Assembly (NCBI GenBank): GCA_012735535.1
Contig: JAAYHC010000012.1
Location: 12,059-76,058, forward strand
Direction of reading: 5' to 3'
DNA length: 64,000 bases
Origin: Bacillota bacterium
Lineage (GTDB): Bacteria; Bacillota; UBA5301
In this document: piece after piece, positions 1 to 64,000 of the stretch
How positions within the stretch are numbered: position 1 is the first letter of the stretch
How the letters are laid out: the number at the start of each line of letters is the position of its first letter
Translations under genes and position numbers: made by a program
The notes under the pieces: model-generated
The model's database searches: none
What the model saw: only the letters and a program-made list of their open reading frames with translations
Told to the model about the DNA's origin: nothing

Positions 1-168
1 CCGCAAGAAAAAGAGGTTCTCATTTGGCCGCTGGCCTACTTGCCGGAGGATATTCGGGAAGGCGATATATTATCTGTGGAGATCGCCCGCGATGAAACGG
101 CTACCAGCGAAGCCAAGCAACGAGTCACAAGCTTGTTAAACCGCCTAATCGAGAAGGGCCAAGAGTAA
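1..168 (+). CDS. DUF3006-like small protein, 3' end only (5'-partial)
   Basis: Frame-1 ORF runs off the 5' edge and stops with TAA at 166-168. The tail ...LPEDIREGDILSVEI...LLNRL resembles DUF3006 proteins. Confidence 0.45.
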   Translation, partial: PQEKEVLIWPLAYLPEDIREGDILSVEIARDETATSEAKQRVTSLLNRLIEKGQE

Positions 169-444
169 CTGTGATGCTTTGGCCATCTGCTCTCGATATA
201 CTTTTTCATCCGGTGACAACAGGATTTTAATCCGAAAGACCCCTCCTTCGGTTAGGTTGTGTTCCCCGATCGGCAGCAACCACTCCGATCCACAATCCGT
301 TTCGATTTTTGCCCAGCCCTCATCATAGCAATCCAGCACACCTAGACAAGAAAATGAGATCTCTGTCGGCTGAGAGGCCGCCCTTGACAACCAGGATAGG
401 CTTAGGAGCAGACATATTGATGTTGTTTGCAAGACCTTCCTCAT
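145..444 (-). CDS. Small Cys-containing putative secreted protein (hypothetical)
   Basis: 99-aa ORF with a hydrophobic N-terminus (signal-peptide-like) and 5 Cys. No convincing RBS. It overlaps the 3' end of the upstream gene, so it may be spurious. Confidence 0.25.
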   Translation of the reverse strand: MRKVLQTTSICLLLSLSWLSRAASQPTEISFSCLGVLDCYDEGWAKIETDCGSEWLLPIGEHNLTEGGVFRIKILLSPDEKVYREQMAKASQLLLALLD

Positions 445-622
445 GTTCGTATTTTCGCAAATTTATCTATTAGTAGCAACCGCGATGACTGTGGTTTAGA
501 TCGATTTAGTGCAGATACTCAGTAAGCTTTGACTGGAGTAGACTCACTTTTTCACTCTTGCAAGGGAAAATCTGCATCTCATATCCCAATTTGTCCCTGG
601 ACACTATAAGCACCAAGAGGAG

Positions 623-1351
623 GTGTTTACGGTGTCCGTAGGGCTAATTGTCCTAGTCGGCCTTACTGTTGCCATCTTTGCCGGCTTGGCGGATCGGGTC
701 TTTGACCGCCTGAGGCTGACGGATTCGCAAGCGCTGCTATTCATCGTGGCCATTGCGATCGGCAGCTTCATTGATATTCCCATAGCTAGTCAGCCGGTAA
801 GGGTGTCCTTAAATGTGGGCGGCGGTTTACTGCCGATCGGCTTGGCCATCTATTTATTGGTGCGGGCCGGAACGACTAAAGAGTGGACGAGAGCAATTGT
901 AGCCACCTTAGTCACCGGCGTTGTTCTCTTAGGTCTACGCTATTTGATGCGCGGGTTTGGTCACGGCCGGGCCGACCTGATTGACCCATTGTACGTAATC
1001 GGTATTGTTGGCGGACTCGTCGGTTATCTGGCCGGCCGGTCACGAAGGTCCGCTTTCATCGCCGCGACGCTAGGCGTGCTGTTTACCGAGGCGGCGTACT
1101 ACTTTTCCGCCGTCAGCCAAGGGGTGCAAGGAACGGTTAGCATCGGTGGCGCCGGCGGTTTCGATGCGACGGTGATCTCCGGTGTTCTCGCCGTCCTCCT
1201 CGCCGAGGTGATCGGTGAGACACGGGAGCGGTTGGGCGGCGGTCCGGATGAAGATCGGGAGTACCCGCCCGGATTGCGAGTTTCCAATGTCATAGATCAA
1301 GACAACCAGAGTGACGCAGAAGATCAGACGACAAGAAAGGAGGGGGAATGA
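623..1351 (+). CDS. Polytopic membrane protein, DUF1614-like
   Basis: GTG start preceded by AGGAGG. Multiple hydrophobic helices and a Gly-rich segment. The 3' end overlaps the spoIIP start (ATGA). Confidence 0.55.
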   Translation: MFTVSVGLIVLVGLTVAIFAGLADRVFDRLRLTDSQALLFIVAIAIGSFIDIPIASQPVRVSLNVGGGLLPIGLAIYLLVRAGTTKEWTRAIVATLVTGVVLLGLRYLMRGFGHGRADLIDPLYVIGIVGGLVGYLAGRSRRSAFIAATLGVLFTEAAYYFSAVSQGVQGTVSIGGAGGFDATVISGVLAVLLAEVIGETRERLGGGPDEDREYPPGLRVSNVIDQDNQSDAEDQTTRKEGE

Positions 1352-2586
1352 TGCGCCAACTCTGCCTCATCATCAGCATCGGACTGATCTTTGGCGCGGT
1401 GCTCCCGGTTTGCGGCGCGGATTTTTTCGACCAACACGGGGGAACCGACTTTTTTACGATCACCGATGAAGATGGCAAAGTCATTTCCAAACTTGCCTCT
1501 CTGGTTTCGGCCGGTGATTATCTGATCACCGAAGACGACTCCGGTTATCGGATCATCTCTGTAGAGCAGTTTCGGGCCACAGCCAAATATGAGGGGAAAG
1601 TGGATCTGAACCGGCCGGGGTGGGTGATGGTTCAGGAAGCCGAAACCGATAACGAGTCTGTTCGGGAGACGATGAGTATACCTGTACAAGCCGAAAAACC
1701 GAAAATCGGCCTTTATTTTACCCACAGTGAAGAATCCTATGTGCCCAATTCCGGAACACACCAGAAGAAAAAGGGTGACATTTACCGAGTTGGCGAGACC
1801 TTGGCCGAGTCTTTGCGCAAAAACGGCGCTGAAGCGGTCGTGGCTGAGGAGATTCATAGCCCCCGGGATGCCAACTCCTACAATCGGTCGCGTCCGACAG
1901 CAATTAGGCTGTTACGACAACGCCCGGCCATTTTAATCGACTTGCACCGTGATGGGATCCCTGATCCCGATTACTACAACAAAACCGTCAAGGGCGAACA
2001 GATTGCTCAAGTGCGCATAGTTGTCGGCAAACAAAATGCCAACCGCTCGGTGAACTTCGACTTTGCCAAAGCTTTAAAGGCGAAGGCCAATGAGATGTAT
2101 CCGGGGTTGGTCAAGGAGATTTTTTGGGCCAAGGGCAACTATAATCAAGACCTCGCTCCGCGGGCAATTCTATTGGAGTTCGGGACCCACACGAACAGCT
2201 TGCAGCGAGCGAATAAAGCCGCCGAGATGATGGGTGATGTCCTCGCCTCCATGGCCGGTGCGCCTGCTCCTCAACAAGAAGGAGCCGGAACGCAAAGAGA
2301 GCAACGACAGCAGCCTACCGGACGCCAGGTCGCACAGAACACCGCCGAGGCTGGGGACCAGAGCGGCGGCTGGAGTTCGGCCTTATGGTTGCTAGTGATC
2401 GTCGTAGTGGGTTTCATCGTCTACGCTTTGATTAATTCTGAGGGACTCGGCGGTATCAAGTACATGTTACAGAAATTTAGATCGAAAGAACTTTCCGGCT
2501 TTTTCGGTAAAGTACCGAAGTCGGAGGAGAAACGAGTCATCAAAATCCCCCCTGATGACCAGGAAGACCAGGCTGATCAAGACTAG
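1348..2586 (+). CDS. spoIIP: Stage II sporulation protein P (SpoIIP) with an unusual C-terminal TM extension
   Basis: Carries the conserved block KIGLYFTHSEESYVP plus RDANSYNRS...ILIDLHRDG typical of SpoIIP. N-terminal signal/TM. An extra low-complexity linker and TM helix at the C-terminus. Confidence 0.75.
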   Translation: MMRQLCLIISIGLIFGAVLPVCGADFFDQHGGTDFFTITDEDGKVISKLASLVSAGDYLITEDDSGYRIISVEQFRATAKYEGKVDLNRPGWVMVQEAETDNESVRETMSIPVQAEKPKIGLYFTHSEESYVPNSGTHQKKKGDIYRVGETLAESLRKNGAEAVVAEEIHSPRDANSYNRSRPTAIRLLRQRPAILIDLHRDGIPDPDYYNKTVKGEQIAQVRIVVGKQNANRSVNFDFAKALKAKANEMYPGLVKEIFWAKGNYNQDLAPRAILLEFGTHTNSLQRANKAAEMMGDVLASMAGAPAPQQEGAGTQREQRQQPTGRQVAQNTAEAGDQSGGWSSALWLLVIVVVGFIVYALINSEGLGGIKYMLQKFRSKELSGFFGKVPKSEEKRVIKIPPDDQEDQADQD

Positions 2587-2662
2587 ATCTGTGCAAATAG
2601 CTGTGAGCCCCGGAGCCATGTGGGCTCACAGCATTTTGTTCACCCTTCCAATTTGGCATAAA

Positions 2663-3994
2663 ATGGATAATAATAAAACTGACCGTGCATATCTTTTACA
2701 AAGGGTGGTAGTGGTGGAGGGTACCGCAAGGCCGAAGTTGGCGGTCGTTCTATCCGGCGGGGGTTTACGCTCGGCCGCCCAAATTGGCGTTCTGCAAGTA
2801 TTAGAAGAATACGGGCTGCGCCCACAATGTATCGTGGGCACATCGGGCGGGGCAATTGTTGCCGCTCTATATGCCTCCGGACTGAGGCCGCAGGAGATTG
2901 CCGCGCTTTACCGGTCGATTATCGGTCGGGAACACAGGTTTATCGATTTAGCCTTAGGTCAGTTTTGGCAAGCTTTCATCTCCTGGGATCTTTCGAAGGT
3001 CAAAGGGCTGATTAAAGGCGAGCGTATCCGCAAATACCTACACAAGCAGTTTCGCTTGGTCAAAAAGTTTACCGATTTTACCAACCTGCCACCTGACCGA
3101 AAAGCGGAAGTTGTCGAACTCTATCTGACCGCCGTGGACATCAACGACGGGAGCGAGGTGGTCTTCTGCAAACCCCGGCACGAGCTCTCCGCCAGATATA
3201 CGGAGTCTCTGGAAAAAGTTCGTTTACAGAGCGACATTTCTCTCGCTGATGCGGTCCGCTCATCCATCGGGATACCGGGGATTTTTGTGCCTTTTGCCTC
3301 GGCCGGCACCCATTACGTTGATGGCGGTCTACGCGATAACCTGCCTTTGATGGTAGCGGTAAAATTGGGCGGCGCTGATCGTGTGCTCGGAGTCGACTTG
3401 GGTTATGCCGGTTTACGCCAGGAAGCTCTGGTCGAGAAAGGGATTGTGGAGATCCTCTCCCAGAGCATTGATATTATGAGTATGGATCAACTGGCAGCCG
3501 ATATCCGCGATAAGGAGCTGTCACAGGTTCCGATGGTGATCTTGAATCCGATGATTTACGATGTTGGCCTCTTGGATACGGAGTATATCCCGGAGATGAT
3601 CAACCGGGGCAGATTGCTTGCCGAGACTTTTTTTGCTCGTCAAGGACTCAAACCGCAGTTGGATCCGGCAGAGAACCTCCGCTTACTCTTTGCGGGGATC
3701 CGGCAGCCTACCTTATTCCCGACCAAGGAGGATGATGAGTATCAGCTCTTCCGCCAGCAGCTAACCGTGACCCGCTCGGTGGCAAGCTCTGAGCCAACCA
3801 TTCTCAACAAGGTCGGCGACTTCTTTGACCTTGTGCGGGAGAAAATCGTTCTGGCTTGCGGGCTGCTTTTATTGGCCTGCGGCCTGATCCTGGTCTGGGG
3901 CGATCCGTTACAGGTTCAGGGGGTGGGCATCGGTCTAATCATCGTTGGTTTAGTGGCGGTCTATCGGAGTACGATTGGCGTCAAACAACAATAA
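2663..3994 (+). CDS. Patatin-like phospholipase with C-terminal TM anchor
   Basis: Oxyanion/Gly-rich loop VVLSGGGLRS, nucleophile elbow GTSGG (GxSxG), and a catalytic Asp region DGGLRDN. Two C-terminal hydrophobic helices. Start is uncertain (alternatives at 2555 and 2618). Confidence 0.7.
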   Translation: MDNNKTDRAYLLQRVVVVEGTARPKLAVVLSGGGLRSAAQIGVLQVLEEYGLRPQCIVGTSGGAIVAALYASGLRPQEIAALYRSIIGREHRFIDLALGQFWQAFISWDLSKVKGLIKGERIRKYLHKQFRLVKKFTDFTNLPPDRKAEVVELYLTAVDINDGSEVVFCKPRHELSARYTESLEKVRLQSDISLADAVRSSIGIPGIFVPFASAGTHYVDGGLRDNLPLMVAVKLGGADRVLGVDLGYAGLRQEALVEKGIVEILSQSIDIMSMDQLAADIRDKELSQVPMVILNPMIYDVGLLDTEYIPEMINRGRLLAETFFARQGLKPQLDPAENLRLLFAGIRQPTLFPTKEDDEYQLFRQQLTVTRSVASSEPTILNKVGDFFDLVREKIVLACGLLLLACGLILVWGDPLQVQGVGIGLIIVGLVAVYRSTIGVKQQ

Positions 3995-4037
3995 ACAATA
4001 GAGGTTTTCGTTGCCATTTAGCGAACATGGTACTTGA

Positions 4038-6071
4038 ATGGCAAGAGTGGTGAGTACCGTGTTTGTCACAGAGTTCCGGCGCAACCTTATTCACCGGGCC
4101 TTTCTCATCAGCGGGCTGGCGGTTTATCTGCTTGCAGCTATTTTTCTTTGGTTTTCCCGAGAACTGCCCAATGTTTATCTCTCTGAAGGGATTATCATTG
4201 TTATCTTAGGATTAATTCATAGTGCCTATTTGATGGGTATCAGTCCCGATGACAGCGGCTTAAAACGCGTTGAGCAGCGTTTTGAGGTTCACATCTGTAT
4301 CCATATTGTCATTGTTTTCGGTCTGGTCTCTGTGACCGGTGGTGCGACGAGTCCGTTTAAGATGTATCTGCCGTTTGCGGTGACTCTGGTATCTTATGCA
4401 TTCGGCAACATTTTTTCGGCTATCAGTGTTGTCGGGATAATGAGCGCGTATTCACTCTTGACTTTTGCGACAGGAGACCGGGTGATGCTCCGAATTCTCC
4501 TGCCGCACCTTTCGTTTTTCGCCATCGCCGCTTGGCTCGGGTATTATCTGGCGCGCATTCAACACCAAGCCGGTATGCATGTCACCAAGACTTTACTCAA
4601 TTTGGAGGATGCCGTCGCGGCCGAGCAAGCCTTCCACGAAGCGGGGAAGGCGTTGGTGAGCAACATCGGCCTCGCCGAGACTTTACAGATCATCCTGAAC
4701 TACGCGATTAAACTGGTCGACGGGTTTTCGGGTTGTATCGGCACTTGGGATGCACAAAAGGGCAAAGGCACCTATGCCGCAATTTCGGGTCTCCAAGCGT
4801 TACAGGGCCAATCCTTTGATGCCCAAACCGGAGTCTTTGGCCGGGTGGCGACCACCGCCGAGCCGATGTTGGTCGAAGATTATTCTACTTGCCCATATCG
4901 GTTGGAGCTTTTGGCTGAGTATCAGCTCGGATCATTGATCGCTATTCCCTTGCAGCTTGGTGATCAACTTTTAGGAGTCTTGGGCATCTTTAATCGGCCG
5001 GGAGACCAGCCGTTTGGCCAGCAACACCTGTTGCTGCTGCAAACCTTTGCGGACTTGGCTGCTTCGGCCATCAACCGAGCCAACTTGTATCAGGAGGTTT
5101 CGACCAAGTCGGAACAGTTGGCCGCGTTATTGAAAATCTCCCAACAAATCGCCTGCTCGCTTGACCAGAATGAGATCTTGCAAACAGTCTTGAACACGGC
5201 CGTCAAACACTCTTTGGCCCAGGATGGCTTTATCTGTTTAATATCCGAGGACGGCACTCAGATCCAAAAAGTAGCGATGGCTAATCCTCAGGCCCAGACA
5301 CCACATAATTTACCTGTTTCTTTGGGCGACAACCCGATTCTGGCCCAACTGATTAACAGCAAGGAAATGATTGAGCTAACTATCTCCGAGGATAGCGAGC
5401 CGCCTAATTGCCTGCGAGGGCTAAAGGCCAAAAATGTGATTATGGTGCCCCTGATCGGTCGGGAACAGGTCATGGGGGCTTTGGTCTGCGGGAAAGACAG
5501 TGATGAAGACTTTGATCAATCGGCCAAAGATTTTCTGGTGCAGTTGGCCCTCTCGGCGGCGATTGCGATTGATAATGCCCGCTTGTATCAGAGGATCCAC
5601 ATGCTGGCCATTTGTGATCCGCTGACCGGTCTGTTCAACCGCCGCTTACTCTTTAAAGATTTGGAGCGCGAAGTCAAACTTTGTTTGCGCCGGAACTCTT
5701 CCCTCACCTTTATAATGCTGGATATAGACGATTTTAAGCTCTACAATGATCTCCACGGGCATCAGGCCGGGGATTTCATCTTGCGCAGTTTCGCCGAGAT
5801 TCTGCGTAATGAGTTGCGGGAAACCGACCTCATCTACCGGTACGGTGGTGAGGAGTTTTGCGTCATTTTATCAGGCATTGGGAAAGAGGAGGCCGCCGGT
5901 ATCGCCGACCGGATTCATGCGGCCTTGGGCAAGGCGGAGCTGGGTATCACCGTTTCGATCGGGTTGGCGACCTTTCCCGAGGATAGTAAAACAATCCAGG
6001 AGCTGATCAGTATCGCCGACTCGGCGATGTACCGGGCAAAAAAAGCCGGCAAGAATAACACTTCAGTTTAA
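4038..6071 (+). CDS. Membrane diguanylate cyclase (TM - 2xGAF - GGDEF)
   Basis: C-terminal GGDEF domain with an intact GGEEF motif and an upstream RxxD I-site (RETD). The central regions are GAF-like. N-terminal multi-TM. Confidence 0.8.
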   Translation: MARVVSTVFVTEFRRNLIHRAFLISGLAVYLLAAIFLWFSRELPNVYLSEGIIIVILGLIHSAYLMGISPDDSGLKRVEQRFEVHICIHIVIVFGLVSVTGGATSPFKMYLPFAVTLVSYAFGNIFSAISVVGIMSAYSLLTFATGDRVMLRILLPHLSFFAIAAWLGYYLARIQHQAGMHVTKTLLNLEDAVAAEQAFHEAGKALVSNIGLAETLQIILNYAIKLVDGFSGCIGTWDAQKGKGTYAAISGLQALQGQSFDAQTGVFGRVATTAEPMLVEDYSTCPYRLELLAEYQLGSLIAIPLQLGDQLLGVLGIFNRPGDQPFGQQHLLLLQTFADLAASAINRANLYQEVSTKSEQLAALLKISQQIACSLDQNEILQTVLNTAVKHSLAQDGFICLISEDGTQIQKVAMANPQAQTPHNLPVSLGDNPILAQLINSKEMIELTISEDSEPPNCLRGLKAKNVIMVPLIGREQVMGALVCGKDSDEDFDQSAKDFLVQLALSAAIAIDNARLYQRIHMLAICDPLTGLFNRRLLFKDLEREVKLCLRRNSSLTFIMLDIDDFKLYNDLHGHQAGDFILRSFAEILRNELRETDLIYRYGGEEFCVILSGIGKEEAAGIADRIHAALGKAELGITVSIGLATFPEDSKTIQELISIADSAMYRAKKAGKNNTSV

Positions 6072-6118
6072 CATTATCTCCAGCGTGCCGGAGTAAAACT
6101 GTTGTAGGTGGTTTGCCG

Positions 6119-7159
6119 ATGAAGGCTCCTACGACGAACTTAGCGGCATGCTATTTCACGGCAGCGCTGGTGAACTTTTTGGGCAGCTTAATTTTGGATG
6201 GGATTACCATAGCACTGGGCTTAGAGCAAGGCTTCTTTCAGCTATGGCTTTCTTTTTTTACCGTTTGTTTTCTTTATTTGGCCCTCTTCTATCTCGGTAC
6301 CGATGTTGGCTCAGCCTGGTTTGATCAAGTCTTATTTGCGATTCTACTCTTCATGCTGGTGCTGCTATTTTGCGGAGCTGATCGGCTGCTCATGCCGCTA
6401 GGCCTCGTTATCAGCGCCTTGCTCGGTTGGCTCTTGGTACGCTCCGCCGACTTAGCCTTTCGAACGGGGTTGGCGGGGATAGTAGCGCTCGGAGCTTATC
6501 TGGCGACCAATGGCCTAACCGGCGGCACCAAGCTCTTGCCCGGTCAGGTGTTACTGGATGGAGCCAGTATGTTGCTCTGGCTAAGCGCGTACTGTTGGTA
6601 TTTAGCCGATAGCGGCCGGGTGAAGAAGGCACAGGCGCGGCAGGCTCTGCGTCAACTCATCGCCGTCGCCGTAGTAGGGGGACTCATTTGGTGGTTCAAG
6701 CCGCAGCTAGCCCCCCTGATTAGAGCAGCAGCAGTGATTCCGCTCCTGGCCTTGTGGGGGGATAGTTACTTGCACCGGGCAGACGAATTCTGGGAGATGC
6801 TATTGCTTGGCTTGGTCTGCGTCGGCTTGTTGACGGCTCCGGCGAGTCCGTTGTTTCGCCGAACGCTTATCTGGCCGCTTTATATCATCGGTTTAATCCT
6901 TATCCCCCGGCGCTACCGGCGGCGTTTGCTGGGCCTGGCGCCGCTTGCCGGTAATTTACCCGGTGACCTGTGGTTAAAGATCGGCGCAACACTCTTTTTC
7001 GGCGGTTTATGGGCCGGGGCAACCCCCATCATCCTGATAGGCAACGCCATCTTCCTCTGTAGTTATTTACGGTTCTTACAGGAATTGTTCAGCCTAAGGG
7101 AGCAGGAGTTCTCCCCGACCGAGTTTACCGGAGAAGCCCATATTATCCAGGGATTTTAG
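6119..7159 (+). CDS. Polytopic membrane protein (hypothetical)
   Basis: About 10 hydrophobic helices and no recognisable catalytic motif. ATG at 6119; the track's 6113 is an upstream TTG. Confidence 0.45.
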   Translation: MKAPTTNLAACYFTAALVNFLGSLILDGITIALGLEQGFFQLWLSFFTVCFLYLALFYLGTDVGSAWFDQVLFAILLFMLVLLFCGADRLLMPLGLVISALLGWLLVRSADLAFRTGLAGIVALGAYLATNGLTGGTKLLPGQVLLDGASMLLWLSAYCWYLADSGRVKKAQARQALRQLIAVAVVGGLIWWFKPQLAPLIRAAAVIPLLALWGDSYLHRADEFWEMLLLGLVCVGLLTAPASPLFRRTLIWPLYIIGLILIPRRYRRRLLGLAPLAGNLPGDLWLKIGATLFFGGLWAGATPIILIGNAIFLCSYLRFLQELFSLREQEFSPTEFTGEAHIIQGF

Positions 7160-7171
7160 CGTGGCATCTCG

Positions 7172-7885
7172 TTAGCGCGGTGTCTCAAAGGACGAACTGC
7201 TGAAGTATTGCTTGATCCCTTCAAAAATGCCCTGGCTGGCGCGGTAACGGTACGCCGGATCGGCTAGTCGCTTTTCTTCCCAGAAGTTCGAGATAAAGCC
7301 GACCTCAACCAAGATGGCCGGCATCTTGGTATGGCGGAGGACATAATAGGGGGATGATTTGACCCCGTGGTCGCGTGAGCCGAGAGCTGCGACCAAGGAT
7401 TTTTGGACGCTTTCAGCCAACCGGCGGCTTTGGGCGGAACCGTAATAATAAGTAGTAGTTCCGACGATGGTCCGGTCCTTGTTGGCGTCATTATGGATGC
7501 TGACAAAGAGGTCTGCTTTCGCCTGATTGGCGATATCGACCCTGGTTTCCAGTTGGTTTCGGGTTTTCGATTCGGGAGAGATATCGGTTTCCCGGGTCAT
7601 GACTACGGTAGCCCCGGCTGCTTCGAGCATTGTTTTCAGGTCTTTGGCGATGAATAAGACATTGGTCTTCTCCCAGGTCTTGCCGCTGGCGCCGACCGCT
7701 CCCGCGTTGTACCCCCCGTGTCCGGGGTCAATGACGATCACTTTACCTTTCAGACCATCGGTTTTGGTCCGAGTAGGAGTGAGATCGGCCAGACCGCCAC
7801 CGGCAAGCGTGTCGCCGGTGCCGCCACTGAAGAAATAGATCCCCAAAAGTAAAATGGTAGCCCAAATGCTTGAACGAAGCTTCAT
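7172..7885 (-). CDS. cwlD: N-acetylmuramoyl-L-alanine amidase (Amidase_3), CwlD-like germination-specific
   Basis: Signal peptide. Motifs VIVIDPGHGG and DLFVSIHNDA. 237 aa, the same length as B. subtilis CwlD. Confidence 0.65.
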   Translation of the reverse strand: MKLRSSIWATILLLGIYFFSGGTGDTLAGGGLADLTPTRTKTDGLKGKVIVIDPGHGGYNAGAVGASGKTWEKTNVLFIAKDLKTMLEAAGATVVMTRETDISPESKTRNQLETRVDIANQAKADLFVSIHNDANKDRTIVGTTTYYYGSAQSRRLAESVQKSLVAALGSRDHGVKSSPYYVLRHTKMPAILVEVGFISNFWEEKRLADPAYRYRASQGIFEGIKQYFSSSSFETPR

Positions 7886-8000
7886 CTATCTTTCTCCCTT
7901 CTAGCTACAAACGCTGGTGCGACCGGAGGGCTTACCTTTACTAATTTACTGCTTTGGCAGGTGGGTTTCCTTGATGAAATAAAAGTATGGCCAGGGGGGA

Positions 8001-8678
8001 TTATCCATATGCATTGAGGGTTTTTAGGAAAGAGATTAAGTCGTCCAGGTCCTTACCCTGTAGCTGAAAACGAGGCATCGAATAATCTAGGCGTTTTCCG
8101 CGCGAGTCGATTCCGCGGGTGATCGCGACTTTGAGGGATTCGTCCGTGTACGCCGGGCGCAGCGAGTCCCCGCCTCCAACATCGGAGCGGAGAGTCTGAT
8201 GGTCGATGGCCGGTACAACGACCGACCAATTGCGCAGCTGTAAAAAGCCGCCCCGGCCGGAGTTGCCGTGACAGCCGGCACAGCTGAGATCTGTGAGCAA
8301 GCGACCCGGGTTGCGCATTTGGGCCAGAATTGGTTCGCCGTCCAGGGTTACGAGGGAGTAATAGATGCTTTCGCCATTCGAGGAGTACTCCCGTGGCTCT
8401 TGGTTGTTCGAGTTATCCGGGAAATATGGGCCGGGAACCGGTGTAAAACCGGTGTTATCGTCGGGGTTTTCCGGATATATTTCTTCGGGATCTTGCCAGC
8501 CTCGCGGTGGTACATAAGGGCCAAAATCGGAGCTCCACGGCGGACCACCCGGTCTGGCCGGATAGTACCCGGGATCGGCCAAGAAACCCGTTCCGTTGTT
8601 CAGTTGAGTTACGAAGACACCGAGGATTCCAATGGTCAGCAAAGCGATGCCCAGATAGCGAAAGAGACGAGGTTTCAC
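8001..8678 (-). CDS. Membrane-anchored mono-haem c-type cytochrome-like protein with Pro-rich linker
   Basis: N-terminal TM and a long Pro/Gly/Asn-rich linker. A single CAGCHG (CxxCH) haem-binding motif and a C-terminal amphipathic helix. Confidence 0.45.
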   Translation of the reverse strand: MKPRLFRYLGIALLTIGILGVFVTQLNNGTGFLADPGYYPARPGGPPWSSDFGPYVPPRGWQDPEEIYPENPDDNTGFTPVPGPYFPDNSNNQEPREYSSNGESIYYSLVTLDGEPILAQMRNPGRLLTDLSCAGCHGNSGRGGFLQLRNWSVVVPAIDHQTLRSDVGGGDSLRPAYTDESLKVAITRGIDSRGKRLDYSMPRFQLQGKDLDDLISFLKTLNAYG

Positions 8679-8917
8679 CGCTTCTCCTCCTCACCGAGAT
8701 CCTGCTTCATCCGTAAGTATTCTTCCTGTGACAGCTCGCCTTTGGCGTAGCGCAGCCGCAATATTTCGAGGGCTGATTGCGGGCCGCCGACTTTTAGTGC
8801 GGCATCGGTAAGGTAAGACCGGAGCAAGAGGAAGATTCCGGCGATAATTAGCAACCAAAACAGGTAAGGGAGCAAGCGCCAAATATTTAATGCTACACCG
8901 GACCAAAACTGCATCAT
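8675..8917 (-). CDS. SHOCT-domain small membrane protein
   Basis: Reads MMQFWSG...TM...GPQSALEILRLRYAKGELSQEEYLRMKQDL, a SHOCT-like C-terminus. RBS AGAGGTGA. The stop overlaps the cytochrome start. Confidence 0.5.
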   Translation of the reverse strand: MMQFWSGVALNIWRLLPYLFWLLIIAGIFLLLRSYLTDAALKVGGPQSALEILRLRYAKGELSQEEYLRMKQDLGEEEKR

Positions 8918-8996
8918 ATTATCACCTCTTGCAGGTAATATAACCGATATGGACGAAAATCTCTCTTGTTTTGAGTAAAATTCGGAGTGGAGAGAG

Positions 8997-9497
8997 TTGC
9001 AGGAAATGATCATTCGTAAGGCACAGGAAAGCGATGTTCCGGCAATCACGGCAATATATAACGAAGCCGTCATCGGCAGTACGGCAACTTTTGATCTGGA
9101 ACCGGTGTCGGTAGAAGAGCGTCTGGTCTGGTTTAGCAAGTACGGGGGCAGGTACCCGCTTATTGCGGCCGAAGCCAAGGCCTCCGGCGAGGTTATCGGC
9201 TGGGGCTGTTTGTCGCCTTATTCGGAGAAGGACGGGTACCGCTTCACCGCTGAGCATTCAATCTATGTTTCCCCGCAATATCAGAATCAAGGTGTCGGTA
9301 AGGCCTTGCTGCAGGAGTTGCTTAATTTGGCCCAACAGCATGGATTTCATAGCTTGATCGCGCGGATCAGCAGTGAAAATACCGCCAGCCTCAATTTACA
9401 TCTCGGCTTCGGCTTCGTTCAGGCCGGCGTATTGCGGGAAGTCGGGTACAAATTCGACCGCTGGATCGATATTGTTTTGATGCAAAAACTGCTATAA
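8997..9497 (+). CDS. GNAT N-acetyltransferase (phosphinothricin acetyltransferase-like)
   Basis: Contains a GNAT acetyl-CoA pocket motif (QNQGVGKALL) and is about 165 aa. The start is either TTG at 8997 or ATG at 9006. Confidence 0.7.
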   Translation: MQEMIIRKAQESDVPAITAIYNEAVIGSTATFDLEPVSVEERLVWFSKYGGRYPLIAAEAKASGEVIGWGCLSPYSEKDGYRFTAEHSIYVSPQYQNQGVGKALLQELLNLAQQHGFHSLIARISSENTASLNLHLGFGFVQAGVLREVGYKFDRWIDIVLMQKLL

Positions 9498-9502
9498 AAC
9501 TC

Positions 9503-10093
9503 CTACCGGCGGCCGGTACCGGCCAGCCATTTGGTGAGTTCCCATCCCAGTAAAGCCATGGCCGCCATTAAAGTAGCGTAAGATGCCTTCATCAGTGCAG
9601 TTCCGCTGCCAATGGGATTTAGCGGATGAATGACCCGGCCGGTGAAGTTGAGCGCCGACCAGATCAACACCGCCCCGCAGATCAGAGCGATTGCGGCACT
9701 GCGTTTGGTGGACAGGTTGGCCGAGACCAGCCAGCCTCCGATACCGAGCAGCAAGATTGCCGGGGCGAGTAGATTGCGCGGCTCGGCCGTGGTCCAGCCT
9801 CCCCAGAGGACAATTCCCAGCACGGTGCCAATCGCCCAGCCGCCGGACCAGAGAATAGTCCCGGCTTTCCACAGTCCGGTGCTATATTGGTAAAGCACTT
9901 GGCGGGCAGAAACCAAATAGCCGACGGCTAAAATCGCGGCCGTATAAAAAGCGATGAGCCCTACAGCGTCAAATGAGGCATGTAGATAGACCCATTTGAT
10001 CCACGCCCCTAAAGTTTTCTCGGCCGGCATCACAATTAAGACCGCTATGATGATCAGCATGAGAGCTGCCAGATACCATTGTTTTCGTTTCAT
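9503..10093 (-). CDS. Polytopic membrane protein (hypothetical)
   Basis: 196 aa with 5-6 hydrophobic helices. Trp/Gly-rich. Confidence 0.4.
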   Translation of the reverse strand: MKRKQWYLAALMLIIIAVLIVMPAEKTLGAWIKWVYLHASFDAVGLIAFYTAAILAVGYLVSARQVLYQYSTGLWKAGTILWSGGWAIGTVLGIVLWGGWTTAEPRNLLAPAILLLGIGGWLVSANLSTKRSAAIALICGAVLIWSALNFTGRVIHPLNPIGSGTALMKASYATLMAAMALLGWELTKWLAGTGRR

Positions 10094-10213
10094 GTTCGCG
10101 TCACTCGCTTTCCGATTCCTTATTTTGTTAAGTCATATTCATCTTTCGTGGAGAGCTGAAAAAACTCCTTTGGTGATACTAGGGACAGACCAGCTTATTC
10201 AGGAGGGTTAATC

Positions 10214-10690
10214 ATGAGTGATGCGTCAAAACGCGAGGTCATCAAGGCGCTCAATGCCTTTCTTAAAGGGGAACACATGGCGATACGGTCCTATGATGAA
10301 TTTGTGCATAACGTCCAAGACCATAGCATAAAAAAGGAATTAGCACGGATTCAGCAGGAGCATAAACAGCATGCAGCAGATATCGCCCGGCGCATTCAAG
10401 AGCTGGGCGGTAAGCCGCAGGAATCGACCGGCTTGGCCGGAATAATGGCCTGGGCCATGATGGAAGTTGCCGAGATTACCGGTCAAACAGATTTGGATAT
10501 TGTTAAGAGGGCTCTAGAAGGAGAGGATCTGGGGATCAAGAGTGCCGCAAAGGTGGTAGAGGGCGATTTAGATCCGGTTTCTGAAAAACTAGTTAGGCAG
10601 ATACTTAGCGCTGATCAAGCTCACCTGGGTGCGTTGCGAGAGTTAATTAATACCTACGAAAATAGCATTTGCTGTGATGGTAGTAATTAA
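10214..10690 (+). CDS. Ferritin-like four-helix-bundle protein (DUF2383-like)
   Basis: Alpha-helical, with ferritin-like E/H spacing (EHMAIRSYDEF...EHKQHAADIARR). RBS AGGAGGG upstream. Confidence 0.45.
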   Translation: MSDASKREVIKALNAFLKGEHMAIRSYDEFVHNVQDHSIKKELARIQQEHKQHAADIARRIQELGGKPQESTGLAGIMAWAMMEVAEITGQTDLDIVKRALEGEDLGIKSAAKVVEGDLDPVSEKLVRQILSADQAHLGALRELINTYENSICCDGSN

Positions 10691-10698
10691 TTACAGGT

Positions 10699-10760
10699 GT
10701 TGACATTATTACGCACTCTCGGTAAAATTGTGCTTGACTGACCGGTCGGTCAGTCGAAAG
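10699..10760 (+). promoter_or_regulatory. Sigma-A-type promoter plus palindromic TetR operator
   Basis: Promoter is TTGACA - 17 nt - TAAAAT. It is followed by a perfect 8-bp inverted repeat, GACTGACC-GGTC-GGTCAGTC, immediately upstream of the TetR gene. Confidence 0.45.
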
Positions 10761-10773
10761 GGGGAGGAGAGAT

Positions 10774-11385
10774 GTGACCGCGCAAAGAGACCTTTGCCAT
10801 AATCCGCCGGAGGAGACCAAGCTTAAGATTTTAGAGGCTGCGGCCAAGACCTTCGGGGAGTACGGTTATCATCAGGCCACGATGACTAAGATCGCCGAAG
10901 AGGCCGGCGTGGCCAAGGGTACGGTCTACTGGTATTTCACCAGCAAAGAAGATCTCTTTCTTGGTTTGCTCGATAATAGCTTGGCAAAATTGTACGCAAA
11001 CTTGGAGCTGGTTGTTACGTCTCCGACTGAGCCGATTGAGAAATTACGCCGCTTTATCCTGGCGTATTTAGATTTTTTTAGCCGACAAAGCCATTTGGGC
11101 CAGATCCTGAGCAGAGGCGGGATTGAGGGGCTTAGCCCGGAGTTTTACCACAAGATGATCGAGTGGCACGATAAATTCGATCGGCTTAACGTCGAGCTGA
11201 TCAGCCAAGGTGTCAAAGCCGGAGCCTTTCGGAATGATCTGGACAACAAACACATGGCCAAAGTCCTTTCCGGTGTGGTCTCAGCCATCGGCAGCACCCA
11301 AATCCTGAATTTAGCCGAGATTGACATCGAGGCCGAGACAGACCTGATTCTAACCGTATTTCTCGATGGTATCAGTTCAAAATAA
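10774..11385 (+). CDS. TetR/AcrR family transcriptional regulator
   Basis: N-terminal HTH LKILEAAAKTFGEYGYHQATMTKIAEEAGVAKGTVYWYFTSKEDLF. Confidence 0.8.
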   Translation: MTAQRDLCHNPPEETKLKILEAAAKTFGEYGYHQATMTKIAEEAGVAKGTVYWYFTSKEDLFLGLLDNSLAKLYANLELVVTSPTEPIEKLRRFILAYLDFFSRQSHLGQILSRGGIEGLSPEFYHKMIEWHDKFDRLNVELISQGVKAGAFRNDLDNKHMAKVLSGVVSAIGSTQILNLAEIDIEAETDLILTVFLDGISSK

Positions 11386-11410
11386 TCGCAGTTTTAAGGG
11401 GAGTGAAATA

Positions 11411-12742
11411 ATGCCTATTTATCACAGGATAACCAGGTCTGTGGCTGTTGCCATGGTAGTGATCATAGCTGCAGCACTTCCGGTATTCGCTGAAGGCAGC
11501 GGACGGATTGAACTAGATTTAGCCGGTGCGATTAAGCTCGCGGTGCAAAATGAACTCAACCTCGGCACCGTGCGAGCCGGGGTGGCGGAGGCGCTCGCCC
11601 GGATCGAAAAAGCGGAGGCCGCCAAGCGCCCAAGCGCCTCGGTGAGCAGTAGTTATACGCGGCTGGAAGAGCCAACGATAATTTCGATGTCCAAGCCGCC
11701 AACCCAAGATATTTATACCACTACTTTCTCCGTTCAGTGGCCGCTGTATACCGGGGGCAAGGCTGCCTCAGGCCTCAATCTGGCCCGTCTCGGAGCAGAC
11801 TCTGCCCAGCTCGAGTATGACCAGGCCGTTGACGACCTGATCTACCGGGCGGTGCAAGGGTATATCACTCTGCTCAAGGCGCGTAGTTTTGTCCAACTCG
11901 GCGAAGAGTTCGTTCGGACTACTGCCGAACATCTCAAGTTTGTCGAGACCAATTATGAGCTCGGTTATGTCACCAAATCAGATCTTTTGGAAACCCGGGT
12001 GCGGCTCCGCCAGGCTGAGCAAAGCCTTCTGCAAGCGCAGCATGGGGCGAAATTGGCCGAGGAGAGCCTGAAAAATCTTTTGGGTTTAGAGACCGAAGCC
12101 GAGCTGGTATTGGCCGGGCTATCTGCTAACGGAGTACACGTACCGGTTCCATCACTTGCCGAGGCGATCCAAATAGCGTTGGAGAATCGTCCGGAACTCG
12201 CGCAGCTCGAGATCGCTCGAGCTGTGGCGCGGGAAAATCTCCAGCTGGCCGAGGCCTACCGGAAGCCAATGGTGGTTGCAATTGGCCAGTATGATAGCCA
12301 AGGAGATAAGTTTAGTCTTGACGGATCTTGGCGGTTAACCCTGAGCGCCCAATGGCAGCTTTACGATGGGGGAGCGGGAGCAGCCGGGGTGGCTGAAGCC
12401 CAAGCCGGTTTAAGCAAGATCGAGAGTTCTCTTGCTCAGGCCGAAAACGGTATCAAGCTTGAGGTGCGCCAGAAACACTTGGCCGTTTCCGAAGCGGCCC
12501 AGGCCAGAGAATTAGCAGCTCTGACCGTTATGCAGGCGAAGGAGAGCTACGATTTCACCACGGCCAAGTTTGAGCTGGGAGCTGCCACAAACCTTGAGGT
12601 TTTGACCGCGCAAAGTACTTTAAATCAAGCGCAAAACAGTCTGATCAATGCGGAATACGATTATCACCTGGCTGTGCTTGATCTTTACAAAGCGATGAGT
12701 CAGATTGAAAACTACATTGCGGGGGTAGATGTAAATGCGTAA
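11411..12742 (+). CDS. TolC-like outer-membrane efflux protein (OEP family)
   Basis: Signal peptide. Two OEP repeats with long coiled coils. RBS AAGGGGAG 8 nt before the ATG. Confidence 0.7.
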   Translation: MPIYHRITRSVAVAMVVIIAAALPVFAEGSGRIELDLAGAIKLAVQNELNLGTVRAGVAEALARIEKAEAAKRPSASVSSSYTRLEEPTIISMSKPPTQDIYTTTFSVQWPLYTGGKAASGLNLARLGADSAQLEYDQAVDDLIYRAVQGYITLLKARSFVQLGEEFVRTTAEHLKFVETNYELGYVTKSDLLETRVRLRQAEQSLLQAQHGAKLAEESLKNLLGLETEAELVLAGLSANGVHVPVPSLAEAIQIALENRPELAQLEIARAVARENLQLAEAYRKPMVVAIGQYDSQGDKFSLDGSWRLTLSAQWQLYDGGAGAAGVAEAQAGLSKIESSLAQAENGIKLEVRQKHLAVSEAAQARELAALTVMQAKESYDFTTAKFELGAATNLEVLTAQSTLNQAQNSLINAEYDYHLAVLDLYKAMSQIENYIAGVDVNA

Positions 12743-14318
12743 AGGGCTGATCATAGTAGTTGTTATAGCTTTGGTAGCCACGGTTGGCTTCTGGATTGTC
12801 GGCAAGAGTCAGCCCGAAGGTGCGTCTGTTGCGACTGTGGCAACCGGACAGACGTTACCCGGAATTCCGGAGAGAAGCATTCCGGTAGAGGTGGTACGCG
12901 TCAGCCGGGGTGATATCATCCAGGAGACTACGTTTAATGTGACTTATGCACCTAATAGTGCGGTTCCAATTATCGCCAAGGTTGCCGGCACTGTTGACCG
13001 AGTTTTGGTTAAAGTCGGCGATACGGTCAAAAAAGGCCAAACCCTGTTCATTATCGATGACCGCCAGTACACCTTACAGGTTAAACAGGCGGAGGCTGCT
13101 TATGAGGCTGCGAAAGCCAATTTGGCCCTCGCCGAAAAGGGTGCTTCCGAAGAGGAAGTGGAGCAGGCCGAAGCAGCGGTGCTTCAGGCCGAAGCCGGTT
13201 TGATCGGCGCCAGAAAGGGTCTGGAGAATGCCGAAAAGATGTTGGCCGACCGGACCCAGTTTAAGCAGGCCGTGCAAAGTGCAGAAAGTCAGGTTGAACT
13301 GGCTAAATCCCAGCTTGAGGCGGCTAGGGCCGGAGTTGCCCAGGCCAAGAGCGCCTATGAGAACGCGGCTGCTGAGTACAACCGGATGCAGGAGCTTTAT
13401 AACAAACAAATGATCTCCCGCCAGCAGCTAGATGGGATCAGGTTGCAATACGAATCGGCCAAAGCCGGGTATGAAGCGGCTGTTGAACGGCTCAACCAAG
13501 CCGAAATCGGACTGAAGGCGGCAACTGATGCCCTCGACTTGGCGAAGGAATCTTATGATGATCCCCGGGCGATGATTGCCCAGGTTGACTCGGCGAGAAC
13601 CCAGGTTGAGGTGGCCGAGGCCGCCTACCAAGCTGCCTTGGCTCGCTTGGCGATGGTCAAAAAAGGTGCCTCGGAGGAACAGTTAGCCGCGATTAGAGCC
13701 CAGGTTAAACAGGCCGAAGCCGCACTTGAACTCGCTCGTATGCAGCTTGAGTACACCAGAGTAACCGCGCCGATTGCCGGCCAGATCGCCCAGCTGAATG
13801 TCGAAGCGGGGAGTATGGCCGCACCAGGTACGCCGGCCGGGGTGATCACCGACCTCTCGACAATGAAGGCGAAGGCGGTGATTCCGGAGAGTTACATCAA
13901 TAAGTTGAGTCTTGGTCAGGAAGTAGTCTTGACCGCCAACGCGATTCCGGGAGTTACTTTTGTCGGGAAGATCTCCTCAATCAGCCCGATGGCTGACCAG
14001 CAGACCAGGCAGTTTCCGATCGAAATCAGCGTGGCCAACCCGGATCGGCAGTTAAAGGCCGGAATGTTTGGCACGGTCTCCATTACCACCGGCAAAGCTT
14101 CCGATGTCCTGATCATTCCGGTTTCCACCGTGCTCTACCGGCTGGGGCAACCCTATGTGATGATCGTCAGTGATGGCCGGGCTAAGGAGCAACCGGTCGA
14201 ACTCGGACTTAGTGATAATGAGTATGTCGAAGTCGTGGCTGGCTTATCCGAAGATAGCGTGGTTATCAGCAAAGGTCAGCATCAGGTCCAAAACGGTTCA
14301 TTGGTTGAGGTGAAGTAA
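12735..14318 (+). CDS. Efflux RND periplasmic adaptor (HlyD/MFP family)
   Basis: N-terminal TM, long alanine-rich coiled-coil hairpin, and a C-terminal beta-barrel region (VTAPIAGQIAQLNV). Confidence 0.8.
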   Translation: MRKGLIIVVVIALVATVGFWIVGKSQPEGASVATVATGQTLPGIPERSIPVEVVRVSRGDIIQETTFNVTYAPNSAVPIIAKVAGTVDRVLVKVGDTVKKGQTLFIIDDRQYTLQVKQAEAAYEAAKANLALAEKGASEEEVEQAEAAVLQAEAGLIGARKGLENAEKMLADRTQFKQAVQSAESQVELAKSQLEAARAGVAQAKSAYENAAAEYNRMQELYNKQMISRQQLDGIRLQYESAKAGYEAAVERLNQAEIGLKAATDALDLAKESYDDPRAMIAQVDSARTQVEVAEAAYQAALARLAMVKKGASEEQLAAIRAQVKQAEAALELARMQLEYTRVTAPIAGQIAQLNVEAGSMAAPGTPAGVITDLSTMKAKAVIPESYINKLSLGQEVVLTANAIPGVTFVGKISSISPMADQQTRQFPIEISVANPDRQLKAGMFGTVSITTGKASDVLIIPVSTVLYRLGQPYVMIVSDGRAKEQPVELGLSDNEYVEVVAGLSEDSVVISKGQHQVQNGSLVEVK

Positions 14319-17300
14319 ATGAAACTGCCAGAATTATCCGTAAAACGCCCGGTAACCACCTTGATGGCCTTCCTACTCATTGTAGTGTTGGGGCTGGTTT
14401 CCACGGGCCGCTTAAATATGGACCTGCTGCCCAAGATGAATTTCCCGGTGGCAGCGGTGATAACCACCTATTCCGGTGCCGGTCCGCAAGAAGTCGAGAA
14501 CCTCATTACCAGACCGATCGAGGAAACTCTCGGGACGGTTGCTAACGTCACCAATCTGACCTCATCTTCGGCGGCGGAACAGTCGATCGTCATTGCCGAG
14601 TTTAACTGGGGCACGGATATGGATTTCGCGCTCCTGGATGTCCGGGAGAAGTTGGACTTGATTAAAGGATATCTGCCCGATGGCGCAGATAGCCCGATGG
14701 TCTTTAAATTTGATCCTTCGATGATGCCGGTGATGACCTTAGCGGTCAGCGGGACTGATGACCTGGTCGCCTTGAAAACACTGGTTGATGAGGAGATCAA
14801 GCCGCGCCTGGAACGGATCGAGGGCGTAGCTTCAGTCGGAGTATCCGGCGGATTAACCCGGGTGATCAAGGTCTCGGTGGACCAGGCCAAATTGAACTCT
14901 TATGGGCTTTCGTTGCAAACAATTATTCAGACCTTGCAAGCCGAAAACCTCAACTTACCCGGCGGATCAGTTCGCTCCGGAGACCTGGAATTTATGGTGC
15001 GCACCACCGGTGAGTTCTCCGATGTCAGCCAGATTGCGGACTTGAATATCCTGTCGCCGACCGGGATCATGGTCAAGCTCAAAGAGGTGGCTGAGGTCGC
15101 CGATACCGTCGAAGATGGTTCGGCTTACGTCTTGCTCAACGGGAAAACCGCGGTGAGCTTGTCGATCAGCAAAGAAACCGATGGGAACACCGTCAACGTT
15201 TCCCGGGCGGTGCGCAAAGAGATGGAGAAGATCCGGGCAGAGTTGCCGGGCGATATCAACTTCGATGTCGTCATGGATCAGGCCCAGTATATCCAGTTTG
15301 CGCTTGATGGTTTGAAAGACAACGCCATTATGGGCGGCTTGTTGGCCGTGATTATTCTCCTGCTGTTTTTGCGCAATTTCACCAGCACCTTGATCATCAG
15401 TATCTCCATCCCGGTTTCGATCATTGCCACCTTCGTTTTGGTCTACTTTGCCGGGCTGAATTTGAACATGATGACCTTAGGCGGCTTGGCCTTAGGCGTG
15501 GGTATGCTGGTTGACAACGCGATTGTTGTTTTGGAAAACATCTACCGCTACCGGCAGCTGGGGCATTCTGCCGTTGAAGCCGCAGTAAACGGAGCTTCCG
15601 AGGTCGGACTGGCGATTACCGCTTCGACCCTTACTACCGTCATTGTCTTTTTGCCCGTGGTCTTCACTTCCGGATTGACTTCAGAGATTTTCAAAGAGCT
15701 CTCGTTAACCATCGCTTTTTCCTTGCTGGCTTCGTTACTGGTAGCCTTGACCTTGGTGCCAATGCTCTCGTCCAAGCTGTTAAAGCTAGGCCGGACTCAG
15801 GTCGTTGCTAATCCGGAAACGGTGCGGATCAAAGGGATAACCAAGTGGTATAAGGCGATCCTCGCATGGTGTTTGAATCACCGCAAAACCACAATCGCCT
15901 TCACCACGCTGGCTTTTGTCGCCAGCCTGGCTCTGATTCCACGCATCGGTGCTGAGTTCTTGCCGGCGATGGATTCCGGGGAGTTCACGATTGATATTGT
16001 TACCGCTAAAGGTACTGTCCTCGAAGAAACCGAGAAGATTGTGGCCAAAGTCGATGAAATACTGGCCGGAATTCCCGAGATTGAAGCGGTCACCACTACG
16101 GTAGGTACCAGTATCGGCATGGATTATTCCACCAGCTTCACCACGCAGGGGGATCGTGCCGGCTACTATGTCCGCTTGGTCAATAGCGCTGAACGCAAAC
16201 GCAGCACCAACGAGATCATCGAGGAAATTCGGCAGAAAACAGCCGGGTTGGTAGGTGCGGATATTACCGTCCAGTCCTTGTCGATGATGAGTTTGGGCGG
16301 ATCGGTGAAACCGATTAATGTGAAGATCCAAGGGCCGAACCTCGATACCCTTCGTGAGATCTCCGCGGATTTGGTCGAGCTGATTAAGAATGTCGAAGGC
16401 ACTCGGGAGGTCGAATCAAGTATCGATGACGGTCGGCCGGAGCTCTTGGTCAGCCTCGATCGCAATCGGGCTTCGGCTTTGGGGTTGAACGCCTACACGG
16501 TGGCCTCCCATATTCGGACCGCGGTGCAAGGCACGACCGCTACCCGGTACCGGGTTGACGGTGAAGAAGTTAATGTCGTGGTTACGCTGGCCGACAAAGA
16601 CTCGCGAGATCTATTAGCGCTGCATAATTTGCTGATTCCCTCGCCGCTAGGTGTTACCGTACCGCTGAGTGAGGTGGCGGAACTCAAGGTAGTGGAAGGT
16701 CCCAATACCATCTCCCGAGAGAACCAGCAACGGACCGTCTACGTCAGCGCCGATATTGTCGGACGTGATTTAAAGAGCGTGACCACCGATATTCAGGCGA
16801 TCATCGACCGGTATCCCTTGGACGCGCTGTATGAGATTCAGCTTTCCGGACAATCGGAAGAGATGATCAGCGCTTTTAGCGACCTGTTCTTAGCCTTAGG
16901 GCTTGCAGTGTTGTTGGTCTATATGCTTTTGGCAGCGCAGTTCGAATCGTTGGTACATCCATTTACCATCATGACGGCCGTACCGTTGGCGTTGATCGGA
17001 GTGTTGATCGGTCTCTTTGTCAGCGGGCAAAACCTCTCGGTGGTTTCCATCATCGGTGTGATTATGCTGGCCGGTATTGTGGTGAACAACTCAATTGTTC
17101 TGGTGGACTTTACCAACATCTTGCGTCGTCGCGATGGGCTCTCCACTTATGAGGCGCTGCTAGCGACCGGGCCGATTCGTTTAAGACCGATCATGATGAC
17201 GGCTTTAACGACCATTCTCGGTTTGATTCCTTTGGCCTTTAGCGTCGGCGAAGGATCTGAGCTGCAAAAACCGCTGGCAGTTGTGGTTATCGGCGGCCTG

Positions 17301-17426
17301 ACTGTCTCGACGATTTTGACCTTGGTTGTTGTCCCGGTAATCTATTACTCCATTGATAACTGGGGACAAAAAATCCGCCGGCTGTTTTCGCGAAAACAAC
17401 CGACGGAACAAACGGTTGAAGTCTAA
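14319..17426 (+). CDS. RND efflux permease (AcrB/HAE1 family)
   Basis: 1035 aa with 12 TM helices and two large periplasmic loops. Conserved RND TM4 region GLALGVGMLVDNAIVVLENI. Confidence 0.9.
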   Translation: MKLPELSVKRPVTTLMAFLLIVVLGLVSTGRLNMDLLPKMNFPVAAVITTYSGAGPQEVENLITRPIEETLGTVANVTNLTSSSAAEQSIVIAEFNWGTDMDFALLDVREKLDLIKGYLPDGADSPMVFKFDPSMMPVMTLAVSGTDDLVALKTLVDEEIKPRLERIEGVASVGVSGGLTRVIKVSVDQAKLNSYGLSLQTIIQTLQAENLNLPGGSVRSGDLEFMVRTTGEFSDVSQIADLNILSPTGIMVKLKEVAEVADTVEDGSAYVLLNGKTAVSLSISKETDGNTVNVSRAVRKEMEKIRAELPGDINFDVVMDQAQYIQFALDGLKDNAIMGGLLAVIILLLFLRNFTSTLIISISIPVSIIATFVLVYFAGLNLNMMTLGGLALGVGMLVDNAIVVLENIYRYRQLGHSAVEAAVNGASEVGLAITASTLTTVIVFLPVVFTSGLTSEIFKELSLTIAFSLLASLLVALTLVPMLSSKLLKLGRTQVVANPETVRIKGITKWYKAILAWCLNHRKTTIAFTTLAFVASLALIPRIGAEFLPAMDSGEFTIDIVTAKGTVLEETEKIVAKVDEILAGIPEIEAVTTTVGTSIGMDYSTSFTTQGDRAGYYVRLVNSAERKRSTNEIIEEIRQKTAGLVGADITVQSLSMMSLGGSVKPINVKIQGPNLDTLREISADLVELIKNVEGTREVESSIDDGRPELLVSLDRNRASALGLNAYTVASHIRTAVQGTTATRYRVDGEEVNVVVTLADKDSRDLLALHNLLIPSPLGVTVPLSEVAELKVVEGPNTISRENQQRTVYVSADIVGRDLKSVTTDIQAIIDRYPLDALYEIQLSGQSEEMISAFSDLFLALGLAVLLVYMLLAAQFESLVHPFTIMTAVPLALIGVLIGLFVSGQNLSVVSIIGVIMLAGIVVNNSIVLVDFTNILRRRDGLSTYEALLATGPIRLRPIMMTALTTILGLIPLAFSVGEGSELQKPLAVVVIGGLTVSTILTLVVVPVIYYSIDNWGQKIRRLFSRKQPTEQTVEV

Positions 17427-17434
17427 GTAGACTA

Positions 17435-18721
17435 TTAACCTAAGGGGATCGGAAGGGTTAAATCAGCCTGGGGAAGCACTGCGACCTCAGGCTTTCTATT
17501 ATATTTCGCGGTGACCATGCTGATTGCATCCCGCAGGGTAGCGGCCGGGGTCATGCCCAATTTACGGCACTCTTCCGCGTTGAGTGAGCTGACCAAAATG
17601 ACTTGATGTTCTTGAGTCACTTGGGCATGCAAGAAGGCGATTTGTTTCGGCACGCTAAAATCGGAAGCCAGTGAGAGTTCGATCTGGCGCAAGCTGCCAA
17701 GCTGCATGGCTTCGTAAAAGGTGGTATTGCCATGGCCTTGGCTGCACTCAGCTAAGTAGATAATGGTGCCCCCCGGCTTTACCGAGCCGGTAGCCTGGCA
17801 GAGGCCTTTGACCGCATTGTAAAAGGTCTCATCCTTCGGGTAACCGCCAACCGAGGCAATGACGACATCGGTCGGGTCTTCCACCGGAATCGCATAGAGC
17901 TGATGGAGTGCCTGACAGCCCATCTCCCACGAGGTATCCCAATCTCCGGCGAAATAGGCGACGTGCTTACCAGTGTCATTACAGACGACGCTAAGGTTAA
18001 AAGTTGGTTTCAGCAGCGAGCAGATCTCCATCATATCTTGGTGTAACGGGTTAGCGGAGAGCAGACCGGGGCCGATTTCATAACCGGCGCTTGAGAGCGT
18101 AGCCAGGTTATGGTTGGCCTTGATCGTTTCCTCCCCGCTGATGCCGGGACAAATACAGGTTCGTCCGCCGCTAAAGCCGGCCAACAGATCATAGCCGATT
18201 ACATTGGTCAATATCAAATGGTCAAAACGATTAACCAGCTTGTTGACGTAAACCGGTACCCCTTGCGTGGTAGTGCCCAGATAGGCAAGATTATTGGTGG
18301 TAGAATCGTGGTCATAGATGACCACTCTGCTCTGTACATTATCGCCGACGATACACCGGTGCTGATCGGAGCGCGGTCGCATCGCCCCGTTGGCCACTAA
18401 GATAGCGATATTTTTGTCCGGCACTCCTAATTTGTTGAGATAGTCCAGGAGCGGGGGCAATAAAAGATGCGGACGATACCAGCGCTCATAATAGCTTGTC
18501 ACTATTATTAGCGCCGTCTCGCCGGGTTTAATGCGGGCAGATAATGGTCGGCTATGATCAATTGGCTCATCGAGAGCCTGGGTGACTGCGGCTGGGATGT
18601 CATCAATCGGATCCTTGCCGTTGGGCGAGATAATTGAACGGAGATCTACCGTTTGCAAGTCCAAAAACTCAAAGGCGGCACCATATTTTATCCTTACAGT
18701 GCCGGTATCAAATAGTACCAT
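17435..18721 (-). CDS. LarA-family (DUF2088) protein, divergent lactate-racemase homologue
   Basis: AGFSGGR loop and NH motif present. The NPN-tethering Lys is replaced by Thr (GGRT), and the first catalytic His is absent. Confidence 0.55.
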   Translation of the reverse strand: MVLFDTGTVRIKYGAAFEFLDLQTVDLRSIISPNGKDPIDDIPAAVTQALDEPIDHSRPLSARIKPGETALIIVTSYYERWYRPHLLLPPLLDYLNKLGVPDKNIAILVANGAMRPRSDQHRCIVGDNVQSRVVIYDHDSTTNNLAYLGTTTQGVPVYVNKLVNRFDHLILTNVIGYDLLAGFSGGRTCICPGISGEETIKANHNLATLSSAGYEIGPGLLSANPLHQDMMEICSLLKPTFNLSVVCNDTGKHVAYFAGDWDTSWEMGCQALHQLYAIPVEDPTDVVIASVGGYPKDETFYNAVKGLCQATGSVKPGGTIIYLAECSQGHGNTTFYEAMQLGSLRQIELSLASDFSVPKQIAFLHAQVTQEHQVILVSSLNAEECRKLGMTPAATLRDAISMVTAKYNRKPEVAVLPQADLTLPIPLG

Positions 18722-18805
18722 GAAGAGCCCTCTTTCTTACGTTGACGTTTTTCTGCACAATTCGGGTTTCTTAAGTCTATTAGCTGTCAACTATTGCTAA
18801 TCCTT

Positions 18806-20434
18806 CTAGTCAACTGAAGATGTCTCTTTAGGTATATTGTCCCAGTAAGCGATGATTAATGGGGTGATCACCGCAGGTAGCAAATACAAAGCTTGGCTGA
18901 CCATGAGCTTGCCGAGCGCCAAGAGCGCGGGTTGAGGATAGTACCAGATGAGTTTGCTGCCGGTAGCCAAAAAAGCCAAGAGGGCGGTGAGGAGCAGACC
19001 GGCAAAGACTCCGACCAGGGCGGCAGAGTAATCCAGGAGATTGGACCAATAGCCGGGTACAAGAGGGCTAAACAGTTGGGTTTTCTCCGCCAGGCGGCGA
19101 AGGCCCCAAACCGCCGCGAGAACCAGGCCGAGTGCGAGGTAGGCAGGAATTCCAACGGCAAGGAAGAGAGAGGTGGATTTGGCCGCGCCAAGACGGTAAA
19201 ACAGCCAGAAGAAACCGGTCTGAACCACGGCGCCGACCGCGAGGAGGATTTTACGTCGGCCGTCCAACAGCCTGAGGCCGGCGACCGGTCCAGCGCTGAG
19301 CAACAAGACCACCGGTAAACGGAGCCAATACCCGCGCCAGATGAGATCCTGACGCACTTTGTGCATGGTGTCGATGAGGATACTCTCCGCCGCAACCGCT
19401 TTACGGAATGCTGCTTCGTACATGGCGGCGCGGGCAAATCGTTCGGCTTCATCGATCAAAAGGGCAGCTTCGGAAAGCAGGTTGCGCACGATCTTTTGGT
19501 ATCCGCCGATCTCGACATATGCCGAAATAAATTCCGCCAGATATTGGCTGTGCGAGGTAGCAAGCAAAGCGCGTTGATTGGCCGGCAAGTCGAGGAGATC
19601 CCATAAGATCCGGCCATGGGCTTCAGTAGGCGCTGCAATACCCAGCAAAGCGGCTACGGTCGGTGCAACATCAGTGAACTCGGCCGGTCCGTAGACTCCC
19701 GGCAAAATTCTCTGCCCGAAGGCGAAAAGGCTATCCTTGGTAATTACCAACAAGATATCAGCTTCCCAAGTCAATGCTTGGGCCAGGTTTTCGACCAAGC
19801 GGTCAAGGCCGGCCGGCCGGTCCGAACCTGGGAAGTGGATCAAAAACACATCGGCTGATGAATGCTGCAGCAACTCAGAGGCTGCCGCAAAGGCCTGTTG
19901 GTCGGTAAGGGAACCGGACTTTTCGCCATCATAAAATAGTGATTCGCTTCGGAAATAGGGTCCGTTTAACTGTTGCCACCACCGGTGACCAACGAGTGCG
20001 GTAGACAGTCCCGCCTCGGCGATTCGGCGAAAGAGGTTATCGGCTGGGATTTGCCGGTCAAAACGGTCGGAGATGACCCCGTTAATCTCCGGCCAGGCAC
20101 CGCTGGAAAGTACAGCCAAGGTTGGTTTGGATTCGTGCGGCGGCGGCGAGATCAGAGGCCGGTAGGCGCCTTCACTCTGAAGGGCGTTTAAGAAAGGCAT
20201 CTCCGGGAGGGTCTCCTTGGCGATTTGCTCCAGCACGATGATGACCAGACGCTCGGCGACCGGTTGGCCAATAGGTTTGCGGGCCGCAACTAGTTCGTGA
20301 GATAAAGAGAATTTTGTCGCATAGTTTTCACGTGAGCGCTCAAGACCGCGTTGCCAGAAAAGACCGGCGATCACCAGTACGGCTATCGCCATGACCACCG
20401 CACCGAGTTTGAACCACCTTTCCATGGCCGACAC
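18806..20434 (-). CDS. Membrane-anchored alkaline-phosphatase-superfamily (type I phosphodiesterase/sulfatase-like) protein
   Basis: N-terminal TM, AP-superfamily-like core (LIHFPGSD, TDVAPTV), and a C-terminal block of about 6 TM helices. Confidence 0.45.
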   Translation of the reverse strand: MSAMERWFKLGAVVMAIAVLVIAGLFWQRGLERSRENYATKFSLSHELVAARKPIGQPVAERLVIIVLEQIAKETLPEMPFLNALQSEGAYRPLISPPPHESKPTLAVLSSGAWPEINGVISDRFDRQIPADNLFRRIAEAGLSTALVGHRWWQQLNGPYFRSESLFYDGEKSGSLTDQQAFAAASELLQHSSADVFLIHFPGSDRPAGLDRLVENLAQALTWEADILLVITKDSLFAFGQRILPGVYGPAEFTDVAPTVAALLGIAAPTEAHGRILWDLLDLPANQRALLATSHSQYLAEFISAYVEIGGYQKIVRNLLSEAALLIDEAERFARAAMYEAAFRKAVAAESILIDTMHKVRQDLIWRGYWLRLPVVLLLSAGPVAGLRLLDGRRKILLAVGAVVQTGFFWLFYRLGAAKSTSLFLAVGIPAYLALGLVLAAVWGLRRLAEKTQLFSPLVPGYWSNLLDYSAALVGVFAGLLLTALLAFLATGSKLIWYYPQPALLALGKLMVSQALYLLPAVITPLIIAYWDNIPKETSSVD

Positions 20435-20548
20435 CCCTTTTGACTTGCTATCTCATGTATATGGCGGAGAGCCGGCGGTCAGAAGGAAAGTCTGTTATAA
20501 TGTGGGTATTACCGGATAATTGTCATGATGTCGAAAAGCGGGATAAGT

Positions 20549-21199
20549 ATGTTTGACTGGGCTTGGCCTTACTTTAGCGGTCTGTTGTTGGGTTTGGGGA
20601 TGATTCTGCCGATCGGGCCGCAAAACATCTTTATTTTGACCCAAAGTATTGCCGGCGGTCCGCTGCGGGGGCTTACCGCGGCAGTTACAGCCGGGTTTTG
20701 TGATAGTACGCTGATCATCATCGGTGCGGCCGGACTATCGCAAGTTCTCGCGAAGCTCCCTTGGCTGGAAAAAGGGCTGTTATGGGCCGGTTTTATCTTT
20801 CTATTGTATTTAGGTTTATCGGCTTTACGGAGGGAAGAGGTTGGGCAGTTCGCGAGTCGAAACAGTAATTGGCAGGAACTGAGCCCCACTGCGGCCAGCA
20901 GGTCATGGGTATTCGCGGTAATTATTAAAGGCATTGGGGTTTCTTGGGGTAATCCACACGCGATCCTAGATACCGTCGGCATTCTCGGGGCAGCGATCGC
21001 CGCTTATCCGCCGCAGAGCCGAAGTATTTTTGCTACCGGGACGGTAACGGCGTCGTGGCTCTTTTTCTTTGTCTTAGTGTTAATTGGTTCTTGGCTGCGC
21101 AGGAAAGTTAGCCCGCAAACAGAGGTATGGATCAGTCGTTTTTCCGGGGCGATAATGCTGTTCTTTGCTCTGCTTCTCGGGTATGAGGCTGTTAAATAA
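20549..21199 (+). CDS. LysE/ArgO family amino-acid exporter
   Basis: N-terminal motif LPIGPQNIFIL is typical of the LysE family. Six TM helices. Confidence 0.7.
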   Translation: MFDWAWPYFSGLLLGLGMILPIGPQNIFILTQSIAGGPLRGLTAAVTAGFCDSTLIIIGAAGLSQVLAKLPWLEKGLLWAGFIFLLYLGLSALRREEVGQFASRNSNWQELSPTAASRSWVFAVIIKGIGVSWGNPHAILDTVGILGAAIAAYPPQSRSIFATGTVTASWLFFFVLVLIGSWLRRKVSPQTEVWISRFSGAIMLFFALLLGYEAVK

Positions 21200-21304
21200 A
21201 ATATTTTGCTTAAAAAGAAGGACTCTGCGAAAAGAGTGAGGAATTGATAAAGCGTTATATTCTGTCAGACATAGCGCATCACCCTCCTTTCTTTCTTCTT
21301 AGTT

Positions 21305-21335
21305 TATGGCTCCGCCCGGGGCCGATTTTTTTTGA
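21305..21335 (+). terminator. Rho-independent terminator downstream of LysE gene
   Basis: Stem GGCTCC / GGGGCC with loop GCCC, followed by a T8 run. Confidence 0.4.
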
Positions 21336-21442
21336 CTATTTTTCAGCAGGGAATCACAATGCTAAGTTGAAGAAGCACTAGAGAATTTGCGACCATAGTT
21401 AACCCGTTTTCGGGTGCTGGTGGCCTGATAGGAGGCTAAGGA

Positions 21443-22282
21443 ATGTCAACAGATTGTGAAACTGGTGCACATTGTTCGAGCTGCCCCTCGGCGGGGACGT
21501 GCTCGGCAGCCCAACAGACGTTGTTGAGAGAGGCAAATGAATTTTCAAAAATCAAGCATGTGATTGCGGTAATGAGCGGCAAGGGCGGGGTCGGCAAGTC
21601 CTCTGTCTCCGCGCTCTTAGCCAGTCATCTCCAAAAAGCCGGTTATCAGGTGGGTCTATTAGATGCTGATATCACCGGTCCCAGTATCCCACGGATGTTC
21701 GGGATTACCGAAAAACTAAGAACCAATGTGGCGGGGATGCTGCCGAGCGAATCGGCGCAGGGGGTTAAGGTGATGTCCATCAACTTATTATTGCCGAATG
21801 AGGATGATCCCGTGCTTTGGCGCGGCCCGGTGATCGGTGGCGTAATCGAACAGTTTTGGACCGATGTGATCTGGGGTGAGCTTGATTATTTGGTCGTTGA
21901 CCTCCCGCCGGGAACGGGTGATGCACCTTTGACGGTGATGCAGTCATTGCCCTTAAAAGGCCTGATTGTCGTGACCTCGCCGCAGGAGTTGGCGGTCATG
22001 GTTGTGAGGAAAGCTATTAAAATGGCTGAAATGATGAACCAGCCGATTTTAGGCGTTTTCGAAAATATGGCCTATTTAGAGTGTCCGCATTGTGAGGAGC
22101 CGGTCTACCTTTTTGGGCAAGGCAAAGCGCAGGCGATGGCTGCCGAATATAATCTGCCGTTTTTGGGCTCTTTACCGATTGATCCGGCCCTGGCCGAACT
22201 GTGCGACCAGGGCAGGGTTGAGGAGTATGAGTCCGAACTCTTTGCTCAAGCGGCCAAGCAGATCGCTGCACAACTCGACTAA
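21443..22282 (+). CDS. Mrp/NBP35 (ApbC) family Fe-S cluster carrier ATPase with Cys-rich N-terminal extension
   Basis: Deviant Walker A GKGGVGKSS. CxxC near the C-terminus (CPHCEE). N-terminal CETGAHCSSCPSAGTC. Confidence 0.8.
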   Translation: MSTDCETGAHCSSCPSAGTCSAAQQTLLREANEFSKIKHVIAVMSGKGGVGKSSVSALLASHLQKAGYQVGLLDADITGPSIPRMFGITEKLRTNVAGMLPSESAQGVKVMSINLLLPNEDDPVLWRGPVIGGVIEQFWTDVIWGELDYLVVDLPPGTGDAPLTVMQSLPLKGLIVVTSPQELAVMVVRKAIKMAEMMNQPILGVFENMAYLECPHCEEPVYLFGQGKAQAMAAEYNLPFLGSLPIDPALAELCDQGRVEEYESELFAQAAKQIAAQLD

Positions 22283-22461
22283 CCGTTTACATCATAATTG
22301 ACCAGTGCAAAGTGAGCCTCGTCCGGTATGGGCGCCGGCTCTTTTTTTGTCTGGGAACGCTGATTAGCAGGAAATCACCTGGTGAATAAGGAATATTGCG
22401 TCACTGTAGGTAATTATTGCAACTATGTTGCAAATATTGCAACCATAGGAGTTGGGCGGAG

Positions 22462-23247
22462 ATGTCGGCATTAGATCGGGCCTTGCGCATTCTGTATCAC
22501 GTCTCACAACAGGGTGAGAGCCGAATTAGCGATATAGCTGCAGATCTTGAGCTGGATAAAAGCGTGGTTTCCCGGCTCTGTAAGAAACTGGCCGATTGGG
22601 GGCTGCTGGAGCAGGAGCCAAAATCAAAAATTTACCGCTTAGGCCCCTATACGGCCTGGTTGGGGGCGCGCTATTTGGCTTGTCAAGATCTGCGCCAGCT
22701 GGCCCGTCCGCTGTTGATCGAGCTGAGCCAAAAAACCGGTCGTACCGTTGGCCTGGTTCTCCTAAGCGGCCATAAAGGGATCCTCATTGATAAAGTGGAT
22801 GGTTCTTACTGGCTAGGGGTTTCGGCCAATATTGGCGAACAAATGCCGCTCTACTACCGGGCCGCCTGCAAAGCGATCCTGGCTTATCTGCCGGCAGAAG
22901 AAATCTCGGCAGTCCTTGCTGCAGCTGAAGACAGACTTCCCTGCGGGAAGCCGTTTGACCGGGCAGAACGCCTTGCCGAGCTGGCCCGGATTCGCGCCAC
23001 CGGCTACTCGATTAGTCGAGAAGAGGCCGATAGCGGGGTAACCGGAATCGGTGCGCCGATCTTTGATGCCGACGGCAAGGTCATTGCTGCGGTTAGCGTC
23101 GCGACAGTCTCGGTGACGCTTGATGGTGAAGAAGATGAGGCGCGCTTGGCTAAAATGGTGGCCGAGACCGCAGCTACTATTTCCAGCAGACTCGGTTTTG
23201 TCCAAGATATGCCAATAGCAAATCAGAGTGAAGAGGTGTTCAAATGA
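22462..23247 (+). CDS. IclR family transcriptional regulator
   Basis: N-terminal wHTH (LDRALRILYHV...ISDIAADLELDKSVVSRL) and a C-terminal IclR effector domain. RBS AGGAGTTGG. Confidence 0.75.
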   Translation: MSALDRALRILYHVSQQGESRISDIAADLELDKSVVSRLCKKLADWGLLEQEPKSKIYRLGPYTAWLGARYLACQDLRQLARPLLIELSQKTGRTVGLVLLSGHKGILIDKVDGSYWLGVSANIGEQMPLYYRAACKAILAYLPAEEISAVLAAAEDRLPCGKPFDRAERLAELARIRATGYSISREEADSGVTGIGAPIFDADGKVIAAVSVATVSVTLDGEEDEARLAKMVAETAATISSRLGFVQDMPIANQSEEVFK

Positions 23248-24977
23248 GTACGGAAGCGTTGGTAGAAAAACTGCAGAAAGCAATTGATGCAAAGCGCCTC
23301 TGGAAGCACGTGGAATGGGCTTCACACGTCCGCCGGGATACCGGTGGGCCAGGGGAAGAGAAAATGGTCAAGTATATCATTGATGAGTTGGCGCAGGACG
23401 AGGTGCCGGTAAAGATTCATACCTTTGATGCGTATCTCAGCTATCCGCGCCAGGCCACTCTTGAAGTGCGGCCTGAGGGGGAAGAGGCATTTCAGCTCAT
23501 GTGTTTGACCCATTCCTTTGCCCGCTCAACCGGGCCCAATGGTTTGATCGGCAGAGCCAAAATCATCGGGGAGGGGGACCTGGACTTGGCTGCCGGCCGG
23601 GTAGCGGTTGTTGACGGGGTGGCGACCCCGATCCAGGTGCTCGATCTGGACCGTGCAGGAGCCCAGGCGATTATCTTTGTTAACCCTGGTCCTGTGATTC
23701 ACCATATGATTGAAACTACCATTTGGGGTGGTATCCCGACCCCATCCCAGGTAGACCGCTTACCCGGGATCCCGGTTGTTTCGGTGAATAATCCGGATGG
23801 GGAAAGATTGAAAGCCTTGCTCAGAAAGGGGCCTGTCGAGGTTAAGCTGGTGACCAAAGTGGATACCGGCTGGTATACCGTCAAGCTGCCCGAAGTAGTC
23901 ATTCCCGGTACAGATGATTCGGCCGATTTTATCCTAGTTGGCGGTCACTACTGTTCTTGGGAGGTTGGGATCACCGATAATGCTACCGGTGTTGCGGTCC
24001 TTCTAGAGCTGGCCCGGATACTCTGGCAGGAGCGTAACCACTTAAAACGCTCGGTGCGCATTGCTTGGTGGCCGGGGCATTCGCATGGACGTTATGCCGG
24101 TTCGACCTGGTATGCCGATACTTTCTTTACCGAGTTGCGCAAACACTGTATCCTTTACCACAATATCGATTCCCCGGGAGCCCGGGGCGCGACTCAGTAT
24201 ATTCTCAGGCATACCTCGGCCGAAGTTGAGGACTTCGCCCGCCGGATAGTGCAGACCTACACCGGGCAACAAGATCCTCCGGTCCACCGCCCGACCCGAG
24301 CTGCCGACCAGTCTTTCTTGAATATGGGTATTCCGTCTTGTTCATTGTATTCGTTTTTGCCGGATGGCCATCCGGACAAGCGACTCTGGACAGGGGGTAG
24401 TGCCAGCGGTTGGTGGTGGCATACCGAATTTGATACGCTGGACAAAGCTGATCCGGCAATTCTGGAAAAGGATTGCCGGCTTTCTGCCGCCTTTATTGCC
24501 CTCTTGGCCAACACCGAAGTACTACCCTTTGATTTTAAGTTGTTAGCCGCAGAGATCGCCGAGACAATCAAGTATTTGGAGCAAGAAATCGGTACGGAAG
24601 TCGATTTACGCTCATTGGTTGAGTTGGCGGAGGAATTGGTGCAAGCCGCCGAAGACTTGAGCCGGAAGCCGGTAGCGGTTGATCCGGCGAAAGTAGCGCG
24701 GCGTAACTACGTATTGCGCAAGATCAGTCAGTCGTTGAATCCGGTTGTCTTCGGATTGGAAGGGCCATACGGCCATGATGTGGCAGAGCGGGTTCCGCAA
24801 ATGACCGCCCACAAAGGCGCCAAGATGGATGGTTTGAGTCGGGGTCTTGAGCTCAAGTATCTGCGCGGGACCGACCGGTATGGTTTCCTTAAGGTCCAGA
24901 CCGTCCGTCAGATCAATCGAGCAACTGAAGCATTAGAAGGCGCTTTGGAGTTACTCCGATCGGAGTTGCAGCAGTAA
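23244..24977 (+). CDS. M28-family Zn peptidase with PA domain
   Basis: Zn-ligand region HYCSWEVGITDNATG and a later HSHG motif. PA-like insert. The 4-nt overlap with the IclR gene suggests an operon. Confidence 0.65.
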   Translation: MSTEALVEKLQKAIDAKRLWKHVEWASHVRRDTGGPGEEKMVKYIIDELAQDEVPVKIHTFDAYLSYPRQATLEVRPEGEEAFQLMCLTHSFARSTGPNGLIGRAKIIGEGDLDLAAGRVAVVDGVATPIQVLDLDRAGAQAIIFVNPGPVIHHMIETTIWGGIPTPSQVDRLPGIPVVSVNNPDGERLKALLRKGPVEVKLVTKVDTGWYTVKLPEVVIPGTDDSADFILVGGHYCSWEVGITDNATGVAVLLELARILWQERNHLKRSVRIAWWPGHSHGRYAGSTWYADTFFTELRKHCILYHNIDSPGARGATQYILRHTSAEVEDFARRIVQTYTGQQDPPVHRPTRAADQSFLNMGIPSCSLYSFLPDGHPDKRLWTGGSASGWWWHTEFDTLDKADPAILEKDCRLSAAFIALLANTEVLPFDFKLLAAEIAETIKYLEQEIGTEVDLRSLVELAEELVQAAEDLSRKPVAVDPAKVARRNYVLRKISQSLNPVVFGLEGPYGHDVAERVPQMTAHKGAKMDGLSRGLELKYLRGTDRYGFLKVQTVRQINRATEALEGALELLRSELQQ

Positions 24978-24994
24978 AATATAGCGATCTTGGC

Positions 24995-25025
24995 GAGGCT
25001 GTCTCGGAGCAAGTGAGACAGCCTC
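24995..25025. terminator. Bidirectional hairpin terminator between convergent genes
   Basis: Perfect 11-bp stem GAGGCTGTCTC / GAGACAGCCTC with a 9-nt loop. Confidence 0.5.
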
Positions 25026-25042
25026 AACGTATTCCGGCTACT

Positions 25043-25663
25043 TCATTCTAAGACCGAAGCGGTCCAATTATCTGCGTATTGTAATAGCAAAGTCAAAGGC
25101 CGTTCGCGATGTGCCACATCCCGATTACCCTCAACATACTGCCCGTCGTGATACCGGATTGCTTGTACTTCTTCAGGGGTTAAATCAATATATTTACTGA
25201 TCAAATAAAGGCTGCGGGTCGGAATATCCAGGTGTACCAGTCCTGGATTAACCATGTACTGCACGCCTTTTTTCTCCCGCATCCACTCATTGGAGTTCTC
25301 AATATAGTAGGGTTGACCTGGTAGCCCAACCTTACCGACATCGTGGTAAAGGGCGACAATGACGCATGATTCCTCGCTGAGCTGCGGATAGAGGGCGGCC
25401 CTCAGTTTGAGGAGGGTTTCGGCCACCCCGATTGAATGGATGAGCAAGCCGCCAGGTTGACACAGGTGAAACCGGGTGGAGGCCGGAGCGCTCAACCAGG
25501 TGGTTTCATTAGCCAAAAATTGTTCGAAGGCGCTGACCTGTGCTTTGCGTTTGCGCACCTTGGCGAGCAATGCGGCATGGCGGGTGGTCAAATCGGTGTC
25601 GACAGCGGGGACAGACTCTTGGGGCACAGGAATATCCGGGAATAGTGAGCCCATAACAATCAC
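25043..25663 (-). CDS. HD-domain phosphohydrolase
   Basis: H...HDVGK...H...D signature (LYHDVGK, RYHDGQY). Confidence 0.6.
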   Translation of the reverse strand: MIVMGSLFPDIPVPQESVPAVDTDLTTRHAALLAKVRKRKAQVSAFEQFLANETTWLSAPASTRFHLCQPGGLLIHSIGVAETLLKLRAALYPQLSEESCVIVALYHDVGKVGLPGQPYYIENSNEWMREKKGVQYMVNPGLVHLDIPTRSLYLISKYIDLTPEEVQAIRYHDGQYVEGNRDVAHRERPLTLLLQYADNWTASVLE

Positions 25664-25971
25664 CTCTAGTAATCTAATTGTGCATTTTACGAAATAACCC
25701 TTTAGTACCGAGAGGATTAACGAAATAGAGATATAATAATATATAAATATATAAATATGAGTTTTAAACCCCTGTGGGCGAGCGAAAATATATCGGCCGC
25801 TTCGCTAGCCTGCAGGGTTTTATTATTGTCCTTTCAAACCTATTTTGCTGGGATGTATAGTCTGGCTGAAGTTAGCACACATTAAGACTGCCCACGAAAC
25901 GGAGCACAGATATCACCTTCCAGGTGGCTGGTGACACGGAAACGTAGTTTCGTGGGCTTTGTTTGTTACCT

Positions 25972-26475
25972 TTACCGCAAAGAAACCTCCAAGGTGATTT
26001 CGATAGCATCGGTAATCCGGATTGAGCGAACCCTTATGGTCCAGGTGCTTTGTTCTATTGCGATCCGCTGGCCGTCGAGGGATTGCTCTAACAACAACGG
26101 GTCCAACTGGGCCAGTTCCTTGCCGATATGGGGGTTCAACCGTTTTTTCACCTCCTCCTCGACGGCGCTCTGCACATAGTCAGGGGGATCTCCCCGAAAG
26201 AGCAGGTTAATCCTATCACTACGTACCTTGCCGCGGGTCGAAAGGCTCTCCTGATACTTCTGAACCTGCTGACGTAGTGAGTTTAGTTCCATCTCCAAAC
26301 GCTGGCACTCTTGGGTTAAGCGGTGGATTTGGTTAATGCCGACCGGATACGTTACAAAAGCGCCGATCAGCACACCGGTGCAGAAAATCGCCAGCAGCGA
26401 ACTAAGCCGGTGCGCTGACAGAGTGATACACGGCCTTTTCAGCCGATTCTGAGCATTGTGGATAGTAACCACCAC
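25972..26475 (-). CDS. ytrI: Sporulation membrane protein YtrI-like (N-terminal TM + coiled coil)
   Basis: Downstream of the ytrH-like gene in a different frame. Reads RLKRP - TM (LSSLLAIFCTGVLIGAF) - coiled coil (ECQRLEMELNSLRQQVQKYQ). Only GTG starts are available (26472-26481). The upstream part of the 267-aa track ORF is read-through. Confidence 0.4.
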   Translation of the reverse strand: MVVTIHNAQNRLKRPCITLSAHRLSSLLAIFCTGVLIGAFVTYPVGINQIHRLTQECQRLEMELNSLRQQVQKYQESLSTRGKVRSDRINLLFRGDPPDYVQSAVEEEVKKRLNPHIGKELAQLDPLLLEQSLDGQRIAIEQSTWTIRVRSIRITDAIEITLEVSLR

Positions 26476-26765
26476 CCGCACCAGGTTCCAAGGGCCGCAC
26501 TGGTGAATGTACCTAGGTGTTTTAGGAGCAGGTAAAAGTCGCCGGTCAATCCGCCTTCCAAAGCTTCCAAAAATGAAAAGGTGCCGCCCATCGCAGCTGC
26601 CATCGCCCAAATACGCAGCGACCGCCCGACCTCCAGCATCGTTACGACCGGACTGCCGGTGGTGAAATAGGCGATGAGCCCACAGACCCAGGCTGCCCCG
26701 GTAATCATGCCGAATGCCGAACCGAACGGGAGCAAAATGGTTTTCAGTGTTGCCGATGTGATCAT
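26439..26765 (-). CDS. ytrH: Sporulation membrane protein YtrH-like
   Basis: 108 aa and Gly-rich, with 4 TM helices. SLRIWAMAAAMGGTF resembles the B. subtilis YtrH core. Confidence 0.5.
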   Translation of the reverse strand: MITSATLKTILLPFGSAFGMITGAAWVCGLIAYFTTGSPVVTMLEVGRSLRIWAMAAAMGGTFSFLEALEGGLTGDFYLLLKHLGTFTSAALGTWCGWWLLSTMLRIG

Positions 26766-26951
26766 TCTCGCTCACCCGTACTATGACTATGGAGCCGACA
26801 GGAAGGATATGTGAAATAGGTGAAAGTGCAAGCTAAGGGAGGCGGTAAGTAGTCGGCTCGTTTACTTGAAAGGTCAAACCGGAGTATCACCTGGCGAGCA
26901 GAGAAGGATAATATACACGGGATGTTTTAGCCTTGGCGCGGGGGCTTTACT

Positions 26952-27428
26952 ATGAGTGCACGCAAAATGCTCATTGTCGGTGGGCTGGCGATGTTAACGC
27001 TATCGATGGTCTATGGATCGATCATCGCTACCTTTTACTTGGACCGCTTCGCCCAAGAGCGCAAAAGCGCTTTGGCCAACGGTTTCCTCGATCAACTGGC
27101 CGGTGAGGTCAATGCTGCCAGGTATGAGCAAGCGCTGCGGACGGCCGGGCAGCATCGCAGCAGCCACTCCCACTTGTCTAACGTCGGCTTGATCGCCCTA
27201 GCCATTGGAATCGGAACTCCATATTTCAACCTCTCCGAACGCGTGCTGAAAATTACCGGGGCCGCCTTTTTGCTGGGGGGTATCATCCTACCCTTGGGTG
27301 TCTTTCTGGAACCGGTCTATCATCAGGAAATAGGGAGCTTGATTGCCATGATCGGTGGGGTTTTAGTCACCATGGCCACGGCGGTATTTCTGGTGGGGGC
27401 CTGTCGGGCCAAAGGCACCACCGATTAG
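26952..27428 (+). CDS. Membrane protein (hypothetical)
   Basis: 158 aa with 4 hydrophobic helices. Confidence 0.4.
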   Translation: MSARKMLIVGGLAMLTLSMVYGSIIATFYLDRFAQERKSALANGFLDQLAGEVNAARYEQALRTAGQHRSSHSHLSNVGLIALAIGIGTPYFNLSERVLKITGAAFLLGGIILPLGVFLEPVYHQEIGSLIAMIGGVLVTMATAVFLVGACRAKGTTD

Positions 27429-27500
27429 CCGATTTGTGGATATTCCCTGGCTGATCGCGATAAAATAGGACGGAAAAAGCGTAAAAGGGAATGGTGACAG

Positions 27501-29417
27501 ATGGCCGATAGAATACCCCATTATGCCGGTCGGGTTAGTGTACACGACTCGGTCCAACAGATGTATGAGCGCATTCGCGCTGATGGTTTGTCCAACGTTT
27601 TTGACCGTTTTGACCCTCAAGCCAAGATCAGGTGTAACTTTTGTGCGGAAGGAGTCAGCTGCCAGCTTTGTACGAATGGTCCTTGCCGGATTTCCGAGCG
27701 CGCCGAGGCGATTCTCGGCGTTTGCGGCATCGACCGCAATGCGATGGCAATGCGGGATATGCTTCTGCGCAATGCTATGGGAACTTCAACTTATACTCAT
27801 CATGCCTATGAGGCCTTCCGTACGCTCAAATCGACGGCCGTCGGCAAAACGCCTTTTAAAATCACCGACCAGGCCAAACTCATTGATTTTGCCAAATCCT
27901 TGGACGTTGATACCTCAGGCAAGCCCGAAGATGTGGCGATTCGGCTCGCCGATTTTCTCATCGGGCACTTGAGTCATGATTATGATGAGCCTTCCAAATT
28001 GATCGAGGTTTATGCTCCCTCTGCGCGGCAGAAGGTCTGGCGAGACCTAGCGATCTTTCCGGCCGGGGTCATGCATGAGATCAAGGACGCAGTAGCCAGT
28101 TGTTTGACCAACGTCGACGGCGATTTCTTTTCCCTGGCGCGCAAGGCTTTACGGCTAGGCATTGCCACCATTTACGGAGCACAAATACCTCTGGAGTGGG
28201 TAACCGACATCATGTTTGGCACCCCGATGCCACATGAGGTCGAGACTGACTTGGGGATCCTTGATCCGGATTATGTTAACATTCTGTTTAACGGGCATGA
28301 ACCCTGGGTTGGTTTTGCAACGATCATTGCCGCCAGGGAACCGCATCAGCAAGAACGAGCCAGACAAGCGGGGGCTAAAGGCATTAGGGTCATCGGCTCG
28401 ATCGAAAGCGGTCAAGAAGTACTGCAACGGATGGCTACCGATGAGGTTTTCGCCGGGCTCATCGGTAACTGGCTGGTGATCGAGCCTGCTCTGGCAACCG
28501 GGGCGGTTGATGTCTTTGCGATGGACGAAAACTGCTCGCCGCCGTGGTTAGCACCGTATGCAGAAAAGTATCAGTCGACTTTGGTTGCGGTCTCCGATCT
28601 GGTCCGGATGCCGGGGGTAAGGATCCATCTAGATTACAAACCGCCGGAAGCTGCCAATATCGCGGCCAAACTAATCGATTTGGGTATTGCAAACTTTATC
28701 AAGCGTCGGGAGCGCCGGATCAAAGCCGTTGTACCGCCACAGAAGCAAAAAGCGGTCGCCGGTTTCTCGCCGGAAGCAGTCCTCCAAGCTATTGGCGGCA
28801 CACCTGATCCGCTGATTGACCTGTTGAAGGCGAATAAAATCAAGGGTGTCGTTGGCTTGGTCAACTGTACCACGCTCGCCAACGGTCCCCATGATTATCT
28901 GACGGTAAACATCACCAAGGAACTCATCAAGCGCAATATTCTCGTCGTGACCGGTGGTTGCGGTGCGCATGGCTTGGAGGTCGCGGGCTTATGCAGTTTG
29001 GAGGCGGCTGAATTAGCTGGGGCCGGACTCAAGGAGGTCTGCCAAAGCCTAGGTATTCCGCCGGTCTTGCCCTTCGGGACTTGCACGGACACCGGACGAA
29101 TTTCGCATTTAGTCACCGTCTTGGCCAACCACCTCGGAGTCGACACGGCAGACTTGCCGGTGGCGATCACCGCCCCACAGTACCTGGAGCAAAAAGCCAC
29201 CATTGATGCGCTTTTTGCCTTGGCGTACGGGCTCTATACCCACCTGTCGCCAACACCTCCGGTCACCGGGGGACCGGACTTGGTCAGGTTGTTAACTGAG
29301 GAGCTCGAAGGGATTACCGGTGGCAAGGTAGGATTGAGCGATGATCCGGTCAAAGCGGCGGATGGCATCGAGGAGCATATCAACAAAAAGCGGGCAGCAT
29401 TGGGATTGAGCGTCTGA
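27501..29417 (+). CDS. cooS: Anaerobic Ni-CODH catalytic subunit homologue (CooS family) with non-canonical C-cluster ligands
   Basis: N-terminal B/D-cluster Cys pattern CNFCAEGVSCQLCTNGPCRI. Conserved CooS blocks ILFGTPMP, NGHEP, VAGFS, VTGGCGAHG and FGTCTD. The usual VGICCTGNE block is replaced by IGSIESGQE. Confidence 0.8.
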   Translation: MADRIPHYAGRVSVHDSVQQMYERIRADGLSNVFDRFDPQAKIRCNFCAEGVSCQLCTNGPCRISERAEAILGVCGIDRNAMAMRDMLLRNAMGTSTYTHHAYEAFRTLKSTAVGKTPFKITDQAKLIDFAKSLDVDTSGKPEDVAIRLADFLIGHLSHDYDEPSKLIEVYAPSARQKVWRDLAIFPAGVMHEIKDAVASCLTNVDGDFFSLARKALRLGIATIYGAQIPLEWVTDIMFGTPMPHEVETDLGILDPDYVNILFNGHEPWVGFATIIAAREPHQQERARQAGAKGIRVIGSIESGQEVLQRMATDEVFAGLIGNWLVIEPALATGAVDVFAMDENCSPPWLAPYAEKYQSTLVAVSDLVRMPGVRIHLDYKPPEAANIAAKLIDLGIANFIKRRERRIKAVVPPQKQKAVAGFSPEAVLQAIGGTPDPLIDLLKANKIKGVVGLVNCTTLANGPHDYLTVNITKELIKRNILVVTGGCGAHGLEVAGLCSLEAAELAGAGLKEVCQSLGIPPVLPFGTCTDTGRISHLVTVLANHLGVDTADLPVAITAPQYLEQKATIDALFALAYGLYTHLSPTPPVTGGPDLVRLLTEELEGITGGKVGLSDDPVKAADGIEEHINKKRAALGLSV

Positions 29418-29421
29418 CTAT

Positions 29422-29448
29422 GAGCCAGGGTCCGACAAGCCCTGGCTC
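29422..29448. terminator. Hairpin between convergent cooS and nitroreductase genes
   Basis: Perfect 9-bp stem GAGCCAGGG / CCCTGGCTC with a 9-nt loop. No U-tract. Confidence 0.4.
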
Positions 29449-29484
29449 TAACGGATAATTTCATTGGTTGAGGTATTTCCTAAC

Positions 29485-29994
29485 TCAAAACTTGTCGTAA
29501 GAGATAATCTCCTCTAAACTCTTTCTGACCTTGACCCGGGGTTTGTCGGCCGGATAACCCAGCGGCATCAGCTCAACCACTTTATACTCTTCCGGCACCT
29601 TGAGCAACTCTTTGACTCTGTTTTGGGAGAAATCGCCGATCCAACAAGTCCCCAGACCCTCGGCTACTGCAGCCAGCGCAATATGTTCCATGGCAATGCC
29701 CAAGTCGACTGCATAAGCCGGAACTTCGCAGGACATCAGGCGATCCGGATTGAGTGACACCCCGGCGATGATGACCGGAGCCTGGGCGATGAACATCTGA
29801 TGCCGGGCGGCTTGTGCTACCTGTTGTTTCAGTTCGGGATCCTTGACAATGATGAACTTCCAGTCCTGGCGATTGCTCGCCGATGGGGCGAGCCGGGCTG
29901 CCTCCAGAATCCGGCGCAGCACCTCGTCCGGGATGTCCTTGTCTTGGTAGGCGCGGACACTGTAGCGGACGCGAATGCACTCGTAAAGATCCAT
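29485..29994 (-). CDS. Nitroreductase-family protein
   Basis: RYSVRAY...APSASNRQDWKF near the N-terminus. AGGAGG RBS 10 nt before the ATG at 29994. Confidence 0.75.
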   Translation of the reverse strand: MDLYECIRVRYSVRAYQDKDIPDEVLRRILEAARLAPSASNRQDWKFIIVKDPELKQQVAQAARHQMFIAQAPVIIAGVSLNPDRLMSCEVPAYAVDLGIAMEHIALAAVAEGLGTCWIGDFSQNRVKELLKVPEEYKVVELMPLGYPADKPRVKVRKSLEEIISYDKF

Positions 29995-30121
29995 TGATAC
30001 TACCTCCTTGTAGATTGGCTCTTCTACAATACTATCCCCCAATCCTCTGCCGTTACAAGCAAGAAAAAGGGGCGGCCGTGTTGGCTCGCCCCACTTGATT
30101 CAGGTGCGTATGGTGAAAGGG

Positions 30122-31430
30122 TTAGTCGATGGTGTGTCGGCCTTCCGCCTTGACTTGGACAATATGCACCGAGCAGCTGATACAAGGATCATAGGCCCGC
30201 ACCAGTCGTTCAAAGAGAAATTGCAGCTCATCCTCTGTTTGACCTGCGTAAGAGGTCCCCAGATTCGTAATCTCCTGTTCGACGCTGGCTTGATTAAGAG
30301 CGGTCGGGGTAATAACATCCGCCGCAGTCACCAGCCCATTATCATCGAAGCTGAAGGAGTGATATAAAGTACCACGCGGGAGTTCGGTGGCGACGGTGCC
30401 TTGCCCGCTCCGCACAATGACTTCCGGTAACGGCTCGGCTTTGAGTCCCTCAGCCAAGATCTGGTCGCAGATTTCGATCGCCCGTTCGAGGGCATAAACC
30501 AATTCGACAACCTGTGCCAAGTTGTTATACAGTGCATTTTTCGAGGGAACGGGGATCTGCAATTTGGCTAAAGCTTCCGCAGCTTTGCCGGTTAGGCGGT
30601 CGCCGAAGAGGTTAATCCGGGCTAAAGCACCGACCATAAAGGGCAGACCATCGACGGTGCTGCGTTTGGCGTTTGAGTATTGGCTTTCCGTCTCTTGGAA
30701 AGCGGTCTTGTATTGGTCAACGGGAGCTTCACGCCCGTCTGAAAAGACGATCGTGTCGCCGAAGAAACCATAACCATCGCCGGCCGGTCTAATGGCCATG
30801 AAAAGGATCTCCTCTCCGGCATAGTCCGGAGTTGACAGCCCGGCGAGCAGTTCGACAATCCCATCCATGTCGGTTAAGCAGTTGGCCAGTTGCGCGCGGA
30901 GCTCGCGCACCTCGCTTTGGGACGGCAGCTTGCCGAAACCGCCAAAAGTTGTGTTGACGTGGTGGATCGCCCGGCCGCCGATCAATTCCTGCACGGCGTT
31001 GCCGGTCTTTTTAATTTGGAGCGCCTTGGTGACGACTTCTTTATGATCCTGCGCCATATCGGCAATACCGGCATAGCCGAGGTAATCCGGTAGGGCTAAT
31101 GCGAAAACATGCAGCGAGTGGCTCTCGATAAACATACCTAAGAAAGCGAGTTCGCGCAGGAGTTCGGTCTGTGCGGGGACCGGGATCCCCAAGGCTTTTT
31201 CGACCGCCATGTGGGCTGTGATTGCGTGCCCGGCGGAGCAAATGGCGCAGATGCGGCAGATGATTGCCGGAATTTCGGTGAAGGGACGGCCCAAGACCAC
31301 TCGCTCAAAGCCACGCATCCCCTCGAAGAGGTTCAGCTTGACATCGCGCACCGTATTCCCATCTAGCTCGACGGTTAGGGCACCATGCCCTTCAACTCTA
31401 CTGATGTGGTCTATGTGGATCCTAGCCAAC
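30122..31430 (-). CDS. hydA: [NiFe]-hydrogenase large (alpha) subunit, group 3b-like
   Basis: N-terminal L1 motif RICAICSAGH and C-terminal L2 motif DPCISCSVH. TTG start with a perfect AGGAGG 9 nt upstream. Overlaps the small-subunit stop. Confidence 0.85.
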
Positions 31431-32117
31431 TTGGGTCCCCTCCTTCTCATAAGCTTTGCCGCTAAAGAGTGCAAGCCGCTGCCGAACTTCGTTCACACTA
31501 AACCCGTGCTTTTCGAGAATTTGTCTGGCGGATACGTAGTTTGGATCATGCGAAGCACCGCGACAGCCAAAACAAGCCCGGTTAAGGCTCGGACAACGTG
31601 CGTTGCAGCCACCGGCGGTCAGCGGTCCGCAACAGATCTCCCCGGCCTGCAGCAGACAGTTGTTTTCTCTGATTGTGCATTCTAAGCAGACCGGATGTGG
31701 TAAAGACAACGGTAAGTCTCCGCGCAGGAGCGATGCTATCGCTTTGAGCAGCTGAGTTTTTTCGATCGGACAGCCTGGAATCGCATAATCTACCTGCACA
31801 TGATCTGAGAGCGGGGTGCCCATTCCGGAAAGATACGGAATGCCGCCCCAAACCGCACACGTGCCAATGGCGATTAAAATCTGGGCGCGCGAGCGGACAT
31901 CTTTGAGCGTCTCCAGATCCGATTCTTGGGTGACCGCACCCTCCACGAAGGCAACATCGAGTTCGCCCTCCGGGTTGTCGCTGTGAGCCATGACAAAGGA
32001 GCGGAGGTCTACCGCTTCGAGAATTGTCAGTAGTTCATCCTCACAGTTGACCAAAACCAACTGGTCGCCCGCGCACGAGGTCAAACCGTAGATGCCAATT
32101 CTAGGTTTTGCTTTCAT
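31422..32117 (-). CDS. hydD: [NiFe]-hydrogenase small (delta) subunit
   Basis: IGIYGLTSCAGD...GTCAVWGGIP...GCP is the Cys pattern of a proximal Fe-S cluster. AGGAGGAGGAGG RBS. Confidence 0.8.
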   Translation of the reverse strand: MKAKPRIGIYGLTSCAGDQLVLVNCEDELLTILEAVDLRSFVMAHSDNPEGELDVAFVEGAVTQESDLETLKDVRSRAQILIAIGTCAVWGGIPYLSGMGTPLSDHVQVDYAIPGCPIEKTQLLKAIASLLRGDLPLSLPHPVCLECTIRENNCLLQAGEICCGPLTAGGCNARCPSLNRACFGCRGASHDPNYVSARQILEKHGFSVNEVRQRLALFSGKAYEKEGTQVG

Positions 32118-32131
32118 GAGCCTCCTCCTCC

Positions 32132-32989
32132 TTAAATCATGTCCGGTAGGTTCAGCGCATCCCAATATGAGAAGACTGGACCATCCTGACAGCAGTATTT
32201 AGAACCGACGGCGCAGCAACCGCATTTGCCGATACCGCAGTGCATCTTGCGTTCCAGCGACATAAAGATGTCTTCGCCGGCGACTTTCTTAGCCAACAGC
32301 TCTTTGGTGACAAACTTATAGGCTACCGGCGGTACGCAGACGGCGGCGACGGTGTTTTTGGCCACTTCGATTTCGGAGAAGAGTTCGGTGACCAAACCGA
32401 CCCGGTAGGGCCAGACCGAAGTATCTCCGCGATCCAAGGTCACCAGGATGTTCAGGTCGCGGTGCTGCTCAAGAGTTTGCAGCTCCGCCGGGAAGAGAAC
32501 ATCTTGCAAGGAACGCGCCCCATACAAAAGGGTGACCTGATTAAATTGATCCCGATTGTCTAAGATGTAATACAACAGTGAGCGGACCGGAGCAAGCCCA
32601 ACTCCGCCGGCGATGATTAGGACGTCTTTGCCCTGCATATATTCGACCGGGAACCCATTGCCATATGGGCCGCGGATCCCAATCTCATCGGTGGGGACCA
32701 AGCGATGGAGCGATGAGGTTGACCGACCAACCTTGCGGATGCAGAACTCTAGGAGCCCTGGCCGGGTAGGCGAAGAACTGATCGAAATCGGTATTTCTCC
32801 GGTGCCCATCACGCTGATTTGGCAAAACTGACCCGGACGGTAGGTGAATTGCTCGCGCTCTTTCGGATCGATTAGCATTACTTGAAACAGCCGGGTATCG
32901 GGGGTTAGATCCCGGATATCGACGATCTTGGCCCGTGACGGTTGATATGGGTTTTGCACTTTAGCCAACGATTGATTCACTGCTTTCAC
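32132..32989 (-). CDS. hydG: Hydrogenase gamma subunit, FAD/NAD(P)-binding with [2Fe-2S] (sulfhydrogenase HydG / AsrB-like)
   Basis: Ferredoxin-reductase fold (RPGQF, GGVGLAP) and a C-terminal CGIGKCGCC cluster motif. Confidence 0.75.
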   Translation of the reverse strand: MKAVNQSLAKVQNPYQPSRAKIVDIRDLTPDTRLFQVMLIDPKEREQFTYRPGQFCQISVMGTGEIPISISSSPTRPGLLEFCIRKVGRSTSSLHRLVPTDEIGIRGPYGNGFPVEYMQGKDVLIIAGGVGLAPVRSLLYYILDNRDQFNQVTLLYGARSLQDVLFPAELQTLEQHRDLNILVTLDRGDTSVWPYRVGLVTELFSEIEVAKNTVAAVCVPPVAYKFVTKELLAKKVAGEDIFMSLERKMHCGIGKCGCCAVGSKYCCQDGPVFSYWDALNLPDMI

Positions 32990-33995
32990 CCCTTAACGAA
33001 GTTAATACCTGGCAGAAGTTGATTCCGGCGGCGCAGTGGGCTTGGCATCTGCCACAGCCGACACAGGCTGAAATGCCGTGACGCTCGACTGAGTCTTTAT
33101 GCTTGTGCATGATCCGTTGGCGGAGTCTGGCCCCGCGGGACGGACGGAAATTATGACCGCCGGCGACTAAGGCATAGTTCTTGTACAGACAGGAGGTCCA
33201 ACGCCGGCAGCGAGAACCGGACGCTCCATCCAAGTTAACTTCATCAAAAATTGTGAAGCAGTAGCAGGTTGGGCAGGTCATCGAACATCTGCCGCAGGCC
33301 AGACAATCCTTGGCCGTTTCCTCCCAGTGGGAGCTGTCCCACTCCAGAGCAAGGATATTGGAAAGCCCGGAGGTATCCAGCTTTTGCTCAAAGAGGTTAC
33401 TACGGGTGGCCAAAAAGACTTTATATTTGCGCAGCAGAATATCGCTGGTTTCTGCAAAAAGATCCTCGTTATCCAGAATCAGGTCGTTACCTTCGGTTGA
33501 ACCGATTTCGACGAGATAATTGTCGCCTAGGTCGGTGAGGAAAAGATCGAAGTGGTCGGTAACCAAATCCGTGCCCATCGAGTTGCAGAAACACATCTCA
33601 TCGGGGAGGCAACTCAAGCCGATAATGAGGGTTCGGTCGCGTTGAGCCTGGTAGTATGTGTCAACGTATCCTTCGAGAAAAACTTGATCAAGGCGTCTTA
33701 GTCCATGAATATCGCAGGGATGTAGGCCGAAGAGAATTCTGCGTTCCGAGCTGGTCGGCTTTTGCCGGAAACCTTCACCGGGAGCAAAGTCGAATAGCGC
33801 TTCTTCAGGAGGCAAGAAAAACTTTTTAGGTGGAAGTAAAGTTCGTTGATACTCAACGACAACTTCTGAGCTCGGATCATAGGCGGCAAAACTAATACTC
33901 GCTCCCGATTTTTGCGGGACGATCAGTTCATGTCCGACCGCGAGCCGGGCTAAGAATTCTTCCAGGTTAGAACCTGGCAACACTACCGTTCGCAC
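32961..33995 (-). CDS. hydB: Hydrogenase beta subunit, 4Fe-4S dicluster protein (HydB / AsrA-like)
   Basis: Cys motifs CLACGRCSMTCPTC and CVGCGRCQAHC. Confidence 0.7.
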   Translation of the reverse strand: MRTVVLPGSNLEEFLARLAVGHELIVPQKSGASISFAAYDPSSEVVVEYQRTLLPPKKFFLPPEEALFDFAPGEGFRQKPTSSERRILFGLHPCDIHGLRRLDQVFLEGYVDTYYQAQRDRTLIIGLSCLPDEMCFCNSMGTDLVTDHFDLFLTDLGDNYLVEIGSTEGNDLILDNEDLFAETSDILLRKYKVFLATRSNLFEQKLDTSGLSNILALEWDSSHWEETAKDCLACGRCSMTCPTCYCFTIFDEVNLDGASGSRCRRWTSCLYKNYALVAGGHNFRPSRGARLRQRIMHKHKDSVERHGISACVGCGRCQAHCAAGINFCQVLTSLRGESSESIVG

Positions 33996-34222
33996 ACGTC
34001 ATCCCTCCGAATTTTGACAAATGATTCAACAGATGGACAGAGAACAAAAAAGATGAAGTTACTATTATACCTTAGCATGAGCGACGAATGCAGTCAATCT
34101 AACGTCTAATTGCTCACGAATTCGTTGAGTTGCTCGTTTTTTCACGACTGTGCTTTTCTTGGTGCTATCACCTGGACAAAAATGGTATGCTAAGCTTACA
34201 ATCTAGTCAAAGGAGAGGCAAG

Positions 34223-35719
34223 ATGGGCACCTTCAAGCGGACAACCATGGAACCGGCGATCATCGTCATCTTCGGGGCCACCGGCGATTTGGCGAGGCGT
34301 AAGCTCTTTCCGGCTTTATTCAACCTGTACCTGAACAGGCTACTGCCGGCCAATTTCGCTGTGGTTGGATTGGGGCGACGCTTAACCGGTCAGGAGCAGT
34401 TTATCTCGAGTGTGACCGAGGCCATCCGGGAACATTCGCGGCAAATTGCACCCTCGGAGTGCCAGGATTTCCTTAAACACTTATTCTATCTGCAGCTCGA
34501 TATCCAGAACACCGAGGACTGGGAGCGGTTGGTTTCCTTCTTGTCCGAGTTGGATCTCACGCATCAGACCAACGGCAATTACCTTTACTACTTATCAGTC
34601 TCCCCTGAGCAGTTTGTACCGATCATCACCCGCTTAGAGGCAGTCGGTCTGAACAAGGCCGGCCCCACCAGTTGGCGCCGGGTGATCATTGAGAAGCCCT
34701 TTGGCAAAGATCTCGCTTCGGCTCGCCAGTTAAATCAGGCCTTGACCGCGATCTTTGACGAAGACTCGATCTTCCGGATCGACCACTACCTGGGCAAGGG
34801 GATGCTGCAAAACATCTTGACCATTCGCTTTGCCAATTCTGTCTTTGAGGACGTCTGGAATTACAAATATATTGATCATATTCAAATCCGGGCGAGTGAA
34901 ACTGTGGGGGTCGAGGACCGCGGGCCATACTATGACCAGACCGGAGCCTTGCGCGATATGGTGCAAAGCCACCTCCTACAGTCCTTAACCCTTATTGCCA
35001 TGGAGCCGCCGTTAAACTTGGGGGCTGAGGCGATCAGAGATGAAAAGGTCAAGGTGTTGCGCTCATTGGCACCAATCCCGGAAGAGTCATTTGCCGCCCA
35101 AGTCGTCAGGGGGCAGTACGGCCCCGGTATTATCAACGGCCAGCGGGTCAAGGGCTATCTCGAGGAAGATCACATCGCACCGGGCAGCCGTACGGAAACC
35201 TTTGTCGCACTTAAACTGTTTGTCCAAAATTATCGCTGGGCAGGCGTGCCTTTTTATCTCCGTACCGGCAAACGCTTGCCGGAAAAGTCTTTCGAGATCA
35301 TTGTACAGTTTAAAAAATTGCCTGGGGTCATGTATTTTGGCAGCGGTGATGAGATCGAACCGAATATTTTGGCGATCACCATCCAACCGCAGGAAGGTGT
35401 GATTTTCCGTTTTAATACCAAAGACCTCCTGAGCCCCGATGAGAGGGTTAAACCTAAATATATGGATTTCACGGAGAACGACTCAGGCCGGACGGCCCCG
35501 GAGGCGTACGAGAGACTGCTCTATGATGCCTTAAACGGCGACTCAACCCTTTTCACCCGGTGGGATGAGGTCGAGTACAGTTGGCAGTTCGTCGACCGGA
35601 TTGCCCAGGTCTGGCAGAGTCAGCCATTTGGTCCATTGCTTTATCCTGCTAATACCTGGGGCCCGCGGGAAGCGGATCTGATGTTGGCCAGGGACGGAAG
35701 GAAGTGGATTACTCTATGA
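34223..35719 (+). CDS. zwf: Glucose-6-phosphate 1-dehydrogenase
   Basis: NADP-binding motif GATGDLARRKLFPALFNL and active-site motif RIDHYLGK. RBS AGGAGAGG. Confidence 0.85.
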   Translation: MGTFKRTTMEPAIIVIFGATGDLARRKLFPALFNLYLNRLLPANFAVVGLGRRLTGQEQFISSVTEAIREHSRQIAPSECQDFLKHLFYLQLDIQNTEDWERLVSFLSELDLTHQTNGNYLYYLSVSPEQFVPIITRLEAVGLNKAGPTSWRRVIIEKPFGKDLASARQLNQALTAIFDEDSIFRIDHYLGKGMLQNILTIRFANSVFEDVWNYKYIDHIQIRASETVGVEDRGPYYDQTGALRDMVQSHLLQSLTLIAMEPPLNLGAEAIRDEKVKVLRSLAPIPEESFAAQVVRGQYGPGIINGQRVKGYLEEDHIAPGSRTETFVALKLFVQNYRWAGVPFYLRTGKRLPEKSFEIIVQFKKLPGVMYFGSGDEIEPNILAITIQPQEGVIFRFNTKDLLSPDERVKPKYMDFTENDSGRTAPEAYERLLYDALNGDSTLFTRWDEVEYSWQFVDRIAQVWQSQPFGPLLYPANTWGPREADLMLARDGRKWITL

Positions 35720-36357
35720 ACTTAAAGATTTATGATATCTCGATGCCTGTTTATCCGGGCATGGCTGTCTACAAAAATAAGCCTGAAAAACAGCCGGTAT
35801 TTACCGTTACGGCGGATCATGCAACGCATAACCTGCGGGAAACCCGGGTAACTTTGGACTTACATACCGGTACTCATATTGATGCCCCGCTGCATATGGT
35901 TGAGGGTGGAGCAACGGTCGATGCGTTCCGGGTCGATCAATTTATTGGCCCCTGCCATGTCTTGGATCTGACGAATGTCTCCGGAGCCATCACCAAAACA
36001 CACTTAACCGGGCAGGAGATTAAGCCGGGCTGGTATGTGCTGTTCAAAACGCTGAACTCATTTGCGGACGCGTGGCAACCGGAGTTTACCTATCTCTCCG
36101 GAGAAGCCGCCGCCCACCTGGCTGAATTGGGTGTCGCCGGGGTTGGCACTGATGGGCTGGGCATTGAGCGGGACCAGCCGGACCATGAAACCCATAAGAT
36201 CCTCTTTGCCCGTGAGATCATGATTATTGAGGGGTTGAGACTCGGCGAAGTTCCGGCAGGTGATTATCTAATGATTGCTTTGCCGCTGAAAATTACCGGG
36301 GTGGAAGCGGCGCCGGCGCGGATCATCTTACTGGAGCAGGGATTTGGAGTGATGTAG
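35716..36357 (+). CDS. Cyclase-family protein (kynurenine formamidase-like)
   Basis: HxGTHxD motif (LHTGTHIDAPLH). ATGA overlap with the zwf stop. Confidence 0.65.
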   Translation: MNLKIYDISMPVYPGMAVYKNKPEKQPVFTVTADHATHNLRETRVTLDLHTGTHIDAPLHMVEGGATVDAFRVDQFIGPCHVLDLTNVSGAITKTHLTGQEIKPGWYVLFKTLNSFADAWQPEFTYLSGEAAAHLAELGVAGVGTDGLGIERDQPDHETHKILFAREIMIIEGLRLGEVPAGDYLMIALPLKITGVEAAPARIILLEQGFGVM

Positions 36358-36358
36358 G

Positions 36359-37012
36359 TTGGCGCTTGTCGAGATCTTGTTACGCTTGCTTGTCGCCTTT
36401 TTTCTCGGCGGTCTTGTCGGTTTGGAGCGCGAGATTCACGGTCGGCCGGCCGGACTGCGCACCCATATACTCGTCGCCTTCGGATCGGCGTTGACGATGA
36501 TTGTTTCAATGTATGCATTTGCCGGGCTCAACATCAATTACGATCCCGGTCGGATTGCCGCGCAGGTTGTCAGCGGCATCGGCTTTTTAGGCGCCGGTAC
36601 GATCTTACGCGATGGTCTGTCTATTAAAGGATTGACGACAGCAGCTTCCTTGTGGATGGTAGCCGCGATCGGTTTAGCCGCCGGGGCCGGTATGCATCTG
36701 ATCGCGATCATCTCCGCTCTCATGGCCCTAGTTGTCTTGTATGTTCTGCACCCTTTGGAAACCAAATTTGAGGCGAGCCGGCCGGACAACGAGCTCGAGG
36801 TCGTCGTCAATTCTGTCGATTGCTTCGCAGCGGTCCTTGATTTGATGCGTAAATATCAGGGCAAGCTGACCAAGTTAGAGTTGGGGGCGAACGGGTTAAG
36901 TTTGAAACTAAGCTTTAAGAGCCCCAATATTGAGTTGACTGCGCGGATTTTGGAGGATTTTGCCCAATTAGAAAGAGCCCGGCGCCACTCGTCAAGCGGC
37001 GCGGGCTCTTGA
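36359..37012 (+). CDS. MgtC/SapB family membrane protein
   Basis: The N-terminal run LRLLVAFFLGGLVGLEREIHGRPAGLRTHILVA is the MgtC signature, followed by a C-terminal ACT-like soluble domain. A stem-loop overlaps the 3' end. Confidence 0.65.
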   Translation: MALVEILLRLLVAFFLGGLVGLEREIHGRPAGLRTHILVAFGSALTMIVSMYAFAGLNINYDPGRIAAQVVSGIGFLGAGTILRDGLSIKGLTTAASLWMVAAIGLAAGAGMHLIAIISALMALVVLYVLHPLETKFEASRPDNELEVVVNSVDCFAAVLDLMRKYQGKLTKLELGANGLSLKLSFKSPNIELTARILEDFAQLERARRHSSSGAGS

Positions 37013-37034
37013 TGCAGGCTATCCCCTGACAAAG

Positions 37035-37622
37035 TTAGACATGACAAGTAAAACGGACGACGGCAAAGATATTTAACGGCAGCGATACATTAACCACCCC
37101 GAGGACCGGACCGGAGGTAAACTCCGGATTTCGCCCGGCCAACCGGCACTCCACTTTCTGAATTGTAATATTAGTTGGTGTACTCGTACACCTAGTGCGC
37201 ACCGGCAGTTCTACGGTAAACGGTAGGATGCGTTGGCCGCCGAGTACGGTATTAAAAGTTACTTGAACCTGAACCGACAAGATGATGGTATTACCGACGA
37301 CGCCGGCAACAATCGCATTGACCAAAGAGCAGCCACGGGCGGTGGTCACCTGGTCTAGAATCACCGGTTGCGGTTGGGTCGAGGTGGCTATCAGGGTGCG
37401 CTGAGCAAAGGATTCAAATGGCCCGAGACCGCCACCGGTGGGGAGTGTAGGCTCCAAGGTCGCTAATGGCCGTTGCATTTTCGGAATCAGATTAATGATC
37501 GTCGAATACGAATTAGGATTAGTCAACGAACGAACTACTTTTGTGCTAAAGAAATTCCCCGGTGTTTTTCGGATGGTAAAGGTTTGAATCCCGTTAAATA
37601 ACTCGGTATTGAAACGAGGCAT
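37035..37622 (-). CDS. Thr/Val/Pro-rich beta-strand protein of unknown function
   Basis: Strong RBS AAAGGAGGTG 9 nt before the ATG at 37622. No signal peptide or TM. Low-complexity T/V/N/P-rich sequence with 4 Cys. The longer 288-aa track ORF overlaps the NTPase gene and is rejected. Confidence 0.4.
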   Translation of the reverse strand: MPRFNTELFNGIQTFTIRKTPGNFFSTKVVRSLTNPNSYSTIINLIPKMQRPLATLEPTLPTGGGLGPFESFAQRTLIATSTQPQPVILDQVTTARGCSLVNAIVAGVVGNTIILSVQVQVTFNTVLGGQRILPFTVELPVRTRCTSTPTNITIQKVECRLAGRNPEFTSGPVLGVVNVSLPLNIFAVVRFTCHV

Positions 37623-37786
37623 AGTCAAACACCTCCTTTTGCAGGCGGCTTGTCCTCTCTGAATAAATATATGTACCTTGGGGAATGCTTGTACCATGCC
37701 GAGAGCATCTTCTCCGGCGCAGGATTCCAGGGCTCGGACAGAGAACTCAACACTAAGCGGCAAATTTGTCCAACCAGGAGAGAAAA

Positions 37787-38330
37787 GATGCATATCATCC
37801 TGACGGGAGAACAACAGGTCGGAAAAACTACTCTCGCCTGGAAGCTGGGAAATGACCTCAGAGCGATAGGTTTTCGCACTGTAGGTTTTGTAACTCGTCA
37901 AGTCGACGACGGGCTGGTTTTACAAAACTTAGCCGGCGGTGAGCCGGTGCGCATCGCTTATACTGACCGTCCCGGTAAGGATATCAAACATACCCAAATT
38001 GGTCGTTACTTCTTCTTAGATGATGTACTACGTTTTGCCGGTCACATGCTGCGGTGGCCGGGTGATGTGTTGGTCGTTGATGAAATGGGGCTCTGGGAGG
38101 CCAGCGGCGGCGGATTGATCGATGCTTTTGACGAGATTAATTCGCGCGTCCCCCACTCCATAGTCGTAGTGAGGAAAAGCGTCTTGCCCCTCATCAAGTC
38201 TAATTATCACCGTGAGCCGATGGTTATCGAGGTCACCACTCGTAATCGAGAACAAGTCTATCATGCGGTTATGCATCGTTTTCGCCAGTTCCGCAATACA
38301 GAGGAGCTCGGCCGGATCAATTACCATTAG
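37787..38330 (+). CDS. P-loop NTPase (THEP1/DUF265-like nucleoside-triphosphatase)
   Basis: Walker A ILTGEQQVGKTT and Walker B VLVVDEMG, about 180 aa. RBS AGGAGAG. Confidence 0.6.
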
Positions 38331-38331
38331 C

Positions 38332-40188
38332 CTACTTTCGCTTTTTACCCTCCCGAAGGAGTAATTGTGCGGCTTCATCTGCCGCTTCTTTATTTTTTCC
38401 GATGATATACAAGACATCACCGGCTTCGAGAACAGTTTTCCCTGTCGGCACGATATGCTGGTTGCCTTCCCGTACGACCGTCAGGATCAAAGATTCCGTC
38501 GGCATGCGCAATTCGCGGATTGCCTTGCCGACCGCCGGACTGTCGCTTTTGAGCTGAATTTCCGTTACCGCCGAGTGAGTCTGGTCGTAGAGCAAGTGAA
38601 AAGCTCCCGGATGGTTAATGAGGTGGTTAACCAACATGATTAGGGCGGAGGTCGGGGCGATTGAGCGAACCCCGAGTTCTTGCAGGTCTTTGGTGCCGAT
38701 TTCACTGCTGCCGATAACCAGAATATCGGCGGGGGAGAAGTTCTCGCTGATCAGGCGGGCTAATCGGTAGTTGCTCTCGTCATCATCAGCGATAATCACC
38801 TTTGAACTCTCGTTGAGATCGAGCTGGGCCAGATCGGTAACGGTTGGAAAAGAGTCCGAGGTGACTTCGTAAGTCTTGACCGGCATACTGCCTGTTTCGA
38901 GTCCAGGGGTGATCGCTTGAATCTTTCGGGGGCTGCCGATGACGATCAGCGCCGGTTCCGGGGTTATTTTGCGCGGCAGCAGGTTATTAAAGAAGATCGG
39001 ACTCAGGATCGCGGTGATCAGAGCGGTCAAGATCAAGGCCCCGTTGAGTGCGGCATCAATAATGCCCAAGCGTAGACCGATAGCGGCCGCCGCAATGGTG
39101 AAACTGAGCTGGGCGGAGAGCAACGTACCTCCGGCGAAGGTTTCCCGCCAGGAAAAAGAGGTGCGTAGCAAGACGGCGGCAATGAGTTTAACTCCAAAGG
39201 CGAGAATGAGTAAGATCGGTACTAACCGAAGCGCTTCCCAAGACCCGAGCAGTGCCCAGAGATCAAACTCGACGCCGACCATAATAAAAAAGGCCGGAAT
39301 GAAGAAGCCATACCCAATTGCCTCCAGCTTGTGCTGCAGGTCAGGTTTATCATCGCGGGCAAGGACGGAGATGAGCGCTCCGGCCAAGAAAGAGCCTAAG
39401 ATTGCTTCGATACCGACGGACTCTGCAATGGCCATCAGGGCCAAGATCACTGCAAAGCTGAACCTCACGGTTACCTGGGAGGTTGCTTCCGGCAAGAAAT
39501 CGGTGATTTTTAGGGCGCGCAGACGTAAACCGATCTGGTAAGCCACCAAGAGGGCGAGCAAGAGAACTAACCCGAGGAGGAGTTTCAGAGAGTTGCCCCC
39601 GCTATATAGCGAAGCTAGAACCGCCACGGCGAGGATTGAGCCGAAGTCGGCGATTGAGGAGATGACGATTATGTTCTGCCCATAGGCGGTCTTTTCATAG
39701 TTCTGATCTTTGAGTACCGGCACAACTACTCCCAAAGAGACTGTGGCCATGATCAGGGCGATCAGCCAGGGTTCCTCCAGCAGACCCAAGCGTACCAAGT
39801 TGACCGAGGCGAGATAGCCCAAGCCGACTGCTAGGGTGAAGTATAAAACGGCCAAGAGGAGCGGCTGCCTTGCCAGTCCCCGGAGCTGAGGAGCATCGGA
39901 CGATTGTTTTTTCCGGCCCAAAACAACCTCGAAATCAAGCTCGAGACCGGACAAAAACATGAGATAGCCGAAGCCGAAAGTGGCTAAGAAGCTGACCCAA
40001 GGATCGTCGGTGCCCATGATGTTCAGGCCGCTTTTGCCGATGATAATCCCGGCGGCAATTTCGCCAATCATCGTCGGGATTCTAATTTTGCGAATGCGAG
40101 CCAGGCGGGCGGTGAAAACCGGTACCACAAAGGCGAGCAGACTGATTGTTAACAAGGGAATATAGCTTGCTGCGTGCAAAAAGACCAC
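38332..40188 (-). CDS. CPA2-family cation:proton antiporter with C-terminal RCK/TrkA-C domains
   Basis: About 12 TM Na+/H+ exchanger core plus a C-terminal soluble regulatory domain. Confidence 0.8.
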   Translation of the reverse strand: MVFLHAASYIPLLTISLLAFVVPVFTARLARIRKIRIPTMIGEIAAGIIIGKSGLNIMGTDDPWVSFLATFGFGYLMFLSGLELDFEVVLGRKKQSSDAPQLRGLARQPLLLAVLYFTLAVGLGYLASVNLVRLGLLEEPWLIALIMATVSLGVVVPVLKDQNYEKTAYGQNIIVISSIADFGSILAVAVLASLYSGGNSLKLLLGLVLLLALLVAYQIGLRLRALKITDFLPEATSQVTVRFSFAVILALMAIAESVGIEAILGSFLAGALISVLARDDKPDLQHKLEAIGYGFFIPAFFIMVGVEFDLWALLGSWEALRLVPILLILAFGVKLIAAVLLRTSFSWRETFAGGTLLSAQLSFTIAAAAIGLRLGIIDAALNGALILTALITAILSPIFFNNLLPRKITPEPALIVIGSPRKIQAITPGLETGSMPVKTYEVTSDSFPTVTDLAQLDLNESSKVIIADDDESNYRLARLISENFSPADILVIGSSEIGTKDLQELGVRSIAPTSALIMLVNHLINHPGAFHLLYDQTHSAVTEIQLKSDSPAVGKAIRELRMPTESLILTVVREGNQHIVPTGKTVLEAGDVLYIIGKNKEAADEAAQLLLREGKKRK

Positions 40189-40261
40189 CTCTTGTCCTAT
40201 TCTGGCAAGGGATTAGGTAGAGCATAACCGAATTGTCATGGCAAATCAAGGGGGCAAATTG

Positions 40262-41014
40262 ATGCACAAAGCTGTCTTGGTAGTTGCACATGGTTCATTA
40301 AGCGCTGAGTGGGAGAGGTTGCTCGGCGCGTGTCTTGCCGCGGCCGGCTTGCCGATGAGACTTGGCCAGGTCGCCGAATATAACGGACTGGGTTTGGTGA
40401 GCGTAGCCTTGTTGGATGCTGCTTTTAGCGAGATTGGGGCGGCGCTCGGTCGCCTAGCGGGCGGTGGTGCAACCGAGATCCGGATCGTCCCTTTGTTTGT
40501 CAGTGATTTCAGTTCCCATCTTGCTGCGCTCGCTTCGTTTTGCACCAATTATCCCGGCGTATCGCTCGGACAGGCGCTCAATGATCATCCCTTGGTGCTG
40601 CGGATCTTACAAGACCGCTATCTGGCCTGCGCTCCCGCGGACGGAGTGACGGAGACTGCGGTGGTTTTAATCGGCCATGGCACGGCCGACCCGGAGCTGC
40701 AAGCACCTTGGGGCGAATGGGCCTCCCGAACCGCTGCAGCGCTCCGCCGGCTTTTGAGTGCTCGTTCCCAGCTGCAAGAAGTACTGGTTGCTTCCTTGCA
40801 ACCGGATAATTTGCGGGAAACGGTCATGCAGTGCATCTCCAACGGGTGGCGACCAATCCTCTTGCCGCTTCTTTTGGCCGATGGAGTTATTACGCGGCAA
40901 GTCATTCCCCAAAAATTAACCGGGCTCCCCTATGTATTAGGGAGCCCTTACCTGCCACATAGTTTGGTCGCTGAGTGGGTGCGTACGCAAATCAGCGCGT
41001 ATCTTGCGGACTAG
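40262..41014 (+). CDS. cbiX: CbiX-type sirohydrochlorin chelatase-like protein (two-domain)
   Basis: Two repeated halves, each with a His-Gly-Ser/Thr motif (VLVVAHGS, VVLIGHGT). Confidence 0.55.
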   Translation: MHKAVLVVAHGSLSAEWERLLGACLAAAGLPMRLGQVAEYNGLGLVSVALLDAAFSEIGAALGRLAGGGATEIRIVPLFVSDFSSHLAALASFCTNYPGVSLGQALNDHPLVLRILQDRYLACAPADGVTETAVVLIGHGTADPELQAPWGEWASRTAAALRRLLSARSQLQEVLVASLQPDNLRETVMQCISNGWRPILLPLLLADGVITRQVIPQKLTGLPYVLGSPYLPHSLVAEWVRTQISAYLAD

Positions 41015-41576
41015 TCGGCCGGTCGGTCCGGTTATCTCGGCCCCTGGTGGTTTCATAGCCGGCACTTTGCCAGGCGCGGAAGCCATCACGCAGGCTTTTT
41101 GACTGATACTCGGCGATGTTGAGAGCAGCCGCGGCCATGCCGGCAGTTTGCCCGGTTTCACAAACAACAATGATCTGCTGATCTTGGGCTAACTCATCCA
41201 TCCTGGCACCGAGCTCGTCAAAGGGGATGTTGATCGCGCCATCGATGTGGGCTTGGGCGAATTCACCGGGACTGCGGATATCGATAACTTGGCAGCGCCC
41301 TTCGCTGAGCATTCTGCGTAGCTCCTCGGCGGAGACCAGATATTCATCCGGCGGAAGGTTTTTGAAGAAAGCGGATGCTCCTTGCCGGAGGTGGAGTTTC
41401 CTACTCTCCTGCGCTTGTGATTCAAAGGAAATGTTTTGGCCGGGTGGCGGGGAGGACCGGTCGCTGATGTTGGTCGTATTATTGGGACAACCCGTAAGAC
41501 CGGTTAAGAGCGTGGCAAAGACAATCAGGCAAGCGATTAACGTCCAGCGCGGCAGAGCGTTCTTCTTTGTACGCAT
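40992..41576 (-). CDS. Rhodanese-domain lipoprotein
   Basis: Lipobox LTGC. Rhodanese fold with the active-site loop CETGQTAG. Confidence 0.65.
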   Translation of the reverse strand: MRTKKNALPRWTLIACLIVFATLLTGLTGCPNNTTNISDRSSPPPGQNISFESQAQESRKLHLRQGASAFFKNLPPDEYLVSAEELRRMLSEGRCQVIDIRSPGEFAQAHIDGAINIPFDELGARMDELAQDQQIIVVCETGQTAGMAAAALNIAEYQSKSLRDGFRAWQSAGYETTRGRDNRTDRPTSPQDTR

Positions 41577-41698
41577 GAGCTGGGATCCTCCTTTCTCGCC
41601 TTAGTTTTTCACGGCTAGGGGAGGTAGTTGTAACCATTTTTTCCCTTCCTAGCTGGGAAAATAGTCCTATTGTCCTAGAGGGAAAAGAGATTTAGCTT

Positions 41699-42982
41699 TT
41701 GAATAAATACATTATAAATGTTCTGGAAGCCAGTCTAGAAATCGTGCTGTTTCATTTTTTCCAAGGTTTTTCGAAATGGACGGTGTACTCGATGAAGCCT
41801 GCCGAACCTAAACTATACCTGGGAAATCTGTTAGCTTCTCTTTCGTTGGCTTTTGACCTCCAGGAGAGTAGTCAGCTGGAACACCATCGACGGACGGCAT
41901 ATATCGCTGAACGCATCGGTGAAGAATATGGTTTGGACTTTGACAGGCTTCAAAACCTCTTTTATGCAGCAATGCTGCATGATATCGGTACTACCGAGTA
42001 CTCCGGGATCGACGATGATGATACTCAGTTTAGAGAGCATCCCGCCAAAGGTGCTGAAATCCTAAAATCTTTACCCTATTTAGACAGCGCCTCCGATATG
42101 GTTCTCTATCATCACGAACGAGTAGACGGTCTGGGCTATCCTTTCGGCTTGACCAAGTCCGAGTTTCCGGTTGAGTCGCAGATCATTGGCTTAGCCTCTG
42201 CGATCGAGAAAATCTTTGCCTTTGCCGAACGTAATTCGGATGCCCTTGATCCGATGGTCATGATTGAGCATCGGTTGGAACTCGGCGAGGGTTCGGAATT
42301 TGATCAAGAAGTTGTTGCCGCTGCCAGATCACTCTTCAAGCAAACAAGGTTCTGGCTTGATCTGGAAGAGCGCAACCTTAATCGGGTGATTGAGCGCCTG
42401 GCCAGCCGGTATGACCGTTGCATCTCTTCGAGTGATCTTAATCAGATCGGGGAAGTCTTCGCCAAGCTGATCGACGGCAAAAGTCCGTATACCGCCAACC
42501 ACAGTATTGAGGTGGCTTTTTATTCCGTCAAAGTCGGTAAGGCCATGGGGCTAAGCGGTGAAGTTTTGGTTAAACTGCATCTTGCCGGCTTGTTGCATGA
42601 CCTAGGCAAACTCGGTGTCCCCAACCGGATCCTCAACAAACCCGGACCGTTGACCGAACGGGAAATGAACGTTATAAAAGCTCATCCTTACTACACCGAG
42701 CAGATTCTTTCGGATATTAAGGGTCTTGATGAGATTACTCGTTGGGCTTCGATGCACCATGAAAAGCTCGACGGCTCCGGTTATCACTCGGGCTGTCACA
42801 GCACGGAAATTCCCTTTGAGGCGAGGATAATCGCGGTGAGCGATGCTTTCCAGGCGATGGTGGCGGACCGCCCCTATCGGGCAGGACTACCCATCGAACG
42901 CGCTTTTGAGCTTTTACATGAAGGTGTGGCCGCTGGGGTCTGGGATTATGATGTTGTCCGGACCTTACGGAATATTATCTAA
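41699..42982 (+). CDS. Tandem HD-GYP domain protein (c-di-GMP phosphodiesterase family)
   Basis: Domain 1: HDIGTTEY ... HHERVDGLGYP. Domain 2: HDLGKLGVP ... HHEKLDGSGYH. The start may be TTG at 41699 or ATG at 41792. Confidence 0.75.
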   Translation: MNKYIINVLEASLEIVLFHFFQGFSKWTVYSMKPAEPKLYLGNLLASLSLAFDLQESSQLEHHRRTAYIAERIGEEYGLDFDRLQNLFYAAMLHDIGTTEYSGIDDDDTQFREHPAKGAEILKSLPYLDSASDMVLYHHERVDGLGYPFGLTKSEFPVESQIIGLASAIEKIFAFAERNSDALDPMVMIEHRLELGEGSEFDQEVVAAARSLFKQTRFWLDLEERNLNRVIERLASRYDRCISSSDLNQIGEVFAKLIDGKSPYTANHSIEVAFYSVKVGKAMGLSGEVLVKLHLAGLLHDLGKLGVPNRILNKPGPLTEREMNVIKAHPYYTEQILSDIKGLDEITRWASMHHEKLDGSGYHSGCHSTEIPFEARIIAVSDAFQAMVADRPYRAGLPIERAFELLHEGVAAGVWDYDVVRTLRNII

Positions 42983-44710
42983 GTCAACCAGCCGGGCTCT
43001 GCCGGTGATCGGGTCTCTAACCGAATAGTCCGCCAAAACCCGCTTGACGTGCTCGCCTGTCGTGGTGAGGATCAACCGGGTTTTTTTGCTGATCTCTCGG
43101 GCTCTCATGCCGGCATAGTGAGGCAGAACAGCGGCAATAAACGCGGGGTCCTGAACGAGTTCGTGGTGCAGTTTTTTGACCTCCTCGGTTTCTTTCTGCC
43201 CGGTCCAAGCAGGTAGATCCAAATATTGTTCTGATGCAACGAAATCGAGTGTTAATCGGGTGAGCGCTTGGGCATCCAAGAGTTCGGCCTCGGCGAGGAA
43301 CCGGTATAAGTACTCATAATAATCGCCGGACTTGTGCCTTTCCCGGTACAGACCGTTCTTGACCCACCAGCGAGCCAACTCGGCATAAAAGCCGAAGGCC
43401 GAGCCCTCAAAGCAATAATCACTGATGTACTTGGTTGTTTCCAGAAAACGTCCGGTATTGTGATAGATCTCGACCAGCTCGGCAATACGCTTTAACTGCC
43501 ACAGTTCGGCATAGGACAGAGTCGGGGTCTGCAGAATCTCATAGGGCGGCTCGTGGCGGTAAATGAGGCCGAATTGGGCGGCTTGGCGCTGAATCGGCGT
43601 GCCGGGCAATACTTTGAGAAAACCCAGTTGGATGTGGTGTGGGTTCATCGCCCAGACCGCGTCAAAGGAGCGAGCGATGCTATCCAGGGTTTCCAATGGT
43701 AAACCGGCGATCAGGTCGAGGTGGAGGTGGATATTGCCGACCGCGGCGAGTCGGCGGATGTTTGCGGCGATTTGACCGATGCGATTGGGACGGCCGATAG
43801 CCGCCAGTACCTCCGGGTTCGTACTCTGTACGCCGACCTCAAATTGAAACTTGCCGGGTGGGGCTTGGGCCAGGAGGTGTAGTGAGTCTTCATCCAGCAG
43901 GTCGGCGCCGATTTCAAAGTGGAACCTGGTCTCCGGCCCAGTGGCGGCGATCAGATACTGCCAGATTTGGCGGGCCCGTTCCGGCCGGCAGTTGAAGGTG
44001 CGATCGACGAACTTGACCAGTCCTATGCCGGCCTGGACAAACCGGTCGATCTCCCTGGCTACCCTATCGACCGGGAGAAAGCGCAGGTGATGATCTTCTG
44101 CGGAGAGGCAGTAGGCGCAGCGATAGGGACAGCCCCGCGAAGATTCGTAATAGACGATTTTTCCTTTAAGTGAGTCTAAGTCGGCCGATGTATAGGGAAA
44201 TGGCAGCAGGTTCAGATCCGGTTGGTTGAGAGCCTGTTCGAGCGGGTTGGCTATAATCTCTCCCGCGGCGTCCCGATAGACCAAACCGGGGATCTGCGTA
44301 TAATCCCGATCGGTACGGATGGCCCGGAGCAGTTGCCCGAAGGTTAACTCCCCTTCACCTTGGAGGATGAAATCAACGGCCGGCTCGGCGGTCAGCGTGT
44401 CAATAGCCAGATGACCGACTTCCGGACCGCCGAGTATAATCTGAACCTGGGGAGCGATTTTCTTTAACGAACCGACCAGGCTCATGACTTTGGAGCGATT
44501 CCAAATATAGCAGGAGATTCCGACGATCTCGGCCTCGGCGCGGTAGACTTCCCCCAAGATGTACTCATCGGTTTGGTTGATGTTGAATTCGCAGATCTCT
44601 ACGGTATCGGCCAACTCCGGCGCTGTTAGCGTCAGGCTGTTTTTGAGCGCATAGACGGCCGGATTGCTATGGCTAAAGCGGGCATTAATTGCCACTAACA
44701 ATACTTTCAA
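42965..44710 (-). CDS. B12-binding radical SAM protein (DUF4080 class)
   Basis: N-terminal cobalamin-binding domain. CxxxCxxC as CPYRCAYC. C-terminal DUF4080-like region. TTG start after GGGGGA. Confidence 0.75.
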   Translation of the reverse strand: MKVLLVAINARFSHSNPAVYALKNSLTLTAPELADTVEICEFNINQTDEYILGEVYRAEAEIVGISCYIWNRSKVMSLVGSLKKIAPQVQIILGGPEVGHLAIDTLTAEPAVDFILQGEGELTFGQLLRAIRTDRDYTQIPGLVYRDAAGEIIANPLEQALNQPDLNLLPFPYTSADLDSLKGKIVYYESSRGCPYRCAYCLSAEDHHLRFLPVDRVAREIDRFVQAGIGLVKFVDRTFNCRPERARQIWQYLIAATGPETRFHFEIGADLLDEDSLHLLAQAPPGKFQFEVGVQSTNPEVLAAIGRPNRIGQIAANIRRLAAVGNIHLHLDLIAGLPLETLDSIARSFDAVWAMNPHHIQLGFLKVLPGTPIQRQAAQFGLIYRHEPPYEILQTPTLSYAELWQLKRIAELVEIYHNTGRFLETTKYISDYCFEGSAFGFYAELARWWVKNGLYRERHKSGDYYEYLYRFLAEAELLDAQALTRLTLDFVASEQYLDLPAWTGQKETEEVKKLHHELVQDPAFIAAVLPHYAGMRAREISKKTRLILTTTGEHVKRVLADYSVRDPITGRARLVDLDNIP

Positions 44711-44935
44711 CAATCTTCCCCCGTTAACAAAAAAAATTTCTCTTTGAGCAGGAATTTTAACATAAACCGTGAAATATATCACTAAAAGCCGAAAGGAACC
44801 CCTTCTACTGGCTTGCTTGAACTCCTTTCTGTTGGGCCTGGTGCTTGAGCATGATCCCACTTGAGTACCGGGCCATTTTTTTGCGACAAGCAGGTGGAAC
44901 CCGGTGGTTGGGGAACTATTACTTGTGGTGATCAC

Positions 44936-47323
44936 ATGCCTAGCTTAATCGCTATCATTTACTTTATTCCAATTATCATCACCCTCCAGGCCGGGGTCTT
45001 TATCTATTTCGCCGGTAGACAGAACTACCTTAATAGGGTCTTCTTTCTGCTTAGTGTGCTCATTGTCCTCTGGAACATCGAAGGGTTGGCTGTCGGGCTA
45101 GCCGCCCCCTGGCGAAATCTCATCACTCTCGGCGGCCTTTTACTGCCGGTTGCTTTTTTGCAGTTCAGCTTTGGTTTACTAAAATACTCAACCAGCCGCA
45201 CGAGAGCCATCGTTTTTATCGGCTACTTTTGGGCCGGTCTGCTCTTCATTACCGGAATCTCACCCCTGGCCTTGCTGAGAGATTACTTCCAGTCCGGGTT
45301 TTCCGGCTCAAACAGCACGGCGATCTTTCTGTATTTGGCCTATTTTATCTCCTATACGTTAGTAGCAGAAATCCTTCTTTTACAGGCGGTCTGGCAAAAA
45401 CGCGGTGATCCGAACGCTGTCCGCTATCTGCTGGTAGCGGTAGCCGCGTTGGCGGCGATCATCGGCGGGATTTTGCAGGCCGGCTTAGTCAGTTCGCCCA
45501 TTCGCTGCTGGCTGTGCAGCCTGATTAACCTCGCCTATGTATTGGTCATGGGCTGGGCAATTTGGCGGTATGAAGTCTTAGAAGTCAGTCCAAGGCTGCG
45601 GATCACCAATGTCTATTCAATCGTGATCACTCTGGTCCTACTTGTCTATCTGGTCATCGTCCAGCTGCTGAGCGCTCTGCTGCCGTTTCCCCAGCTCAAC
45701 CCCATGTGGATGGGATTGCTGGCCACCCTGATCGTGGGACCGCTTTTTTACCCTTTGCGCGTGATGCTGGTAAATATAGTGAAAAAATACTTTCCCTTGA
45801 CGCAAGATATCTACTATGATAAAATGCGCACTTTTTCACAAGAGTTGGCCAACCTGGTGCCCCTCGAAGATGTGGCGACCAAAATTCTGACCTTTATCAG
45901 TGAGGTTTTTGATGTTCGCCACGCCGAGCTGGTCGTCGGCGGTTCAAACGGGGTTTTGCACTGCTGGCGGCTTTCCCGCGAGAAAGAACTCAAAATTGTC
46001 GCCGGAAGCTTTGATTATCCAGGCGTATGCCTTTATGGCATGGAGCAGGTCATTACGGTGCCCATCGGTTCACGGGAGAAAACGGTGGGTTGGCTTAAAT
46101 TGGGGGAGTCCGGCCGCGGCCCCTTGAGCAAGGATGACTGTGATTTGCTCAGATCTTTTCTGGGCCAAGCGGGCACAGCCCTCCACAACGCACTGCTTTT
46201 TTCCGAACTGACCGGTCTCATCCGTCATTACGAGGCTCTGCTCGCCGGCACGATTAACGGGGTGATGGTCTTGGATGAGCGGCTCCGGATCATTACGATC
46301 AACCCGGTGGCGGCCAGGATGTTTGGGGTTGATGCCGAAGAGGCGGTACATCGCCACTTAGCGGAGCTTCCCGGAGCGCAAATCTTGGAGCAGCTGATTG
46401 ACCGACTCAAACAAGGCGACCAACCTGCTCCGAATACCGAAGGATATATCGGGCCGGTGGACGCTAAAGTGCCGGTGCAGATCAATGTATTTGCTTTTAG
46501 TGAAAATGAAGATACGGATACGCCGCCCTCCATCATCATAGTCATGGCCGATTTGACCGAGCGCAAAGAGACGGAGAAGCATTTACGCCGAACCGAACGG
46601 CTGGCCGCAATGGGCCGCTTGACTACCGGTCTGGCCCATGAACTGCGTAACGGTTTGAACAAGATCGGCGGCTTTGCCGCGATCTTAGAGGACCTCACTG
46701 CAGAACAGCCGGATCTGGCTTACTATGCCAAAGGTATTCAAGAGGATGTGCAGGATCTGGCCGATTTTCTTAATAAGTTCCTCGCTTTCGCTCGGGAGCG
46801 CGACTACAATCTGGCCAGGGTAAAGCTCGTCGATATTCTGCAACGCGATTTAGCTACCTTGCAACGGGAACTTACCGAGACCCGGGTCAAGCTGGTGGAG
46901 GAATATCAAAGTGAAGCAGAGGTGCTGGGCGATCGTCACCTGCTGGGTTTGGCCTTTTTTAACCTGCTGATTAATGCGATTCAAGCCTTAGCCGGGAGGG
47001 AAGGAGGTGTGATCACCGTACGGGTCTATGAACGAGGCTCCTCGTGTTTTGTTGAGATAGAAGATAACGGGCCGGGGATTCCGGCGGTAAAGCAAGAGTT
47101 AATCTTCGATCCGTTTTATACCACGAAGGAGTCCGGAACCGGGTTGGGCTTGCCAACGGCGTACAAAGTTGTTATCGGTCACAACGGTAAGCTTAGCCTG
47201 AAAAGTGAGGTCGGAGAAGGTACGCTCTTTACCATCGAGTTGCCAAAATACACCGAAAATACTCCTGACAGCTTTATCAGATCGGAGGCGGTAACAGATG
47301 AAGATACGGGCGGTTATAGTTGA
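44936..47323 (+). CDS. Sensor histidine kinase (7TM receptor - GAF - PAS - HisKA - HATPase)
   Basis: About 7 N-terminal TM helices. H-box HELRNGLN, N-box NLLINAIQA and G-boxes DNGPGIP and GTGLGL. Confidence 0.8.
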   Translation: MPSLIAIIYFIPIIITLQAGVFIYFAGRQNYLNRVFFLLSVLIVLWNIEGLAVGLAAPWRNLITLGGLLLPVAFLQFSFGLLKYSTSRTRAIVFIGYFWAGLLFITGISPLALLRDYFQSGFSGSNSTAIFLYLAYFISYTLVAEILLLQAVWQKRGDPNAVRYLLVAVAALAAIIGGILQAGLVSSPIRCWLCSLINLAYVLVMGWAIWRYEVLEVSPRLRITNVYSIVITLVLLVYLVIVQLLSALLPFPQLNPMWMGLLATLIVGPLFYPLRVMLVNIVKKYFPLTQDIYYDKMRTFSQELANLVPLEDVATKILTFISEVFDVRHAELVVGGSNGVLHCWRLSREKELKIVAGSFDYPGVCLYGMEQVITVPIGSREKTVGWLKLGESGRGPLSKDDCDLLRSFLGQAGTALHNALLFSELTGLIRHYEALLAGTINGVMVLDERLRIITINPVAARMFGVDAEEAVHRHLAELPGAQILEQLIDRLKQGDQPAPNTEGYIGPVDAKVPVQINVFAFSENEDTDTPPSIIIVMADLTERKETEKHLRRTERLAAMGRLTTGLAHELRNGLNKIGGFAAILEDLTAEQPDLAYYAKGIQEDVQDLADFLNKFLAFARERDYNLARVKLVDILQRDLATLQRELTETRVKLVEEYQSEAEVLGDRHLLGLAFFNLLINAIQALAGREGGVITVRVYERGSSCFVEIEDNGPGIPAVKQELIFDPFYTTKESGTGLGLPTAYKVVIGHNGKLSLKSEVGEGTLFTIELPKYTENTPDSFIRSEAVTDEDTGGYS

Positions 47324-48077
47324 TGATGAGCCTAAAGCCAGGGAGGTACTGCGTCATTTTTTGAGCAAACATCCGGAGATAAGAGTCATCGGTGAGGGCT
47401 CGACGGGCAAAGATGCGGTCAAACTGGCTGATGAGCTTGACCCTGATGTGCTTTTTTTGGACGTGAAGATGCCGGAGATCGATGGTTTGTCGGCAGCTCG
47501 GATCATTGCTAGCAGCCCTGATGCGCCGAAATTCATCTTTACGACGGCCTTTGAGGAACATGCGGTTGATGCTTTTGAGGTGGAGGCAGTTGATTATCTG
47601 GTCAAACCATATACCGCATCCCGGGTGAATATGGCGGTAGAGCGACTTGTGCAGCGCCTGCAAGCCGAGGTCCAAAATGACCTGATGCTTCAGGAACTGG
47701 TTGAAAGGGTGCGTCCGGTAACTCCGCGCCGGATTCCGTTTGATGTTGTGGGACAGACGGGGGAGAAGGTGACAGTTTTCGTTAACGAGGATCATATTTT
47801 ATTTGTCGAGGCCCAGGGCCACCGGACGCGCATTGTCACGATCCAGTCGGAGATCGAGGTTGCGGCTAATTTAGGTGAGGTGGAAAACTGGCTGGATAAC
47901 CGGGTCTTTTTTAAGAGTCACCGCAGCTATCTGGTCAATTTGCACCGGGTCACCGCCGTCAAAACTACCGGCCGAACCTTTGGTATTGCCCTAGAAGGAG
48001 GGCAAAAGTATGGGCTGATCCCTCTGAGTAGAGGGAGAGTAGATGAGCTGAAAGAGCTGTTATCCATGGCCAAGTAA
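47298..48077 (+). CDS. LytTR-family response regulator
   Basis: Receiver domain (VIVDDEP...D54-like DVLFLDVKMP) plus a C-terminal LytTR DNA-binding domain. Overlaps the kinase stop. Confidence 0.85.
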   Translation: MKIRAVIVDDEPKAREVLRHFLSKHPEIRVIGEGSTGKDAVKLADELDPDVLFLDVKMPEIDGLSAARIIASSPDAPKFIFTTAFEEHAVDAFEVEAVDYLVKPYTASRVNMAVERLVQRLQAEVQNDLMLQELVERVRPVTPRRIPFDVVGQTGEKVTVFVNEDHILFVEAQGHRTRIVTIQSEIEVAANLGEVENWLDNRVFFKSHRSYLVNLHRVTAVKTTGRTFGIALEGGQKYGLIPLSRGRVDELKELLSMAK

Positions 48078-48103
48078 CAGCATTATGTGGAGGGAGTGGC
48101 ACA

Positions 48104-49603
48104 ATGTTTTTTCTAGGAATCGATGTTAGTATCTCTCGGGTTGAGGCGGTGGCGCTTGACTCCAAAACCGGGAAGGCGCATACGGCGTCGGAAGAATTTA
48201 CTCCGCTGGCAAATATTTTGCGGAACAAACCGGTTCAGCCGCGAGCGGCTTGGGAAAAGGTCGTTGCGGTCGTTGGCAAGCTCTTAAGAGAACAACGGAT
48301 CAAAGGTGATGATATTGTCGGCATCGCAGTGACTTCGACTGAAGATGCTTGGGTTCCGGTCGGTGAAAATCTGGAGCCGCTACATCCCATCATCAACATC
48401 CAGCTCAGCCCGTTTGACAGCCTGAGCAATCATGATAATGATTTATTCAAAATTAATGGCCGGGGCGAGCGCATTTTATCCGGTGTGAACAATCTGGAGT
48501 GGTTTCGACGCAGTGAGCCCGAAGCATATTCGCGGATGTTTAAATGGTTGGGTCTGGCCGAATATATCGGGGCCAAATTAACCGGCGCGGTGGCTACCGA
48601 TGCCGCTGCCGCTGCCCACTACGGAATGCTTGATATCAAGGAGCGCAAATGGAGCGAGCTGCTGATGGCGCGCTTTGGCGTCAAACAAGAGCACTTGCCG
48701 GAGATCGCTCCGCCAGGTGAGGTCATGGGCAGGCTGACCAGGCGGGCAGCAGCCGAAATCCGTTTAAAGCAGGATACTCCGGTGATCGTCGCCTCCTCCG
48801 GTCCGGCTTGTGCGGCGGTTGCATGTAATCTGGCCCACTGTAGTTGTTTAAACGTTATGGCCGAAAATGAGCTCCTTTTGACCAGGCTCTCAGCGGATCA
48901 GGCCTTTACGGTCAACCCGGCGGACGGCTACTCGTTGGAGCCGCATATTGGCGGATCCGATTATCTGGCCATCGGGATGCTGCCATTTGTAGTGCCGACG
49001 TACTTATGGGTGATTGAGAATTTCTTCCCCAATTTGGCCGGGCGCCCGCTCGGCGAAGCCCTCGCCTCCTTACAGTCCAAAGTGGATCTGATTCCTCCCG
49101 GCTCAGATGGTTTGCTCTTTTTGCCCCACTTAGTCGGTAGCGGTACCCCCAAAGCTGATCCGCATTCTCGCGGGGTAATTGTCGGCTTAAGGCCGGATCA
49201 CACCAGATGGCATATCTACCGTGCGGCGTTAGAAGGGGTAGCCTATGAGCTGCGGGCCAATTTGCAGACCATCGCCAAAGCTACCGGTCGTGAAATCACG
49301 ACTATTTCCGCACAAGGTTGGGGGGCGGAAAATCGGGTTGCCGTTCAAATCAAGAGTGATGCCACCGGGATTCCGTTTGCGGTGAACTCCGTTAATAACG
49401 GTTCGGCCTGTGGTGCAGCTTTGTTGGCAGCCAAGGGTCTGGGCCATGCGGAAGTGGCTGAGCTGTATCGCGTCCAGGCCAGTCGAACCGGCGCCGTCTA
49501 CAGCCCGAACGTTGAGCGTAAAGGCCGGTATAGTATGATGTACACCCGGGTTTATTCGGATTTATACAACTCTTTGGAGGAAGTCTTTCCAAAACTGAGC
49601 TAA
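48104..49603 (+). CDS. FGGY-family carbohydrate kinase
   Basis: FGGY N-terminal motif FLGIDVS and a C-terminal GG...ACGAALLA signature. Confidence 0.7.
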   Translation: MFFLGIDVSISRVEAVALDSKTGKAHTASEEFTPLANILRNKPVQPRAAWEKVVAVVGKLLREQRIKGDDIVGIAVTSTEDAWVPVGENLEPLHPIINIQLSPFDSLSNHDNDLFKINGRGERILSGVNNLEWFRRSEPEAYSRMFKWLGLAEYIGAKLTGAVATDAAAAAHYGMLDIKERKWSELLMARFGVKQEHLPEIAPPGEVMGRLTRRAAAEIRLKQDTPVIVASSGPACAAVACNLAHCSCLNVMAENELLLTRLSADQAFTVNPADGYSLEPHIGGSDYLAIGMLPFVVPTYLWVIENFFPNLAGRPLGEALASLQSKVDLIPPGSDGLLFLPHLVGSGTPKADPHSRGVIVGLRPDHTRWHIYRAALEGVAYELRANLQTIAKATGREITTISAQGWGAENRVAVQIKSDATGIPFAVNSVNNGSACGAALLAAKGLGHAEVAELYRVQASRTGAVYSPNVERKGRYSMMYTRVYSDLYNSLEEVFPKLS

Positions 49604-49664
49604 GTTCAATGACTTCTAAAACCGCCTTCTGCTCCATAAATATGGTAGCAAGGAGGGGGTAGTC

Positions 49665-51020
49665 TTGAGTTTTTATGTTCTTAACCCCGTCCACCCATAT
49701 CTGGGGGCGGCGATAGACCTCCGAGTTTTTCCCTTAGCGGCAGCACATGAAGTCGGCTTTGCGGATATCGCGGAGGCCTATGTTTTTTATGGGGACGGCT
49801 TGTGGCAGCAAGGCCATCGTATGTATAAGAAGGATGGGGTTTTTTGCTACCGAATTCAGCAGTTCACCGGTGCCCGCTTATATCTCCGCTTCTACTTGGT
49901 CAGCTCTACCGGTGAGGGCGCTTTCACCAGAGGGGCGGAGCACGAGGTAACCTATGGCCGGTACGCTCATCTCTTCGATGACCGAAAAGCGCGCCAAGTC
50001 GAGACGGGAACCTATATACCCATTGCTGCTCCGGAGGCGATTCGAGCTTTACCCGAACAAGTCGGTCGGGCTCTCCGGCAGGGCACCGAAAGCCTGTGGC
50101 TGGCTATCTCTGCTGAGGCCGGCTCCGACGCCGGAGCCCTCCAGGCCCTGACCGAGGTGCTGGACTCGGTTCACAGACTGCCCAACACATTTCTCGAATT
50201 ACCTGCCTCCCTACTGGCGCAAATCCCGCAAATGCCGGAGCTTGTCGGCAAGCCGTGGATCAAAGCGATTATGTTAACAGCCTCTAGCCGCGCGGAGGCC
50301 GAGGCCGGAGTTGAATTTGCCGAGACTTTTGAGGGCAAAACAATTTTAGTCGCGATTTCGCCCCGCGATTTTCTGGAGATACCGGGTGAGCGGCATCCGC
50401 GTCTTGTCCCTGTCGGCCGGAGTTTTCAGGGACTGGAGCTGGCGCTGTTGCGCGGGATTACCGGTGCGGCGGAAGAATTAGCGTGGTTGATCTTGCCGGA
50501 ATGTCCCCCGGAGTTAAGCGATTTCTGGCCGGAATATGCAGCAGCTACAGGGGTTGGGCATTGTTTTACCGGTGTTCTTTCCGCACCGACCGAAATACCT
50601 TTTCTTGCCCGACCCTTGGTACCGGATCTCGCCCTGATCAGCCCCAAAGAATACTTGGGCGAGGCAAAGCTGCCGGGCGGTTTTGGTTTGGCTGAGCTTC
50701 TGGCCCAATTAGAGGGTCAGGGCTTGCTCTGTGCGGTAGTACCGGAAGGCCAACCGTGGAAAGCCCGGGCGGCGGTCTGGCTGGCCGATACCATCGCCCC
50801 GGAGCTATTAGCAAGCTTGGCTGCCCAGCGACGACCGGTCATGATCTTGACGGCTGAGGAGCAGAGCGAAGGTGTGAAGAATCCCGCCATGGAGTTTCAC
50901 CCCTGGCCGGCTTCACCGGCGGCTTTTGCCGAGGTATTACTGGAATGGTATTGCCTACACACCGCGGAGCACAGCGGGTGGGTTGTGATTCCGGGCACGG
51001 TCGGAGGAGAAAAAAGGTAA
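49665..51020 (+). CDS. Hypothetical protein (N-terminal beta-sandwich-like region + alpha/beta domain)
   Basis: 451 aa with no recognised catalytic motif. The N-terminal 120 aa are Tyr/Phe/Arg-rich and resemble a carbohydrate-binding module. The rest is Ala/Leu/Pro-rich. Confidence 0.35.
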   Translation: MSFYVLNPVHPYLGAAIDLRVFPLAAAHEVGFADIAEAYVFYGDGLWQQGHRMYKKDGVFCYRIQQFTGARLYLRFYLVSSTGEGAFTRGAEHEVTYGRYAHLFDDRKARQVETGTYIPIAAPEAIRALPEQVGRALRQGTESLWLAISAEAGSDAGALQALTEVLDSVHRLPNTFLELPASLLAQIPQMPELVGKPWIKAIMLTASSRAEAEAGVEFAETFEGKTILVAISPRDFLEIPGERHPRLVPVGRSFQGLELALLRGITGAAEELAWLILPECPPELSDFWPEYAAATGVGHCFTGVLSAPTEIPFLARPLVPDLALISPKEYLGEAKLPGGFGLAELLAQLEGQGLLCAVVPEGQPWKARAAVWLADTIAPELLASLAAQRRPVMILTAEEQSEGVKNPAMEFHPWPASPAAFAEVLLEWYCLHTAEHSGWVVIPGTVGGEKR

Positions 51021-51107
51021 AATCAGGCTGTAACGTGAATTCATTAAATATGTAGTCACGCGAGGTGGCTCATTTTTGTTCACTACGAAGAAACGGGGGG
51101 CATATCG

Positions 51108-52169
51108 ATGTTGTATATCCTCATTCTCGCCGGAGGCCCTGGTACCAGATTATGGCCGCTGTGTCGCACCAATCATCCCAAGCAATTTCTAAAGATACCG
51201 GGGGATAAGAGTCTGCTGGAGCAAGCAGTTGAGCGAGCTAGAGCTTTGGTGCCTGACGAGAATATTTTCATTGCCACTCGTGCGAGCTATCGCGATCAAG
51301 TCTATGCAGAGCTGCCTGATTTTCCTCGGGATCATGTTTTTCTCGAACCGTATCGCCGGGACACCGGTCCGGCCGTTGCGATGGTGGTTCGCTATCTAAT
51401 GGAGATTGATCCTGAGGCCACCTTGGCGGTTTTGACCAGTGATCACCATATTTCCGATGTTGATGCGTTTACCCAGTGCATTAGCATTGGTTCGGGCCTG
51501 GCCGAAGAACATAATCTTCCGGTAACCTTTGGGATTGCTCCTTACCGGCCGGAGACCGCCTTCGGCTATCTGCAGGTCGGAGAAATCCACAAAGAGGGGC
51601 CGCCCAAAGTCTATTCCCTGATGGCGTTTAAGGAAAAACCGGATCTGGCCACGGCCGAGAAGTATCTCGCTGCCGGAAACTACTTTTGGAATAGCGGTAT
51701 GTTCGTCTGGAAGATCTCCAACATCGCCAATCTGTTCCAGAAACACACCCCAGCTATTTGGCGGGGGATGGAAGCGATCCGCAAAGTCGGATTTGATCTG
51801 GAAAAGATGGCCTCTATCTATGCTTCTTTGCCGGCCTTGTCGGTAGATTTTGCGGTCATGGAGCATGTCAAAGAAGGTTTTGTCATCGAAGCGACCTTCG
51901 GTTGGGAAGATATCGGGAGTTGGCGGGCTTTTGCCGATTTGCGCCGGCACGATGACAACTATAACGCTTCCAGCGGGCTCTTGGTCGCTCGCGATACTTC
52001 GGGTTGTCTGTTTGAGGTTGGCAACAAAGTGGTGGCGGCGATCGGGGTCAATGATTTGGTGGTGGTTGATACCCCCGATGCCATTCTGATTTGCCCGAAA
52101 GAACGCGACCAAGAAGTCAAAGAGCTCTTGAAGGATCTTGAAAAAATGGGTAAATCGGAAGTCTTATGA
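51108..52169 (+). CDS. manC: Mannose-1-phosphate guanylyltransferase (GDP-mannose pyrophosphorylase, no isomerase domain)
   Basis: Nucleotidyltransferase motif ILAGGPGTRLWPL...PKQF. 353 aa. Confidence 0.8.
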   Translation: MLYILILAGGPGTRLWPLCRTNHPKQFLKIPGDKSLLEQAVERARALVPDENIFIATRASYRDQVYAELPDFPRDHVFLEPYRRDTGPAVAMVVRYLMEIDPEATLAVLTSDHHISDVDAFTQCISIGSGLAEEHNLPVTFGIAPYRPETAFGYLQVGEIHKEGPPKVYSLMAFKEKPDLATAEKYLAAGNYFWNSGMFVWKISNIANLFQKHTPAIWRGMEAIRKVGFDLEKMASIYASLPALSVDFAVMEHVKEGFVIEATFGWEDIGSWRAFADLRRHDDNYNASSGLLVARDTSGCLFEVGNKVVAAIGVNDLVVVDTPDAILICPKERDQEVKELLKDLEKMGKSEVL

Positions 52170-52239
52170 TTTAATGGCAGGAAGCAGCCAGGGCTGAGTA
52201 AAATACTCCTGTAGCGGTATTTTCAGGGGGTAATATCTT

Positions 52240-53325
52240 ATGTTCTCGCACCTGCCCAAACGTCAGATAGCAGTAATCTTAGTCTTGGCCCTCCTGGTTC
52301 CGGTTGGTCCCCTGCCGAGTAATGTAAGTGTAGTTAAAGCCGAGCAGTTAAGCGCTTCCTCAGACAATGACGGCAATGCCTTACTGGTGACCGGTATCAT
52401 TATCGGCGCGATTATCTGGGCCGCTTCCGCAATCAGTAATCGCAACAAGGCCAAACACTATGAGGCCGGTAAGGCCCTTCTCGAGCAAGGCCATTATGAT
52501 GCGGCCATTGAGGAACTAAAGGCTGCCGGTAAATACAAAAATGCCCGGGAACTGCTCGTTGAGGCCAAAGACCGGGCGTGTGCCTATCATTATGCCGAAG
52601 CCACCCAGGCGCTTGCCGAGCAGAATTACTTCTCGGCGTACCGGCATCTGCAAAAAATTATGGCATTGAACCCGGCTTACCGTGATGTACCTGATTTGTT
52701 CAGCCGCACAAAGACCTGGCTCAAACCGTTTTTAACCGTACGGGTAGCGGTGTTGGATTTTAACAATAACGCCGGCTACTACAATTTAGGGCGCCAAGCT
52801 TCGACGATCTTGGTTAATCACATCGTTAACGCGCAGCTGGAATTCGTTGAAGTTATCGAACGCGTCGAGCTTGAAAAGGTCCTCCGCGAGCAGCAGTTCT
52901 GGGGTAGCGGCTATTATGGCACCAAGAATTTTCAAGAACTCGGCCGGATGCTCGGTGTTAACTATCTAGTGATCGGCGATATTTTAAGCGCTAATTGTAA
53001 CACCAACACCAGTTACACTCAGGTCACCGATGGTGATAAAATCCGGGTGAGGTACCGGCTTGAACGAGAGGCCTGGCTGAATGCAGCCTTTCGGGTGATT
53101 GATGTTAAGACCGGCGCCGTGGTTGTCAGCGAATCGACAGTCGAACGGGCCAGTGATGTTGAGTATTCTTACTGGCGGTGGGTCTTCGGGATGCTGGATT
53201 CCGAGACTAAGCTGATCGACGAGGCTTTGCGGCGAGCGGTCCGGAAGTTTGGCAATAAACTGACTAATTTCCTCGAACAAACGATTTCGGAGGGGCTTGT
53301 GGGCGGCTATCAAGTCGCGGTGTAA
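52240..53325 (+). CDS. Secreted TPR + CsgG/LpoB-like (TolB-N-like) domain protein
   Basis: Signal peptide and TPR-like helical region. The C-terminal block VAVLDFNNNAG...VNAQLEFVEVIERVELEKVLREQ...LGVNYLVIGDIL matches the CsgG-like fold signature. Confidence 0.45.
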   Translation: MFSHLPKRQIAVILVLALLVPVGPLPSNVSVVKAEQLSASSDNDGNALLVTGIIIGAIIWAASAISNRNKAKHYEAGKALLEQGHYDAAIEELKAAGKYKNARELLVEAKDRACAYHYAEATQALAEQNYFSAYRHLQKIMALNPAYRDVPDLFSRTKTWLKPFLTVRVAVLDFNNNAGYYNLGRQASTILVNHIVNAQLEFVEVIERVELEKVLREQQFWGSGYYGTKNFQELGRMLGVNYLVIGDILSANCNTNTSYTQVTDGDKIRVRYRLEREAWLNAAFRVIDVKTGAVVVSESTVERASDVEYSYWRWVFGMLDSETKLIDEALRRAVRKFGNKLTNFLEQTISEGLVGGYQVAV

Positions 53326-53327
53326 AG

Positions 53328-53822
53328 ATGGTTAAGGTTATATTAACTTTGCTTTGGTTAGCTGTGAACCTGCTTTCGACGCTCCAGACTTTTCGGCAAT
53401 CTCAGGTTTACTTAAATAGCGAAGATGCGGTACCAACTATGCGCTTACTTTTTAATCTACGAGGTTTTTTAAGTCAACGACAAGAGAATCTGGTGCAGTT
53501 TCATGAGGATTTGCTTGCTGACCCCGACCGGCAACGCGAGTTCCGCCAAGGGCTGTTGCTCATGGCCGGCTTGCTCCTGATTGAGCTGATTATTTACGTG
53601 ATAATCACGCTGTCTTTTGAGTTTTGGGGAGCCTTGATCTTGGGCGGACTTGTTATCGCGATCCATCTTCAATGGATCTTCCTCTTAGGGGTGTTGGCTC
53701 TTCTCACCAATAACCGCGAGTGGTTTATTCTAACCTACAAAAAAGCCCAATTGATCGTGAAGCCGACTGCCCTTATCGAGCTGGTCTGGTTAGTTTACCT
53801 CGTGCTGTATTGGCTAAGTTGA
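53328..53822 (+). CDS. Small polytopic membrane protein (hypothetical)
   Basis: 164 aa with 4 TM helices. Start is 3 nt after the previous stop. The 3' end overlaps the convergent dnaE2. Confidence 0.4.
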   Translation: MVKVILTLLWLAVNLLSTLQTFRQSQVYLNSEDAVPTMRLLFNLRGFLSQRQENLVQFHEDLLADPDRQREFRQGLLLMAGLLLIELIIYVIITLSFEFWGALILGGLVIAIHLQWIFLLGVLALLTNNREWFILTYKKAQLIVKPTALIELVWLVYLVLYWLS

Positions 53823-56800
53823 TCAGCCCTTCTGGCGGCGCTGCCTGTCGGCCCTTTGTTGTCGAGAGCCGTTCTCGGCAGATCATGGGCTTCCTCCACC
53901 AATAGTGAGCCGGCTTTGCCTCGTCTTTGTACCCGGCCGGTAAAGCCTAAAAGCTCCCGCGTAAAGATCAAGTGGCCATAACTTTGGTAGGTTTTTTCAA
54001 AGACGGTAGCATCAACTAGCCCAAACTCATCCTCTAAGGTGAGAAAGACCACCGTCCGGCCGCTCTTGGTCGGCGGGCGGTGCGGCCTGACCACTTTGCC
54101 GGCGATCCGCACCCGCGTATCGGTCGGCAGCTCTTTAATATCCTGACTGGTCGCATAGGCGTTGTTACGCAGATATTCCCGATAAAACTCGAGTAAATGG
54201 TGGTCGGCGCTGAAGCCTAAAACGCTGCGCTCCTGAGTGAACTTTTCCCACTGCGTAAAGTCGCTGATTGTCTCGGGTGCCTTTAATGCGGCGGCCGGCA
54301 TCGCTAAGGGTAAGGCCGGTGCTGCGTTTGTGGTGCAGGTGGTGGTTCGGCCCGCTGTTAGCGCTTGATTAAGCAGCCAGAGGGCTTGTTTGCGGTTGGG
54401 ATGCAGACGGTCGAAGGCCCCGGCCAGCACAAGATGTTCGGTGATCGCTTTGTTGGCGGCCGGGACGCGCAGGACAAAGTCAAAGAGGCTCGTAAAGGGG
54501 GCCTTGGCCCGGGCGGTCAAAATCGCCTCGATGGTATCGTCGGTGATCCCTTTGAGCTGTTTAAAGCCAACTCTGATCCCGGCCGGGGTAACGGTAAATT
54601 CACGCCGGCTCTCGTTGATTTCGAGCGGTAAGATGCTGATCCCACGCCGCCGCGCCTCGACGCACAGTGTCTCCGGGGCGTAAAATCCCATCGGCTGGTT
54701 ATTGAGCAGGGCGCAAAAATATTCGGCGGGATAGTGCTTAAGCAAATAGGCCGTCTTGTACGCCGTATCGGCAAAGGCGGCGGCATGTGCTTCGCAAAAA
54801 CCATAGCCGGCATAACCGATGATATAGCTGAAGATGGTTTCGGCGACTTCCGGCGAAACACCCCGTGCCGTTGCTTTTTGGCAAAAAAGTGCGCCTAAAT
54901 TTTGCATCTGGGCGCGGGAACGGGCATGGGTCATCACCCGGCGCAGCTGATCGGCTTCGCCCGGAGTGAAACCGCCAATAACGGTGGCAATTTCAATGAC
55001 CTGCTCTTGAAAGAGGACCACTCCGTAGGTTTTTTTGAGGATCCGCTCCAAATCAGGGTGTAGATAGCTTATCGGTTCGCTCCCCTGCCGCCGAGCGATA
55101 TAGGGTTCGACCATATTTCCCTCGATCGGCCCTGGGCGGATCAAAGCCACGCTAGCCACTAAATCTTCCATCCGCTCAGCGCCTAATCTGCTTTGCAAAT
55201 TGCGCTGGGCCGGGCTTTCTAATTGAAATACTCCTACGGTTTCGCCGGTATTAAGCATCTCATAAGTTGCCCGGTCGTTTTGGGGAATTGTCTCCGGCGC
55301 ACAAGTCGGAGCTACATCACGCAGTACGGACAGGGTTTTCAGCGAGAGCAAGTCAAATTTGATTAATCCTAGCTCCTCGATGTCATGCTTGTCAAATTGG
55401 GTGATCAGCCTGGACTGATGACCATATTGTAGCGGTGTCAAATCGGTGAGCGGCAGCGCCGAGATGACGACTCCGCCGAGATGGGTGCCGATAAAGCGCG
55501 GTTGCCCGATTACTTGAGCGACGAATTTGAGCAGCTGCTCATAGCGGTGGAAAGGCAGCCCGCTGTTGCGCAGCTCCGGATATTGTTGAATCGCTGCGAC
55601 AGGATCGTCAATCCTAAACCAGGGGAAACGCTTGGCCAAGCGATCGAGTTCGGCCAAGGAAAAACCCATGGCTTTCCCCAAGTCCCGAATTGCCGAGCGG
55701 GTACCAAAGGTGTTAAAGGTGCAGACGGTGGCAACGCGCTCGCGCCCGTACTTACGGTAAATGTATTCGATGACCTTTTCTCTGCCCTCGGCCTCGAAAT
55801 CAATATCGATGTCCGGTTTTTCACCACGCTCCAGGCTGAGAAAGCGTTCAAAGAGAAGTCCACGCTCGATCGCATCGACATTGGTGATATAGAGGCAGTA
55901 AGCTACGGCCGAATCAGCAGCCGAACCCCTACCGGCGTAGCGGATCTTGTGGGCGCGGGCAAACCGAACCACATCCCACACGGCGAGGAAATAGTCGGCA
56001 AAGCCGAGCTGGTTGATAATCGCAAGCTCTTGCTCAAGCCGGGCGGTAATTTCCGGAGTTAGTCGGCCGTACCTTTCTTTGGCTCCCATAAAGGTGAGCC
56101 GGCGTAGAAACTCCGGAGCGCTTTCGGCTTGGGGAGTATCAAAAGCAGGGAAGATATTGCGCGGAAAGTCGATCCCGCTACTACAAGCCTCGGCGATCAG
56201 CGCGGTATTGGCGAGGGCGCGGGGGTATTCGCGAAACAGCCGGCTCATCTCCTCAGGGGTCTTGAGGTAGTTTTCGGCATTGAGACGGCGTTCCGGATGC
56301 AGCTCGGGTAGTGTGGTTAGCGTCCGCACACAAGTCAGCAGATCGTGGAGGGGAAAGTCGGCTTTGCGCGGATAATGGACGTTGCAAGTCGCGACTACTC
56401 CCACTTTGAGCATGGCGGCCAAATCGGCCAGGTATTTATTGAGGCGGGCTTCCCGGGGCAGCAGATTGCCTTGGAGTTCTAAAAACAAATTCTCCCGGCC
56501 AAAGATGGCTAAGTACTCTTCGGCCGCCTGCCGAGCCTCTTGAAACTTGTTTTGCAGAATCAACGCCGGGATCTTGCCTTTGCGACAACCCGACAGAGCG
56601 ATGAGGTTGCGGTTAAAAGTGCGGAGGCTTTCGAGGCTTAAGGCAAATTCGCGGCCATTAGCGGAGCGCAGCCACCCTTCGGTTAACAGGCGGCAGAGGT
56701 TGGCATAGCCAAGCCGGTCTTTGGCCAACAGAACCAGATGGTAGCCTTCCTCTAAGGTTACTTCGGCGCCGATGATCGGTTTGATCCCGGCCTCTTTAAG

Positions 56801-56956
56801 CTGACGTTGAAAGCGCAGCGCCCCGGAGACGGTGTTATGATCGGTCAGGGCGATCGCCCCAATACCGGTTTCGGCCGCGATCCGGGCTGTTTCCGCAAAA
56901 TCTCCTGTTCCATCAAGGAAAGAGAAGGGGCTATGAAAATGTAAATGGGCAAACAT
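53795..56956 (-). CDS. dnaE2: Error-prone DNA polymerase DnaE2 (ImuC)
   Basis: N-terminal PHP domain MFAHLHFHSPFSFLDG and a Pol III alpha core. About 1050 aa with no tau-binding extension, which is typical of DnaE2. Confidence 0.85.
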   Translation of the reverse strand: MFAHLHFHSPFSFLDGTGDFAETARIAAETGIGAIALTDHNTVSGALRFQRQLKEAGIKPIIGAEVTLEEGYHLVLLAKDRLGYANLCRLLTEGWLRSANGREFALSLESLRTFNRNLIALSGCRKGKIPALILQNKFQEARQAAEEYLAIFGRENLFLELQGNLLPREARLNKYLADLAAMLKVGVVATCNVHYPRKADFPLHDLLTCVRTLTTLPELHPERRLNAENYLKTPEEMSRLFREYPRALANTALIAEACSSGIDFPRNIFPAFDTPQAESAPEFLRRLTFMGAKERYGRLTPEITARLEQELAIINQLGFADYFLAVWDVVRFARAHKIRYAGRGSAADSAVAYCLYITNVDAIERGLLFERFLSLERGEKPDIDIDFEAEGREKVIEYIYRKYGRERVATVCTFNTFGTRSAIRDLGKAMGFSLAELDRLAKRFPWFRIDDPVAAIQQYPELRNSGLPFHRYEQLLKFVAQVIGQPRFIGTHLGGVVISALPLTDLTPLQYGHQSRLITQFDKHDIEELGLIKFDLLSLKTLSVLRDVAPTCAPETIPQNDRATYEMLNTGETVGVFQLESPAQRNLQSRLGAERMEDLVASVALIRPGPIEGNMVEPYIARRQGSEPISYLHPDLERILKKTYGVVLFQEQVIEIATVIGGFTPGEADQLRRVMTHARSRAQMQNLGALFCQKATARGVSPEVAETIFSYIIGYAGYGFCEAHAAAFADTAYKTAYLLKHYPAEYFCALLNNQPMGFYAPETLCVEARRRGISILPLEINESRREFTVTPAGIRVGFKQLKGITDDTIEAILTARAKAPFTSLFDFVLRVPAANKAITEHLVLAGAFDRLHPNRKQALWLLNQALTAGRTTTCTTNAAPALPLAMPAAALKAPETISDFTQWEKFTQERSVLGFSADHHLLEFYREYLRNNAYATSQDIKELPTDTRVRIAGKVVRPHRPPTKSGRTVVFLTLEDEFGLVDATVFEKTYQSYGHLIFTRELLGFTGRVQRRGKAGSLLVEEAHDLPRTALDNKGPTGSAARRADQLSQYSTR

Positions 56957-56968
56957 CTCGGATTGCTC

Positions 56969-57223
56969 CTAATCAAAAACTCGGGTCAGATACCAGCTGC
57001 CGGTTGCCAGTACTTGATAAAGCTCATATGATTTCTGGGTGGTGGTGACTACCAGGTAGACCTGGCGTTCGGACTCACCATCCCACCACGCTCCCACCTC
57101 ACGCCAATAATCAAGGATCTCGGCGATGTTTTCGCTCCGGCGCCCGTCGGGCCAGATTAATTTGCGCGGTAGCCCCTGCCGGGTACAAGCGACTTGCAGC
57201 GGATAGTCGGTGCGTTTGGGCAT
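56969..57223 (-). CDS. Small protein encoded between imuB and dnaE2 (unknown; possible ImuB C-terminal module or ImuA-like accessory)
   Basis: 84-aa ORF with 13-16 nt intergenic gaps on both sides. Trp/Tyr-rich (WREVGAWWDGESERQVYLVV). Confidence 0.4.
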   Translation of the reverse strand: MPKRTDYPLQVACTRQGLPRKLIWPDGRRSENIAEILDYWREVGAWWDGESERQVYLVVTTTQKSYELYQVLATGSWYLTRVFD

Positions 57224-57238
57224 TGGCCGGCTCCTAGT

Positions 57239-58429
57239 CTAGTGATAATATCGGCTCAGGATGAGCTCGCGCCGGGGCGGTGTATAGGCCTTGGCCAGGT
57301 CGATACTGTCCAAACCGAAGCGGTCCTTGATACTTAGAAGCAGCTCATCCATGGTTTGCTCTTTTTCGACCTTTGCCAATTCGGCAAAGAAACCAAGTTG
57401 TTCGCCGATGGCCAGTTGGAGCTCGCCGGCGCATAAACTCACCTCATAAATCGGCGAGGTGATAAGGCAAGCGTTGAGTAAATCGATTGCTTTGTAGGCC
57501 AAGGCGGAGGAATTAGCGGTCGGGTTGCGCAGCCACCTTTCCTGTTCGATTTCGCCGTCCTCAGTGGCTAAAAGCAGGGTCAGACAGCGGGCTTGCCTGA
57601 CCGATCTGTCCAAAGCGGCGGCGACCTTGGCCGCCAACTGCTTGAGCACGGAAATTAGCGGCTCCTTGTCGGTACAACCCTCCAAGAAGTTGTGCCGATA
57701 AACAATTTGGGGGGGCGGATAGAGCGCCCGCACCGGTTCGGGATCTACTCCTCGGCACAGGTCGGCGAGGCGTTGTGCATCGGCGCCGAACTCTTTAAAT
57801 AGTTTGTCTAGCGGAACTTCGGCGACCTCACCGATGGTATATAGGCCCAGAGAGGTCAGTTTACGCGTGATCTTGGCGTCAAGCGGCCAGAGAGTGGAAA
57901 CGGGCAGACCGGCTAAAAAAGAGCGCTCACTACCAGGGTAGATTGCCTTAATAAAAGAGGAGAACCGGTAGCGCTGCCGGTATGAATTAGCCTCGGCGGC
58001 GGCAATCTTGGCCAGAAATTTGTTTTGGGCGCGTCCGATATTAGAAATTAGGCCGAGCGTATCCCAGATGGTAGCGGCCAATTTGGCCGCAAGGGCCGAG
58101 GCATTGCCGCAGCCGGTGAGATCCACAAATGCTCCGTCAAAACTGTCCGGCTCCACCAGGGGGCTAAACCGGCTCAAGATCTCCCAGAAGACGGTAGCGC
58201 CTTTACGCGAATACTCCGGGTTATAAGGTCTACTCTCGAGGCCGAGGTAATGCCTGGCGGCATTAGCCCGTGAGCCGGGTAATATCCCTACCATTAGCGC
58301 TTCCGGCGAGGCGGCTTTGACAAACCCATGCTCCTCGAGGATCAAGGGTTTGCCCGCTAGATCCGGCTCAGCTTGGATTTGCATTTTTAGGTGGAAAGTG
58401 GGAAGATGAATATAGATAATCTCGCGCAT
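57239..58429 (-). CDS. imuB: ImuB-like Y-family polymerase homologue (catalytically inactive)
   Basis: Has the Y-family fold, but the N-terminus IYIHLPTFHL replaces the canonical DMDAFF catalytic acidic residues. GGAGGT RBS 7 nt before the ATG. Confidence 0.7.
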   Translation of the reverse strand: MREIIYIHLPTFHLKMQIQAEPDLAGKPLILEEHGFVKAASPEALMVGILPGSRANAARHYLGLESRPYNPEYSRKGATVFWEILSRFSPLVEPDSFDGAFVDLTGCGNASALAAKLAATIWDTLGLISNIGRAQNKFLAKIAAAEANSYRQRYRFSSFIKAIYPGSERSFLAGLPVSTLWPLDAKITRKLTSLGLYTIGEVAEVPLDKLFKEFGADAQRLADLCRGVDPEPVRALYPPPQIVYRHNFLEGCTDKEPLISVLKQLAAKVAAALDRSVRQARCLTLLLATEDGEIEQERWLRNPTANSSALAYKAIDLLNACLITSPIYEVSLCAGELQLAIGEQLGFFAELAKVEKEQTMDELLLSIKDRFGLDSIDLAKAYTPPRRELILSRYYH

Positions 58430-58445
58430 ATAAGGACCTCCGATG

Positions 58446-58474
58446 AGAACGGTTGTTCTGAGAACATATGTTCT
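58446..58474. promoter_or_regulatory. Two tandem LexA (Cheo-type) SOS boxes
   Basis: AGAACGGTTGTTCT and the perfect palindrome AGAACATATGTTCT, each of the form GAAC-N4-GTTC, 17-45 nt upstream of the imuB start. Confidence 0.6.
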
Positions 58475-58541
58475 ATCAGAATTATAGTCTCCCCTTTGCG
58501 GAGGTGTCAAGGTTAAACCAAAATTTTCCGGGGGTTGTAAA

Positions 58542-59099
58542 ATGAAATTGCGGATTGGAGTAATTGGTCAATCGGGGAACGGTCCGCTGCCGATGGCACC
58601 GGGCTTGCTGGAAAAAGCGGAAGCTGTCGGCAGGGAGATCGCCGCCAGGGGCGCGGCTTTGTTGTGTGGAGGTCGCTGCGGGGTGATGGAGGCCGCCTGC
58701 AAAGGAGCAAAGTCCGCAGGTGGGATTACTGTTGGGGTTTTGCCCGGCGAAGATACCGAGGATTGCAACCCTTATGTGGATATTGCGATTACAACCGGGG
58801 TTGGACTCGATACCCGTAGCGCTATTTTAGTCAAGTCGTGTGATGCTTTGATTATGTTGGGCGGAGGCAACGGCACGCTGACCGAGCTCTCTCTGGCGTA
58901 TACCAATGGACGTCCGGTAGTCATTTTGCGCGGGACCGGCGGGTGGTCCGACCGGATTCAAGCGGTTTGCTATGACGGACATTACCTAGATGAACGGCGT
59001 ATTGTGCCCCATTTTTATGCGGATACTCCGGCCGAAGCGGTAGAGAAAGCATTGATGCTGGCCCGCGCCCGCTGTGCTAAGAGTGAGGTGGCGGGGTAA
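58542..59099 (+). CDS. TIGR00725-family (SLOG/LOG-like Rossmann) protein
   Basis: GVIGQSG near the N-terminus, then GGxxGVMEAAxxGA and LGGGNGTLTE motifs. Confidence 0.6.
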   Translation: MKLRIGVIGQSGNGPLPMAPGLLEKAEAVGREIAARGAALLCGGRCGVMEAACKGAKSAGGITVGVLPGEDTEDCNPYVDIAITTGVGLDTRSAILVKSCDALIMLGGGNGTLTELSLAYTNGRPVVILRGTGGWSDRIQAVCYDGHYLDERRIVPHFYADTPAEAVEKALMLARARCAKSEVAG

Positions 59100-59139
59100 T
59101 CGACGAATTAGTTATCCCCAGAAAGGATGTGCAAAATAA

Positions 59140-59775
59140 ATGAGTTTGGATTGGAAAGCGATGATTGAAGGACGGCGCAGCATCCGTCGTTTTAAACCCG
59201 ATCCCATTCCGGAGGAGGATATTAGAGAGCTGGCTCGCTTAGCGACGTTGGCTCCCAGCGGCTCAAATAAACAGATGTGGCGGTTTGTGGCGGTTACCAA
59301 CAAAGAGGTCTTGGCCCAGATGGCCGCAGCGGTCAGTGCGGCGGTTGAGCGGATGGCGGCCTGGCCGGAAGCCGTAGGGCGCGAGCGGCGCATATTAGGT
59401 ATCAAGAACTATTCGCTATTTTTCACCGAGGCCCCGGTCACCTTTGCCGTCTTTATGGAGCCGTACCAATCGGCAGCCGACACGATCATGCGCGACCATG
59501 GCTTGAGCCGCGAGGAGATCAACCATCTGCGCGGCGCCCCCGACTTTCAGAGCATCGGGGCGGCCATCCAAAATCTTTTGCTGGCAGCGCATGCGATGGG
59601 ATATGGCGGCTGTTGGATGTGCGGACCGGTGGTGGCGGCGGATGAGATCAACCGCATTTTAGGCGTGGAGCCGCCGTTTAGCTTGGTCGCCCTGGTACCA
59701 ATCGGCATACCGGACGAAAATCCGCCTGCCCGGCCGCGTAAGCCGCTGGATGAGGTCTTTCGCCTGGTTGATTAA
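59140..59775 (+). CDS. Nitroreductase-family protein
   Basis: RRSIRRF...APSGSNKQMWRF. FMN-binding nitroreductase fold. Confidence 0.75.
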   Translation: MSLDWKAMIEGRRSIRRFKPDPIPEEDIRELARLATLAPSGSNKQMWRFVAVTNKEVLAQMAAAVSAAVERMAAWPEAVGRERRILGIKNYSLFFTEAPVTFAVFMEPYQSAADTIMRDHGLSREEINHLRGAPDFQSIGAAIQNLLLAAHAMGYGGCWMCGPVVAADEINRILGVEPPFSLVALVPIGIPDENPPARPRKPLDEVFRLVD

Positions 59776-59798
59776 AATAAGCCAAAGACGGCGGGAAG

Positions 59799-60575
59799 GT
59801 GGAATGGGCTATGGGGAGAGACTACTATAACAGTCTTAGTTTGGCTACGTTAACTTATGAACAGCTGCAAGCGGTCTTGGGCCAAATTGCCCAGGAGCAT
59901 CATCTGCTAGGGGCTAATATACAGGCGGTCTCAGCCCGGACGCTGACGGCCGAAGAATCCATCGGCAACCCGCTCAGGCAGGATTATCCCCTCGTTAGAG
60001 GACGGGAAACCATGTTGGAAGCCGAGATCTGCGGGGCCAAAGGCCAGGCTTTTACGGATTTGCCGGGTTCATTTGCGGGCACGCTGCAAGATATTGTCGC
60101 GGCCCCAATTGCGACCAACTTTGACCGCGCGTTGTTGATCGCCGTGCTCAATGCCACCTTACGCCATCTCGGCTGGATCGATCGGACGATCCACTGCAAA
60201 GATGAGGAGCCGGAGACTTGTGCCAAGCAATTGGTAGCGTATGTGCGGGAGCTGGAACCTGAACCCAGAATTGCGTTTATCGGGTTGCAACCGGCGATGG
60301 TCGTGCAGCTCGCTCAGTACTATCCCCTCAGAGTAACCGACTTAGATCCGGAGAATGTCGGGCGGAAAAAATATGGGGTCGAGATTGAACCGGTGGAAAA
60401 AACTGCGGAGATCATCGCCTGGAGCAATCTCATCTTGGCGACCGGAACCACTTTCGTCAACAATACCTTTTCCGCTTTGCTCGCCGCTGATAAGCCGGTG
60501 GTTTTTTACGGAGTAACCGTCGCGGGTATCGCCTATTTAACCGGAAGCCGTCGGTTTTGCCACTGTGGTGGGTAA
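59799..60575 (+). CDS. DUF364/DUF4213-like Rossmann domain protein (putative chelatase-like)
   Basis: Two-domain architecture ending in a Rossmann-like stretch (RIAFIGLQPAMV...ATGTTFVN). Confidence 0.5.
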   Translation: MEWAMGRDYYNSLSLATLTYEQLQAVLGQIAQEHHLLGANIQAVSARTLTAEESIGNPLRQDYPLVRGRETMLEAEICGAKGQAFTDLPGSFAGTLQDIVAAPIATNFDRALLIAVLNATLRHLGWIDRTIHCKDEEPETCAKQLVAYVRELEPEPRIAFIGLQPAMVVQLAQYYPLRVTDLDPENVGRKKYGVEIEPVEKTAEIIAWSNLILATGTTFVNNTFSALLAADKPVVFYGVTVAGIAYLTGSRRFCHCGG

Positions 60576-60585
60576 CGAGTACGGT

Positions 60586-60810
60586 TTAAATAATTACCTC
60601 AATACAGCGGGCGGTCTCCCGGTCTAAGGCCAGCTCCGTCTGTCCGATCTGAACCAAATAGGCCGGATATGTCTGGATGAGGGTCAGCGGCAGTCCGGGC
60701 AGAACTCCCAGAGCGGCCAGCTTGTTGATCAACGTCCCGTTGGTGCTGCGGATTCCGGCGATCCGCGCCGTGGTGCCCGGAGCTAGTCGAGTCAAGGGGA
60801 ATTGGTCCAT
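60586..60810 (-). CDS. feoA: FeoA family protein
   Basis: 74 aa SH3-like. LAPGTTARIAGI...LAALGVLPGLPLTL. Confidence 0.75.
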   Translation of the reverse strand: MDQFPLTRLAPGTTARIAGIRSTNGTLINKLAALGVLPGLPLTLIQTYPAYLVQIGQTELALDRETARCIEVII

Positions 60811-60823
60811 CTCGTCACCTCCA

Positions 60824-62770
60824 TCATAACCCGGCCAAACTAAGCAGTATGTTCACGGCAAATCCAATCGCCCAAGCGGTGAGAATGATGATTCCGGCGA
60901 TCAGGAGTGAAGCTACCGGCCCTCGCTCTTTCCACATCACCGCAAACTGCGCTATACACGGCAAGAACAGGGTGAGCGTAGTTGCCGCCGTGACCAGGTT
61001 GCGCACGGAGAGCGCGCCGGAGGCGGCTAAATCGTACAGACCGGCAGCCCCATAATCCCGCCGGAAAAAACCGAATAAAAAGACCACCGCCGCTTCCGGA
61101 GGCAAGCCAAGCGCTTTGACCGCCGGTTCGAGCAGGCGCAACAGAGCTTGGAACAAACCAAAGAAGCGGCCGGCCCAAATGAAGACGGAAACCCCGATGA
61201 AAATGGGTAGGACCTCGAGGAAGTACCATTGCATCCGGGAGAAAGTCTTAACCAGGATGTTGCTCAGCCGGGGTAGCCTGAGTGGTGGTATCTCCAAGAA
61301 AAAAAGGGGTGGCGAGCCGGGCAAAAGCCTATCCAGCAAGTGACCGGCCAGCAGCAAGACCAATAAAACTACTGATCCCCAAAGCAAAACAGCTCCCGGA
61401 TAAGGGCTGAGCAAGGAGAGGATTACGCCGAGCTGAGCCGAGCACGGTACCGCCAAGGCCAGTAAGAAGGTGGCGATAAAGCGTTCTCGTCTTGTTTCCA
61501 GGATCCTGGTGGTCAGTGTGGCCATCGTATCGCAACCCAGGCCTAAGGTTAAGGGAATGATCGCCCGCCCATTGAGACCAAGGCTTTTACAGAGACGGTC
61601 CGTAAGCATCGCCAGCCGGGGCAAGTAGCCGGAGTCTTCGAGCAGTGAAAAGAAAAAAGAAAAACAGCCGACGATCGGTAGGATTATTGCCACCGCATAC
61701 CGTACGCCTAAAGAGATAATGCCGTACTCGCCCACAAATAAACTTTGCCACAACGGTGAAGGAATTATTGTTGCGACTAAGTTCGCACCGGCAGGGATTA
61801 AAATGTTTTTGAAGAGAATATCTAGTTGGTCGACCAGCACACCGGCGCCAAACCGACCGACAAAGCGGTAAAGGCCGAAGTAGAGTACGGCCAACAGGAT
61901 GGGCAATCCCGTTAGCGGGTTGGTGGTGAATCTGCTCAGCCGGTTTTGCCAATGTCTCGTTCGGGAGGCAAGACGCAGACAGATGCCTTTGAGAATTTGT
62001 TCGGCCTGAGCATGGACTTCAATTGCCAACTGATATCCGACTCCGCAGGGATAGCGAGCATTAGCCGCGGTGATCACGGCTTTGATTTTGCGCCAGCGGA
62101 GAATGCTTTCTTGCTGCCGGACAAGTTCAAGTATCTCTTCGTCGCCGGCGAGGACGAGGGTGGATAGGCAGTCCGGCGGAAGCGGGTAGACGGCCTTTAA
62201 GTTGGTAGCGATAGCGGATAAATCTGCCTGGACCTCGGGGGAAAACCGAAGCTCATAAGTCTTCTGATAGCTTATCTGTCCGAGCAGCACTTGGAACAAG
62301 ATTTCTTTTAGTCGATCCAAACCTTCCCCACGGGTGGCAATTGTGCCGACTACCGGGATCCCCAGGCGATGGCTCAGGACGTCAAGGTTTAGACTCAGCC
62401 CTTCCCTGGCTGCTTCGTCCAGCATATTTACGGCCAGCACGACCCGGAAACGGGCTTGGAGCAACTGCAAAGTCAGCGGCAGCATCCGTGATAGGTTGCG
62501 GGCATCGGCAACTTGCAGGATTACACCATCAGGAGCTGTCATCAGGTAGCGCCGGGCAACTCGTTCCTCTTCGGTAATGGCGTGGAGAGAGTACAGCCCG
62601 GGGGTATCGACCACTTCAACCAGACCACAGGGGAGTCTGGCCTGTCCCGCGGCGATCTCTACGGTGGTTCCCGGATAGTTGGAGACAGTAGCATAAAGGC
62701 CGGTCAGCCGATTAAAGAGGATGCTTTTGCCGACATTGGGGTTTCCGAGGATTAAGATCCGGTTTTTCAT
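60824..62770 (-). CDS. feoB: Ferrous iron transporter FeoB
   Basis: N-terminal G-domain: G1 GNPNVGKS, G2 PGTT, G3 DTPG. Large polytopic C-terminal permease. Confidence 0.85.
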   Translation of the reverse strand: MKNRILILGNPNVGKSILFNRLTGLYATVSNYPGTTVEIAAGQARLPCGLVEVVDTPGLYSLHAITEEERVARRYLMTAPDGVILQVADARNLSRMLPLTLQLLQARFRVVLAVNMLDEAAREGLSLNLDVLSHRLGIPVVGTIATRGEGLDRLKEILFQVLLGQISYQKTYELRFSPEVQADLSAIATNLKAVYPLPPDCLSTLVLAGDEEILELVRQQESILRWRKIKAVITAANARYPCGVGYQLAIEVHAQAEQILKGICLRLASRTRHWQNRLSRFTTNPLTGLPILLAVLYFGLYRFVGRFGAGVLVDQLDILFKNILIPAGANLVATIIPSPLWQSLFVGEYGIISLGVRYAVAIILPIVGCFSFFFSLLEDSGYLPRLAMLTDRLCKSLGLNGRAIIPLTLGLGCDTMATLTTRILETRRERFIATFLLALAVPCSAQLGVILSLLSPYPGAVLLWGSVVLLVLLLAGHLLDRLLPGSPPLFFLEIPPLRLPRLSNILVKTFSRMQWYFLEVLPIFIGVSVFIWAGRFFGLFQALLRLLEPAVKALGLPPEAAVVFLFGFFRRDYGAAGLYDLAASGALSVRNLVTAATTLTLFLPCIAQFAVMWKERGPVASLLIAGIIILTAWAIGFAVNILLSLAGL

Positions 62771-62868
62771 GCGTACACCCACCTGTCCAAAGAGATACTA
62801 AATTGTACGGGATAAAATGGGGAAAGATGATAATGTTGTTAACTTATGGTCATACAGGAGGAGTTAGT

Positions 62869-64000
62869 GTGGTTCGGTTTCAACGGCGGAACGGAATTAT
62901 CTTGGTTGGGGTAGTATTGCTGGCGGTGTTACTGGGGGCCGGGTTTCTCCCGGCGGCGGCGCAGATAACCTTCGATATTCCCGCTGAATCAGGGATTTTA
63001 GTTGATGCGGACACCGGCCAAATCTTGTGGCAAAAAGATGCGCACAAGCAACTTCACCCAGCCAGTCTTACGAAAATAATGACCATGTTGTTGGTTATGG
63101 AGGCGGTGGATTCCGGACGGGCCAGCCTCGATGACGTTCTGACCGTTTCTGAGTATGCCAAATCGATGGGCGGTTCCCAAGTCTATCTCCAAACCGGCGA
63201 GAAGATCACGCTCGAAAACATCATGAAATCGATTGCGATCGCTTCCGGTAATGACGCTTCGGTGGCGGCGGCCGAATATATCGCCGGTACCGAGGCCGCT
63301 TTTACCCAGCTGATGAATAAGCGGGCCCAGGAGTTGGGTATGCGCAATACCATCTTTTATAATTCCAGCGGCTTGCCGGAGGCTAATGGGGGCAATTTGA
63401 CCACGGCCTATGACGTTGCGATCATGTCCCGTGAGCTGCTGAAGCATCCCAAGGTCTTAGAATGGACCTCCACCAGGATTGATTCAATCCGCGACGGCAA
63501 GTTCACTCTGTACAATACGAACAACTTGCTCTCCGTGTACGAGGGGCTTGATGGCATCAAAACCGGTCATACCGAGGAAGCCGGATATTGTCTGGCCGCC
63601 TCCGCCAAGCGCGGGGATATTCGACTGATTTCCGTAGTGATGCGGACCAATTCGCCGGAGGAACGAGCAAGTCAGACCACCCGTCTGCTGGATTTCGGGT
63701 TTAATGCGTTTAGCCCCAAGTTGGTGGTGGAGGAGAATGAAGAGGTTGCCGTTATTCAACTGTTTAATGCGCGCAAAGTAAACAATCCGGTAGTTGCAGC
63801 CAAACCGCTCCGCGTCTTGGTGCCAAAAGCCGATCCTAACGCGGTCGAAAAGGTGTTTGTGCCGGAGAAAAACCTGACCGCACCGTTGGCGGCGGGGACC
63901 AAAGTCGGGACGCTCCAGGTCAACGTGGCCGGTAACCCGGCGGGCGAGGTTCCGGTAGTGACCGCAGAGGATATTCCGCTGGCCAACATTTTTGTCCGGC
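62869..64000 (+). CDS. dacB: D-alanyl-D-alanine carboxypeptidase (PBP5/DacB-DacF family), 3'-partial
   Basis: GTG start after AGGAGG. Signal peptide. Motifs SLTKIMT (SxxK), SGNDA (SxN) and KTG. The ORF runs off the window end. Confidence 0.8.
   Translation, partial: MVRFQRRNGIILVGVVLLAVLLGAGFLPAAAQITFDIPAESGILVDADTGQILWQKDAHKQLHPASLTKIMTMLLVMEAVDSGRASLDDVLTVSEYAKSMGGSQVYLQTGEKITLENIMKSIAIASGNDASVAAAEYIAGTEAAFTQLMNKRAQELGMRNTIFYNSSGLPEANGGNLTTAYDVAIMSRELLKHPKVLEWTSTRIDSIRDGKFTLYNTNNLLSVYEGLDGIKTGHTEEAGYCLAASAKRGDIRLISVVMRTNSPEERASQTTRLLDFGFNAFSPKLVVEENEEVAVIQLFNARKVNNPVVAAKPLRVLVPKADPNAVEKVFVPEKNLTAPLAAGTKVGTLQVNVAGNPAGEVPVVTAEDIPLANIFVR

Follow-up and report, generated by a model that had tools for sequence, protein, structure and literature searches.

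This locus raises the question of whether a gene whose product follows the CO dehydrogenase (CODH) scaffold from end to end, with one C-cluster ligand exchanged, still encodes a CODH. Very probably it does not: taken as a whole, the evidence identifies the product as an orthologue of CooS-V ('CODH-V') that would carry a nickel-free hybrid cluster and work as a low-potential reductase, not as a CO dehydrogenase. By the window we mean the whole stretch of DNA analysed, 64,000 nucleotides long; the gene and the site just before it are as follows.

27501..29417, + strand: cooS-V-type gene of 638 aa with an ATG start (ORF call, PF03063, 7b7q alignment)
27485..27497, + strand: Shine-Dalgarno-like purine-rich stretch AAGGGAATGGTGA, 3-15 nt 5' of the ATG (read from the sequence; putative role)

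Pfam PF03063 (Prismane/CODH) covers the protein end to end at 468.5 bits, and canonical CODH structures likewise align with it end to end at 320-404 bits, which bears out the preliminary description of a CooS-family scaffold aligned throughout with canonical Ni-CODH. The top solved-structure match is PDB 7B7Q (E 2.8e-287; 957 bits, where the best canonical CODH structure scores 404), and this alignment is gapless over 628 residues (window 9-636 against 2-629) at 65.6% identity. 7B7Q is the CooS-V of Carboxydothermus hydrogenoformans (here CooS-V_Ch; Jeoung et al. 2022, Angew Chem, PMC9311411), whose structures (PDB 7B7Q, 7B7T, 7B95, 7B97, 7B9A) were determined at 1.2-1.35 Å resolution. The hybrid cluster protein (HCP) profiles TIGR01703 and NF003658 stay below cutoff (40.4 vs 360.8 bits and 42.7 vs 367, respectively) and match residues 414-602 only. 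The window protein is a member of the CooS-V family, in clade D and structural group D-1, with CooS-V of C. hydrogenoformans as type member. At 65.6% identity to CooS-V_Ch, second-shell differences could shift potentials or substrate range.

All motifs listed in the preliminary description were located in the protein: CNFCAEGVSCQLCTNGPC at residue 45, NGHEP at 264, IGSIESGQE at 298, DENC at 342, VNCTT at 454, TGGCGAHG at 484, FGTCTD at 525 and QKAT at 564. The 638 residues include no 'CC' dipeptide. The decisive site is the third of these motifs.

28392..28418, + strand: IGSIESGQE block, residues 298-306 (motif position; alignments to 7b7q and three canonical CODHs)
28404-28406, + strand: codon of Glu302, which equals CooS-V Glu295 and stands for CODH-II Cys295; the diagnostic CooS-V substitution

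The block had been described as replacing one that contains the Cys pair, and it does: HMMER alignments to the canonical CODHs 6t7j, 6elq and 6b6v place 'CC' opposite Ile301-Glu302 in all three, with no gap in or beside the block. Nor does an indel hide a cysteine at the Cys295 position, as no gap lies near the block and no Cys is aligned there. Equivalence to CODH-II (1SU8) was drawn through these three other canonical CODHs and through the structure-based correspondence of Cys295 with CooS-V Glu295 in PMC9311411; Ile301 then stands at the Cys294 position. The pair as a whole had been given as an Fe ligand, which is right for the second cysteine (Cys295), a C-cluster ligand, but not for the first, which is not among the six ligands (PMC9311411). 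As also described, the remaining C-cluster ligands are kept, at five of six positions (His266, Cys345, Cys456, Cys487, Cys528), so that the set of five Cys and one His is incomplete in the window protein, with Glu302 at the Cys295 position. The Ile-Glu pair is invariant in 120 of 120 homologues and in all 56 locus copies. Glu at the Cys295 position is a synapomorphy of the CooS-V type (PMC9311411), and the Cys-to-Glu exchange was already flagged in 2019 (PMC6344411). Both the substitution and the family were thus known, and the nature of the metal site was solved in 2022; in these respects nothing at this locus is new.

The other ligands and active-site residues were mapped onto CooS-V_Ch (roles from PMC9311411).

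27633..27644, + strand: Cys45-x2-Cys48 codons, D-cluster; invariant in 120 of 120 homologues
27660..27725, + strand: B-cluster [4Fe-4S] motif Cys54-x2-Cys57-x4-Cys62-x12-Cys75 (CooS-V C47, C50, C55, C68); invariant in 120 of 120
28296..28298, + strand: His266 codon (CooS-V His259, CODH-II His261; exo Fe4 ligand in the reduced hybrid cluster)
28530..28535, + strand: Asn344-Cys345 codons (CooS-V Asn337, Cys338)
28866..28868, + strand: Cys456 codon (CooS-V Cys449, Fe3 ligand)
28959..28961, + strand: Cys487 codon (CooS-V Cys480, Fe2 ligand)
29082..29084, + strand: Cys528 codon (CooS-V Cys521; persulfide in the oxidised state, substrate-channel gate)
29187..29195, + strand: Glu563-Gln564-Lys565 codons (Glu563 equals CooS-V Glu556; Lys565 is the conserved Lys)

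The N-terminal B/D Cys motif of the preliminary description is present; it is not the plain canonical one, since Cys48 is an extra Cys. Its counterpart in CooS-V, Cys41, results from a Gly-to-Cys exchange and ligates a subunit-bridging [2Fe-2S] D-cluster in place of a [4Fe-4S] cluster (PMC9311411). Cys48 accordingly suggests a [2Fe-2S] D-cluster in the window protein, with Cys45 (CooS-V Cys38) probably the second ligand. The B-cluster spacing C-x2-C-x4-C-x12-C is that given for CooS-V, where, in the hybrid cluster, Cys338 ligates Fe1 of the [2Fe-2S] subsite and Asn337 hydrogen-bonds a water ligand (PMC9311411). Glu556 of CooS-V is the equivalent of HCP Glu494 and an Fe3 ligand (PMC9311411), a feature also given in PMC6344411; opposite Glu563, 6t7j, 6elq and 6b6v have Ser, His and Ser, respectively. 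Glu563, which is HCP-like and stands two positions ahead of the conserved Lys, was absent from the earlier motif inventory.

All 16 cluster and active-site positions compared with CooS-V_Ch, Glu302, Cys48 and Glu563 among them, are identical in the window protein, as are 102 of the 132 positions lying at most five residues from ligands. None of the 16 varies in any of the 120 top homologues (homologue clusters, 66-100% identity) or in any of the 52 full-length copies that the 59 related genomic loci contain, down to 57% identity. One of these full-length copies is from an archaeal MAG. Against the nearest relative (L001, 93% identical) dN/dS is 0.034 at a dS of ~1.1, so the window gene is under purifying selection; the ratio against a further locus, L007, is unusable because its synonymous sites are saturated.

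The gene has a solitary context. Pfam scans and the precomputed Pfam list gave no cooC, cooF, acs or other CODH accessory gene among the 20 nearest ORFs, and none of the Ni-insertion genes CooC, CooT and CooJ among the flanking ORFs scanned; Ni-insertion genes in the operon are typical of the active clades A, E and F, though not strictly defining. The sole nearby P-loop ATPase is of Mrp/NUBPL type (PF10609), lies 5 kb upstream and is syntenic in L001 only. A tblastn search of the 64-kb window found no second Prismane-family gene (CODH or HCP); CooS-V hosts are said to encode at least one further canonical CODH (PMC9311411). The next downstream gene, a nitroreductase-family flavoprotein, is convergent, and a four-subunit NAD(P)-linked group-3-type NiFe hydrogenase lies downstream on the strand opposite to cooS-V. 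The spacer before the nitroreductase gene contains one feature.

29422..29448, + strand: 10-bp GC-rich hairpin just past the stop codon, in the cooS-V/nitroreductase spacer (folding)

The 70-nt spacer folds at -25.8 kcal/mol (z = -4.08; none of 200 shuffles was equally stable), and the hairpin is likely the transcript end. Having no T-run, it is no textbook intrinsic terminator, and a consensus terminator scan of 26700-30200 does not list it. Promoter-like sites in that interval (3, vs 2.4 expected from shuffles) show no excess, and an Rfam scan of the whole window gave no riboswitch or leader match. A membrane-protein ORF of 153-158 aa lies on the same strand 72 bp upstream of cooS-V, and the two may be co-transcribed. 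The gene had been called monocistronic, with no cooC, cooF or acs: the accessory genes are indeed absent among the 20 ORFs, and the convergent downstream gene and the hairpin agree with a single-gene unit on that side, while the upstream ORF leaves the term less secure on the other. As a candidate CooS-V subunit this ORF (158 aa) was rejected, having no Pfam match and being conserved only in L001.

Neighbour conservation was assessed by tblastn of 18 window neighbours against the 59 related loci, and neighbour families by all-vs-all clustering of 804 ORFs from these loci and the window region. No neighbour gene is conserved across the 59 loci, and the neighbourhood is common only to the window and L001. 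The top non-CooS-V family, an IclR-type regulator, is present in 8 of 60 regions, 1.9-7.6 kb away, and was rejected as a functional clue to a conserved partner. A solitary gene without C1-metabolism genes matches published surveys of clade D, 64% of whose genes are solitary with no link to C1 metabolism (bioRxiv 10.1101/2025.09.14.676152). Orthology, ligand conservation, purifying selection and solitary context are all observed at this locus.

What such a protein does is known best from the type member. CooS-V_Ch has Glu for Cys295, contains no Ni and holds a redox-morphing [4Fe-3S-nO] hybrid cluster; it neither oxidises CO nor reduces CO2, and it reduces NH2OH slowly, with a kcat of 0.13 per s (PMC9311411). 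This non-CODH active site rests on crystallography, EPR and activity assays (PMC9311411). Homology to the crystallised protein suggests the metal content and reactivity of the window protein. It would be a homodimer on the CODH scaffold, its subunits bridged by a [2Fe-2S] D-cluster (Cys48, probably Cys45), with one [4Fe-4S] B-cluster per subunit (Cys54, 57, 62, 75). The [Ni4Fe-4S] C-cluster would be replaced by a nickel-free iron-sulfur-oxo hybrid cluster held by His266, Glu302, Cys345, Cys456, Cys487, Cys528 and Glu563. Low-potential electrons would enter via the D- and B-clusters and reduce the oxidised [4Fe-2S-S*-2O-2H2O] cluster to an open [4Fe-3S] cluster; the Cys528 persulfide sulfur would then enter the cluster and the substrate channel would open. 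A small oxidant would reoxidise the cluster, as hydroxylamine does slowly in vitro. Such a redox cycle would make the protein a low-potential reductase and not a CODH, with no need for CooC-type nickel insertion. The word 'reductase' is the hypothesis of the 2022 authors, drawn from the redox-gated opening of the channel; the NH2OH activity of CooS-V_Ch is very low.

The proposal of a CooS paralogue from a minor clade with an altered or non-CODH active site is thus borne out, the clade being D, and the member of that clade studied with the same substitution, CooS-V_Ch, shows no CODH activity. The function had been called unknown, which still fits the physiological substrate and no longer the metal site, its nature being known from CooS-V_Ch.

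That the protein is a working Ni,Fe-CODH, with Glu302 instead of Cys ligating the pendant Fe and CO/CO2 interconversion kept, is extremely unlikely. The scaffold, five of six C-cluster ligands, the conserved Lys and a TIGR01702 score above cutoff would all suit it, but CooS-V_Ch, with an identical ligand set, has neither Ni nor CO oxidation or CO2 reduction, and the C295A and C295E variants of CODH-II were Ni-deficient and CO-inactive, with NH2OH reductase activity slightly up, as far as PMC9311411 cites them. The absence of a cooC, cooT or cooJ maturase gene among the flanking ORFs scanned and the extra ligand Glu563, typical of hybrid clusters, also speak against it. Even less can be said for the idea that the gene is what remains of a former CODH gene, now decaying and without function. 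Decay does occur in the family, since the copy in Neomoorella carbonis (L058) breaks off after residue 242 and carries a frameshift and that in Desulfofundulus thermosubterraneus (L059) has an internal deletion, and a clade D deletion in Clostridium autoethanogenum had little effect, as cited in bioRxiv 10.1101/2025.09.14.676152. The window ORF, however, is intact, its 16 positions are invariant across the 120 homologue clusters and the 52 full-length copies from bacteria and one archaeon, and the dN/dS against L001 at that dS is a selection signal that effectively refutes the idea.

More may be said for a redox or stress sensor, in which rearrangement of the hybrid cluster is itself the signal and not a step in catalytic turnover, although we consider this unlikely too. 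The cluster undergoes a large and reversible rearrangement as its redox state changes, and turnover in vitro proceeds very slowly. The 2026 context survey (preprint, bioRxiv 10.1101/2025.09.14.676152) suggests a sensing or regulatory role and finds regulators to be the only recurrent neighbours of clade D genes, at ~10%; in our 60 regions (59 loci and the window), too, the commonest neighbour family is the IclR-type regulator. Yet these IclR genes keep their distance from cooS-V, the one in the window overlapping the start of an M28 peptidase gene instead, and no output domain is fused or adjacent. The conserved electron chain from D-cluster to B-cluster to active site and the gated channel fit an enzyme better, and the preprint itself states that its proposal lacks experimental proof. 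The CooS-V reductase therefore remains our preferred reading. Within it, one might picture an H2-driven low-potential module in the lineage of the window and L001, in which CooS-V, the downstream nitroreductase and the hydrogenase would reduce N-O or other oxidised small molecules; we think this very doubtful. What suggests it is adjacency, in an arrangement limited to the window and L001. If true, the module would be the first physiological lead to the substrate of the CooS-V family.

The practical consequence concerns annotation. All named database homologues carry the label 'anaerobic carbon-monoxide dehydrogenase catalytic subunit', and the NCBIfam equivalog TIGR01702 gives the window protein 816.4 bits, above its cutoff of 478, so automated annotation will wrongly name it a CO dehydrogenase; CooS-V and true CODHs are not told apart by this profile. 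A metabolic reconstruction that took the gene as a sign of CO oxidation or CO2 reduction would be in error. The CooS-V type can be distinguished from true CODHs by looking at one residue (Glu vs Cys at CODH-II position 295), with Cys41 and Glu556 as support. To the question of what CooS-V does in the cell the window locus adds no clue, and it makes that question no more testable than the many existing loci do.

Among known systems the window protein, known from its sequence, is closest to the biochemically characterised CooS-V_Ch. The two have in common the His, Glu295, Cys338, Cys449, Cys480, Cys521, Glu556 and Asn337 (CooS-V numbering), the Gly41-to-Cys exchange, the B-cluster motif, and a solitary gene with no C1-metabolism genes nearby. 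The window protein differs in seven extra N-terminal residues and in about one-third of its residues; its neighbour genes are unrelated, and its host is an uncultured spore-forming member of the Bacillota (~53% GC, metagenome assembly). With the canonical CODHs (CODH-II_Ch, 1SU8; 6T7J, 6ELQ, 6B6V) it shares the three-domain scaffold, the B-cluster motif, five of six C-cluster ligands and the Lys. It differs from them in having Glu at Cys295, Ile at Cys294 and Glu563 for Ser or His, in having no CooC maturase or CooF partner among the flanking ORFs and, judging by homology, would also differ in a hybrid Fe/S/O cluster with no Ni and no CO/CO2 activity. The engineered CODH-II variants C295A and C295E have the ligand change in common with it, but not the co-evolved features Cys41 and Glu556. 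The CODH of Desulfovibrio vulgaris (6B6V series) independently acquired the Gly-to-Cys exchange and a [2Fe-2S] D-cluster (PMC9311411), but 6B6V still has the CC block, holds a true C-cluster and reaches only 378 bits against the window protein. The HCPs ('prismane protein', hydroxylamine reductase, classes I-III) share Pfam PF03063 with the window protein and, according to the literature, the redox-morphing [4Fe-3S]/Fe-S-O cluster, the Cys persulfide and the Glu two residues before the Lys. Catalytic residues of group D-1 match those of HCPs (PMC6344411), and CooS-V Glu295 is not aligned with the HCP Glu ligand (PMC10502027). In the details of its fold, in a dimer interface that carries a bridging cluster and in its surface loops, CooS-V resembles CODHs and not HCPs.

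The cooS-V-type ORF lies at 27501-29417 on the + strand, exactly where the preliminary description had placed it, and from its ATG start encodes 638 aa, covered end to end by PF03063 (Prismane/CO dehydrogenase family, 468.5 bits). The motif blocks quoted in that description, CNFCAEGVSCQLCTNGPC near the N-terminus followed by NGHEP, DENC, VNCTT, TGGCGAHG, FGTCTD and QKAT, are all found with the expected spacing. The N-terminal Cys motif had been taken as canonical, but it includes the CooS-V-specific Cys48. IGSIESGQE (residues 298-306) does stand in place of the Cys-Cys block, and no Cys-Cys dipeptide occurs anywhere in the protein. A misjudged indel might have restored a Cys at the CODH-II Cys295 position; however, when aligned by HMMER, three solved canonical CODHs (6t7j, 6elq, 6b6v) show no gaps in or adjoining the block and set the canonical 'CC' opposite Ile301-Glu302, so the substitution stands. 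A second diagnostic difference, overlooked in the preliminary description, is Glu563, where the same three proteins carry Ser, His and Ser.

Among all solved structures, the best match to the window protein was 7b7q chain A (E 2.8e-287, 957 bits; best canonical CODH, 404 bits). This is CooS-V of Carboxydothermus hydrogenoformans (CooS-V_Ch), which also carries the GSIESGQEV block. Residues 9-636 align to 7b7q 2-629 without gaps, at a constant +7 numbering offset and with 412/628 (65.6%) identity, counted on the chain sequence transcribed from the HMMER alignment. CooS-V_Ch is one of the 'deviant' annotated CODHs lacking one cysteine of the C-cluster motif, and has Glu at Cys295 (CODH-II numbering). 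Its hybrid-cluster ligands and neighbours are His259, Glu295, Asn337, Cys338, Cys449, Cys480, Cys521 and Glu556, its B-cluster motif is C47-x2-C50-x4-C55-x12-C68, and a Gly41 to Cys exchange, correlated with Glu295 in its subclade, yields an all-Cys [2Fe-2S] bridging D-cluster (Jeoung et al. 2022, PMC9311411). Every feature named there is present in the window protein:

Residues of CooS-V_Ch and their counterparts in the window protein
Cys38, Cys41: Cys45, Cys48
Cys47, Cys50, Cys55, Cys68: Cys54, Cys57, Cys62, Cys75
His259: His266
Ile294-Glu295: Ile301-Glu302
Asn337-Cys338: Asn344-Cys345
Cys449: Cys456
Cys480: Cys487
Cys521: Cys528
Glu556, Lys558: Glu563, Lys565

The window protein is a CooS-V orthologue with all ligands identical and, as far as sequence can tell, shows every trait that defines the CooS-V / D-1 group. 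WP_011342982, the accession given for C. hydrogenoformans CooSV, represents structural group D-1, whose catalytic site shares its residues with HCPs, among them the extra Glu that lies two positions ahead of the Lys (Inoue et al. 2019, PMC6344411; one figure legend there labels CooSV group D-2). A 2026 preprint also places ChCODH-V in clade D (10.1101/2025.09.14.676152). A clade combining this substitution with CODH activity would have spoken against an altered, non-CODH active site; the clade carrying it has instead a demonstrated absence of that activity, and the earlier interpretation was right in substance. The phenomenon is already known, having been predicted in 2019 and solved by structure and biochemistry in 2022.

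Of the candidates scored in a search of a 5.8-billion-protein collection, 2127 proteins reached E <= 1e-20, and the same 16 residues occur without exception in 120/120 of the best of these (66-100% identity). A scan of GTDB species genomes found 59 cooS-V loci, in Desulfofundulus, Thermincola, Natroniella, Sporomusa, Lutispora, Halanaerobiales, many Bacillota MAGs and one Methanosarcinales MAG; the signature is complete in all 52 full-length copies, at identities as low as 57%. The only record of an identical protein (P0001) comes from Logan assembly SRR11356281 (contig 914, 155 kb). The closest genome copy, in an uncultured 'Bacilli' MAG (L001), is 93% identical; against it the window gene has dN 0.038, dS 1.11 and dN/dS 0.034. 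Purifying selection on the gene is strong, and it is not a relic.

MAGs labelled Betaproteobacteria, Chitinophagales and Deltaproteobacteria carry CooS-V 73-74% identical to the window's, and the Methanosarcinales MAG a copy at 57% with the full signature (L007, L009, L011, L047); these could reflect horizontal transfer or binning contamination. Four loci are damaged: Neomoorella carbonis (L058 10001-10728) retains residues 1-242, with a frameshift; Desulfofundulus thermosubterraneus (L059 473-1610) lacks residues ~193-422 and has a frameshift; L031 10001-11883 is frameshifted near residue 48; and in L054 10001-11188 the match begins at residue 240, mid-contig. Unless these are assembly errors, they suggest that some hosts can do without the gene.

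The surroundings of cooS-V in the window are as follows.

21443-22282, + strand: Mrp/NUBPL-type iron-sulfur-cluster carrier P-loop ATPase with Cys-rich N-terminus (PF10609, 327 bits), 5 kb upstream
25972-26775, - strand: sporulation genes, YtrH (PF14034, 108 aa) and a YtrI_C-containing ORF, upstream
Ending 72 bp upstream, + strand: membrane-protein ORF, 153-158 aa, no family match
29485-30042, - strand: nitroreductase-family flavoprotein gene (PF00881), downstream, convergent with cooS-V
30122-33995, - strand: four-gene group-3-type NiFe hydrogenase cluster, beyond the nitroreductase gene
30122-31474, - strand: its large subunit
31422-32165, - strand: its small subunit
32132-32989, - strand: its FAD/NAD-binding subunit
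32961-33995, - strand: its Fer4_22 iron-sulfur subunit

Further upstream are an HD-domain protein gene and an IclR regulator gene overlapping an M28 peptidase gene. The YtrH and YtrI_C-containing ORFs overlap a 267-aa ORF of the mechanical ORF list, which is probably not the real gene model; these sporulation genes mark the host as a spore-forming Bacillota. The 67-bp spacer between cooS-V and the nitroreductase gene contains a strong hairpin (10 bp, GC-rich, z = -4.08) directly 3' of the cooS-V stop codon, which fits a transcript ending there. A nitroreductase (35% identity) also lies <4 kb from cooS-V in L045; the cases are too few for a link. The hydrogenase cluster, arranged similarly to NAD(P)-linked 'sulfhydrogenase'-like enzymes, is syntenic with cooS-V in L001 only. 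The same is true of the Mrp/NUBPL-type ATPase, which is not a CooC.

That the gene has no cooC, cooF or acs partner was borne out by Pfam scans of 20 flanking ORFs, which found no cooT or cooJ either. The 64-kb window holds no second Prismane-family gene and no Rfam elements. When the window neighbours were compared with the 59 loci, none was conserved beyond L001, and ORF clustering put no family other than CooS-V in >8/60 regions (the 59 loci and the window). This context reproduces the published pattern of clade D, where 64% of genes are solitary with no clear pattern and regulators accompany ~10% (10.1101/2025.09.14.676152).

In seven loci (L014, L020, L023, L025, L027, L028, L052), cooS-V is flanked by PLP-enzyme-like genes, named by eye as class-III aminotransferase-like (~457 aa), threonine-dehydratase-like (~414 aa) and aspartate-aminotransferase-like (~397 aa), together with an IclR regulator and a CBS-domain ABC ATPase, likewise named by eye; such a grouping may reflect either synteny within a lineage or a functional cluster. 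Five loci (L016, L019, L021, L032 and L035) encode near cooS-V a Cys-rich iron-sulfur protein of ~212 aa that is absent from the window (in L019 it starts 140 bp downstream, same strand); in those lineages it may serve as an electron-transfer partner.

CooS-V_Ch is a dimer with the CODH fold and zero Ni; it reduces hydroxylamine slowly (kcat 0.13 per s, kcat/KM 20 per M per s), and its cluster switches reversibly between reduced [4Fe-3S] and oxidised [4Fe-2S-S*-2O-2H2O], the channel to it being open in the reduced state only (PMC9311411). By analogy with this crystallised orthologue, the window protein would form a homodimer in which a [2Fe-2S] cluster bridges the subunits and each subunit carries one [4Fe-4S] cluster; its hybrid cluster would be Ni-free. 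Electrons would pass from D-cluster to B-cluster to hybrid cluster; on reduction the Cys528 persulfide sulfur would enter the cluster, opening cluster and channel, and a small oxidant would then reoxidise it. Roles proposed for the family in the literature, both hypothetical, are defence against stress, as with HCPs, and redox sensing (PMC9311411; 10.1101/2025.09.14.676152). We rank a reductase ahead of a pure sensor because a complete electron-transfer chain and gated channel are conserved, and because neither an output domain nor a tightly linked regulator is present.

The chief practical value of the case is a warning that annotation systematically mistakes CooS-V-type genes for CO dehydrogenases. 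TIGR01702, an 'equivalog' model meant for the catalytic subunit of anaerobic CO dehydrogenase, cannot separate them from true CODHs, and the whole family's database names are therefore misleading; all named proteins among the best 120 of the 2127 are labelled 'anaerobic carbon-monoxide dehydrogenase catalytic subunit'. The window protein lacks the ligand set that defines canonical Ni,Fe-CODHs, yet scores 816 bits with TIGR01702 (cutoff 478). With the HCP profiles it reaches 40-43 bits, below their cutoffs of ~360, and nothing in it departs from the type member, CooS-V_Ch.
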